A stretch of 63,906 bases of DNA, filler included, from Xylographa opegraphella (Eukaryota), in assembly GCA_022813865.1 (NCBI GenBank). It is 4 parts of 4 records of this genome, joined end to end, with 100 filler letters (N's around TTAATTAATTAA, not from the genome) between each part and the next. Parts side by side here need not be neighbours in the genome. Positions count along the whole stretch, not along the records: positions 49,011 to 63,906 come from JALDZX010000155.1; 3 more parts are not named here. One strand, given 5' to 3'. Under the pieces are notes generated by a model that searched no databases, was not told the origin of the DNA, and saw nothing but the letters and a program-made list of their open reading frames with translations. Within the stretch, counting starts at the first letter, position 1; every line of letters starts with the position of its first letter. The position numbers and the translations under genes are program-made. Positions 1-63,906 of this stretch are shown here, piece by piece.

Positions 1-60
1 GCCTAATCGGCTATAGTAAAGGACCAACAACACAGACTGCTAACGCCCTGATTTTCAACA
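1..60 (+). mobile_element. Solo-LTR family C, 3' part (truncated by window start)
   Basis: Matches the 3' part of 30827-31016 and ends ...ttttcaaca. Confidence 0.75.
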
Positions 61-1733
61 AATAATAAATTAATAATTATTTATAGATTTTAATTTATTA
101 ATTTATTTTTCGTATTGCGAAAACCACCAGGTTTACGAGCTTTAAAATTGATGTATTAATTTTTATAAATAAAATAAAATTTACTGTTATGCCGCAATTA
201 ATTATATAATTTAAAATAATAATTTATATATAAATTTATATGATAAAATAATATAAACTAACTAAAATCGTTAAATATTAATTATATAAAATCGAAAACA
301 GATTTTTTATAATATTTTTACTTTCGCGGCGAAACGTTTTTCGTAGTAAAATTATTTAAAATTTAAAATAATGCTATAAAATAATTACGTAATTGATTTT
401 TTTATTTTAATAAATTACTATTAATATTTTATCATTAATTTATTTTTTAAAATTTTAAAAACTTATAAAACTCAAGCTTTAGTTGATGAAAAAATATACA
501 AATCTCGTTTGACATTAATTTTTATATTTATTAATTGAAATCTCGATTAAATAAAATTTTAAAAACGCCGTAATTCTTTAATTTACCATATATTAATAGG
601 AATTCAAAAGTTTATATTCATAGAATAATAATAAAAGTAAACGAAATTTTTAATAATTTTTAATCATTTTCATTTTCATTTTCATTTTCATTTTCATTTT
701 CATTTTCATTTTCATTTTCATTTTCATTTTCATTTTCATTTTCATTTTCATTTTCATTTTCATTTTCATTTTCATTTATTAATATTTAAATAATTAAAAC
801 TTCGATATTTATAATTTTTTTAAAATTTTTTAAGAGGCTGTAACGAAAATATTTATAAAATATGAAAAAGAGAATTTTTTTATATAATTATATTTCATTA
901 TTTGATATTTTTTTAAGTTTTATTAATTATATAATAAATTAATTTTTAAATTAATTTCGATTTAATTAAATTTCGCGAAACGCGAATTTTTAATTATATA
1001 TCGTCAATAATATATACCTGGTATAAATAAATATCTATCAAAATTTAATAATATAAATTTAATAATATATAACGATCGTATATATATAACAAGTAAACGA
1101 CTTTTTGTAATGAAATTTTAATTAAGTTTATGAAATAATATTAATTTTATTTATACTTATAATTTAAACAAATAATTATTTCAAGGTTTTTCGGAAGTAT
1201 TTGAAATATCGTTATTAATTTTATAAACGTCCGCCGGGTTTAAATTTAAATTTTCGTAAATGTAATTTTCATTTTTTAATCTTTTATTTAGAAAAGTCGT
1301 TTCGCAGTATATTTATTTTATCGTTGATTATAAAATCGAGTGTAATTATTTTTTTATATTAATTTGAAAAATAATAATAAGTTAAATATATATTAAAAAT
1401 AATATTGTACGAAACAAACGTAAGCGATAAAATAAAATAAAATAAAAATACGCTTGCTTGGCCGAGCGATTATTACGAAAAACTTTAATATATAAAATAT
1501 TAAATTTTGAACTGAGAATGTAATACGTATTTAGTTTATTAAATTAAAATTAAAAAGGGAAATTCCGAATCGTAAGTTTTAATCGTATATACATTAAAAT
1601 TTTTAAATTTAAAATCACGTTCAAAATACAGGCAGTCAGAAATCACGCTTAAAATATAAATAAATAAATCAACGGGGCGGCAAATAAATATATAAGTAAA
1701 TCGAACGCTACTTTGAACTCTGTATAGTTTACA
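61..1733 (-). mobile_element. RIP-degraded Ty3/gypsy family G copy (LTR about 1491-1733 plus 5' internal region)
   Basis: Reverse complement aligns by eye with 33544-35370 and with the LTRs at 14065-14551 and 38909-39138 (e.g. atcgctcggccaagcaagcg vs atcgctcggttaaataagcg). Confidence 0.75.
664..777. repeat. (TTTTCA)n microsatellite, about 19 units
   Basis: Directly visible. Confidence 0.95.
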
Positions 1734-3410
1734 GTTGCGTATTTAATTTTGAATATGAAAAATGTGAAATCAAATTTATGAAACGTAAAAAAATATTCAA
1801 AGCCATATTTTAATATATTTTATATTAATTATAACGAGAATACTCGAAAAGAATAAAGAAAATTTGCAGACTTTTTATTTAAATTCTAAATTCATTTAAA
1901 ATAATTAGTTTCGTCTCGAAAATCGCCGTTCGAGAGTATTTTTGAAAACTCGAGTACATAATTTTTTATTTTAAGTTTCACTGTGTACGTTACACCCTAA
2001 ATTATTACAAAACAAAATAGTAAAATCACTGTATTATTATTGAAATAACTCGAGTTTATATCGAAATATTTGGGAATTTTTATAAAAAATGTTAAATATT
2101 ATCGCGTTAAATCACGTTAAGCCTTGCTTTAAATATTATTTAACTGTTTTAATTAGCAAATTAAATTAATATAATTGAATATAATATTATTAAATTAATA
2201 TAATTGAATATAATATTATTATTTTAATATTTTTACTCGATATTTATTCAATCGCTGATTTTTATTATTTTTATTATTTATTAATTTCTACTATTCTTTA
2301 ATTTTCATTCAACGATAAATTTTTTAAATTAAATTTCGAAAATGGTTTAATAAACTCATTTATTATTATATTTTAAATAAAGTAAATTTAACGTAAATTT
2401 AATTCTTTCGATAAAAATATCGAATTAAATAATAAATTATGTTAATATATTTAAATCTTTTATAAATATAAACATTTTTAATAAACGTTAAAAGGGTTTA
2501 ATTATCGCTTTTTGACTAAATTGATAAATCTTTTGATAGCGAATTTTTTTTACAATATTAACGCAACTAAAGTCGTTTTTTAAATCTTTATTAAAATTAA
2601 TATTTTTAAATCATTATTTAATTTAAGGGTCTTTTTGGCATAGTTGGAAAAAAATTTCTATATTATTTTAATCGTTAATGTCGATATTGGTATCTATTTT
2701 TAGTTTATTTGAAATATTAATTTTTTTAAAAATATATAAACATATTATAAAATTAATTTTTAATTAATTTTATTTATTGCGTAATTAAAATTAAATTATT
2801 AAATTTAAACTTTTATTAACTTTATGAATTATTTTTATGATAATTATTAAATTAATATAGCGAAATAAGAACTTTAACGCGTAATAATAATATTCAATAA
2901 AATTAACGAAATATTGATTAATTATTTAAAAAATAAATGTAATATTCGATTATATATAAATTATTGCGTTTATGAAATTTTCGATCGCGTATTAATATTT
3001 ATATTGAATAATTTTTCAATTTTTAATTTTTAATACGCGTAGCGAGTCGTAATGGTTTATCAAAAATTTCATTAATTAATATTTATCGACTTTTATATAT
3101 ATATATTTTTTTAATATTTTTTTAAAATAATAAATTTAATTCAGGCGTATAATACGATTCTTTTAATTACGCGTAATTCAAATATTTTAAAAGATTTTTA
3201 ATTTTGAATCTTAAAGGATTTCGCATATTCGATCTTAAATTATTTAATTTTATACAAATAAAAAACAACGGTATTAATATTATTTAGATGAAAAACAATA
3301 TAATTCGACTTTTTTTCATGAATCAATAAATAAATATTGATAATATATATTTTTTATTTTAATTTTTATAAAATTAGAAACGTAGCGCTCGTATCAATCT
3401 TTTTCAAATT

Positions 3411-3620
3411 TTAAAAAATTATAAAAAATTATAAAAAATTATAAAAAATTATAAAAAATTGTAAAAAATTGTAAAAAATTGTAAAAAATTGTAAAAAATT
3501 GTAAAAAATTGTAAAAAATTGTAAAAAATTGTAAAAAATTGTAAAAAATTGTAAAAAATTGTAAAAAATTGTAAAAAATTGTAAAAAGTTGTAAAAAATT
3601 GTAAAAAATTATAAAAAATA
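3411..3620. repeat. 10-bp minisatellite (RTAAAAAATT)n, about 20 units
   Basis: Directly visible; the first units have A, later units G at position 1. Confidence 0.95.
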
Positions 3621-4629
3621 ATAAAGAATAATAAAAAATTTCAAAATATCGTTTCGATACGACTTTTAACTTTATTTAATGAAATTATATAAATTTCTTT
3701 TCAAAAATAATTTAATAAAAACGTTATTAACGTTAATTTAATAATAACTTATATTTTTAAGGGCCACAAAAATAAAAAATAAAAAATAACATATTTTACT
3801 TTCGAGTCGAAAATATTTTAATAATCAACGCTATATTTCTACGAAAAAATTTTTATAATAAAAAGTACTTTTAATTTATTAGAAAAATCGTTAATATAAA
3901 ATTTTAATTAAAAAATATATTTATTAATAATAATGGTAGCTTTCTTTAATAATATAATACTCTTAAATACGATTCAATATCAAGCCTCGTAATGAATTTA
4001 GCATTAATAATTTTTTAATAATATTTTTAAAATTATTTTCCTATTATATATATATATATATATTAAAAATGGGAATACTGATAAACTTTATTTTAATACT
4101 ATTTTTATTAATCAAAAACGCGATAATTATAACTCGTAAACGCTTTAATATTTCTTTTGTGCGAAAATTTATTAAAATTTGTTTTTACTTCGAAACGATA
4201 ATATATTAAAAAAGGTTTCGTAATCTTTAAATAATCGACGATTATTTTAATCGGGATTAATTGTAATACGATCGATTAAAATACGATTGATTGAAATAGG
4301 ATTAATAAAGTTTTTAATATTTTATTTTTAAAAATAATAACGTAAAAAACCTTAATCATTATTAATTTAAAGCGAAAGACTAAATTTTTAAAGTTTTACT
4401 TTTAAAAATAACGATATAACTTTCTTTAATCGCTATCGATTCAAAGATAAATAATATAGTAAAAACTATCGAGTTAAATTCGTAATATTAATTATTTATA
4501 AATATGATAAATACGTTTTTTATTATTTAATAAACTTTTAAGTGTTATGTTTAAAGGTTTAAATTCGTATAAAAAATATAATTATTTTTAACGAGCGTTA
4601 AAGTAATTTTTTTCAATAAACGTTAAAAT

Positions 4630-4812
4630 TGTGACGATTATGACATCAGTCACAAGTAATAGGGGTCGGGCTGGATCAGGACTAGCACCTTGAGTNTATA
4701 GTCTTGCCCATGGAGCAGCCTCATCGCTTCTCCATCTTAATCTGGGTTGAAATCGTCCACCTAAAGTTTACGTTCTAGGCGTGCTTGTGTGGTGAGTTGA
4801 TGGGCCGTAACA
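4630..4812 (-). mobile_element. Solo-LTR family A (183 bp)
   Basis: TGT...ACA ends, imperfect terminal inverted repeat, AAAAT target-site duplication at 4625-4629 and 4813-4817; near-identical to other A copies. Confidence 0.9.
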
Positions 4813-6308
4813 AAAATAAATTCGTTGATAAATTTAATAATATATTTAACAGTTTTTTTACGTAATTTTTAATCGAATTTTTAATAAATAAAATATTTAT
4901 CGTTTACGTACGTATTTTAAAAATTAATAACCCCCCCGATTTCATTTTTATAAAATTTAATAGCATAATTTTTAAAAACTCGATTTAAATTTAATATTTA
5001 TAATAAACTTTATTTAATAATTTTATTTATGTAATTTCTAAAAACGTCGATTTGTTTTCGATTTATGAATTTATCGCGTTTTTTATTTTAAGAAATTAAT
5101 TAAACGTCGATATAAAAATGTAGTATTAATAATTTTATGTTCGTAAATAATCATTAAATAGTTTTACTTTTGTTTAAGTATTTTCGAGCGATATCGATTT
5201 ATTATAAATTTAATAATCGTATAATTTTTAAAATAAACATTTATTTAAATTACATTTATTTAAAATTTAATAAATAAACTGACGATTTTAATTATCGCTC
5301 GAATTAAATTCTCGATAGTTTAAATTAATCATCTAACAATATTATTTGAAAACAATATATAAAGAATGATATACTGCAATATAATATCGAACGTAACGTA
5401 TTAATCATTAAAAGTTAATTTTAGCTTTATAACGTCATTATTATATATTATTTTAATTTTAAAATTTATTTATAATTTTATAATAATTTCTTACTTTTTT
5501 AACTTAAATATCGTGTCGAATATTTATGTTAAAAAAATACTTTAATTTTTTTAAATAGTTGTTTACGATTAAAAAATATACAGTTATTATAAAATATCGA
5601 CAGGGCTTCGTAAATATGAATCAATATTACTATAAATACGTTAAACTCTCGTTTGTTTATGATATAATTTCGTTAATTTTTAAATTTAATAAAATATAAA
5701 TCTCGTAAATATTATAATAATTTACAGCGACGGCAATAAATTTATTCAAAATAATTATTTTATACAAATTACGAAATTTAATATATGTTAAATAAATAAA
5801 ATAATAATATTAAAAAAATATTTATTACGTGCATTTAGAATCGTAGAACCTTCGAGTAATATTATTTTAATTCATTTATTTTAAAAACGATCTTAATAAT
5901 TATTTTCATAATAACATTGATTAAAGAACGCTATGTTATAATTAAAATATATAAAAATAAGTAAAGTAAATTTATTAAGACTTTTTTCGAATTTCATAAT
6001 TATATAAACTTTTTCGATTTAAATCGTTATAATTAATTTTTTATCAATTTTATTACGTATATAAAAGTTTACTTCATTAAAACCCTTTTTCAATTCTTCT
6101 TTTTATATTTTTTGTCAAATAAAAAATTAATTTTATAATTACAAATATAAAAATATGTAAAATAATAATATTAAATTCCTGTGAGGTGAGCGCCTGACTA
6201 CAAAATTTATAATTTGTAGTGGTATAAAAGGGCTGAACTTTAACTATGAAAAGAAGGTTTAATTGTTTAATGGCTCGCTAAAATATATAAATAAAGCAAA
6301 AAAAATAC

Positions 6309-6797
6309 TGTGGTGGATTCAAGGCGCGTTTTTGGGCGTTTTTTTATTTCGAGCTTCCTTTCTTATGCATTTGTGTTACGGCTCGCTATCTCACCAGAAA
6401 CGCAGGCCTAGAACCACAGCTATAAGTGAGCGATTTCAACCTAGAATAATATAAGGAAGCAAGTTTAGTAATACACGTAGAAGTTAAAATAANNNNNNNN
6501 NNNNNNNNNNNNNNNNNNNNNNNNNNNNNTAGCCTGAGTCCCGGACGCGCTTTAGTCCCGTTCCGTCTATCACTTATTAAGGTGCCATGTAACACACCGT
6601 TACAATTTGCATATAGCAATAGATCAGCAGAGTCACAACGGCAATTAATTCATTTTTCCCTTTTTTCACTCTCTGTCGAACGGATAGTGATTTTATTCAG
6701 AAAAACTTGACTCAGCTGCGATCCCGATTCAAATTTTTTATTTACCCCTTTGCTTATTTAACTAGGCTGCTGCGAATTTCCTACGAATTCCTTTACA
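6309..6797 (+). mobile_element. Solo-LTR family F (RIP-mutated), split by the B insert
   Basis: tgtggtggattc...cctttaca; matches the reverse complement of 16718-16973 once B is removed; 4-bp flanks ATAC/ATAT. Confidence 0.8.
6374..6604 (+). mobile_element. Solo-LTR family B (231 bp, internal N run)
   Basis: tgttacggctc...gttaca; ATTTG target-site duplication at 6369-6373 and 6605-6609. Confidence 0.9.
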
Positions 6798-9700
6798 ATA
6801 TAAATTAAATTAAAGTTTAAAACCCAGGATTCGGAATAAATCCCCTTAATTTAAAAGAATTCAGCGTTTACGTTAAATAAGATTTTATATACGATATAAA
6901 TACGTTTAAATTATTTTTTTAATCAACCTTTTTTCGCTAATTATAATAAATTAATATTATTTCTTTCTATCAATTTTAGTAGTTTTCGATCGGGCGTATC
7001 AAATATATACTTTTTCGTAGTTTTATTATAATCGTTAATAAACTTTTTTCGTCTCGCTAAATTTTTTGAATTATTTATTATATTTTACCCCGTATTTTTT
7101 CTATTTAATTAAATATTCTACGATAAATGTTTTACGAACTATTTTTTCCTGTTTATTTAGTAATCGGTTTAATTTAAAAGAAATTATTTTTATAATCATT
7201 AATATATACCGCCGCAGATGAATTAAAAATAAATTAACAATAAAAATTAAATTTTAAATTGAATGCAGGGTTAAACTATATAATTATAAAAATTAAATAA
7301 ATTTATAAATTTATAAATAATTTAAATTAATATACTAATCGTTTTTAAACTTTCAAGGATTTTAAATGATTTTGCGTATTAAAAAAATACAATTAATGAC
7401 GATAAAAATATTAAATCTTTTATATAAATTAATTATTACGTATTCGCCGGGCGATAAAAAAATTACGGTATATTTTCCATCGTAGTATTTTTTACCGATA
7501 TATTTATAAAAGTTATTATTTTCTTTACTTTTATTTTATTCCGTTAAAAACTATACGCCGTTTTTTTATTGCCGAACTTTATTAAAAAAGTTATTAAATT
7601 TAACATATTAAACTTTTCGTTTAAATGTATCCCTTGCGTAATTTCGTTAACGAATTTCATAATAATCGAATTTACCAAGTTATTAAACGTTATTCATAAA
7701 ATTGATAAAAAAATTAAATAATTCCAGGGTATTTTTAATTCTACGAGCATATATTATAATTGTTTTAGTTATTTAACTGGTTTTTGTAATTAACCGTCAA
7801 TTTAGGGATAATATACGATAAAATATAATAATTTTATATTTAAAACTCGAAAGAATTCTTTTAAAATTTCGATAAAAACTTTCTATTTTTATTTAAAAGT
7901 ATTATTTTTAAAATAAATTATTCGGCGATTTAAAAATATACTAAAAACTTTTTAGTTTATTTTTTATTATATAAATATTTTTTCCTAATATTATATCAAT
8001 TCTTTTATTAAATTTATAAATTATAGTAAGGCAGCAGTCGTAATTTTATTATAATTTTAATAAAGCGAAAATAAAGCTTATCGTTACGCAATAACAAAAA
8101 ATATCGAATATTAAAATTAGTTAAAATTTTCCTTACAATTTATACTGCTCAGTTTAATTTTTAAAACATAATTAACAATATTTAATGTATATTTTAAAAT
8201 AATATTCGAGTTAATAAATATATATAAAAAATCGTAGTTCTCTTATATATATATTAATATTTAAAATAATTATATAAATTATAAATTATATATTATATAT
8301 AGTACGTTTTTATATTAAATATATAATATATACAGTTTTTTCTACTATGATTAAAATTTATTAAATAAAAATATGCGGTATTTTTTTCGTACGGGAATAA
8401 AACCGCGCATATATTTAAATCGTTATTTTTACGAATTTTTTTTAGAATTTTACGCCAACGAGTATCGCTTTCGTATTTAATAATAATAATAATATTTTTA
8501 AAATTAAAATTAAATAATATTTTTATTATAATAATATAATAGTTGTATAAATAATTGAATTTATTATAAAAATCATTAAAATCGCTGCGCGTATCGTCAC
8601 TATTTAATTTTTAAAATAGTATTTAATACGATATAAAATAAATTGGGTTTATATTTGACGATGAATTTTAATTTTTAAAAATATTTCGAAATTTTAACGA
8701 ACTGTAAATTAAATTTCTCGATACTTATAATTAATAAACTAATTTAAGTCGCGATAATAATAATCGTAGAATAATCGATATATACTATCGCGGTTAATTT
8801 TTCTACGGCTTTTAATATATATCAAATGTTTTGAATAATTTAAATCAAATATACTATTTTTATATTAATAAATTAGTATCTTTTTTCTGCATTGATTAAA
8901 AATTTACTTAAAAATATGATAAATTAAATATTATAATATTTCGATGTAAAAAACGGATCCATGATTTTAACGTCGATTATTTTGAAAATATTAATATAGA
9001 ATAAAATAATAAACGTATTTCAATATTCGTCAATATTTTTCATATAATAAATATAAATTTTTATTCTACGTTTCTACAGCGTATTATTATCGTAAGAAAG
9101 TCATCAAAATAAATCGAGATACATTAATATAAATGAATTATTAAGAAATTTTCTAAATTTTTTAATAAAAAATAATTGCGCTAAAATCGAATTATTTACG
9201 AATAAATTAACTACTATTTTTTTATATTATATATTAATTATATTATATTTTAAAGATTTTGATTAAGTATTTTTTACGTTTTTTTAATAACGACGCTAGA
9301 TAAATATATTTCGCGACGTAATTACGAAAATTTTTAATTATTTTTAAATATATTTTGAATTTACGTAATATCGTAGGAAATTTTAAAAAAATAACAATTT
9401 TAAATTTGTTTTTTGCAATTACAAAATTAAAGGCATTAATCTTTTAGCCCAATAAATTTACGCTTAAATAATTTAAAATATTTTTATTTAATATTAAATA
9501 TATATTATACCCAAAGAAATACGAGAAAGTTACGTATAAATAAAAAATTTTCTTCATATATTTGAACAAATTACTACGTCCTCGATATATATTTTATAGT
9601 ATATTTTATATATTTTTAATAATACCGTCGATTTTCCTTTATATATAAACGGGGTTATTATAATAATTTATTGATATAATATTAAATATTTTTTGCCCTC

Positions 9701-9804
9701 GATAAAATACGACTGCAGGGTGACTTCGATAAAAATCATAAACTCGCCATTGATAAAAGAATAAACTGCAATTTATCGTTGATATATACAGTATTATTAT
9801 TATT

Positions 9805-9979
9805 TATGATATGAACGCTTGACTACAGAATTTGTAATTTGTAATAATGTAAAAAAACTGAATTGTAATTACTTTATGAAAAGAAGGTTCAGTTATATAA
9901 TGGCTCGCTAAAATGTGTAAACAGAGCAAAAAAAAGAAGTACAAATCAGGTTAAAGTTCAGAATTCAGAACTCGTGACA
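9805..9979 (+). mobile_element. Solo-LTR family E (RIP-mutated)
   Basis: Shares atgaaaagaaggtt...aatggctcgctaaaat with 6180-6308; ends cgtgaca; no clear TSD. Confidence 0.6.
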
Positions 9980-11312
9980 ACTTCTCTTTTTATTTTTTAT
10001 TATAATTATATCGCAATAATTGATATATAAATTCCCCCTTTCGATTGTTATAAATCGCCTTTTTATTCGAATATGGGGTTTATTAAAAAATCGAAATTAT
10101 TTAATTATATAAAAAATATATTAAAATATATTAAAATATATTATTTAAACGAATTTAAAAAAATTATTAACGATATTTGTTAATACAGCGATTATTTTTT
10201 TAGGCTCATTTTAAAATATAAAGCCGAAAATTAAAATTAAAATATTATTAAAATTATCGACTTTATACGAGCGATAACATTTTTAATCATCGTTAAAACG
10301 ATTTTTTATTTAACTTTTTTATATAAAAACGATTTAAAATAATTTCGTTTAATTTAATCAGCTTGATTTATTTTATTATTAAATTAAATTTTTTTAATAA
10401 ATTTTTTTAATAAATTTTCGAATTCTAAATAGAATATCGTATTCATTAAATTAATAGCGATCGTTATAAAAAATATTTAAATATTTTGCGACGCAAGATT
10501 TAATCGCTATTTAAATCGAAAAATTATTTATTACGAAAAAAAGATTAAATTTATTCTTTTTGCGATCCCTGTTTCAATTTGATTTAATTTATAATATCGC
10601 TTTTATTTTAATTAAAATTTTTAATTATACCTTTTTCAAAAAAATTTAAGTTTTTAATCACGTTAAATTCATCGTAAATATTTAATTCTTTTTTTAGCAA
10701 AAATTAAAAAAAACGAAAATTTATTTTGTAATAAAAACGAAGGCTAATTTATATTTTTTATAATAATTCTATTCTTTCATTATTAAAAATTAATTCAAAG
10801 TTTTTCAATCGTCGTTATATTATTTATTTTATATAATGCTAATTTTGAAAAATATAAACGATTCGAAGTCGATAATATATTATTATATGTTAAGAATAAT
10901 AAATTTTATTTGATTTCTGCTATTTTTAGCATTATAAATTTAAAATATTAATTCAAAGATTTCGATTTAAACGCAAAACACTTTAATAATTCTTTTTATA
11001 AAAATAAATTTAACGAGTTATAAATTTAATTTTATCGTATTTTATTTTGAATCTTTATATAATTTTATAGCTTTATTAACTGCGTCGTATATTAAATATC
11101 GTAAAAAAACGTTACGATTTAATTTTTTTTAATAATTTTAAATAATAAAACGTACGAAACGATCGTGTCGTATATTTATTTAAATAAAAAATATATAATT
11201 ATTTTCAAGTTAATTTCGTAGCTATTTAAGAATAAAAAATAAAAGAACGAAAATACTTTTCTTACAGTATCGAAAAATAAAATAATTAATTATTCATTAA
11301 AAACGTTTTTTT

Positions 11313-11543
11313 TGTAACGGCGTGTTACATGGCACCTTAACAAGTGATAGACGGAACGGGACTCAAGCGCGTCCGGGACTCAGGCTAGTTCGAAAGCGGT
11401 TAGGAGTCTTGGCGTTAGCACTGTTTATTTTAACTTCTACGTGTATTACTAAACTTGCTTCCTTATATTATTCTANGTTGAAATCGCTCACCTATAGCTG
11501 AGGTTCTAGGCCTGCTTTTCTGGTGAGATAGCGAGCCGTACCA
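11313..11543 (-). mobile_element. Solo-LTR family B (231 bp)
   Basis: Near-identical to 28042-28272; TTTTT on both flanks. Confidence 0.9.
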
Positions 11544-11548
11544 TTTTT

Positions 11549-12070
11549 ATTACTCGATAATAAAATATTATTCGATAATAATTTTGTTTGGCAATAAATC
11601 TCGATATTTATATATCATAAAAGTGTTAAAATAAAAGTTTAAAAGCTTGAATTTTTAAAAAATATTCTCAAAAAAGATTTTCAAAACGACTATAATTACT
11701 CGAGAATAAAAGATTTTTAAAAAAAAATAAGCGAAGGCTCTGCGAGTTTTGTTACGGCTCATCAACTCACCACACAAGCACGCCTAGAACGTAAGCTTTA
11801 GGTGGACGATTTCAACCCAGATTAAGATGGAGAAGCGATGAGGCTGCTCCATGGGCAAGACTATATACTAAAGGTGCTAGTCCTGATCCAGCCCGACCCC
11901 TATTACCTGTGACTGATGTCATAGCCGTCACAAGTTTTTTATTTCTTTTTTTTATTTTCTTTCGAATCTTTTGATTGTAATTAACACAGGAAATATTCAG
12001 GGCTTCGCCCTGAATATTTCTTTATTTTCATTAAAGCTGATTTTATTACCTTTAAATTCAATAATTACGT
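11549..12070. repeat. Repeat family H, left copy (unclassified RIP-degraded TE; may extend further)
   Basis: Matches the reverse complement of 13640-14064 and matches 48148-48400 directly. Confidence 0.7.
11750..11932 (+). mobile_element. Solo-LTR family A (183 bp)
   Basis: tgttacggct...agccgtcaca; AGTTT target-site duplication at 11745-11749 and 11933-11937. Confidence 0.92.
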
Positions 12071-12888
12071 TTCATCAATATTTTTTTATTATAATTATAT
12101 TTTCTACTCGCGCCTCGCGCATTTTTTCGCCAGTTTTTAATTTTTTTTATTTAAATAAATAGTAATTCCCAGTATTATTTGAAAATATACTGCCACGCTG
12201 AGGATTTCGCGTATTATAAATTTACTTTATAAATTTATTATCACGTAATTTTTCAATCGCTTTGATCAAAAACGATTAAAATAACATGATAAAATTCGAG
12301 GAAATATTGAGCCGCGGAAGTATTTCGCATTTTTTTCAATATAATTATTCTTCTTTAACATTTTTAAATAAATAAATAATATATATTTATTTTCAACAAG
12401 TTTAAATTAAATTAATTTTTGATTCCGAAACGATTAATATAATCGTAATTTTAATTATATGAAATTAATGCGCTTTTTACTTTTTTATTTAATATTATTA
12501 TATTTCGTTTTTATTATAAAATATTACTGCAAAACATATATTAATTCATTACAAATCTCGATTATAAATTAATTTCTTTGTAATATTTTTTCGTAATAAC
12601 TTCAATTAAAAAATTTCAATTTTAAATATTTCGTTATATAATATAAAAATTATTACAATAAATATTATTAAAATTAAAATTAATTGCTAAAGGAATAAGA
12701 AAAAGGGGGGGTTTCCAACATAAAAATTATAACCCGGGCGCATATTCTAACGTGATAACATCTTGCAGTGGTAAACTCGAAAGGCCTTGACCTCAATCAT
12801 GACTCGAATTGATCTGTGTACAGCACTACATCGTGACCGATTGTGTATTGCACCAGGAATTTTAATTTATTTAACACAACAGAGAAAA

Positions 12889-13467
12889 ATGCAAACAATC
12901 TCAAATGGCACCCGTATATTTGTCGCATCCATCGGCAATCCTCCACCAAATGCTTTAACATTCCACTCCGCTGGGCACATTCTCTCGTGCGCCCTCGTGT
13001 CTCTCCTCGCCTACCCTCCTTTTCTCCGCTCTACCTCTCCTACTGGCCTCATGACCACGGGTACCGAATACACACTCTACCAATCTCCCGCCCTTATGAA
13101 TGTCAGCGGCAAGCCCGTTGTTGCGGCCTACAGGACCTTCGTAAAAGACTTGTCCCCAGAAGAACGTCCTCGTGCAAAATTATTGGTCCTGCACGATGAC
13201 TTGGAGTCGCCATTAGGAAACATCAAGCTGAAGGTTGGCGGCAGCGCCAAGGGGCATAATGGCATCAAGGATATCATAAAGGCTTTGGGTGGGGCGAATT
13301 TTATGAGGATCGGGGTGGGGATTGGCCGGCCTAAGAGTCGGGAAAGTAGGGATGTGGCGAATTTTGTGCTGCGAAAAATGACGATTGAGGAAATAACACG
13401 GGTGCAAAATGGAGCTGAGAAAGTTTTGATTATTCTGAAAAATATTCGCGGTGAATCATTACGATAA
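12889..13467 (+). CDS. PTH1: Peptidyl-tRNA hydrolase (bacterial-type Pth, probably mitochondrial); single exon, ATG at 12889 preferred
   Basis: Motifs IGNP, HSAGH, MNVSG, HDDLE, GHNG, RIGVGIGRP, FVL. Confidence 0.9.
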   Translation: MQTISNGTRIFVASIGNPPPNALTFHSAGHILSCALVSLLAYPPFLRSTSPTGLMTTGTEYTLYQSPALMNVSGKPVVAAYRTFVKDLSPEERPRAKLLVLHDDLESPLGNIKLKVGGSAKGHNGIKDIIKALGGANFMRIGVGIGRPKSRESRDVANFVLRKMTIEEITRVQNGAEKVLIILKNIRGESLR

Positions 13468-13639
13468 TGAATTACATTAATGGAAATCATTATTATATTA
13501 ATTGTTTAAATTATTATTGCAGGCGTAAATCTGTTTTTATTGCAGGCAGAGGTTTATTTGTGTAAAATTTCATTTGATTATTGAATCACGTGGTCAAGTT
13601 AACGATTTGCATATATTATAATTTTATAATAAATTAAAA

Positions 13640-14064
13640 TTTAATTTGTGTTGAATTTGAAAGATATAAAATTAATTTTAATAAGAATGAGAAAATATTC
13701 AGGGCGAAACTTTGAATATATTCTGTATCAATTATATTTAAAAGGTTTCAAAAGCAATAAAAAAAGAAATAAAAAAACTCGCAGGCGTTCGCCTATTTTT
13801 AAATTTTTTTATCCCCGGGTAGTTATACTCGCTTTGAGGGCCCTCTTCGAGGGCGTTTCTTAAGAACTCGAATTTGTAAATTTTTATTTGGATATTTTTA
13901 TTTGGATATTTTTATTTGGATATTTTTATTTGGATATTTTATTTGGATATTTTTATTTGGATATTTTTATTTGGATATTTTATTTGGATATTTTTATTAT
14001 ATATAAATATTAAAGTTTATTGCCAATAAAATTATTATCGAATAACGCTTTGTCATCGAGTAAT
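13640..14064. repeat. Repeat family H, right copy, inverted relative to 11549-12070
   Basis: e.g. aaatattcagggcgaa here vs ttcgccctgaatattt in the left copy; cgagtaat vs attactcg. Confidence 0.7.
13881..13998. repeat. 14-bp minisatellite (TTTTTATTTGGATA)n, about 8 units
   Basis: Directly visible. Confidence 0.9.
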
Positions 14065-14166
14065 TGTAAAATATAAAGTTTTGCAGTAACGTTTAACTTG
14101 TTTATCTGCCTGTCTGTCGATTTGTTTATCCGTTTGTTTGTCGATTCATATTTTAAATGTGATTTC

Positions 14167-14397
14167 TGTTACGGCTCGCTATTTCATCAGAAAAGCAGAT
14201 TTAGAACCACAGTTATAAATAAACGATTTCAACCTAAAATAATATAAGAAAGCAAGTTTAATAATACACGTGGAAGTTAAAATAAACAGTGCTAACGTCA
14301 AGACTTTTAATCGTTTTCGAACTAGCCTGAGTCCCGGACGCGCTTTAGTCCCGTTTCGTTTATCATTTATTAAAATGTCATGTAACACGTCGTTACA
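14167..14397 (+). mobile_element. Solo-LTR family B, RIP-mutated copy inside a G LTR
   Basis: ATTTC target-site duplication at 14162-14166 and 14398-14402; differs from other B copies mostly by C>T/G>A changes. Confidence 0.9.
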
Positions 14398-15685
14398 ATT
14401 TCTGACTGCTCGTATCATGGGCGTGGCTTTTTATCTAAATAGCTCAATATATATATAATCAAAATCTGCGATTTTAAATACTTCTCTTTTTAATTTCAAT
14501 TTAATAATTAAATACGTATTATATTTCGAGCCTAAAATCTCGTGTTTTATATATTTCGATTTTTTATTAAAATCGCTCGGTTAAATAAGCGTATTTTTTT
14601 GTTCGCTTTTTTCTTTTCGATTACGTTTATTTCGTATAATATTTTTTCCGATACGTATTCAAACTGCTGCTGTTTTTTAGGTTAACGTAAATAAAATAAT
14701 CATATTAAATCTTATAATTAACGACGAGGTTAATATAGTACGAAACGATTTTTTTAAACGAAATAATTATATTAAAAGAAATCGCTTAAAATACTACGAT
14801 TATATTTAAAAGCTTTTAAATTTAAACTCGACGAACGTTTATAAATTTTATAATAATAAATTAAACGTTTTTAAAGTAATTCAAAATAATTATTTACTCG
14901 AATTACGTATATAAATATTATTAGCTATATTTAATAAATTTAACCGAAATTTAATTATAAAAAATGGTTTGTTCGTATCAGGTGTATATATACGATTGTT
15001 ATACATCGACGAGTTTATGCTACGGGACCCTGGTAAATATTTATTTATATTAAAATACGTATTATCGACGATACGTACTGAGGAACTCGCGCTTCGCGAA
15101 ATTAATTTAATTTACGTTTAATTTAAAGCAAAATCTATTATATAATTAAGAAAATTCAAGGATATTTTAATAAGTAACAAAATGTAATTATACAGTATAT
15201 TTTAAAAAAAATTATATTTTACGAATATTTTCGCAACAGTTTTTAAAGAACTTTAAAAAAGATTTATAAATATTAAAGTCTTAATTATTTAAATATTATT
15301 ATATCAAAACGGGAAATCATCCAAAATTTCGTTTAATTTTATTGCTATTTTATTAATATAAACTTTCGAACTATTATTATCGAACAGCGAATCGAAAGGT
15401 TACGACGTTTTTGAAATCCCGTTTAATTAATTTTTAATTTATAATAAAATTAAAGACTCGAAGATTTCATTAATAAATATAAAAAATAATTTCGAACGAG
15501 ATTTATATATTTTTCAATTAAATAAAGCTCGAATATTATACGCGTTAAAAAATTTAAAAAACAAATTAATTATAAAACGTTAATAATAATTTATTAAAAT
15601 AAAAGGATTTTATTCTGTAATTATTTTACAATATTACTTTAAATTTTAAATAAAGAAATACTATAGAAATATTAATATAAACACG

Positions 15686-16046
15686 TGATAAGGTTCTGAC
15701 CAATGTTGTGTGGAACAAGAGTCGGTGAAACTTTATTCCGATTTCCTCCTTTGCCTCCCTGCGGAGGCATAGGAGGCGTGACCCCTTTATCTCAATGGCC
15801 TCCCTCGGAAGGCATGGGAGACATTTTAAAATAAAACTTTTATATAAAGTAAAGGATTTCCTTTATTGTAAAAAGCGTATTCAACTCATATTATAATTTT
15901 AAATTAATAAACTTTAATATAATACTGTACAAAAATTATTATTTTTAAAGAACGATTAATTTATTACTATATTTTCCTATTATTTACTAACGAATTCAAC
16001 CCAGATCCCTAATCGAATTATATTAATAAGAAGCAGAATCGTAACA
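15686..16046. mobile_element. LTR-like family D (about 360 bp; left boundary uncertain)
   Basis: Right end caacccagatccctaatcga...atcgtaaca matches 33484-33543 and the reverse complement of 48851-48910; GC-rich left half. Confidence 0.55.
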
Positions 16047-16717
16047 CTTTAAACACTTTTAAAATAAATGTATCAAAAGTACGACCAAATTCAATTCTAA
16101 AGGTTATAAAAAGCAATAAAAGAAATATTATAAAACAAAAATAATCGTATTAAAATAAAAATCCCCGATAAATATAAAGAAAATAAAGATTATTTAAAGA
16201 ATTAATTTATATAAATAAAAATATTCTTCAAATTTTAGGGGAACAGTGTTTTAAAATTAAAAAGGTTATTTTTCGCTATTATATATATACGAGAACAAGC
16301 TCAAAAATGAGTCGCCCATTATTTTACAAAACATTTTAAGAATTCTGACGACGAAAATTTCAAGTGATTGAAAAGCTTTGCGATATTTAAAACGAAAATC
16401 AGAAAAATTTTCGAATTATTAAACGAAAAAATATGGCTATACGAATCATATAGTATTTTGAATAAAAAATATTTAATCGTAGTATTTAATAATATTCAAA
16501 TTAATTTATCGCTTTAAATTAAATAGTTATTATTTAAAAAATAATACGTTTCGTTTCGTAATCGCAATATCGATAATATATAGAAATTTTATTATTTGCG
16601 ACGGCTTATTATTTTTTGAAAATAATAAATTTTATATTTTATTCGTACTACGAAAACATATTTTAAAAAAGTGTTATAATATTTTAATAGCGAAATATTT
16701 CGAAATAATAAAAATAT

Positions 16718-16971
16718 TGTAAAGGAATTCGTAGGAAGTCCGCAGCAGCCTAGTTGAGTAGGCAAAGGGGTAGGCAAAAGGATTGGATCGGGGTCGCAGC
16801 TAGGTCAAGTCTTTTCTGAATAAGGTCACTTTCCGTCCGACAGAGAGTGAAAAGAAGAAAAAAACGAATTAACTGCCGTTGTGGCTCTGCTGCTCTATCG
16901 CTATATGCAGATGCGTGAGGAAGGAAGCTCCAAATCAAAAAGCGCCCAAAAGACCCGCCCCGAATCCACCA

Positions 16972-16973
<2 letters not shown>
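16718..16973 (-). mobile_element. Solo-LTR family F (256 bp, little RIP)
   Basis: TGT...ACA ends; homologous to 6309-6797. Confidence 0.8.
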
Positions 16974-17063
<90 letters not shown>

Positions 17064-17064
17064 N
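16974..17064. repeat. (TTA)n microsatellite running into a gap
   Basis: Directly visible. Confidence 0.95.
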
Positions 17065-17163
17065 NNNNNNNNNNNNNNNNNNNNNNNNNNNNNNNNNNNN
17101 NNNNNNNTTAATTAATTAANNNNNNNNNNNNNNNNNNNNNNNNNNNNNNNNNNNNNNNNNNNN
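17065..17163. other. Assembly gap with artificial six-frame-stop linker TTAATTAATTAA
   Basis: N run, TTAATTAATTAA (17108-17119), N run; same design at two other sites. Confidence 0.9.
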
Positions 17164-17223
17164 GGTGCTAGTCCTGATCCAGCCCGACCCCTATTACTTG
17201 TGACTGATGTCATAATCGTCACA
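17164..17223 (+). mobile_element. Family A LTR, 3' 60 bp at a contig edge
   Basis: Matches the 3' end of 26547-26729. Confidence 0.85.
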
Positions 17224-18093
17224 CGCTGTAAATCTTTTTTTCGACGATCGATTATATTTAAAATTATTTTATAAAGTTATTTTTTTAATTTATTTTTAAT
17301 ACTTATTAATATATTTTCTTTATATATAATTGTACGTATTTAATAAATATATAATTGCTACGATAAAAATATTTGTATAATTTTTTTTTAAAAAGATTTA
17401 TTATATAATTTTTTAATAATTTTATTAGCCTTTTGTCGCTATTTTTAAAAATTGATTTATCGTACAATCAAATTCTTTTCAAAAACATATTAAATTAATT
17501 GCATTAAATTAATGTTCCTTATTTATAAAATTTAAAGTATTTTTTCGTTCGAAAAAGCTATATCGAAAAATAAAATTTATATACGATTATATAATTCTGG
17601 CGTATCAATTATACGTTGTTTTTTAAAAAAAAATTTTAAAATATATAAAAAAGTACTTCTGTCGATTTTATGTTAATAAATATATTATAATCATTTAATA
17701 ATATCAAAAATCGTACAGTTTTTATCGTAAAAACGTATAATAAAATCTTTAAAAAAATTTAAAACGTTTAACTAAAATGTCATTATCGTACGAGATTAAA
17801 TAATAAATAAACGCAGCTAAATTTACAAAAACCGAAAGTTAAACAGCGGGGTTGAGTTTTTGGACGAAGCCCTTTATCGCCCATCGTACCAAATGCACCC
17901 CGTCTGAGGTAAGGTACGGAGGTACTGAGGCAACCATTTAACTAAACGTTGCTCCTAACTTGTTTGTAAGCAAAGCACTAACCCGCAGGGACTTAGTGCG
18001 CCCCGTCTGAGGGACTGCGGCAACATGAACACCATCATCAATCGGCATCTTTTCGCAGCGTGATATTGTCTGTCTGTCATACCGACTACAACA

Positions 18094-18969
18094 ATGGCTT
18101 CAATAATGCGGCCTTCGATGTTCCGAAAAGCACTACGATCAGCTATAATGCCCCAGAAAGCTTTTACATCAACTGTACCTATCTTGTCCTCAAAAGCATT
18201 GGTGTTCACCCCATCGACCTCTCGTGCTCAACCCTTCCAGATATCAGATCTACAGAGTAATGTTCCAGCATGTACTCGCATTGCAGCGTTTCATAATTCT
18301 TCGAGAATGGCAATATTACCCGCTCTTCCCCGTCAGTCAATGATACCCCACCACTGCGTGTGTTACTAATGCATAAAATAGAACGCATTGCCGGAACAAG
18401 TAGTACCCCCCTCCACGATTCTCCTATGCTGTTGGCCTAATCCAATCTCGATATAGTCAATGAAGCGGTTACGGTTCCAGGTACAACCAATTCGTTGAAT
18501 TTGAGCTCTGAACTTATTCTCTCTATCGATAGACCCCTCGCCCACACATGGGAGCTATCACTGGACATTTGAAAGGTTAGCTTCTCTTTGTTATGTGCAG
18601 TACAGCTAGCTCATGTTATAAATATCTAGATTGCTCTCCGCCGCCCTCATCCCCCTTACAATAGCCCCATTCGCAGCTGGTTCTCTAAATCCTATTATGG
18701 ATGCTACACTCTGTTTCACCATACTCATACATTCACACATAGGGTTTGAGTACGAGTTCAATTTAATACAGGGTATGGTACCTCCGCTAAATCACCTCTG
18801 CAGATCCATCATAATCGATTACATCCCGATCAAGAGACTGCCCAAAACCCGACTTCTATTTTGGTGGGGATTGAGAGCTGCGACAGTACTTGTTGGTGTT
18901 GGATTGTACGAGTTTGAGACAAATGACGTGGGAATCACCGAGGCCATAAAGGATATCTGGATAGCATGA
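18094..18969 (+). CDS. SDH4: Succinate dehydrogenase cytochrome b small subunit (CybS); exons 18094-18331, 18382-18399, 18457-18480, 18533-18575, 18630-18749, 18804-18969
   Basis: Spliced product has a mitochondrial presequence, HGSYHWTFER, HSHIGFESIIIDY and YEFETNDVG; all introns GT-AG and in phase. Confidence 0.92.
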
Positions 18970-19438
18970 GTTCAGGGTATTCAACAGGATTCCTAAATAA
19001 GCTTTTGGGTGTCGTGAACTTTACGCCTAACCTCATTCTTGTTACCTTACTGATCAGTCAGCAGGATGTACATAATTTTATCGTGTTTTAGATACATGTT
19101 GACGCGTAGCGTATCTAGTATCACATTCATTTTCCGACCAAGGTCTCCGCTGCGAGGATTGTGAAATAGAAGGCAGTTCTTTCCCAACGACTTCATACTA
19201 TTGTTGCTGTCGAGAGACTGGAGAAGCCTTCGAAGATAATATTCTGTAAAAGGATCAAACGCTATGCAGGTGTTCTGAACAGTCGAGTATATTCAACCGT
19301 GACATATCGTCGTCCCGTCTAGAACTATGATCGCTTGTGGCCATTTAATGCTGTTGAGAGAGCGAAAGCCGAAAGACCTTGTCAACTTTAAGACATATCA
19401 TAAGGCCCTCTGCTGCAAGCATCTCCTATCGCTACTCC

Positions 19439-21396
19439 TTATTTTCGTACTCTCCTCGCATGCCTGACGAGGTTCTCAATCACCCCTTCGAATACTTCCT
19501 TATCCCCCGCAGCATCTTCCTTTCTCTTCACCCAATATTGCAAGACTTCTTTGCCTCGTTGCATAAGTTCTTCTAATCTCGAAATATGGGCTTGAAGCTC
19601 TAGGTCACCAAGGTTCTCAAGCGCGGCTCCGGTCACATTGCAAAATTGTCTAATGGCCACCATATCAAAATCTGGCGGGGAGGTCGACCCCTTACTTTTC
19701 TTTGATCCTGACTTGAGATTTCCCATGGACGTAATCGGTGTACCGGGTGACCTATCGATCGAAGTAGTTGAAGCGTTGGCATCCGTCTTTCTCAGCCACG
19801 CTACCGATGCTTTCCGCGGATCTCTGGGGCTTGACGAGCCGGCAGAGGTAAACGGAAGGATGAGCTTCTTTTGTTTTGATGCAGGGAGAATTTCATCAAG
19901 ATCGACTGGAACTCCCAAAGAAACTAGGAACAGTCGCCGGATCCGCGACTGTGTCCAATTAGGTGGCTGCAAGGGCGGTGGAGCGACAAGTTGTGTCCAA
20001 AGCGATAGGGACCGGTCGGTCAGAAAAACAGAGTTGGTGTCTTCTTGATCTTGAGTTGGCAGGGTAGTGGAAGAATAAGCTGCCGGAAAGAGGGCAGCCA
20101 GCTGTGGTGTTGCAGCTTCAATTATGTCTTCGAGGGAAATGAGGGAGGGAAAGTCAAGGAGGGGCTAGAGTAGTAGTACAAATCAGCTTTGAGCTGATAT
20201 GCCTCGGTGTATGAAGACCAGCAAGTTAATACGATTTATGCATGGATGTTATACTACTTACGAAGGACTTCAACGTAATACGAGATATCTGCTTTGAGAA
20301 TGCAGAGCCAGCATCCTCCATATTGCGTATTGGTTTCGATCCGTTATCAAAGTCACCAAAATCACCGACCGCTGCGCTCTCTTCGAAATCGTCAAACTCA
20401 TCGCCTAAGCTTTCTTCGTTGCCTTCAGCACTACTCGTGTGGTGGTCAGTATCTGGATTTAGAACTTCGGTTTCCGCATTGTTCTCATTATCGTCCTCAT
20501 CCTTCTCCTCATCGTCCTCCTCATCCTTCTCCTCATCGTCCTCATCGTCCTCCTCATCCTTCTCCTCATCGTCCTCCTCATCCTGGTATTCCATAGGACC
20601 AAAGCCACCATCTGCAGCTATCGGTGAGGTCCCCATGGTTGAAGATCGTAGGTTCAATTCGCCGAAATACGAGGATCTGTTCACAGAAGACGTTGGCCAA
20701 CCTGACTAGGTCAATCGCTCGCTGGACGGCACCCAGCAAATCAACTCTACTTACCTGGAACGTCACCTTTCTTCTCGATACTATCGGGCTGTGCATCTTC
20801 CGTACGTATGTTGTAGGCATTAGTGCCAGGAACCTCTCCATGACTCGGAGCGGAGTCTACGCGCGTGACCACAGTCCTTGGAATTGGCACAACTGTTGGT
20901 GTACTAGCTCCGAGCGATATCGTTGGAGACGCCTGGCCTGGCGATGGAGCTTGTAGGATAGCATCTGGTACGGCATCGGCCAATCTGACTGCATACGCCG
21001 CAGTTCCTGGCACATCGCCATGGCTGGGTGACAGCGGGTCCACCTTCTCAACGACAGTCACTGGAACTAGGGTACTGCTTGGTTTTGTTGGCTGCTTTAA
21101 GCTCTTTGTAGTCGTTAGAGGCACGGTCAAATAGAGCACAGTGTGGGAATTCGCGCTACATTACTGGGCACATCGTTGTGTGCTGTAAGGCCATGTTTGG
21201 GGGGTTGCTCGCCATCACGGGCATCAGAAAAGACGTCCTCTTCATCATTTGACGACTCTGAACTGGGCTTAGCACATGTCCGGTTGGGGAATCCAGCGTT
21301 GATCTCACCAAGCTCGTGCGCACCTGGATCTTCAAGCTCGACGCTCTTACGAGGAGGTGCTAGAGTGGGACTTCTTGGTGGTTGGATGCACGCCAT
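19439..21396 (-). CDS. DUF5102 / Laa2-like AP-1 accessory protein, about 4 exons
   Basis: PPNWTQSRIRRLFLVSLGVPVDLDEILP, DFDDF/FGDF motifs, acidic tract, C-terminal FEGVIENLV; GT-AG introns join the ORF pieces; start inferred. Confidence 0.7.
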
Positions 21397-21739
21397 AGCG
21401 CAGCTTTGCGGTGCGTCCGTTGAGTACAAAGTCTGCCACGGATTGCGCTTGACGACCGCTGGTCAATAACTCGAGCAACAACACGTCGACCAAGATGCCC
21501 CTTGCGTGACTTCTGACCTACGGTCGATAAACTTCGCCAAAGATCACTCGAAGTGTCGGTATATTATGGGCGGCGGCTTTGCACCTTGCGGTCCACGGTC
21601 GATCCTTACCTTAGCTAACTGAAGTACGGAGTAGCGCTGGAATAGATTACCCATGTATGCAAAATATTGTAGCGAATATCAGAATTTAGCAAACTTCGAC
21701 ACGGGCACCCGTTTTCTGCCTTAAATCCTTAATTACCGC

Positions 21740-23990
21740 AAACCTGCAATTACTACGTTAAATAACATACGGGTGATTTGGGTAATTATAAAATTATATA
21801 AAGTTTAAAATTGCTAAAAATATAAAAATATTTTTAATATTTTATATTCTATTATTAAAATTATTAAATTTAAACATTTTAATATCAATTATTTTTGGAT
21901 ATAAAAAAACAGGAATTCGGAGTTAAAAAGTTTTTAAATAAAAAAATTAATAATATTTAATAAAGTAAAAAAATTATTTAAATTAAAAAAACACTTAGAA
22001 ATTATTAAAAATTTCTGCGATAATTTTACTAAAAATTATTTTTAAAAAATAAATTCTGTTAAAAAATTACGAAAAAATCTTGATAGCGCTTTTTTACGCT
22101 CGACGTTATTTTTTTAAAAGTTTAAATATTAAAAAATTTTTAATAAAAAAACCTGCGTTATTTTATCGTAAAAAAACTAATTTTTTTTAAATTTTTTACA
22201 GTTTAAAATTTAAAATTGAAGTTTATACGACGCTAGTCGACCGTAGTAATTATTAATAAATACGACGAATTTCTTTTAATATAAAATATGTATTTATTGA
22301 AATTAACGAAAATATAATAAAACTTTTTTTTAAATATATTTATTATAAAAATATCTAATAAATTCTTTTGAAATACGTATGTTTACTGATTATTTTTTGC
22401 GATAAATATAGTCAAAGCAATTCGATATTTTAAAAAAATTACGAGGTAAAAACTCTGGGAAAAAAATTGATATTAAAATCTTTATCTTTATAAAGTAAAT
22501 CGCGCGAATGAATTCATTAATTTTCGTGTTATTAAATATTATTAAAGAAAGTATTAAGGGCTGTTATGAAATTTTATTAAAAAGGCATTAAAATTATTAT
22601 TAAATACTATTATAAAAGGCAATAAAAGTATATAAAAATAATTTTTTTTATATAAAATAAAAGATTTTTTTCTTAAAAGACGTATTTAATTTATATTATA
22701 ATTTAATTCATAAAATAAATTTTTTTAATATAATTCTGTACGAAATTTTTATTTTTTTTCAAAATAATAAGTTTATTATTATACTTTTTTATTTATCTAT
22801 TTATTAATGAATTGAAATTAAATGCTTGATTGAAATATATCAATAAAATTCAAAATCGTAACAATATCGTAAAAAATCGTTGCTAATAAATTTTTTTAAA
22901 TATTAATAATTTTAATTCTCCATTTCGTAATTATCGATAAAATATATTATTATGGTTAAATTTTAATTATTTTTACGTACGTCGTTTTAAAGTTTTAGAT
23001 TTTTTATTTTATTATTTTTATCGTAAAGTTTTTATTGCAATAAATTTTCGACTTTTATTTAAAATTTTCCGGAAAAAGGTTTATTTTAATAAATATATTA
23101 ACGAACTTTTTAACGTTATTATAATTAAAATATACAAAACGCCGGTATTACGTACGTAATATATTATAATCGAGCCCTTTAAATTTTTAAACAATATTAC
23201 GATTTTCGTAGTTTAAATAATCAAAAAGATAATTCATTTTAAAAAATATATTTTTATATATAATTATATAATTTAAAAGTTTTTTGTTAAATTTAATTAA
23301 TCGTTTTTATTAAAATTAATTAAAATATTAATATCAATTTCGAATATGATTAAGAATTTTTTATTAACGATATTATAACGAATATTTAAATAATTATAAA
23401 TAATAAATAAATTTAAATAAAAAGTTTTATATTTAAATTTTTTAATAAAAGGTTTATTAACTATACTTTATTTTTATTTTTTGTTTTTTATTTTTTCGAA
23501 TTCAAATAAAAATAATTACGACGATAATAATATTTATTAAACTGATTGATATAAAAATTTTAATTATTATAATATTTTCGAGTTTGCTCGTAAATGCAAA
23601 TTATAATAACGTTAAATAAAAAAATTTTAATTTATTATAATTTATAAATTTTACAAACTTTCATTAAAGTTTAAAAGAATTTATATATTTTTATATAATA
23701 ATATTTTTTATATACTTAATTTAAATATATTAATCGTTTTAATTATCGAAGGTTTTTAAGAAAAATTATTTTTATTAAACTTCTATTATTTTAAATAAAA
23801 TTTAAATAGTTTTTAATTCAATTAAAAACGTTATTAATTCAAAATAGAATTTTATATCAAATAATAAGAATTTGATTATTTAGTAAAGCGATTCCGGGTT
23901 TATAACTATTACAATATAGGGTAATACAAAATATAAAAAATATAATTATATTGTAAATATTATGTAAAAGTTTACGGCTATATAAAATAC
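21740..23990. repeat. AT-rich RIP-degraded transposon relic (about 2.3 kb, unclassified)
   Basis: Sharp composition shift between two genes; no ORFs. Confidence 0.75.
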
Positions 23991-24297
23991 CTATTTGAGC
24001 GAACGAAAAAAATTTTCGGTACCCGAACCCTTCGTAATGCTCCGCACCGAATCGGGCAGGTCGCTTAATAATGCGATTGGGCGAGCCGTTAGCGGCTCCA
24101 CCTTCGACATCCACCCCCACTATCGAGTGCATATCGCTCACCTACTCACGGATGGAGAGGTGGAAGCTTCGCAATGAGTAAAAAAGGTCTGACGGGATAT
24201 CTTTCGACAATCACGATTCACCACTTCTATCTTCCACAGATCCTGCCATTTCGCGGTTTTCATGTCTAGTTCCAGCGCGTTCTGGATTTGTCAAGAT

Positions 24298-25831
24298 ATG
24301 GCCACAAGCCTGTGGTCTACTGGGGCTTTATGCCACTTTCAGCCTGTTGTTTACAAAGCAACAGTTGCAGGTCAAGCACAGCAGTGCATCACACAAGCTC
24401 CTGCCAGGCGCAGGCTTCACCAGAGCAACTATCAGAGCGCTACTGCTACTACCATCCCTCCATCCAGCAGACCAGCGGCACCCGAGTGTAAATCGAAGCC
24501 TCCACTTTCCCTGTTCCCTCTAAGCACCTTGCTCCGCTCCTACTGTATTACTTCGCTATCATGCTCGCCGATCCTCCTCTCGCCTTCTCTAAGCCTTCTC
24601 TCAACGCTTGTGCATTCAAGATCACCGCTCTTGAACCCGGATCGCAACCCTTTGCTACGGTACGCCCTGAAGAAGACATTCTATGCCCAGTTTTGCGCCG
24701 GGGAGAATTTGGCGGAGGTCAGGAAAACAATGGCGAGCTTGAAAGATATGGGGTTTGAAGGAGTGATATTGGGATATGCAAAGGAGGTGGTGGTGGTGGA
24801 GGGAGGCGAGAGTGCGGAGAATGAGGAACCGGATGCAGGAACCGTGGAAGCAGAAGTGACTGCCTGGAGGAAAGGGACACTAGAAACTGTAAGTCTTGCA
24901 CAAAAGGGGGATTATGTGGCTTTGAAGTAAGCACCGAGTTTTTCTCGAGAAGTCGTAGAACAAACCCCCTAACGCAAACCGTAGGTTTACAGGCGCAGGA
25001 AGCCGAGCCCTACATGAGCTCACCAATTGTTTGCCTCCTGGTAAAGTACTGAAAGAAGCAATTATTGAGATCTGCGACTTTGCCAAGAGAAGAAATGTCC
25101 GGATACTCTTCGATGCTGAGCAGACTACCGTGCAGGCCGGTATTGATATGTGGACGTTAGCTTTCCAGCGAAAATACAATTGCGAAGTGCCTGAACAAGC
25201 TCTTGTATATGGCACTTACCAAGCATACTTGCGGTCGACACCAGCAACACTCGCCAGGCATATTGCAGTCGCATGGGACGAGCGCTTCACGCTTGGTGTG
25301 AAGCTCGTGCGAGGTGCCTACCTTGGTAGTGATCCCCGCCACCTATTCTGGAGTGAAAAGGAGGACACTGACAAGGCATACAACGAGATTGCAGAATCGT
25401 TGATCCAGAGGCGTTTCAATAACTTACTGAAGCCATTACAGGGAAAGGAGAGTAGAGAATTCCCTGATGTCAACCTTGTACTCGCTTCCCACAATCTCAA
25501 ATCGGTAAAGCAAGCTATGAGCATCAGAAAGGAACAGCTTGCGCTCGACCAGAAGAGAATCCACATGACATATGGACAGCTCATGGGTATGGCAGACCAT
25601 GTCAGCTGTGAGCTGATACTGGCTAGGAAGCTTGCACACGATTTGCAGCAACCTCCATACGAAAAAAGAGATACGCCGATGGTTCACAAATATCTTGTCT
25701 GGGGTACGGTTGGCGAGTGTTTGAAGTATTTATTGCGGAGAGCCCAGGAGAACCGAGACGCAGTCGTTAGGACAGAAGACGCTCGTTTAGAACTGAGGAA
25801 GGAGTTGGTTAGAAGATTGATGAGGAATTAA
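24298..25831 (+). CDS. PUT1: Proline dehydrogenase; intron 24927-24984; alternative ATG at 24262
   Basis: FYAQFCAGE, LKFTGAG across the intron, DAEQ, YQAYL, KLVRGAY, ASHN, GQLMGMAD, YLLRRAQEN. Confidence 0.93.
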
Positions 25832-26546
25832 AACCATGGTAGCTACGCAGAACCGTTTTTCATGTCTTCTCATGGCCACGTCCTTGGTTGGCGCTGGAGA
25901 TTGAGTGAAGCGAAAATTGGAACCTATGTTATCATTGCACAACCGCTCTTATGTGAATGTTAGAATTCGTCTGTCTCTGTCACTGTGCCTTATACAGAAG
26001 TATTGATCGTAGGTATGAATGGAGCCGTGCTCGAAAAGCTGAAGCGGCTATACTGGCATCACCTGAAGGCTTGGAGTGCCATCTCAGCACTACCTCGAGA
26101 GCATGGCCACCAATTGACCAAAGGCATTGAGGCACTGCAAAACCTCCAGTACCAGCTGGGACTATCAGAGCCAAGGCAGCACATTTTGTTCAATCCGAAT
26201 ACAATACTGGATAAAGCTCAACACGATAACATAAAACGCCATGTGCCCCGGGGCATGCTGTTACAATGTGTTAGATTATGTAATAATATGGCATAATATA
26301 AATGACTAATTAGTATAATATAATGTATAAGAAACGTGATATTATTGTAAAAGCTACGTAATTAACGTTGATTATAGAAATTACTTTAAAGTTACGTAAA
26401 ATTACGTATGTATTATTTAATTAAATATAATACTCGATTAAAATAATATTCGATCGATCGATTCGAATATTTAGTTATTAATTAATAATAGGCCCGAAAC
26501 AGGGATTTTATATTATAATATACCCTTTGAAATTTTATAATCGTAT

Positions 26547-26729
26547 TGTTACGGCTCATCAACTCACCACACAAGGACGCTTAGAACGTAAGCTTTAGAT
26601 GAACGATTTCAACCTAGATTAAGATGGAGAAGCGATGAGGCTGCTCCATGGGCAAGACTATATACTCAAGGTGCTAGTCCTGATCCAGCCCGACCCCTGT
26701 TACTTGTGACTGATGTCATAATCGTCACA
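26547..26729 (+). mobile_element. Solo-LTR family A (183 bp, a few transitions)
   Basis: CGTAT target-site duplication at 26542-26546 and 26730-26734. Confidence 0.92.
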
Positions 26730-28041
26730 CGTATAGCAATAAAATTTCCATTTAAAAGTTAAAAATAATTAAAAATAATATTTATTTAATTTATAATAAG
26801 TATAAAGTTTAAATAATGAGTTATAAATAATAAAATATAATAGAAATAATAAAAAATAATGTTCAAAACGAGGTTTGAATTTATAATTTTAGCGTATTTT
26901 TATTATTTATAGTAATTTTCAACGTTTTTTTTTCAAATTATTACAATTTTCTTATTTTATTTATTATTACCGCTTTCGCGTTTATTTTTTAGCGATTAAT
27001 TATATTTCGCCAACTCTTTATGATTCGAATTATTTAATATATTTTTATTATTTTTATTTAAATAGAAGGTTAATAAATTCGTTTATAAATATTTAATTCG
27101 TAATTAATTATTTAAATTTTAAACGTTCGACCGTATATTTTTAACGAAATGAATATTAATAAATATTAATATATTAAAGTTTCGTTTCGAGTTTATAAAT
27201 TTATTTTTAAACGATTTAAATTGTTTGTTAATTATTATAATAAATTAATAATTTTTTATCATAATATTATTTTAATGAATTAAATAATCTTGATTATTAT
27301 ATTATTTTTATATCGATATAAAATAAATATTTTATTTTATTTTAATTATAAATTTAATAGTTATTTACTGTTTTATAATTTCTCGAATGAAAAATTATTT
27401 TTTTAAAAATAATTTGATTTGCTGTATTATTATCGTAAAGAACGTTAAAAACGGCGATTAATTTATTTTAATAAACGATAATAAATTTTCTTATTTCGTT
27501 AAAAATTAAATAATAGATATTAATATTAACTGCGTCAACATACTCTTTGATTAAATGATAATTATTTAAAATAAATATTAATGAAATTTTCGCTACGTTC
27601 GATCGTATATTAATTATAATAAAATTGATGAATTTTGTTTTACACTAAAACATCAAAGTTTATCATATAATGAATTTTCGCTTATATTAATTAAAAGGTC
27701 AATATTTTGAAATAATGAGTAAATTTTTTTATATTAAATTAAATAATAAATTCATTTATTGATTTTTAATATACTGTTTTTACGAAAATCAGCCAAGTTT
27801 TTAAAAATAATCGCGTCAAATACGAATTTTTTAAGATTAAATAAATTTATTAAAAATCTTGAGTTCGTAAATTAAAATAAAATCGTTTTTTAATTTATTA
27901 CGCTTGTTTTTCTGTTTTTAATAATACGTTATTACAATATTATTAAGAAATAAAATAAAACCCTTATTATTATAAAATAAGAAATCGATATTAAAAATCG
28001 AATATAAATTAATCGTTTTAAAGATTATCGTCAAGGTTTTC

Positions 28042-28272
28042 TGTAACGGCGTGTTACATGGCACCTTAGTAAGTGATAGACGGAACGGGACTAAAGCGCG
28101 TCCGGGACTCAGGCTAGTTCGAAAGCGGTTAGGAGTCTTGGCGTTAGCACTGTTTATCTTAACTTCTACGTGTATTACTAAACTTGCTCTCTTATATTAT
28201 TCTAGGTTGAAATCGCTCATCTATAGCTGTGGTTCTAGGCCTGCTTTTCGGGTGAGATAGCGAGCCGTAACA
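28042..28272 (-). mobile_element. Solo-LTR family B (231 bp)
   Basis: tgtaac...gtaaca ends; flanks TTTTC/TTTAC (4 of 5). Confidence 0.88.
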
Positions 28273-29796
28273 TTTACTATTATAAATAAAATAATTTTTT
28301 TTAAATTATATAAAACACTAAAAAATCATAATATAAATTCTTTACGTTTAAACTCGTTCCAGAGTTTAACGTATAAATGATAAAATAATTTTGGAATTTA
28401 AAAATAAATTAACTCTATTCGTTTGCTAAATTTTAAAATTAAAAAAAGCGACCAAAATAATAAATATTTAAAATACTTTAAATATTAATATTAATACGTA
28501 CGTTTTTTCTTTTATCGCCTGTAAATTTTCTTTTGAATAAATAGAATCTTTTCGCTTAGGTAATTTATTAAATTTATTTTTAAATATTCAAATAAAAAAA
28601 TATAATTTAATATTAAAATTCGACGTCGTTAATTCCGATTTATTTAAAAATATTTTTAATTTAAAGTTTATTTTATTTATCGACTGTTAATTCTTTTAAA
28701 AAAAATACAACTTTTATAGCCTTTAATTTGATTTTAATATCGCGGTTTCAATCTTGTATTTTTTTATAATAAATGTTTTAATGTTTTATTTACTGATTAT
28801 TTCGCGTATATAAATTTTATTATTATTGAATAATAATTTTATTCTTAATTAAAAGTAATAAACGTTGTAAATTTAAATTAGAAATATTTTTTAACGTACG
28901 CTACGTTGTTTAAATTTAATTGTTTAAATTTATAAAAGTTAATAATAATGGAGTTTATTTCGCGCAGCGATAAAATAGTATTTTAATTATTTTAACGTTT
29001 TTCGACAGCGATAATATTGCTGTGTCGTTTATTACAATAATTTTTAAATATTTTATTAATAAATTTTATTTTGCTAATAAATATAATTCAATTGATCAAT
29101 TAATTATTTTTATTTCGATATAAATTCTTAAAAAGTTTATTCGAGACTAATTTATTAATGATTATATATATAAACGAAAAAGTTATTCCAATAAAAATAT
29201 ATAAATATTTTTTACGCTATTTATACATTTAATTTATATATGATGAATAGATATTATAAACGTTGTAATTAGCCTTTTTTCTGATTTTCTACTTATTTTA
29301 TAACGATCGCTTTTAATAGCTTATCAATTTAGCATTTATTATATTTTTATTTAAAAAATTTAAACTTTAATAATTAATTTTTATTATTTTTAACGAGCGT
29401 TCGTAATTTATTTATAATTATAATTAAATATGCGCCGCAAAATTATATTTAAATCGCAATTAATACGCTGTTAATTATTTATTTAATTTCAACCCTTTTT
29501 TAAATTCTATAAGCCAGTATAAAATATTATTTAGAAATTTAATATGAAAACAAAAAACGCGGTTTCTTTTCATTACGGCAAACGATTTTTTAAAATAAAT
29601 AATTTGGTACGTTTTAAATTAATATAATTTTTTATATTCGATCGTTTCGTAAAATTTACGTTTATTACGCGGTTAAAAGAAATTTAAACTCGATATTAAA
29701 AATCTTTAAAATTTAATATTAAATCAAAGATTACATCTTTCAAAATTACGTCAAGCGATTATTAAAATAAATAATTTTGATATTTTAAGTATATAT

Positions 29797-29979
29797 TGTG
29801 ACGGCTATGACATCAGTCACAGGTTATAGGGGTCGGGCTGGATCAGGACTAGCACCTTTAGTATATAGTCTCGCCCATGGAGCAGCCTCANNNNNNNNNN
29901 NNNNNNNNNNNNNNNNAAATCGTCCACCTAAAGCTTACGTTCTAGGCGTGCTTGTGTGGTGAGTTGATGAGCCGTAACA
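29797..29979 (-). mobile_element. Solo-LTR family A (internal N run)
   Basis: Same sequence as other A copies; flanks TATAT/ATTAT do not match. Confidence 0.85.
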
Positions 29980-30826
29980 ATTATGATTCGAGTTAGCTAC
30001 GTAAATACGTATTTAAACTAGATTTCTGATATTTACTGCGATACGTAATTAATCTATAAAATTATAAATATTTTTATAGTAATTCTTTAAATTTCTTTGA
30101 ATAATATATTTTCTCCTTAATTTATTAATATATTTAAATAAAATAAATCGATATAAATTAATTTTGAATAATTTTGACTTTCGATTTTATCATTTTAACC
30201 GTTTTAATTAGCTAAGCCAGACGAATCGAGGAAATTAAGTTTTTTTAAATAAAATAAAGGTTTCTATATATTACACTATTAGTTTTTAAATTTTTTTTAT
30301 TAAATTTTACTAAATTTAATACCTCAATAATTATGATTATTTTTATTTTTTATTTTTTAATTTTAAATTTTTCAAAATATCGAAAGGTTTAAATACGTTC
30401 GATTTCTCGAATCGTAGTTTATTAAGGGTATTTAATCGATTATCAATAAAAGTAGTAAAATTTATAAAAAAAATTAAATTTTACAATCCAAACTTTATCA
30501 ATATTTATTTTTTATAAAAATATTAATAGTATATACAAAACGACTTCTATAAATCTTTTTACGTCGAATTTAAAAAATTTTTATTGATTTTTTAACATAA
30601 ATTTGAAATTAAAAATTTTATAAATCTTGCTCGTATTGCTGAAAATAAATCGATAAAATTAATAAATTTAACGTTATTAATTATAATTTATTTATAGAAA
30701 TCTTTAAACAACGAAAGAATATATTGAACAAATCAATAATCAATTTCGGTAAAGACTTCGAAACGAAAGCAAATTTAAATTATTATAGTATTTTCGATTA
30801 AAAAAGTTACGATAAATATAGAAAAT

Positions 30827-31016
30827 TGTTGAATTTAATCACTAGGCACAGGGGTTTTGGCAGCAGATAGCAGTGCATTGCTTAATCAGTAAGAAGGTGA
30901 AGAGTTCTCCTGAAGATGAAGCTTCAGAAGACTCTTCGAGTCCTGTACTAAGCTAGTCCTAATTGGCTATAGTACAAGCCGACAACACAGGCTGCTAACC
31001 CCCTGGATTTTCAACA
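30827..31016 (+). mobile_element. Solo-LTR family C (190 bp)
   Basis: tgttgaa...ttcaaca terminal inverted repeat; flanks AAAAT/AATAT; homologue at 32596-32785. Confidence 0.85.
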
Positions 31017-32595
31017 AATATTAAAAAAAACGAAAGGGATAAAAAAAGAAAAAGGGGCGATAATAAAAGTAATTGATTTAATTTATATTATTCGTATATT
31101 CTTTATACGTCTGGTAGGTGCTAAAATAGTTGCTTATTTTATTTCCATAATTTTTTATTTATTTATATATTAATTTTTATAAATCCTTTTTAAACTTTCG
31201 ATACGAAAAAAGCGTAAACTAATAATATTTTTCGTACGATTTTTATAATTTTACGTATTTTTTATCATTTATTATTAAATTGTTATTATTGTGTGAGACT
31301 AGGGTAAATATTTTTTTTAAAATTTATTTTATTACTTCCTTGGCCATGATGGGGATTTTTAAAATTTTACGATAATCGAAATTATCGATAACGATGAACA
31401 GACGTCGGCGTGCCTGCGTATATCGTGCGCAAAATATTAACACAGAATATATATAATTAAAATCGAAAAAACTACGTAATGAAATTTGTATAAATAATTT
31501 GTTTCGCAGTAAATTTATAATATTTATTAAAATATTCGAATTATTAAATTTTTTATTTATTTACTCGATTTTCGAATATTTTTATAATAGTTAATCGAGC
31601 GTTTAATATAATATCAGCAAAAAGAAATTTGCTTAAAATTTAAAAGTTTTACAAATCGATCAAAAAGTATATTTTTGCGTATTTAATATATATAATACGT
31701 TTAATACATTTAGTAAAAAACTTTATTTTTAATTCTTTTAGTAAATATATTTAAAATAAATTTTATACTCTTTTTAAATCATAGCTAAAAATATAATAAA
31801 TTTCAAAATTTTAAATTAACGAACATTATTCGTAAATATTGATTAACGTGGTAACTTTACGAATATTTAACGTAATTCAAAAATTTTAACGAATTTAAAT
31901 TTTCTACGTAAAATCAATTTAATTACGTGTTTATATTATTTATATAAATTTAATGAAAAACCTGCTTAAAAGAATTTATAAAAATTTTTCAAATAATATA
32001 ATTTGTGTAATTGATTTTTAATAATTTTTGAACATATTTCTAAGCGAATTAACTATTTTAAAATATTCTTTTTAATTTTTTGGTTAATAAAAAATTTGTT
32101 AAATATACTGAACGTATTAAACGTATTAAATGCGCAAAATATATATAAAAATATATAAAAATATTTAAAAATTAAAAACCTTGTATTATTTCTGTAAATT
32201 TACTTTTAACGCAAAATGTATATTTTTTAATCGAAGTTTCATTTTTCATTTTTACTGATATAAAATTAAATAATTTTAAATAATTTTAGCATTTTTTATT
32301 TTAACTTTTACAATACAATTAATTTCTAATATTATAAACAGTTAAAGATATATAAATTTTCAATAAAAATAAAAGCAAAAAACAATATTAATAACTTTAA
32401 GTAGCGATTTTTTTCGATAATATTAATTAATATAATGATAACAATTACGAATATATTTAATTTATCGAAAAATTGATAGACTTTTTAAAATATTTTAGAT
32501 AAAAATTATCGTTCGATTTATTCGTATATTATTTATTTAAAATTATTTTATCATTAATAAATTAAAAATTTTTAATCAAACAAATTTTTGAAATG

Positions 32596-32785
32596 TGTTG
32601 AAAATTCAGGGGATTAGCAGCCTGTGTTATCATTTTGTATTATAATTAATTAGGACCAGCTTAATACAGAACTCGAAGAGTTTTCTGAAGCTTTAATTTC
32701 AGGAGAACTTTTCACCTTTTTAGTAATTAAGCAATGCATTACTATTTGCTGCCAAAACCCCTGTGCCTAGTGATTAAATTCAATA
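32596..32785 (-). mobile_element. Solo-LTR family C, RIP-mutated
   Basis: AAATG target-site duplication at 32591-32595 and 32786-32790; differs from 30827-31016 mainly by transitions. Confidence 0.88.
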
Positions 32786-33383
32786 AAATGCTAATATAAA
32801 CGTATAATTACGCAGTTTATGTATAATATAAATATATTTATTCATAATTTATATTAATATTAATTTATTACGCGATTCGCGTTTTTACGTAACGATAGAA
32901 ACCGCGAAATTGTTTAAAATAACTTTTTTAACATCGATTTAAAATTCGTCAAAATACTGTATATATTAATAATTATTAAACTAATTATTATTATATCGTT
33001 TATACGAAAATTAATTTATTATAAATTTATTAATATATTATTATTAATCAATAATTAACGTATCATTATAAAATATAAAATTTTCGTAATTTTTTTATTA
33101 TTTGTCGTAAATCGATTTCAATTATATATTTTCCAAAAACGAGACGATGAAATATATTAATTATTTTTTTAATACCGCGAATATATACTTACGAAATTTG
33201 TTATTAAAAATTATTTAAATCCTTTTAAAATATTAATATTTTTTTATAATGATTAAATTTTAATTTATACGATATCCCGCTTAAAAATTAAAAAGTTTTA
33301 TTTTTTTTATTTTTTTTTGTTTTTTTGTTTTTTGTTTTTTGTTTTTTGTTTTTTGTTTTTTGTTTTTTGTTTTTTGTTTTTTG

Positions 33384-33483
33384 NNNNNNNNNNNNNNNNN
33401 NNNNNNNNNNNNNNNNNNNNNNNNNNNTTAATTAATTAANNNNNNNNNNNNNNNNNNNNNNNNNNNNNNNNNNNNNNNNNNNN
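33384..33483. other. Assembly gap with TTAATTAATTAA linker, preceded by a (T)nG simple repeat
   Basis: Linker at 33428-33439. Confidence 0.9.
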
Positions 33484-33543
33484 TTGACGAATCCAACCCA
33501 GATCCCTAATCGAACTATACTAGTGAGAGGCAGGATCGTAACA
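33484..33543. mobile_element. Family D LTR end at a contig edge
   Basis: Reverse complement of 48851-48910; ends gtaaca. Confidence 0.8.
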
Positions 33544-36500
33544 TAAGCGTGTTTTTTTTCGTTCCGCCTTTATCGTTTACGTTTACTCCGTATAATATTA
33601 TCGTTAATACGTATTTAAACTGCTACTGTCTTTTAAATAAACGTAAATAAGATAATTACATTCGATTTTATAATTAATAACGATATAAATATACTTCGAA
33701 GCAATTTAGTTAGTCGAAAAAATTATATTAAAAAACTCCCTTAAAATATTAAGGCTATATTTAGAAACTTTTAAATTTTTCGATCAACGTTTATAAATTT
33801 AATAATAATAGCAACGAGTTAAATACTTTAAAAAAAAGCTCGAAATAATTATTCACTCGAAATACGCGTATAAATATTATTAATATTATTTAATAAATTT
33901 AATCGAAATTTAACTATAGGGAATCGTTTATCTGCAGTACTTATATATATAATTAATATATATTGACGAGTTTATATTATCGAATCTTAATAAATATTTA
34001 TTTATATTAAAATATACGTTATTAATACGTACTCGAGAACCCGCGTTTCGCGAAATTAATTTAAATCGAATTCGATCTAAAATATAATTTATTATATAAT
34101 CGAAAAATTTTGAAAAAAATTTAATAAATAATAAAATTTAATTATATAATATATTTATGTTTTTTTATATTTTTTACGAATATTTTCGCGTTACCCTTTA
34201 AGGAGTTTTAAAATAAATTTATAAATACAAAAATTTTAATTATTTAAATATTATTATATTAAAACAAAGAAAAAAAATTATCATTATTTTATCGATATAA
34301 ACTCTCGAACTATTATTATTGTATAGCGAATTAAAAGGTTACGACGCTTTTAAAATTTTATTTAAATAACCTTTAATTTACAATAAAATTAAAGATTCAA
34401 AATTAAATTAATAAATATAAAAAATAATTTCGAACGAAATTTATATATATTTTAATTAAACAAAACCAGGGTGTTATACGTGTTTCAAAATTTAAAAAAA
34501 AGAATCGATTATAAAATATTAATAATAACTTATTAAAATAAAAGAATTTTATTTCGCGATTATTTTACAATATTAGTTTAAACTTTAAATTAAAAATATT
34601 ATAAAAACATCGATACGAACATAATAACGAAAAATTTAATATTATAATTCGCCTTCAATTTAAATTAATTAATTCGAAAGTTTATCAATAATTTTAAGAA
34701 AATTTAACGATGTAATATGAAACGATCAAGCCGTTTATATTATCTTTAAATTAAAATTATTTAATAGAATTGTAAATTATATCGTAATCGATTACTTTGT
34801 TAAATTATTTTAAAAATACGTCGTTTTTAAGCAAGTCGTGTTTTGAATAGAAATATATTTAGCGTTAATAAATATTAAGTTCGACGAAAAGCAAATAATA
34901 CGTAAACGCGAAAAAAATAAAATAATATATTTAAAGAAATATTCTAAATATTAATGTTATTTTGTTAAATAAATAACCCCTTTCAAAATAAAAACGTTCA
35001 ATAAATAACGAGCTCGATCATCGATTAAAAAATAATTTATATAAATATTATAAATTTATCGAATATTTCGCTAATAATTATAACATAAAAGCGAATGATT
35101 TTACTGCGAAAAATATTTCGCCGCGAAAGTAAAAATATCGTAAAAAGTATGTTTTCAATTTTTAATAATTTATATTTAACGATTTTAAATTATTTATTTA
35201 TACGTAAAAATTATTTTAAATTATTTAATTAATTACGACACAACGATAAATTTTATTTTATATATATAAATCAATATATAAATTTTAAAGCTCGTAAACC
35301 TAATAGTTTTCGCAATTCAAAAAGTAAATTTATAAATTTTAAAATCAAAATTTATAAATAGTTATTATTTTATTATCATAAAACTTAAGGCAATTAAATA
35401 TAAATAACTTTTTCGAATAATAATTTCATTAAAATACGATATAATTTTTAAGCTATTATAATTTATAAAAAATAATTCGAAAATCGATTACAAATTTCGA
35501 AATATTTTACTACAAAAAATCTTTTTATCGATATTATTTATAAATATCAATATCGTCTTACACACCCTGGAACTCAATAATATAATAACTTAAATTTAAA
35601 TTATCGAGCTCGATAATAAATCGCCTATATTTTTAAAAAATATATATATAAATTTCGTAAATATTTTTAGCGAATTTAAAATAATTATATTATTTAAATA
35701 TCGCCTTAAAATCGACTATAAATTCGAATTTTTATCGAATAATATATTGTTTTTCGATCCCTTATACAACTTTTTTAAATTAAATCAAAAATATTAAAAA
35801 TATATATTCATACGAATCTTATATTAGAATTTATTAAAAAATTTATAAATTCAACAGGCGCGTTAATTCTTTCTATAAAAAACTATTTTTTAAAATTATA
35901 TATTAAATACCGCGATTTAACTGCCATTGTAATAAAAAATAAATATCTTTCATCAATTTTTAGATTAACAAATCGACTGTCGAGAGCTCGACGTTTTATA
36001 CGCTTCAATTTAACTACGATATTTAATTTAATTCCAATTTAACGTAATTAAAAATAAATAATAACGTTTCGAACGCGATACATAAATTTCGAATATTTCA
36101 TTATATTTTTTAATCTTTATATTATTCTAGGAATATATTATTTATATATCAATATTATTTTACGATCGATAATTAATAAAACAGTAATTACGTATTTTAA
36201 TAATATTTTAATATTTTTGGGTGATTTTAAAAATCACGTAAAAAACTTAAAAGAAGTATTAAATTTATTACGTAAAAATAATCTTTATATAAAACTTTTA
36301 AAATATTTATTCAACGTCGAATTTATGAATTTCTTAAAATTTATAATCTTTACGTTTAATATATTTAAAATTTTTCTAAAATACTACGATATCGAATTGA
36401 CCCGTATTAGTATATTTTAAAAAAATTTAAACTTTTTTAATTCTTACGAATTTTTACTAGCACTTTATTTATTTTTTATTATAATAAAATCGCTGTAATT

Positions 36501-39138
36501 ATTAATTTAATTAAAAAAATATTTTTCTGATTATAACTATAATAGCGCTATTCGTATTTAAAAATCAAAAACAATATTTTAGAAACGCTTTTACTCCAAT
36601 ATTTTTCTCCAAAAAATTAAATTTCGTATATTACGACGCAAGCGATTTCGCGATTATAAAAAAACTTTTTCAAAAATAAAAAAATATATATTAATATTTT
36701 ATCGTATTTTACTCTACAAAATAAGGCATTTTTAAACTAAATTACACTATAAAGAATAACGAATGTTTAATTATTATAGCAGTTTTTAAAGTCTGAAAAC
36801 ATTACTTCAAAAGCGTAAAAAAATAAATCGTAGTATATAATAATTATAATAATTTACGTATATTTAATATTATAATAGATTTATCGCGACAACAAACGCG
36901 ATGGGTAAAATACCTCGTTAAATTTGATTTCGTAATTTTATATATATTTAATAAATTTAATTTAGTTAACGTACTTTCACGACGCGCGAATTATATAATT
37001 AATTTTAAATTAAAAAAAGTTTATATTATAATTTATTTACGTAAAAATATTTATAAACTTTTTTAAAAAAAATCCTTAATTATAAATTTACAATAATATA
37101 AAACGCTAAAAATATTTATAATCGCGATTCTCGACGATATATAAATAATTTTATCGCTTCAAATTAAATCATTATTATTAAAAAAATAATACGTTTCGTT
37201 TCGGAACCGCGATATTAACGATATATTTAAATTTTATTATTCGCAATGGTTCCTTGTTCTTCGAAAGTAATTGAATTTATATTTTATTTACGTTGTAAAA
37301 TTACGTTTTAAAGAAATATTATAATATTTTAATAATAAAAATAATAGAAATAACGAATTTTTATATTCTATTAATAAATATTATTACTGGCTCGAACTCA
37401 AAGATTTTATTCAAAATTTATACAAATATATAATATATATTGAAAAATAAAGAAACCTTAAATAATATCGAACGAAAATTTATAATTATTATTTATTTTT
37501 AGCTATTTTTAAGCCAGTATTTTAATTAATATAATTATAAAACCCCCACGTTTAATATTTTCGGCCGATAAAAATTATTATTGAAAATACAGTTCGATAA
37601 TAATCGTAGTTAATAAATTAATTAAAATTATTTATTTTGTTTTATATTATACCAAAATAAACGTATTTCAATTTGAATATTTAATAATTCAAAAAATCTT
37701 TAAACATTATATAGTATTAACATCAATCGTAAGCAATAAAGAAGTTTTATTTATATTAAAATTTAAGAAAACACTGTTTAAAGTATTAAAAATTAAATTT
37801 AAACTATCGATAGTTTATTATCCCCGATTTAATAAATAAATTAATTAATATAATTAAATAATAAAGTAATGTCTACGAGTCTTTATTAATTGAAATTAAA
37901 ATAATTAAATAAATTACTTATCGCTAGCTAAATATATTTTTAATAATAATATTAATATATTTATAAAAATATTACCCTTTTTCTAGAAAAAAAATATCAA
38001 CGATTATAAATAGTAATAAACGTTAAAGTTAATAAAATATTAATAAACGCTATAATTTACGCGAAAAATATTTAAAATATTAATAAAAATTAAAAATATA
38101 TAATAAAGACTGTATGAAAAATTTAAGCAAAGTATTATAACAAGCATTATTTCTTAGTAAAATTTAAAAAAAACGATTTAATCCTTTTAAAAAGTATGAA
38201 TACTCGAATAATACGCCTATTAAAAAGTTTAAAAATTAATATTTTAAATTATTTTACATTCTTAAATATATTGAAAAAAAAGTTTACAAATTAAACCTGT
38301 CGAATATATACAGAATTTATAATATTTTTTATATAAAATTATTTAAACTGCGGGAAATAAATACGCGAGCGCTAACCATTTTATTTTTTATTAAAATAAT
38401 AAATTAAAAGTTTATTATCGAAAAAACAATATAATTAAAATATATAAAACGTAATATTAAATATATTTATAAATAACAAGGCTATAAAAATACTGTTATT
38501 CAATTAGCAGAAATTATCGAGCAGAATACGCCATTATTAATTAATTTTTTTTATAAAAAATACCCTTTTGCCCCAGGCCCTTTATTTAATAAATAATTAT
38601 TCAGGGTTTTTTATTTATTAAAATATATTTCGTTTATATTTATATTTCATTAATAAATTTACGTTACGTTCATATTATATTTATTATTTTATATTTTATT
38701 TATATTCGCGAAATTTTATATTACGTTTATATTCGCGAAGTTTTATATCACGTTTATATTCGCGAAGTTTTATATTTCGTTTATATTCGCAACTTTTAAA
38801 TTTCGTATACATTTATTTTATATATTATAATTATAAGCATTTTGCGTTTCGTTTATATAAAAATTTAAATCTTTTTAAGGCCAAAAAGCATGAGAACAGG
38901 GAGAAAACTATAAAATATAAAGTTTAAAATAACGTTCGATCTGCCTGCCTGCCTGCCTGCCTGCCGATTTAAATTTTAAACGTGGCTTTCGACTGCTCGC
39001 ATCCTGGGCGTAGCTTCCCGTTTAGGAAACTCAATATATATATAATCAAAATCTGCGATTCTCAACGCTTCCCTCCTTAATTTCAGCTTGATAAATCAAA
39101 TACGTATTGCATTCTAAGCTCAAACCTCGCATTTTATA
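33544..39138 (+). mobile_element. Near full-length RIP-destroyed Ty3/gypsy retrotransposon (family G); 3' LTR 38909-39138
   Basis: Ghost pol motifs in RT-RNaseH-IN order: acgtttcgaacgcgatac (TAFRTRY-like), tattttaataatattttaata (YLDDIL-like), ORF 36217 NHVKNLKEVLNLLRKNNLYIKL, gacgcaagcgatttcgcg (DASDFA), ttatcgcgacaacaaacgcgatgg (LSRRQARW-like), ctttcacgacgc (LSRR); purine tract gagaacagggagaaaa before the LTR. Confidence 0.85.
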
Positions 39139-39147
39139 ATTATTATT

Positions 39148-39319
39148 TATAAAATAAACGTTTAACTATAAAACTTATAATCGTGTAGTAATATAAAAAC
39201 ATTGAATTATAATTATGAAAGAGAAATTTAGCTATATAATAACTCGTTAAAATATAAAAATAAAGCAAAAAGAAAGAAATACAAGTTAAATTAAAATTCA
39301 AAATTCAAAACTCGTAACA
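39148..39319 (+). mobile_element. Solo-LTR family E, heavily RIP-mutated
   Basis: Colinear with 9805-9979; ends ctcgtaaca. Confidence 0.55.
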
Positions 39320-39433
39320 ATAATAAAATTAATACTTTATAAAATTATTTATCAAAATATATATAAAAAATTAGTTTTTTCTTAAAAAAAGCTTTTTTAT
39401 ATATAATTACGTTAATTTAACGACTATTAATTA

Positions 39434-39745
39434 AATAATTATATTAATTTCATAACTACGCTAATTTAATAATTATATTAATTTCATAATTACGTTAATT
39501 TAATAATTACATTAATTTCATAATTACGTTAATTTAATAATTATATTAATTCCATAATTACGTTAATTTAATAATTATATTAATTTCATAATTACGTTAA
39601 TTTAATAATTATATTAATTTTATAATTACGTTAATTTAATAATTATATTAATTTCATAATTACCTCAATTTAATAATTATATTAATTTCATAATTACCTT
39701 AATTTAATAATTATATTAATTTAATAATTACGTTCATTTAATAAC
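39434..39745. repeat. 34-bp tandem repeat (AATAATTATATTAATTTCATAATTACGTTAATTT), about 9 units
   Basis: Period of 34 counted directly. Confidence 0.9.
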
Positions 39746-40156
39746 AGGCTAACGCTTATATTCTTTTCAAATAATATAAAAGTATTTTCCTACGCGACGT
39801 TATTTTCAATATCTATATTATTTTTTATTTATTTATTATTCATATTAATAATTTTTAATAAATATTGAAATAATTTTTGAAAGTTTTAATTGATTAACGA
39901 ACGCAAATAAGTAAATGATTTAGAAAGAAATTTCTGCGTTCCCAATATTTATGTTCGAATATGGCTAGTACGTCCCGCTTTTTATGACCACCGCGAGGTA
40001 AGGTACACAGTACCTACGTAATTGTTCCATACGGAAGCGGCTAGGATCGCTAAGCTAAGCTAAGGTAGCTCAAGGCTCAGCGCAGCCCACAATATCCACT
40101 CACAGAATTAAAGACTTTTCAAGGACGAAGATACCTCACGAAAGCAGAGTACAACA

Positions 40157-40882
40157 ATGCCGGAAAACTCCCATGAACATCACTCAAACGTCTCGGCGGA
40201 TCTCATCTGGGAGATTGCTCGTAAGAGGACTGATAGCAATGCAGAACATCGACTGACCCTCCGCAGGTTCTAACAATGCCTTTTTAGTAAAGCGGCGAAG
40301 CGGCGGAGGCGTCCAATTCTCTCGGGATTCTTTCAACCTAGTCAACACGCACTCGCGAAAGGTGAAGTACCGAGTCTCAGACATTGTGACTACACCTGGT
40401 GCTGACATATTCCAGCATGCCGGCTTTGTCAATGACAAGGTAAGCCAGGCACCCGAAATACGACTTTGACGTCTGGGAGATTCACACTAGTACTACTGTC
40501 GATGACTGACTTGGGACTTGGTAAAAGGCAGTCGGAATACTTCCGGGCGCAAAGGGTGGTTTGACCCTAACAACCAAAAAGACAAAACATTTGAATCGGC
40601 CTATCGCAAACGTCAACGAAGTGAAGTTTGGAGCCGATAAGTCTGGACCGAAGTGGGTTGTTCAGTCCTGAGTGCAATTCTTTCTGACCACTCATATGCT
40701 TTATCACCAGGGTCTACAAGAACATCGTCAATGTTACAGCAAAGCAAGGCTATCGACCCGATCTTCGCCGAGATGCCGTGGCCCGAGCGAGCGCAATCAG
40801 AATGTCTTCCCGAACTATAAAAGAGACTCCTGAAAAGAAAGTTCGCGGAAGAAAGGCAAAACAGGCAGCGGCGACGGAGTAG
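40157..40882 (+). CDS. RPL28: 60S ribosomal protein eL28 (L28e); exons 40157-40220, 40267-40361, 40416-40439, 40528-40652, 40711-40882; missed by the ORF track
   Basis: Spliced product SADLIWEIARSNNAFLVKR...FSRDSFNLVNTHSRKHAGFVNDKAVGI...GYRPDLRRDAVARASAI. Confidence 0.93.
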
Positions 40883-41442
40883 GGTATTCTTTATGACATT
40901 AAAACGGCATTCACGAAGAAGTGCGAATTCGAATCCGATTCGCAAGCTGTCTGACAGCTCTTTGCAAGCATCTGGTTACTATCGGTATATAGGTGGTGAT
41001 CATTTCCAGTGTAATGATATCAACCGTGAAAGAATGGTCATTTGATTCCACCTTGGATTCCAACAGAATAATAATGTGGTTTTGCTTGTGGCCAGCCAAG
41101 CACACAATGCGGTTTCAATTATACGTAGTTCCTGGAAATTTGAGGGATGTAAACAAATCTTCTTGTCGACTGGATTTTGCTTGTTTCGAACCATATGGAG
41201 GAAGAAAGCGCAGGTACATAGTCGCTATCTTGACTCCGATACCCCGTACTTCGCCTGCCTCCCTGCTTACCCCGCCGTTTTGCTAGTGGGGCTCACCCGA
41301 AGCCCGACCTGAAACGCCGACAAGCATTTGTTCCCTCTCAACTCCAAACCCTCTCCTGCTGTTCCACTAATCCACGCTGACCTGGGTTTAAGACAGCCGA
41401 GAGATTATCAGCCCTTGCAGCCATTGTATATCAATCATCACG

Positions 41443-42815
41443 ATGGTTAAAGCCGGTGAGGAAAGTCTATGGAAATCACGCATCAAACATCAAGCTGATG
41501 CTTAGCAGTCGTACTCGGTGCATCCGGTGGGATTGGTCAGGTCATTCACAATATCATTCTCTAATTGATGTTTACGAACTAACGAACTCTCCTTAGCCAC
41601 TCTCACTCTTGTTGAAGGCTTGTCCATTGGTGGACGAGCTAGCGCTTTACGACGTTGTCAATACCCCTGGTGTTGCCACGGATCTTTCCCACATCTCATC
41701 AATAGCTGTAAGTAGCGACAGGTCAATGTTCAGAAATTCTGCTGAGAAGTCACAGAAAATTAAGGGATATCTGCCAAAGGACGATGGATTAAAGCATGCT
41801 TTGACCGGAGCCGACGTTGTTGTAATCCCCGCTGGCATACCTCGTACGATCCACATTGAGCCATCATCTCAAGTCGAAGTCTAATGAAGCGAAGGCAAGC
41901 CGGGCATGACCCGCGATGATCTTTTCAAGATCAATGCAGGTATAGTGAAGACCTTGGTTGAAGGCATTGCCCAGTTCTGTCCCAAGGCATTTATCTTGGT
42001 GATTTCCAACCCGGTAAACTCAACAGTCCCTATCGCTGCGGAAGTCATGAAGAAAGCAGACGTTTTCGACCCAAAGCGTCTGTTCGGAGTCACAACACTG
42101 GATGTCGTCCGTGCCGAGACATTTGTTCAGGACATCACCGGCCAGAGAGACCCTTCCAAAACAGTCATCCCTGTTATCGGTGGTCACTCTGGAGAAACAA
42201 TTGTGCCTCTTTTCAGCCAGGCAAAACCAAAAGTCAGTATTCCGGAAGACAAACTTGGCGCTTTGGTGAACCGTGGGTCTTCCCGGTCTTACGATTTCCT
42301 GACTGTAAATTGAAAACGAGCTAATTCTTCGATACAGGAGTTCAGTTTGGAGGTGATGAAGTCGTTAAGGCTAAAGATGGCGCCGGTTCAGCAACCCTCT
42401 CAATGGCCTATGCGGGTTTCCGGTAGGTCACCTTAACTTTAGTTTCACAAGATGTAACATATACTGAAGGTCTCAATTCCAGTTTTGCCGAGAAAATCAT
42501 TAAAGCCGTCAAGGGTGAGAAAGGCATTGTTGAGCCAACCTTCGTCTACTTGCACGGTGTATCAGGAGGCGATGCCATCGCGAAAGAGACAGGGGTTGAC
42601 TACTTTTCAATTCCAGTAGAACTTGGGGTACATATCTTGACCTGTCCATTGATGTTAATGCTGACAAGTCACAGCCATCTGGAGCCGAGGCCGCCCAGAA
42701 TCCATTGCCATTCATCAACGCATACGAGAAGAAGTTGCTGCAGGCTTGCACAGAAGGGCTCAAGGGAAACATTATGAAGGGAGTCGAATTCGTGCACAGT
42801 CCGCCGTCAAAGTGA
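41443..42815 (+). CDS. MDH: NAD-dependent malate dehydrogenase without presequence (cytosolic type), multi-exon
   Basis: [70 protein letters not shown]. Confidence 0.95.
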
Positions 42816-43173
42816 TTTACCCATCTGACGCACAACTATCTGTCTCGGCTCCCCTTACAGTCACAGCAATTACCCCCTGTCTTTTCCCTAAAATGATGTA
42901 TTCTTCGAAAAGCGATAGAAGTGAATAATGGCTTGTTGGCAACCCGGCTGATTGGTCGTGTTTCTCCAGCAGGCTTTGAGTGGGTGCCAGAGCGATAAAA
43001 CAGATACTACAGGCACCCAGCAGCTGATGAACTACCCCTGGCTAGCAGCACCACACATTTGATAGATGTTCTCGAGACAACCTATTCATGTAGTGCAGTC
43101 GTATCCTATAACAGCTGGTTCATGTAGTGTGCAAGTCGTAACTCAGCATAAGCCCCAAACCGGTAAATCGTAA

Positions 43174-43977
43174 CTATGGCTTGCTGGTAATAGTCTTAAT
43201 TTGAAAGGTCGCTCCTGGTAGCTCTGATGTTTCAGCCTGTACTGTAGCGTTGATGCTCATACTAGCCAATGCACCTCGTAAAACACCGCATGGAAACCAG
43301 AGGAACTGTCAGTTTGTCAGTGGAGCCATCGCTATGGTATTCGACATTCTTGCCGGTTGTGCTCGGGCGACGGCCTCCGATGATGATTGCATGCTCATGC
43401 GAGAAAAGGGTTTAAAGCTGTTGTCCGTAAGAACATAGACCCCCTACAAAAGTATGCTGTCAGTATCCCTCCGCAATTTGTACACTCACTGATAGATCAC
43501 TGCCATACCCGATGGTTCGTTTTCAGGTTGTCGATCTGCTTCCGGAACAGCAGCGTCCACATATCCTTGCACAGAAACTTGATCACGTCAAGCGTATCCA
43601 CGAATCGCGGCCTGTCGCGCGAGAATCTAGATGGACAATAACAGCAGCATCAGTGTATGGTTCCTTGCTTGTAAAAGCATACATCGAAGCTGATGAAGAA
43701 TCCTATCTCGTCTTAGTATCGTCGCAGAGACCCACCTCTCGACCAAACCCTGCCCGACCCTGTATCCTAATGTCTCCAGTCGTCGAAAAGCCGCTTCTCT
43801 TTGCTCTTCTTCATCAATTACGCCTTTGCTATCTCCATCACGGACTGATAACTCGCTAGCCACTCGGTGGGCCAGGGGCACCATTTCGATCTGGAGAAGA
43901 TCGAAGCATGATGAGCTCAAGAAGGTTGCATGAGGGTCCGAGGCGTTATATGGTGGGAATGGGGTCTCGAAAGACAT
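43174..43977 (-). CDS. TRS33: TRAPP complex subunit Trs33/TRAPPC6, multi-exon
   Basis: [50 protein letters not shown]. Confidence 0.9.
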
Positions 43978-44396
43978 GAAAAGGCTGGCGCTATCACCTT
44001 AGATTCTGCCAAAAGTTTCACAACTTCTACTTAGTCATCGTGATGATATGGAAGAATTTGGAAGTGGTAAAAAGATTTACAAAGCCCGTCAAACTTTCCA
44101 ACTGAGTCTAAGATTGATACAGCAGGTTCGATGATGTTCACACTTATCGTAAATGATCTAACTACGCAAATTGCTCACCGGCCTGTACATTCGGGATATC
44201 ACTCTTTACCTACCCGACGCCTTCCCCGTCACCCTTGGGCGTCTTGTTCCCCAGACTCTGAGCTGTCGCTCTATCAAAAGCTATGTAAACCTATTGCGCC
44301 CACCCCATAAAGCCGAAGCATTGAGCTCGAAAAACGTTGCATACCGTAAAGCTACGTAGAGACGGCGGTAAGCCATGAAACGCAGGGCGTATCGAT

Positions 44397-46507
44397 CTAC
44401 AGATCTCCAAATCCGCAATCTAGTGGCTCAGGAGGCTTTGCTAACTCCAGTCGAGGAAGACTGATATTGAAACCATTTGGCCGAGGTAGCGAACGTGCCA
44501 TTGTTGCCCTGGAGGATGTTTGAGAACTTGAGAGCCCATTTGAGGTGGACTGTCTTTTGGGGCCTCTAGGTGGCTGTTCTTCCTCGTCGCTAGAGAACGT
44601 GAGGTCTATAACCTGACCGATAGACCGTTTCCCACTGGAGGAGCGTGGTGCAGCCAAAGAGAGTGATTGCTCACGGGAAGAATAGGGGGGGGTTTTGCCC
44701 ATCGATGATGGTGTTAGCAAAGCCTCATCCTTAAGTGCTGCGAGCCTTGGTTCTTGAATCTCGATAATATCATCATCTTCCTCACTGGTTGAACGGGTCT
44801 TATTTGGCCCATTTAGAATGTCTTTCTGTGCTACTGCAGACCATCTCCCATCCGTCTCGACGATTACTTGATCGGCGTATCGTGGCGTAGATATCAGTAT
44901 CTCGTTGACATATCTAATATCAGATTAGTTAGTACGTCCATAAGAACCGAGTAGGAAAATGCAGCATTACTGGTCCACTTGGAGAGCTTGAAAAGAGACT
45001 ACTTTATTACACACAGGGCAAGTCCACGTTGGAGCTTGCTCTTGCAACTGCAGGAATGATAGAGCATCAAAGCATTGGTTGTGAGTGCAGATAGTTGATC
45101 GACAAGGAGTATCGATACGCAACGTAGATAGAGGGCATTTCAATGACATTATGGACGAAGTAGTGACGATGTCACCGTCTTGCGACCTTGTGATCACTGG
45201 AAAAATTTTGTCAGTGTCTATCGTAAGTTGCTAAGTGTAGGCAGTGATATACTTTCGCGGATGACTTGATCTTTTGAAATAGATCTACCTGCCTTGAGCT
45301 TGGCGACTAGGGCCTCAGCTGTGTGCTGCTTCACGAGATTTACGATAATGTAAAACTTCTGATGCGGAACTCAATAGTAAGTATTCTCGAAATGAAAAGA
45401 CACCAAAGTGGTTGAAGGGGAGTGACACAAACCTTGTTTGTAAGTGCGTAGGTAACATTTAGGGTATTGTCATAACCGGGTCGCTTCCTAAGCAGAGGTG
45501 TAATGTCCGCAGGCCTTGTCGAGCCAGGTTTGCCCTTCAGTCCGCGTAGATTCGCTTTAACTTCATCTAGATTGACACGAATCTCGATCTGATGAGGAAA
45601 AGTTATATCGACCTGACTAAAGGGCGATATAGGCTCCGATGCACAGTAGATCATGACCTTTAGGGTTGGATCTGCGCCGAGCCTATCAACCACATCTTGC
45701 CGGAGATTTATTTTCGCCTCCAACTGGTCTCTGGTCGCTTCCCGCACTGGAGTGGATTGGTTAACTGCTGTATCCAATTTTCCATGAGTACAAGAAGCAT
45801 ACGAAAGGCCATGACAAGGCCATAAAAGAAGAATACCTTTACATTCCAAAATCGATGTTAAGGACTCCGTTATCGAATAGAAAGGCGATTCTCGGAAGTT
45901 GGGTTTGACTGTACGTGAGGTTAGAGAGAATCCTCGACAATATTCCAGGAAGGCACGTGTGTACGCTGAGCGTGTGAAGTCGGTGGCATTCCCGTCCCAA
46001 AGGGATGCGTCGGTCTTGTAGAGGGTGTGAGTATATTACTTGTAGGCGGTGTTGCAGATGAGGTTGAATGAGTGTAATGTCCAGACGAAGATCGGTTAAT
46101 GTCATAAACACGATCCTTCAAGTGATTGAAGTCGACAATATTTCCACTTCGTGCATGGTGATTGATAACTTTCGGCAAAGATTGAGCCATTAGCAACGAG
46201 ATACTGCGATAGAAGCAAGATGCATTTAATGAATGTTTGGTAGACACTTATGAAGGGTATCTAGTCGTATACAACAATAAGTGTGAGGCATGATAAGGCG
46301 TATGAGTTGCCAAATAGCCCTATGGAAGAAGTAAGGACGATAGAGAACCGTACGATTGATGATGCGCTCTTGCATTACAGCCTTCGCTCCTGATACTGGG
46401 AGGGACTCCAATCTCAATATCCCCTTCAGTTGGGTGTTGATGAGAGTCTTGGTCTTGGCTATTACAGCTTGGATACTCTGGGGATCGATGGGGTGGGGTG
46501 GAGCCAT
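44397..46507 (-). CDS. SIZ1: SUMO E3 ligase Siz/PIAS (SAP-like, PINIT, SP-RING), multi-exon
   Basis: LRGLKGKPGSTRPADIT; SLKCPLSTLRIDTPCRSTICTHNQCFDA...WTCPVC; SIM-like VIDLT. Confidence 0.9.
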
Positions 46508-46944
46508 TTCCGACAACGTTCAGTTGTGTAGAAAGAGCCAGGCCGCTAGAGGCCTGCAAGTGGTAGTATGCGCCCCAGCTTCTAGATGCATGAAGAGTTC
46601 AGAACAGTGAGGTAGGTAGGTATTGCAACACTGAAAAGTGCAGAAGGCTGACGCGAAGTCTAGCTTTCAGTACTCGGAATATTCTAAATTATGTTACAAA
46701 CCGGTCCGATGCGGAGAGCTAAAAAAAACTTTATTTTTGCACTCCATCAAGTTTCAACTGAGATAAACCGGTCCTTCTTGTCAGAATCGATCATAGAGCC
46801 AGTGATACCTTGCTTTTTACTGACTATTCGAAACTCTTTGAGTTGCAAGCGCAACACATTTGGAAATTCTTCCACCAATACCGCGAATTCGGCTCTCACA
46901 TTTTATTTCTGAGACGTGACTATCTCTCTCTCGTGCGACAGGAA

Positions 46945-47460
46945 ATGGCTAAGGGTCTACGTGCGAGTACCAAGAAGGCCAATATGGTCAAGCTAAGGGC
47001 CAGAGTGTTCGGGCCGGCTGAAGATGCTAGAACACAAAGACTCTCCGCCAAACTTTTGGAGCTCGCTTCCAAACCGAAGGTAGAAGATGACAGGATGGAA
47101 GATGTAGGTAAGGACCAGACATGCTGACCTTCCAACATTCATGCTGGTCGCTGATACGTCCTAGCAACCGTGGAGCTGAAGCAGCAAGAGAAGGAAGAAG
47201 ATAAAGAGGCGGAGTCGGATCCATTAGCCGAGCAACCAGAAGAAGGTGAGTTAGTTGAGTCTGGTTGCCGACCTCATATCTTGCATCTACCATTTGCAGG
47301 CATTAATATTCCTGGTACTGACCCCGCCACAGCCAGAAAGCGACATACACCGAGATTACATAAATTGACGAGACGACGTGGAAAAGCGAGCTCTTCGGTG
47401 GCGTTTCCTGTTTACGTGAAAGGCAGGCAAGTCAGGACACGAAGGAAGTCGAGGCAATGA
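46945..47460 (+). CDS. DUF2423-family small basic protein; exons 46945-47107, 47165-47245, 47300-47460
   Basis: MAKGLRAS...LRARVFGPAEDARTQRLSAKL; in-phase GT-AG introns. Confidence 0.8.
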
Positions 47461-47893
47461 AAATCATTACATCCGTGCGAGGCTGGCCAGATGTCTCTCC
47501 AGGGGACGTGTACGTTGGTGTAGGCTGGAAACTGTTTCGTGATCGACACCATGGTCTGCATGTTAACTCAAGATTCATGTGTCGTTGCAATTTCCCACCT
47601 ATTATCGCCACAGTTACTCTTGTGGCATGTTCATACGGTGCCGTAAATTCACCAACTCGCCTAGGGAGAGTTTACAGTTTATAATTTATATAATAGGCGA
47701 CTTCGCGTTTGGCACAGGCCTTGGCCTTTGCGTATCGCCTTCGCTTACTATTGCTTGGCGCGCTAGCGCTTTTTTATACAGCTTAACGAGGCTTTTGAGC
47801 CGGTTTTAATAAAGGATTTTTCATATTTCGTATTTTGAATTGCTATCGATATTATATTAATATTGATTATATTTTTATATATTTTTACGAGTT

Positions 47894-48099
47894 TATCACG
47901 TTGCAATGTGGGCCTTTTGTGTGAATGAAGAAGATGATGAATATTTATGGAATGGGGCCTCGTTACATAGGGGCCCGTCTACGCTAATTCTGCAGAAGCA
48001 GGCGGGGTAGAAGCTCTGCAGGGTGGGGGCCTCTCTCAGCAAGGAAGCCACGCACAGGGTGCGCCCCAGCAAGGAAGCCACGTCTTGCGAACCGTATCA
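47894..48099. mobile_element. Solo-LTR-like family I (206 bp; single copy in window)
   Basis: GC-rich insert in AT DNA, ends tatcacg...cgtatca, GAGTT target-site duplication at 47889-47893 and 48100-48104, internal 16-bp direct repeat cagcaaggaagccacg. Confidence 0.75.
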
Positions 48100-48147
48100 G
48101 AGTTATTTTAAAATATAAATTGCTTTATTGAAATGGGAGCTTATAAG

Positions 48148-48400
48148 CTCGAGTCCTCGAGAAATACTCTCGAAAAAAGCCATCGAGGCGAGTATAATTA
48201 TTTTAAAATAGAAGTTTCTGAAAAATGAATAAAAACTCTGCGGATTTTCTTTATTTTCTTTTTTATTTTCTTTCGAATATTCTCGTTATAATTAAAATAA
48301 AATATTTTTAGAGCAAAACTTTAAATATTTTTTAATAAATTAAATTTTGTATTTTTAATATTAAATAAATTATAAATTTAATTGCGTTTTAATTACGTTA
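48148..48400. repeat. Repeat family H, third copy
   Basis: Colinear with 11650-12060 and with the reverse complement of 13640-13872. Confidence 0.6.
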
Positions 48401-48850
48401 AAAAATAAAATTATTATTATATTATTATATTTTGCGAGGTTTCATTTTTTTAATATTGTAATATCGTTTTTATTTAAATTTAAATATTAACTACAGGGTT
48501 TTAACAATCATGTTAAATAATTATCAAAATCGATATTTATTTATTATTGCAGCGTAATTACTTTAAAGATAAATTTTTTTAAATCGAACTTCAAGCGTTA
48601 TAAAATAAATAATTTGCTTTGATATATATTTTATTATTTTGGGAAATTTAGCTTTCGCGCGACCTTGATTTTTCACAACGTTATATATTTAACGAGAAAT
48701 TCCCTCGCGCTGAGTCACTTGATTACGTAATATTTTGATATGAACGCAAGAAATTTTATTATTATTTTCATTATTTAAAAAATTCGATATAAATAAAATA
48801 TTACAAACGAAGATTAATATATCTATAAATATTGTTGAAAATAACATTGT

Positions 48851-48910
48851 TGTTACGATCCTGCCTCTCACTAGTATAGTTCGATTAGGGATCTGGGTTG
48901 GATTCGTCAA
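48851..48910. mobile_element. Family D LTR end at a contig edge
   Basis: tgttacgatcctgcc...; reverse complement of 33484-33543. Confidence 0.8.
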
Positions 48911-49010
48911 NNNNNNNNNNNNNNNNNNNNNNNNNNNNNNNNNNNNNNNNNNNNTTAATTAATTAANNNNNNNNNNNNNNNNNNNNNNNNNNNNNNNNNN
49001 NNNNNNNNNN
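48911..49010. other. Assembly gap with TTAATTAATTAA linker
   Basis: Linker at 48955-48966. Confidence 0.9.
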
Positions 49011-49072
49011 AATCGTCCACCTAAAGCTTACGTTCTAGGCGTGCTTGTGTGGTGAGTTGATGAGCCGTAACA
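49011..49072 (-). mobile_element. Family A LTR end at a contig edge
   Basis: Matches 29918-29979. Confidence 0.85.
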
Positions 49073-49338
49073 TAGGGAGAGGTCCCCTTACGCTGGATCA
49101 CCTTGTTGAACCGCAACCCGGCTGGCACTAGGTATGTGGATGGATTGCTTTGATATTAAAGCTTATGCAATCCATACCGTTGAACATTCTTATAATGAAT
49201 TACAAGTGTTCCCAATCAGGAGCTGTCCCGATTATCACATTCCGGTTCCGCATTCTGGCTTTGTAGAGTCGTTCTGCGTAGTGCTGTCGATATGACTTAT
49301 GTATGTTAAAAACTGGACATGTCTGTTAATTGGAAGAT

Positions 49339-51297
49339 ATGCAAGAAATGCAGGCCTACACTGGGGAATTCGTCGAGCCATCCGTTTACAGCAACCTCCT
49401 CGAGGACGAAACATTCCGTCTACTCCGCTTGACAAATGGTATATGCACAGACGAGCTTCAAGGCCAACTTATGATTCATCGACTATCCGATGCACCTCCA
49501 TACGAAGCTTTGAGTTATGTATGGGGCGATGCCACTATCAACGGGCATATCAAATGCGCGGGCAAAGTTCTCCCTATTACTCCAAACCTGACAGCGGCAT
49601 TATACCGGCTCCGTTCGACCTCCGCGGATCGTCTGTTGTGGGTTGACCAGCTGTGTATCAATCAGGACGATCTTCAGGAGCGAAGCAAGCAGGTCAGTAT
49701 GATGAGATCGATTTACAAGACTGCAGAAAGAGTGTTGGTGTGGCTGGGCCCAGATCACGAGAAACAAGCCGAGCATGCCAAGAGTCTAGTTATGGCAATT
49801 GTTCAGCTTGTGTCTGTAGCTGGAGAAGACGAGATGGTAGAAGAGATGATGCATTTCCCTGCAGACAAGGCGTTGATAGAGCACGGACTGCCGCCCAGAG
49901 ATCATCCACAGTGGGACGCTTTAGTCCATTTAACTGGGTTGCCGTACTTCACGAGGGTATGGGTAATCCAGGAAGTAAGTGTGGCATCGAAGGTATTGAT
50001 GATCTGGGGAGAGACGGAGTTCGATATGCTCGACTTCAGATCAGCAATCTCCTGGGCGTCACGTAACAACTGCGCCTTCTCCACAGATGTCGAGCCTGCC
50101 AAAGATTCCAAGCCTGGAATAGATGCAGCTCCTTTCATGGTCGTTAATCGCCTTTCAGGTACATTACTACAGCTACTTGCCAGAACAGAAGCTTGCCGGG
50201 CATCTGATCCGAGAGATAAAGTATACGCACTTCTCGGTCTGGTGGACAATCACCACGATAGATTTAAACCATTGCTCAAAGCTGACTATACACTCCCGTT
50301 AGTCAGAGTGTACTGTGATACAACACGGTACGTGATCTCGCTTACACAGTCTTTGGAAGTGCTATGTTACAACGTCAATCACAGTAGTCCTGAGAAGAGT
50401 GTTCCGTCATGGATGCCACGGTTCGATTTAGGTATAACAGACCCCTGGAGATTATATGGAGAACATGAAGCTTGCGGAAACACAATTGCACTGATTCGTG
50501 AGACGAATGATGATCAGTTTCTATCGCTCGAAGGTGTTAGAATCGACAAAATTCAATTCGCTGATATCATTTTGGAAGAGGACGAACCTCCAGATACTAC
50601 GAGTAAGGCCTGGGACCTAGCAATGGACAAATTAAGTGGAACAAAAGCCCTTCAATCGTTATTCAAAGACTTCATCTTCGTTGTAACGGGTGGTGCCATG
50701 ATTGACGACATCAGCGCACCGGTCCTGGCTGATGACACGCTTGTGCTCGATTTCCTTTACTACCAGATATCCAGGATATTTCAAACTCTTCAAACAGCGC
50801 CAACGAAGCAGCCAGCCAAGTGCCTGAAAAGTATGCTTGAAATGGCAGAAATAGCTGCATCGTTAATGGATGGTGTATTGGACATACATCCTAAGCACTT
50901 CCCATCCCAGCAGAGTATAGAAACCAAAGACCAGCTTACTCAATACCACCCCAGCGCCCCTCCTTCCGTAATCGAAGAAATTGCTAAGCGCCTCGAGAGC
51001 ATCTGGATGGACAAAGATTGGCGTCGCTTCTCCATCAGCTTTGCAAATGCGGGCGAATTCCGTAGGTTCTTCATTAAAAAGCAGAACTCGATGGGCATCG
51101 GCCCTCAAGCAATGCGATCCGGTGATATCGTCTGTGTACTTTTTGGAGGTCGGACACCGTTCGTACTGCGTCCATACCCAAATTCCGACCGCTATGCCTT
51201 TATTGGAGAATGCTACATTCATGGATGGATGCATGGAGAGGCAATCGAGAAATGGCGGCAGGGCATACTAAGGAGCGAGTGTTTTACGCTTGATTGA
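49339..51297 (+). CDS. Heterokaryon-incompatibility (HET) domain protein, HET-6-like, intronless
   Basis: YEALSYVWG, LWVDQLCINQDD, QVSMMRSIY, VWLG, YFTRVWVIQE, ASDPRDKVYALLGL, GDIVCVLFGGRTPFVLR, GECYIHGWMHGE. Confidence 0.93.
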   Translation: MQEMQAYTGEFVEPSVYSNLLEDETFRLLRLTNGICTDELQGQLMIHRLSDAPPYEALSYVWGDATINGHIKCAGKVLPITPNLTAALYRLRSTSADRLLWVDQLCINQDDLQERSKQVSMMRSIYKTAERVLVWLGPDHEKQAEHAKSLVMAIVQLVSVAGEDEMVEEMMHFPADKALIEHGLPPRDHPQWDALVHLTGLPYFTRVWVIQEVSVASKVLMIWGETEFDMLDFRSAISWASRNNCAFSTDVEPAKDSKPGIDAAPFMVVNRLSGTLLQLLARTEACRASDPRDKVYALLGLVDNHHDRFKPLLKADYTLPLVRVYCDTTRYVISLTQSLEVLCYNVNHSSPEKSVPSWMPRFDLGITDPWRLYGEHEACGNTIALIRETNDDQFLSLEGVRIDKIQFADIILEEDEPPDTTSKAWDLAMDKLSGTKALQSLFKDFIFVVTGGAMIDDISAPVLADDTLVLDFLYYQISRIFQTLQTAPTKQPAKCLKSMLEMAEIAASLMDGVLDIHPKHFPSQQSIETKDQLTQYHPSAPPSVIEEIAKRLESIWMDKDWRRFSISFANAGEFRRFFIKKQNSMGIGPQAMRSGDIVCVLFGGRTPFVLRPYPNSDRYAFIGECYIHGWMHGEAIEKWRQGILRSECFTLD

Positions 51298-51959
51298 ATT
51301 CCGATTGTAGTCTTCAGCTCGAGATTCTTAAACAGCTCGTTACCAGTAATGAGACAATCAAATCTATTGTGGTTTCATTCTGTGAAATCGACAGTGTGTA
51401 GGATGATTTTAATCGTCAACAACGGAAGCATCAGCAGAGGAACTTGTACTATTCGAAAAAAAGACATGGAATAGAAATTTTCGTTAGGAATCATGAACAT
51501 AAGCGCTAACAGTATCCACTGCATGCGCAGACAAGATCAGACAGCAAGGCAACTCAGCTTGCAATCTTGTACAAAAGTAGCGAACATGTGGCAAACACTC
51601 ATACTAATAAATCCTTCAAAGACTTTCAACAGCTACCTTGTACGCTGCCGAGTATCGTAGTAGACATCCTCTAGGCTCTCATGCGCATTGCAAAGAAGTA
51701 CGCACAAGCGTCTTTGGATGGATCAATTGAAAGCCATTTTAGAGGAATATCGCAAGCATTGAATGATGCCTCCTTCAAATGTAATATCTAGGGCTCGAGT
51801 AGAAAAGTTTACAATGTGAAATAGACCTGACTCTGTAGGTATAGTCGTACATTGATTAAATCTCCACGCTAGCGCTTCCCGCGCCTAGGACTGGATAGAA
51901 CTTGAGGTTTCTCGTCTCATCGTCCACACGACCGATTTTCGACTCGTCCAGCTCCCATA

Positions 51960-52712
51960 ATGATAAGCTGCACTCTCAGACGCGGTGCCGTCGACACACA
52001 ATGGCAGGCCCTCGCCCTCCCACCGACATTCCTCCTCCCTCTCCGAGCTCGCATCTCGACAACCCCCAGCTTCATAGAATCCACTCCACCTCAAAACCCA
52101 TTCCTCCCCACGCAGCACGCCTCCAAGCCTCCACAAAGTCCACACGCGATCCAGAAGCCCCAATCCTCGATTCCCCAGAGCGCTACACGAAACAATTCTC
52201 CTACCAGTCCGCCTGAACAGCAACCCACGCCCCCAAGTCCAGCGGCGCCCCTCCCGCTGTCACCCTCGGTGCGGGAGCTCCTCCCCCTCCTCCGCATGCA
52301 GCCATCGCACTTCATCACGGCCCACATCCACGCGCGACCATACCTCCTCACCGCGGGCGACACCCTGCGGCTGCCGTTCCACATGCCAAAGGTTCAGGCC
52401 GGCGACGTGCTCCGCCTGAACCGCGCGTCCAGCATCGGCAGCAGGGACTACACGATGCGCGGAGCGCCGTATCTGGACGAGAGGCTGTTCGAGTGCCGGG
52501 CGACGGTGGTGGGCGTGGAGGCGGAGCCGATGCGCTTCCTGGAGAAGACGAAGCGGCGGAATCGGAAGGTGAAGACCGTGAAGAGCAAGCATCGGTTTAC
52601 GGTGCTGAAAGTGAAGGAACTGAGAGTTAGGAGTGTGGAGGAGCTGGAAGGGGTGGATATGGGGGGCCGCTTCGAGGAAGGGGTTGCAGAACCGGGATTG
52701 GCTGGTGCGTAG
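51960..52712 (+). CDS. MRPL49: Mitochondrial ribosomal protein bL21m
   Basis: HIHARPYLLTAGD, GDVLRLNRASSIGSRDYT, KTKRRNRKVKTVKSKHRFTVL. Confidence 0.85.
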   Translation: MISCTLRRGAVDTQWQALALPPTFLLPLRARISTTPSFIESTPPQNPFLPTQHASKPPQSPHAIQKPQSSIPQSATRNNSPTSPPEQQPTPPSPAAPLPLSPSVRELLPLLRMQPSHFITAHIHARPYLLTAGDTLRLPFHMPKVQAGDVLRLNRASSIGSRDYTMRGAPYLDERLFECRATVVGVEAEPMRFLEKTKRRNRKVKTVKSKHRFTVLKVKELRVRSVEELEGVDMGGRFEEGVAEPGLAGA

Positions 52713-53082
52713 GAGTGCTTAGCATGATGGTATGGCTTAGTATATTTGGTGAAACATATATGGAGAACGGAGCATGTGTCTCCATTCTGAACGTGCTTAT
52801 GTTAATCAGCGGATATCCCAGCCAAGTATCAATAAATTTCTGGGTCAGAAGACTCTTAAGAATGCACTAAAAATCTATACATCCCCAGTCCTTCGTGATA
52901 TGCACGACAAATTATACGGACGACGCTAAACTCACTCGCTGAAGCGCAAGAAGAAGAGAAGGTATGCCAGTCACCGTATCCAATTGCCCAAGGCCGTTCA
53001 TTATCGTTCTACCCAAACACTCCCGATAACCAGCAGCACCGCAACAGATATCTATATACAAACCCCGAACATACTCCTTTGC

Positions 53083-55629
53083 CTATACCCGACCTTCCTC
53101 AACAGCTGCCTTGATGCTTGCGAAGTATTTAGCCGGCCAAAGGGCGAGCTCTGCCTCACTGGGTATTCCCCGTTCCTGAATATTCTTAATGATGCTATGC
53201 TGTAGGCGAGCAATTAGTTCTTCACCCACAGGAACTGTTCCTGCAAGCCGAGCATCTGGGTGAAGAAATGGATCACTCTCTGCCAGAAGCTCTTCCACAG
53301 TAGGCCGTCTTACTAGGTTCCTGTTAAGGCAACTTCTCAATGTGATCACTAGCCCCGTGGGGACCAGTACACCGCCGACACCACGTTCCGGGTATTGAAT
53401 GACATGCCTAGGGTCTGGAATTGCCATGATACGCTGCATCGGCTTCTCAATATGAGCGAAAGGAGGCTTGCCATAGACCATCTGATACAGGATACAGCCA
53501 AGACTCCAGACATCACTGGGCTTCCCCAGTTTCATAATCTTTCCCACGGATGAGGGAAGACCGCTGGCAGCATTGGCGTCAATGAGCGCTTCTGGAGCCA
53601 TGTAATTCGGCGTCCCAATTTGTGACTCTCGATGGACATTCACAGTGTCGTCTTGAATGGCGTTGGCGATTCCAAAATCTATCAGCTTCAGCCGGCCTTG
53701 GACAAGAAGAAAGTTTGCTGGTTTGAGATCAGAATGGACAATGTCGTGTTGATGTACTGCCAGGACACATTCAAGCATTTCTTTCCAAAAATACCGAGTA
53801 AAGCTGATATCCAATTTCGCTTCGTCGGCGTTCAGCTGTGAGCTAAGCAGTCTGTTGAAATCGGATTCACCCATTTCCATCAAGATGCTAAGGGTCTGCC
53901 TTTCGTCATTGACTTCATAGTCAAACAATCGGATGACCCGTTCCACCTTCTCCAGTTTTCGTAAGAGTTCGATCTCGCCTTTGTAGCCACGAATAGCCAA
54001 CTCATCAATATTTTCCAAGGACACTCTTTTCAGGGCGAATATCTTGTAGTTTTCAGCCAATACTCGATAGACCTTTGCACTACCTCCTCTGCCAATGCAA
54101 TCCATCCGTGTGAACAGCTTCCCATTAACCGAGATATAATTCCGTTTCTTTTTGGACTGTGAAGCCGAGGCCGCACCTGCAGTGGCTGTGACTGTGTTTA
54201 GGACAGTCATTTTCGGAGGAGGTGGGGCAGGCCGATGTGGAGTATTTTGACTGCGAGCTGCTAGAGGTCTCCTGGATGGAGACACGGTGGCAGGGGTGTC
54301 ACCGAGCATCTTGTCCCCAAGGACAGATGAGTTAAGCAGTGGCTTCTCCAACAGGTCCAGTCCATTTGGCTTATTACGCCTGAAAGTTGGAGGTGGTTCA
54401 TTTTCTTGATCATGCCTCGATGGAAGTGTTGGTAGTGGTGGAACTTTAAATATCGGTTGAAGCCTTTTTGCCGAAGTGCTGTTTGAGTCACTAGAGCCTG
54501 GAGTGTATCGCGACTTTAGCAAGGGATTGCTGGTCTTAGGGTGTGATATCAGATCACTTTCGAAGGTTGGCGCAAGATCTTTGAGAGATGACTGAGACTG
54601 GCTTGCAAACCGAACATGATGATGATCATGATGTTCAGCTTCCGCTACTTGGGAGCCTCGTATTTTACCGGCTGAATCCTGAGATGTAACTAATGGTCGA
54701 TTCTCCTGTTTTTCCGGTTTATCGACTGATAATCCTCGATCAGATTGAGACGAGGCCGTATCTGGTACAGGGCTTTGATCCTCGTCGCTGTATCTCCGTA
54801 TCATGCCCCTTCTCGCAGGTCCACTGAGAAATGTACCAGCCACCTTTCCAACTCTTTTAATCCTGAGAGAGCCATGTGGCCCAGTGTCTTCCGCCTGCTT
54901 TCGATTAATTGTCAGGCTCTCCATATGTAGCGCTGTCTCCGGAGCAGCGCTTGAGTACTCCACTAAAATGCCACCATTGGGTATATTAGCGTTTGCTGCT
55001 TGCATCGTAGGCCTCTCAGCTGATTCAGTTGTGCCCGCCGAGCCAGAGCGAACGACATCTGTTACAGTCCTTCTTGGCCTGGGAGCCGGAGTTTCCAATT
55101 CTAACCTGGCTTTGAAGCCAACTGGGCTTTCGCCCTGAATGCTAGATGTAGATGCCGTCCTCCTCAGAGTTGCAGAACCAAGAGATCCACCGTTCAGTCG
55201 TACTATTCGAGGACTTCCCGATCGAATTGCAGCAGGAGATACATTCCTGACGTGAGTACCAGGTCGGAGCACCTGGGGTTTTGTGGGACCCAGTTGTAAC
55301 TCATTCCTGGATTGCAAGAATGAGCCGTTGACGAGACTTTTCCCTTTTGGTGGCGATGAAGCTCCCAGTGTGGACACTCTCACGCCTAACAACTCCTTGG
55401 CCTCGGCGCTCAAAAGAGGGGCCGAACCTTCATCATCAGAGCTATCTGTGACAGAGCTTCCCTTTGCCTTTGAATGGATGTCACTCCGCAACGTTGACAC
55501 TGCGGACAATGGTGACCTGCGCTTCAAATGAGGCCTCAATGGTTGATCTTGAAGGTGCTGGGATGTTGCTGTTCTCGCACGAAAGCCATCGTAAGTCGGT
55601 CCATATGGTGGCAATGACACTGCTGCCAT
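53083..55629 (-). CDS. MPS1: Spindle-checkpoint kinase Mps1/TTK
   Basis: IGRGGSAKVY, ALKRV, YKGEIELL, IVHSDLKPANFL, LIDFGIANAI, GTPNYMAPE after a long S/P-rich N-terminus. Confidence 0.93.
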   Translation of the reverse strand: MAAVSLPPYGPTYDGFRARTATSQHLQDQPLRPHLKRRSPLSAVSTLRSDIHSKAKGSSVTDSSDDEGSAPLLSAEAKELLGVRVSTLGASSPPKGKSLVNGSFLQSRNELQLGPTKPQVLRPGTHVRNVSPAAIRSGSPRIVRLNGGSLGSATLRRTASTSSIQGESPVGFKARLELETPAPRPRRTVTDVVRSGSAGTTESAERPTMQAANANIPNGGILVEYSSAAPETALHMESLTINRKQAEDTGPHGSLRIKRVGKVAGTFLSGPARRGMIRRYSDEDQSPVPDTASSQSDRGLSVDKPEKQENRPLVTSQDSAGKIRGSQVAEAEHHDHHHVRFASQSQSSLKDLAPTFESDLISHPKTSNPLLKSRYTPGSSDSNSTSAKRLQPIFKVPPLPTLPSRHDQENEPPPTFRRNKPNGLDLLEKPLLNSSVLGDKMLGDTPATVSPSRRPLAARSQNTPHRPAPPPPKMTVLNTVTATAGAASASQSKKKRNYISVNGKLFTRMDCIGRGGSAKVYRVLAENYKIFALKRVSLENIDELAIRGYKGEIELLRKLEKVERVIRLFDYEVNDERQTLSILMEMGESDFNRLLSSQLNADEAKLDISFTRYFWKEMLECVLAVHQHDIVHSDLKPANFLLVQGRLKLIDFGIANAIQDDTVNVHRESQIGTPNYMAPEALIDANAASGLPSSVGKIMKLGKPSDVWSLGCILYQMVYGKPPFAHIEKPMQRIMAIPDPRHVIQYPERGVGGVLVPTGLVITLRSCLNRNLVRRPTVEELLAESDPFLHPDARLAGTVPVGEELIARLQHSIIKNIQERGIPSEAELALWPAKYFASIKAAVEEGRV

Positions 55630-55906
55630 GTCATCTTCAGGCTATGTATGTGAGTCGTTCTAATTCATGCAGTTGGTTCTGCTCACACGGCAATTTCATG
55701 AAATTCATCGCGATAGAGCGCGATCATTATCGGCCGCACCCGAGGTCTTACGCTAGCGACTGGCCGGGCAACGGTCATGAAGCTCAAGAAGGCTGGCTAT
55801 TGGTTGGCAGTCAAGACAACCAGCACGCGCATCTGTGATCATACTGGCATCTTACTGAAGGCGAATGACTGAAGATTCATACAAGGTCGCGAAAGGGTCT
55901 GAGGTA

Positions 55907-57654
55907 TTATATACTTCCGTCATCATCGCAGCCCCATAGCTTTACAGTTCGATCATATCCACAACTCGTGATCCACTTCCCGTTCATACTTACGTCGACG
56001 CTCATTACATTACCAGAGTGCCCGCTCAATGTCTTCGCAAGGGCCCAGTCATCTGCAGAGAAGATGTTGACATTTTTATCATACCCGCTTGAAACGAAGA
56101 AAGTCCCTGATTTCTTCGGTATGCTTTCACCCTTTTCGTCTCTTGCAGGAGGTATTCCGGTTGTCGGGTTGTCAATTCCTTTGAACCAACGAAGATCCGA
56201 GACGGTACTTCGATGGGCGCCGACTCCACCGACACCACGAACCATTCGAACGTCCCAGCATTTGACCCAGCCGTCACCTGATCCAGAGAGTACTCGATGG
56301 CCGTCAACGCCCCAGTCCAAGGCGTAGATTTCTCGGATGTGACCGTCGAGTATCATGACTGTCCTTCCTGTGCGAAGGTCCCATATTCTACCAATGCTAT
56401 CAAGTCCCGCGCTTGCAAGTAGAGAGCCATCGGTATTGAAGCTTAGCGCAAAAACCTCTCTTGAGTGGCCTTCTTGGAGTTGAAGCTCTGTCGTAGTATT
56501 TATGTCCCAAAGTCTCCAAGTCGTGTCAAAGGATGCCGAGGCGAGGTACTTTCCAGAAGGATGGAATTCGACCCGACACACCCGTCCTGTGTGGCCTGAC
56601 AGAGTTGACAGTGGTGTATCTTGCGTAAGAGACCAAAGGTGAACATTCCCTTCTCCACCTCCGGAAGCAAGATTGACAGAGTCTTCGGAAACCGAGCTAC
56701 CAGGTTCCGTAGATCCTGGATACCAAGAAATCCCTCCGACACGATCTTTGTGTCCGCGTAGCAACGTCTTCTGCTCCAAGTTGGGAACGTCCAACAATCT
56801 TATCTGGCCCCCCCAATTGCCAGACGCAATGATCTCTCCGTTAGGGGAAAATCGCACAATGCTAACAGGCCTTTCTCCCGCAATCTGACTTCCAGCTAAT
56901 TCAAAAAGCTGCAATCGATCTTTGATGCCCTTACGGTGCTTAATATGGGTCCTCAGCGGAATTGTCGATTCTGTTTTCTGACTTGCGATTCTAGCTTTTG
57001 CCCGTGGCAACGAGTAACGCGCGATGGCTTTCCGGGCCTCAAGTAATTCTTGGATGCCTTCTGAATAGAACTCCTCGTCCTGACCCTCTTGTAGCGCAGA
57101 CTCTTGTCCTCCTTCCTGCATTCGCACATCTCCATCACCATCCGCATCCTGCTCCGCTTGTTCCGTCAAGAGTTCCCTCAACCGGTCGCGTCGATCTCCA
57201 GGTCCCTCACCGAATAGTGTTATAGGTTCTCCCAGTCCTCTCAGACGTGCCCTCACTTTTCCGTCATCGGTAGGCACAGCGATCTGTGCTGCTCTTCGCC
57301 GTCGTGAAAATTGTGAAAGAATCGCTGACGCTTTCTCGGGTGCTATACCTGCAGTGGCCGAGGGCATGAGATAATCACGATCAAGAGCTAGAGGAAGTCA
57401 AAGTCTGTTCAGGAAGTAGTAAAGCTATACCAACGGATGTTGTTTAAGTCCACTCCCATATCCGTATCCTAACCACAATCCATGCCTATCAGCTGGCGCT
57501 CTCTTAGACCTTCACAACTCCAGTCTTTCGAGCAGAGGGAAGTCCGCTGCTGATTGCCGTATAAACATTCTGTGCATGCAGAGACTTTTCAGAGCTTGGA
57601 CAGACTCACATCGGGCTCCTCCTCCATATACGCCTGTCTAGCTGGGTGCATCAT
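55907..57654 (-). CDS. PRP4: U4/U6 snRNP WD40 protein Prp4; two small 5' exons (57654-57610, about 57468-57435) before the main exon
   Basis: MMHPARQAY first exon; PRP4 motif VPTDDGKVRARLRGLGEPITLFGEGPGDRRDRLR; WD40 repeats. Confidence 0.92.
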
Positions 57655-58421
57655 CTTTATGGTACTGTCGTGGCTCAATTCTGGATATTCTGACAACCAC
57701 TGAAGTTGAACGTCACATACTCTAAGGTATGCAAGAAAGCTGTTGACCAAGACCTGCCTTATTTATCCTTTGAAAGCTACCACAAGGTAGGATCTAGGAC
57801 TATGCGACCTAGGTCATTTTGACACTAGCGCTCCCACCAACTATACTGTGTACCTAGTCTACCGGCCTACCTAGTACTTCGTACCTGGCGCAGTACGAAG
57901 CGTACGGAGAACTCTGATTAAGCAAATGGAATAATTGTTGAAAACTGATTCTCATACAAACAACATTTAAAACAGATTAAATTAACATTAGAAGCTATTG
58001 ATATTGGGTTTAGTTTATGTAGGACTTCCGATACTCGGCTACATTGTTGAGAACATCTTTGCACAACGACGTTAAAACCAATTCCTTACGACTTGACATA
58101 TCGCTCACACGTGGCGCATTTACGTCCGTATACTCGACCATATTCTCCACGTTTGGGAGATACTGGAACGCTACTGCGGTTCAGTCCGGGCGAAAACATG
58201 AACTGGACCGACAAAACTAAGAAAAGCTCTAGTGATGAGTCAAAGTAACGACTGTAATTCAGCTACAATGGTCAATGGCTTTTATGTATCTTACACAATA
58301 TTTAACATGATGGCAATCTGTTTTCAATGCAAGCAGTCCTGCGAGAAACACCCCTAGTTCGACTTCGGTCTACGATTTCTCCACCACTTTAATTCCTTTT
58401 AGACGACCCTCCTGTTGTTCC

Positions 58422-59159
58422 TCAAGAATTAGCAGGACATTTTTTTGAAGTATCTCTCCACTGCTGCTGTTTCCCTTCCCACACATTTACCTGGTGCTCG
58501 TGTCCGGCGTCGGTAGGACAGCCGCCCTCCTTAAGCGCCTTAGTGGCCCTTCTACGACCTGTGGCAACTCTGTGAGGAAATAAAATCGTCAGCTATACAG
58601 CGTGCCGGTGTGTGGAAGCAGAAGCAGAAGCTACGCGGACCACTTACTTTCCCGCAGCTTCTGCGAGAGCCGTTGCTGTTTTCCTGCTCGGTTTCTTGGA
58701 ATCCCAATGTTTACGTTCGTTCTCAAACGTAGTTTCGGCAGCCTTATATCCCGCGGTCTCTCTAGCTGCTCGCGCTTTACATTGTTCTTTACTCTGTACC
58801 GGCGAAGCCTCGGGGTATGCATAGGCGGCACGGCGGTAAAGGTCTTCGAGTGAGATCTCTGTGTCGGTATAGGGGAAGGCCTCTGCTTCGGCCTCGGCTT
58901 CAGCATAGGCTTCTGCTAAGACGTCTGCCTCGGCATAGCGTGCTTCGATGGCGCGTTTGACGTGGAAATTGAGGTCATTGCCGTTCTCGGCAAGAGAAGA
59001 AGCGTGGGCATTGTGAGGATAGCGAGCTCTCTCGTAGAACCGAGTATATACGTCAGCCTCGGCATCGGCGTCAGCATAGCGAGCATAAAGGCTCTCGGAC
59101 CTGGCAGAAATAAGAGTGGGAAGGAAAAGCAGAGTGGCGACCACAATTGAGTAATGCAT
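58422..59159 (-). CDS. Orphan secreted prepro-protein with X-Ala/X-Pro dipeptide repeats; exons 59159-58648 and 58569-58422
   Basis: Signal-peptide-like MHYSIVVATLLFLPTLISA; intron GTAAGT...GCTGAC...CAG gives an in-frame second exon ending CPANS*. Confidence 0.8.
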
Positions 59160-60519
59160 GATGGGACGACGATGGATTGAGATGTGTAGAAGATGCAATG
59201 GACTGTGTCTGAGGGCTGCTGGACTGAGTATTCAGAAGGTCTTGGTAGGATGGACTGTTATAAGTGATTTGGTTCCTCGACAACTGATCCGACTTCATCT
59301 CTTCTTATACGTTCGAGTTTGGGATGTGACATATAGAACATGGGTGGATACCAGTTCTGCTGAACCCGTTCAAGGGGTTCAGGGAGGAGCAGATTCTCCC
59401 AGGAACATGTTTGTATGCTCCTTCCTGTATAACCATACTGAGAAATGTGTCTCTTTAGGCGTCCTGAATCCTAGTCGTTCTTTGTTCAACCATCCGTTTA
59501 TTGTACCTCAGCCCCAATACTGCAACCCTTGTCCCGTTCATCCACGTCCAACCTTTCATTAGGCAGAGGAGGTATTGGAGGCGGACTTCCAAAAGCTCTC
59601 TCGTACTTCAATTGTGCTTTAGAAAGGCTTGGGGCACTGCCACCGGATCACGTTTGGGAGGAAGGTCTCTAAGCTCGAGGCTCCGTTGTAGTACACGCGA
59701 TGCAGAAATGATCTGGGTCGTGACTTAGGGGACCTTCCCGTGTGGAACCCTGCTAAATACAAACTGGAAGGATGTCATGGTCGTTAAGGCCCGCTAAGTT
59801 GTCCCATCAGCTCCTGTTGGTCATGAATTCTTCAATCGCGGCCTCAGGCTGGGAAGGATGCCGAAGGATCAAGTTGGTTCGAAGCCGTGCTGTGCCAAGT
59901 GCGCGTCTTCCAGTGTCAACCGATCAACCCTCCACAAGAATCATAACGGGATCCTTTATCATTATTTCTTGCCACCAAAAGTTGATGGTACCTTAACGGC
60001 ACTCAATACTCTAGAGGCCTCCAACCGTACTTACCTGCTACTCCTCCTAATGAAACACTCCTTTCGCACCCGAATCCTCACAGGAGCACCCTCGAGTCTT
60101 GCCATGAGTTTGCCATCAATTCCTCAAGCCTAGTCTTGCCCTCGTGTTGAGCCTCCAACATCTGCTGCGACGACAAAATTCTGCATGAAAGCCCTTACAG
60201 AATACTGATCACACAGATCGATCAATCCTGGCGGATCATGTTGCATGTTTCATCTTTGACCGGTTCCATTATTGCTGTTGCCTGAATCCGGCGGGTGCAT
60301 CGAGCTAGCTTCGTGTCTATGAGGACACTTTCAGCGCCGATACGTCGTGAAGAAGCCACTGGTAAAGATGAAAACAGCCAGAAGGTAGCAGAGCATTGGA
60401 AAATTGTAGCGTGAAGTCCGATATGCATCCTCTGCTCTAGCCCTGCCTGTTCCTCCTCTGTTGCAACCCTACCTATTCCTCCTCTGCTCTAACCCTACCT
60501 TTCGATCGATAATAAAGAT

Positions 60520-62107
60520 ATGGCGACACCGAATGCCTCTACCGCGGCTCATCGCGCTCTGGGACTTCCAGAGCTTCTTGCGTCTGTTCTTCGCTCTCAT
60601 CCTGAATCTGGCTCTCTCGGCTCTTGTATGCAAGTAAATTCTCTCTGGGCCCAGGAGACTGCAAAGATTCTTTGGCAGAAATGTGGTTACCATATGCAAG
60701 CCGTTGGAGACATACGAGCTCCGAAAATCCGTGATCTGGCTGCATTATCACGTCGGTCCGATCGACTCCAATGGTACGCCAACTGTATACACTCTTTATA
60801 CTTCAACATTGATGGTTTCTATCATGACGATGTGCTTCCAGCGGACTATGAGAATAGTGATGAAGCATGCTATCATTCTGCATTCACCAACGTCACTTTT
60901 CCACACCTCAAGAGCATCGATTTTTCTAGCTCCGATCAATGTTACCTCTACAACAGGACTTCCTTACTATTACAGTACTTGCAACCCAGCTTGAAGTCAT
61001 TTCAAGGATTTGGATATACTTGCAACGGCGGCGCTGATCTATCAGATCAATTTTTCTCTTTGATGAAGGTGCGGTGTTTTCATAGTGTAACGGAATCAAC
61101 CAGATTAGACTGACTCGTCGGTGTAGGATCGTTGTCAGTCATTAGAGGTTCTCGAACTTATGTTGGACACGAAACACCCAAGCAAAGATAGGCCTGTATC
61201 AAAAGAGGGCTTTGCACTCTTTCTAAAAGATATGAGACACCTCTCTACCCTTTCTTTAATCCGAGGCTTCGATGATGTGATGTCATCCGAATCATTCGGC
61301 CACATTGTCCAATATCAATATTTGACGAGCTTAAATCTGCCCGATATTCCCGAGCAGTGGATACAGGATCTCAAACCCAATAGGATTCCGCGGGGAGGGC
61401 TTTTACCTAACATCACTACTTTAAGCGCGGGTCTTTCGGATAGAGGACTTGAGCTACTCCTAGCTTACCTTAGGAACATAAAAAATCTCCAGATCCGTCC
61501 CTGTGGTCAGTTTGTCGATGCTTTTAGCATTATTGCAAGTGCTCAACTCGTCGATTTGGAACACCTCTCGCTCCGTGTCTCTCCCGATACCATCGTGCGA
61601 GGAGCAGACCTAATCCTATTGGCTAAAACAGCAAGAAGGCTGGAACAACTGCACATACCAGGGGACCCCGATGAGTCCAATGAACTTCCATATGCGATCA
61701 ACGTCACGGACGCAGTGATAGATGAGATGGCGAGCCATCTCACAAATGTGAAAGAGTTGTGCCTCAAGATGGAGGGAGCCTCGCTCACAGAAGCATCTTT
61801 GATCTCCCTTGGAAGCCAGTGCAAGCGTATTGAAAGTTGTTATATCTCCGCCAATATCTTCTTTGAAGAATTGGTTCGCAAGGGCCCCCCTAATTTGTTC
61901 CCATTCTTGGAAGAGCTATTCATCACTCAGCAAAGGTCAGACCGTCGTGAGCACACAGATGTTTCACAAACCGCAAAGCTTCTTCTACTAGTGTTTCCAA
62001 GACTTCAAGATCTGAATCAAGAGGCCGGAGACCTGAGCGATATGGACGATGATTTCATCAGTGTAGCCCAGACCGCTATTTTTATACGGAATCGCTCGCT
62101 ACTTTAG
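60520..62107 (+). CDS. F-box-like / RNI-LRR-like protein; intron 61069-61126
   Basis: N-terminal ALGLPELL...CMQVNSLW...ILW and repeated FPxLxxLxL patterns; intron joins the two ORFs in frame. Confidence 0.75.
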
Positions 62108-63844
62108 AGGTCTTGAGGATTTGCCTGAGGTGGAATCATGGGTATGACTGTGCCGTAGCAGTGATAGTAGATACTGGCTCATTAGCCTGCTGCAGAGCTA
62201 GGCTAGCACAGATCGCAAGAAATGGATATAGTCCTAGAACCAAACTGTCACCGAGCGTGAACTTTTCTTATCCAAGTTACGCGAGAATAAAGTCGTAATA
62301 AATCAAGATAACTGAAATATTTGTAATATTCAGTCTACAATTAAACACTGACAATTACATCAAGAAATTACTTTTAATTATTTTTAATTAGTTACAGATC
62401 CTGGATTCATTGTCAATTCTGAAATATGGAGACCTATTAAATGCCAAGAAGACACAAATCTACCCCGAGCTCACCCCGCTTTGGGACTCGGGTGAGCGCC
62501 GCTCTATCGTCGCGCGATACGGGTGAGCGTCGCGCGAGCATGGGTGATTCGGGTAACGCAACCCCTGCGTGTGCGCGAGCTGCTGCCTCACACAGCCACC
62601 TTCGCCCGGTACTCCTTTTGAGCAGGCAACGGACCAGTCAGGGGTACTAGGCTAGATCTCACGTGCGCTAGAAAACAGCTCTAGTCTAATACGATATGAT
62701 TTGCTTTTGATTTTGCGTAGTCTGGCGCAATACTAATCCGATCGGTCTCAAGCAGCTGGCTAAGGATTCCATATTCTCAATCTCGAGGGTCTGAGCATTT
62801 AAAATGTCGTAGTAGCGGGTTTCTACCCTCTTGACAAGCCCTCGCGGACCGAGCGTTTTCTGCACCACCAATCTAAACAGGGATGATGCACAGATATATT
62901 ATATGAACTTGCCTCTATTAAGAAGAACAGTCATCGCACAATAGGCATTGGGAACCTCCATTTTAATAGCAGCTACTAACGCTGTAATCATCCGATTGTT
63001 CAGAACAGGCTATCACGTTTGTATGAGCGGTGAACTACAACTCATGATATAGTGAACCAGAAGGCTATTGGTTACAGGACTGGCAGTTCTCTATATCTTT
63101 ATCGATCGATCCACCACTGCTTTCACTAAAACTGCGGGACGCGCAATGGTGCCCTCCGCCGTGAATACCGCGGGGAGTAACGCTGCCTAAATAGCAGCGG
63201 AACTCCAGCGTGCAACCAGAAACAAACGCCGCACGGAAAAAGCTGAGCAATATAACACTAATTATAACATCCTCTCCGAATCAGATGGGCCAGCAATGCC
63301 AGCCACGCCGAAAAAACAAACCTCTCGAAAAAAAAACGATCAAACATAAAAACGCCAGCTATAATTTTCTAATATTTTTTCTCGAAATGATCAAGGTAAT
63401 AAAAGTAGAAAAAGAAACACGCGCTGCTCGCACGGAAGAAAAAATAAAATAAATATTATAAAAAATAACAAGTTTGAAAGAAAAAGTTACAAAATTAAAA
63501 AAAAGTTTTATCAACCTCAGCAAGTCGAACCCAATAATAATAAATTATATTAGTATAGCAAAATTAAGGAATACATCTTTTTTTATAAAATTTAATTCTC
63601 GACTCTTTTTAATTAATTTAGCATCGATAAACCCGTCAAGCTTAGCATTAAAATATATTATATCGACTAGCATTGTTATCAATCTTTCGAACATTAAGGA
63701 TCAACTATTTAATATTAAAAATATAAAACCGATACGCTATCGCGTTAAAACCGCCCTAGTCGCTAATAAAAATATAATAAATATTTTTAATTGTCGTTTT
63801 AGCAAGAACGTGTTAAGGTTCAACCCAGCACCGGGTAGTTCGGG

Positions 63845-63906
63845 TGTAACGGCGTGTTACATGGCACCTTAACAAGTGATAGACGGAACGGGACTAAAGC
63901 GCGTCC
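63845..63906 (-). mobile_element. Family B LTR end (truncated by window end)
   Basis: Matches the first 62 bp of 11313-11543 and 28042-28272. Confidence 0.88.

Follow-up and report, generated by a model that had tools for sequence, protein, structure and literature searches.

A two-exon gene of the lichen fungus Xylographa opegraphella encodes a secreted precursor with Kex2/Ste13-type dipeptide ladders and a basic mature domain of no recognised family

The window, which is the whole stretch of DNA analysed (63,906 nucleotides of Xylographa opegraphella, assembly GCA_022813865.1), contains on contig C63 (JALDZX010000155.1, 14,896 bases) a two-exon gene on the minus strand, confirmed as a real gene coding for a secreted prepro-protein, with a signal peptide by hydropathy. 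The spliced product has 219 amino acids and one stop. Exon 1 spans 59159-58648 on the minus strand. The intron (58647-58570, 78 nt, minus strand) is phase-2, contains in-frame stops, and shows a GT donor, an AG acceptor and a branch-site motif about 22 nt upstream of the AG; its junction is the same as in the spliced homologue models P0012 and P0015. Exon 2 (58569-58422, minus strand) belongs to the mature domain and encodes an invariant Arg-Arg-Arg (176-178), Cys188, Cys215 and the stop. An alternative acceptor at 58559 was ruled out because it leads to an immediate stop, and a second possible donor at 58490 because the orthologue models read through this site. The flanking genes are PRP4/WD40-like and F-box-like by Pfam scan (the F-box match is weak, E 0.06) and, further off on the contig, there are HET, ribosomal L21 and kinase genes. 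The HET-domain gene is at window positions 49330-51297 (plus strand), close to the start of the contig. No DUF3328/UstYa gene, expected near dikaritin RiPP precursors, was found among the seven neighbouring ORFs scanned, on a contig that spans just 14.9 kb. The window joins at least four contigs across runs of N, and its positions 1-40000 show mostly 15-25% GC with short gene islands of 45-50% GC, a pattern that resembles the AT-rich repeat regions of some fungal genomes. Xylographa comprises wood-dwelling lichen fungi of the Ostropomycetidae with a Trebouxia partner, as described in PMC9098629.

The precursor shows three parts: a signal peptide (residues 1-19; 59103..59159, minus strand) with a predicted cleavage after Ala19, an acidic pro-region (residues 20-110; 58830..59102, minus strand), and a last dipeptide ladder (residues 111-120; 58800..58829, minus strand) which precedes the mature domain. 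The signal peptide proposed in the earlier note is supported by the hydrophobic N-terminus (KD 9-mer up to 3.1, with no hydrophobic segment further on) and by the similar N-terminus of those homologues that reach it. The pro-region contains the candidate Kex2 sites R27 (LxxR, 24-27), K68-R69, R74 and R109-R110 (LxRR, 107-110); an orthologous Arg site at residue 49 is lost, being His49 in this gene. Runs of X-Ala/X-Pro dipeptides follow three of these sites: four dipeptides after R27, two and then a break after R74, and five after R110, the last being a predicted substrate of a Ste13-type enzyme. The observed X-Ala/X-Pro total was reached in 4 of 20000 shuffles of the pro-region and in 13 of 20000 shuffles of the whole protein, and two runs of at least four dipeptides appeared in 11 of 20000 pro-region shuffles. 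After the last Arg-Arg, Ala or Pro fills 47 of 48 cells at the even positions of eight sequences, two positions showing exchanges between Ala and Pro, and none of 40 cells at the odd positions 3-11; as the sequences are related, the cells are not independent. The repeated modules of an Arg followed by X-Ala/X-Pro are thus real and in conserved register, but the second has decayed and the third run is broken here: the third ladder loses its register at the third dipeptide, while five orthologues have 11-13 dipeptides. The second module, previously read as Arg46 followed by YP, shows one dipeptide only, and the orthologous Arg is three residues further on, at the position of His49. Likewise, a mature start at Ser119 gives way to Val121, which is the residue predicted by dipeptide trimming.

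The protein had been called an orphan, and this description does not hold, since relatives were found in eight clusters at 90% identity, three of them in named Xylographa species, and two spliced models share the junction. A full HMMER scan gave five matches, of which P0007, a repeat protein of a leafhopper with E 7.5e-4, was set aside as due to chance, and profile and region searches added four further homologue clusters. The named species are X. bjoerkii, X. soralifera and X. vitiligo, and the other homologues are ENA/JGI proteins. The X. soralifera and X. vitiligo genes show 69% and 72% identity to this gene, respectively; both keep the splice and the open frame, and their models place the intron at the same junction. 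P0014 is an off-frame ORF which continues into another copy of exon 2. The remaining entries hold exon 1 only and end at about the intron donor; the X. bjoerkii model P0003 (MCJ1391802.1) ends at the donor, probably without exon 2. In exon 2, 28 of 48 residues are invariant in this gene, P0012 and P0014, and the tribasic site is invariant in these three and in P0015. All three Cys and the Arg-Arg-Arg are retained wherever exon 2 is seen, and the first Cys (Cys127) is present in all eight aligned sequences. The pro-core (residues 68-110) is 93% identical to that of X. soralifera, and in the six homologues holding both parts it is more conserved than the mature part of exon 1 (93/62, 93/64, 87/49, 96/58, 78/29 and 67/32% identity), the pro-core values being raised by the low complexity of its Ala/Glu-rich sequence. 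Neither the genome, judged by the best-scoring candidates, nor the fetched loci yielded a paralogue of the mature domain. A word-index search restricted to residues 112-171 gave no match, a false negative given the homologues found by the other searches. A scan of JGI metagenomes gave 297 pattern matches and none confirmed, so that no homologous DNA or synteny was gained, and exact look-up of the neighbouring genes for synteny returned no named relatives. A search of the literature, largely of open-access main text, returned no paper that deals with this 219-aa protein and its relatives or with ladders of this kind in lichen fungi. From these comparisons, the mature domain would be a new, narrow, lineage-restricted family carried on a known Kex2/Ste13 precursor grammar.

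Genes for one kexin (S8 and P domain) and for one DPPIV_N/S9 peptidase, the latter with a hydrophobic anchor at its N-terminus, are present in the genome. With both enzymes encoded and the dipeptide register conserved, Kex2 plus Ste13-type processing, as the earlier note had proposed, is well supported; it is the 47 of 48 cells with Ala or Pro at alternate residues that strongly supports a Kex2 cut followed by Ste13-type trimming. Signal peptidase would take off residues 1-19, a Golgi Kex2 would cut after the Arg sites, with the decisive cut after R110, and a membrane-anchored Ste13/DPP-IV-type enzyme would trim the five dipeptides to leave a 99-aa mature protein starting at Val121. Taken as a whole, this series of steps, predicted from the protein sequence, is very probable. 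A STE13 signature after a KEX2 site is described in PMC6339444 and PMC9769878, and the LxRR of this protein fits the RR/LxxR Kex2 motif described for K2PP proteins (PMC8528282). The K2PP effectors presented there (SnTox3, ToxA, SIX1/4/6) also show a signal peptide, an unstructured pro-domain, RR/LxxR in the first half and a folded mature domain; here, a predicted signal peptide is followed by LxxR at 24-27, KR at 68-69 and LxRR at 107-110 of 219 residues, and the preceding region is poorly structured in the orthologue model. They differ in that, in the terms of PMC8528282, they belong to plant pathogens and not to a lichen-type fungus, whereas this precursor has several Arg sites each with a ladder and an all-helical mature domain; no sequence relation to them was found. 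LxxR pro-sites are also reported in the fungal AFP and BP families (PMC13525654). A precedent in which both enzyme types mature a folded secreted protein of a fungus is the Yarrowia alkaline extracellular protease (PMC6311201), which likewise involves signal peptidase, a dipeptidyl aminopeptidase and a Kex2-like enzyme, and whose pro-domain acts as a chaperone; unlike here, the cargo is an unrelated enzyme and, as outlined in that source, the dipeptidase acts before the Kex2-like cut.

The alpha-pheromone precursors and KEPs (PMC6339444, PMC9769878, PMC7329392) share with this protein a Kex2 site followed by XA/XP repeats, and removal of such dipeptides is reported in the same sources for a basidiomycete KEP made in Pichia. 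The short acidic peptides between the upstream Arg sites could be the main products, with the C-terminal domain secondary, since the pro-core is the most conserved part and the long upstream ladders of the orthologues would trim such peptides cleanly; this is highly improbable, because the inter-site peptides are not repeats and because this copy has lost a site and carries an interrupted ladder upstream, whereas the mature domain still has a complete ladder in front of it. KEPs, as defined in PMC6339444, have at least three near-identical cores between Kex2 sites, but here the inter-site pieces differ and are followed by one 99-aa domain. With its own ladder intact while the upstream modules decay, the mature domain is favoured as the product.

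The mature domain begins in exon 1 at Val121, and this part (58648..58799, minus strand) contains Cys127, helix 1 and the first half of helix 2. The spliced Lys/Arg-rich domain of about 100 residues with three Cys that the earlier note had described was recovered, with 99 residues, 21% Lys+Arg, three Cys, seven Gly and an Ala-rich composition. Its GRAVY of -1.29 and its low content of large hydrophobic residues (11 of 99) argue against membrane lysis. AlphaFold2 predicted three helices for the mature part of the X. soralifera orthologue (mean pLDDT 83, pTM 0.67, with a pLDDT of at least 76 in four of the five models), this model being that of an orthologue with 60 of 100 mature residues identical to this gene and resting on an eight-row alignment whose second half has one row. 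Helix 2 contains eight Lys/Arg versus one or two acidic residues, and 12 of its residues do not vary among the three exon-2 sequences. The product may be pictured, from the model, as a soluble, Ala-rich bundle of three helices, the second of them strongly basic. Shuffling gave no support for an internal duplication of the domain (367 and 607 of 2000 shuffles), and a homodimer prediction scored 0.03, with no interpretable outcome.

No Pfam match was found for the mature domain or the precursor, the best PDB sequence match has E 0.42, Foldseek, run against PDB and viral models, had no match that reached E 0.001 (best E 0.93), and the ESM Atlas returned no usable match for either mature query. 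VIA-align found generic bundles only, the best being a designed protein (Z 11.4, rmsd 2.2, 91 aligned), with identities of 3-16% and below the Z of about 13 needed for meaning in helical bundles. MITD1 (Z 9.4, rmsd 1.7, 72 aligned) appeared among many unrelated bundles, with no Pfam MIT match; generic three-helix bundles, MIT domains included, have the same up-down helical arrangement as the orthologue model. The mature domain thus stays unrecognised, as first reported, with no specific family from the HMM/Pfam and PDB sequence searches and no specific fold from Foldseek, and function transfer lacks a footing for this reason. Cys-stabilised fungal antimicrobial proteins such as defensins and AFP have at least six Cys and a beta-containing fold. 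This type is not matched by a domain with three Cys, an all-helical model and no Pfam match. Given the up-down topology, Cys127 and Cys188 are expected at the same end of the bundle, and from this topology the product probably has one disulfide, Cys127-Cys188, plus one spare Cys.

Yeast killer toxins can be products of Kex2 cutting with two chains joined by disulfides. In the same way, Kex2 might cut a second time, at the mid-domain Arg-Arg-Arg, and leave two chains held together by a disulfide; the site is invariant and is flanked by Cys127 and Cys188. This is very unlikely: the tribasic site is embedded in a helix predicted with confidence, its P4 residue is Thr or Gly where an aliphatic one is preferred, and no dipeptide ladder follows the Arg-Arg-Arg. 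Together, the two-chain form and the KEP-like peptides have a small share of the probability.

The two parts of the precursor show opposite charge: the pro-region has a net charge of -11 (pI 4.5) and the mature part of +9 (pI 9.8), values whose net charges are the same in the X. soralifera orthologue (-11/+9), and the uncut pro-protein is near neutral (net -2). Of the suggested acidic safety catch removed stepwise, the charge offset stands, but the stepwise removal does not, since 20 of the 21 acidic pro-residues are upstream of the last Arg-Arg and would leave in one cut, and the last ladder holds one. Any masking would consequently end with a single Kex2 cut, with Ste13 just finishing the N-terminus. 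In the full-length orthologue model, pLDDT is below 50 over most of residues 1-121, pro-region included, and docking of the pro-region is therefore not shown by it. The acidic pro-region may offset the basic domain in early transit, as a neutraliser or folding aid from which the domain would be freed in one cut.

The same spacer was searched for in the rest of the genome, where the ladder pattern gave 83 matches against 32 for the control and the Arg-site pattern 50 against 25; as matches cluster and overlap, 83 and 50 are not gene counts. The loci examined were the distinct places of the ladder pattern, 20 of the 50 Arg-site matches and, for ORF analysis, 15 hand-picked loci including this gene. 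Eight other ORFs show a signal-like start and a run of at least four dipeptides after an Arg in one frame (L015, L024, L034, L035 twice, L036, L041 and L052), and the start of four more ladder ORFs lies in a separate exon or beyond the stretch (L011, L038, L039 and L056, where L056 has runs of 2-3). Of the remaining matches, many fell in frames that look intracellular or do not code (17 of the 20 Arg-site loci). In all, no fewer than 12 unrelated ORFs of this genome share the spacer; none of 14 ladder ORFs had a Pfam match at E 0.01, and the cargoes are unrelated. Several spacer-bearing ORFs encode Gly-, His- or Lys-rich low-complexity proteins, and some have just 8-30 residues behind the ladder. 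The spacer therefore means "processed in Golgi" and is not diagnostic of a toxin.

Some of these loci show features of their own. L034:1488-2645 (minus strand), L052:4146-6410 (plus strand) and L039:1492-1845 (minus strand) carry Arg and ladder modules at the C-terminal end, with 8-16 residues behind. L038 (G000 C231, about 273300-275350, minus strand) is a multi-exon secreted protein with ladders of 25 and 12 dipeptides and His/Gly-rich repeats after Arg-Arg; by its predicted sequence it is a better KEP candidate than the 219-aa gene. L037:1230-1868 and L041:1331-1669 (both minus strand) contain a signal peptide, an acidic spacer and small Cys-rich domains with no Pfam match, and are candidate defensin-like or effector proteins; L037 has a short pre-site motif in common with the homologue P0006. 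At G000 C193:132900-136800 (L035), two divergent ladder-bearing secreted genes adjoin close to the contig end. L024:1398-2465 (minus strand) encodes a secreted protein with a C-terminal Arg and ladder tail and no Pfam match at E 0.01, which we take to be GH16 glucanase-like by its catalytic motif.

The hymenopteran venom precursors (melittin, aculeatoxins and the formicitoxins FRTX1/2; PMC13170668) also have Ala or Pro at every second residue; aculeatoxins share the acidic pro-piece, and FRTX2 a convertase site plus dipeptide repeats. PMC13170668 outlines a stepwise route for melittin and ant venom peptides; in precursors of the melittin/aculeatoxin type it directly follows the signal peptide and uses no convertase, whereas here the ladders follow Arg sites. 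Products of the melittin/aculeatoxin type are short, amphipathic and hydrophobic, in contrast to 99 residues with a GRAVY of -1.29. A Pilosulin Pfam match (E 0.36) is under the cut-off and affects the pro-region of one homologue only. The likeness to these precursors is probably convergent. A more ambitious proposal is a venom-gland-like system of this lichen-fungus lineage, in which a conserved Kex2/Ste13 ladder cassette would be placed on at least a dozen unrelated, fast-evolving secreted cargoes and this gene would be a new all-helical cationic class, antimicrobial or alga-controlling, possibly cut again at the Arg-Arg-Arg into two disulfide-linked chains; we regard it as doubtful.

For the mature protein, our tentative reading, held at a little below even odds, is that of a putative non-lytic cationic antagonist of other microbes, which in the thallus or wood would bind to their anionic surfaces or polymers. 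It draws on the charge, on the pattern of conserved pro-region and variable cargo, on the charge density of predicted effectors and on the antimicrobial repertoires of lichen fungi. A conserved pro-region with variable cargo is typical of defence-peptide precursors. The predicted antimicrobial effectors of another fungus show a higher charge density (PMC13525658), and lichen fungi are reported to have many predicted, lineage-specific antimicrobial proteins (bioRxiv 10.64898/2026.09.03.749242). The gene itself is single-copy beside housekeeping-type genes, with no sign of an expanding toxin family, and this setting would suit an extracellular-matrix structural or stress protein, processed in the same way, that binds acidic polysaccharides or guards during drying. 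The very hydrophilic, Ala-rich mature part with 7 Gly in 99 residues, and the Gly-, His- or Lys-rich low complexity frequent in other spacer ORFs, point in the same direction. Desiccation hydrophilins are mostly disordered; the compact predicted fold, the three kept Cys and a mature part that diverges faster than the pro-region speak against such a role and make it rather unlikely.

The product could instead be a non-killing effector or signal directed to the algal partner or to the fungus's own hyphae, with the Arg-Arg-Arg helix face as a putative binding or uptake patch. A small, secreted, lineage-restricted protein of K2PP-like architecture would be consistent with this, as would the basic helix 2 with its 12 invariant residues in three of three exon-2 sequences. 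Ste13 signatures have been proposed as marks of hormone-like products, but the proposal, as summarised in PMC6339444, covers short repeated peptides and not 99-aa domains, and on its own this role is unlikely. Antagonist and non-killing effector taken together are reasonably probable, and the whole explanation preferred here, comprising the processing and a putative non-lytic antagonist or effector role, has a probability of about 0.45.

The proteins that lichen fungi use on algae or other microbes are mostly known as predictions only. The 219-aa gene adds a definite candidate, whose mature N-terminus is predicted and whose product is simple to prepare and test. Its processing grammar is already known and its cargo appears, by sequence comparison, to be new, and the ladder motif offers an inexpensive way to list secreted, processed proteins that escape Pfam, as all 14 ORFs scanned did.
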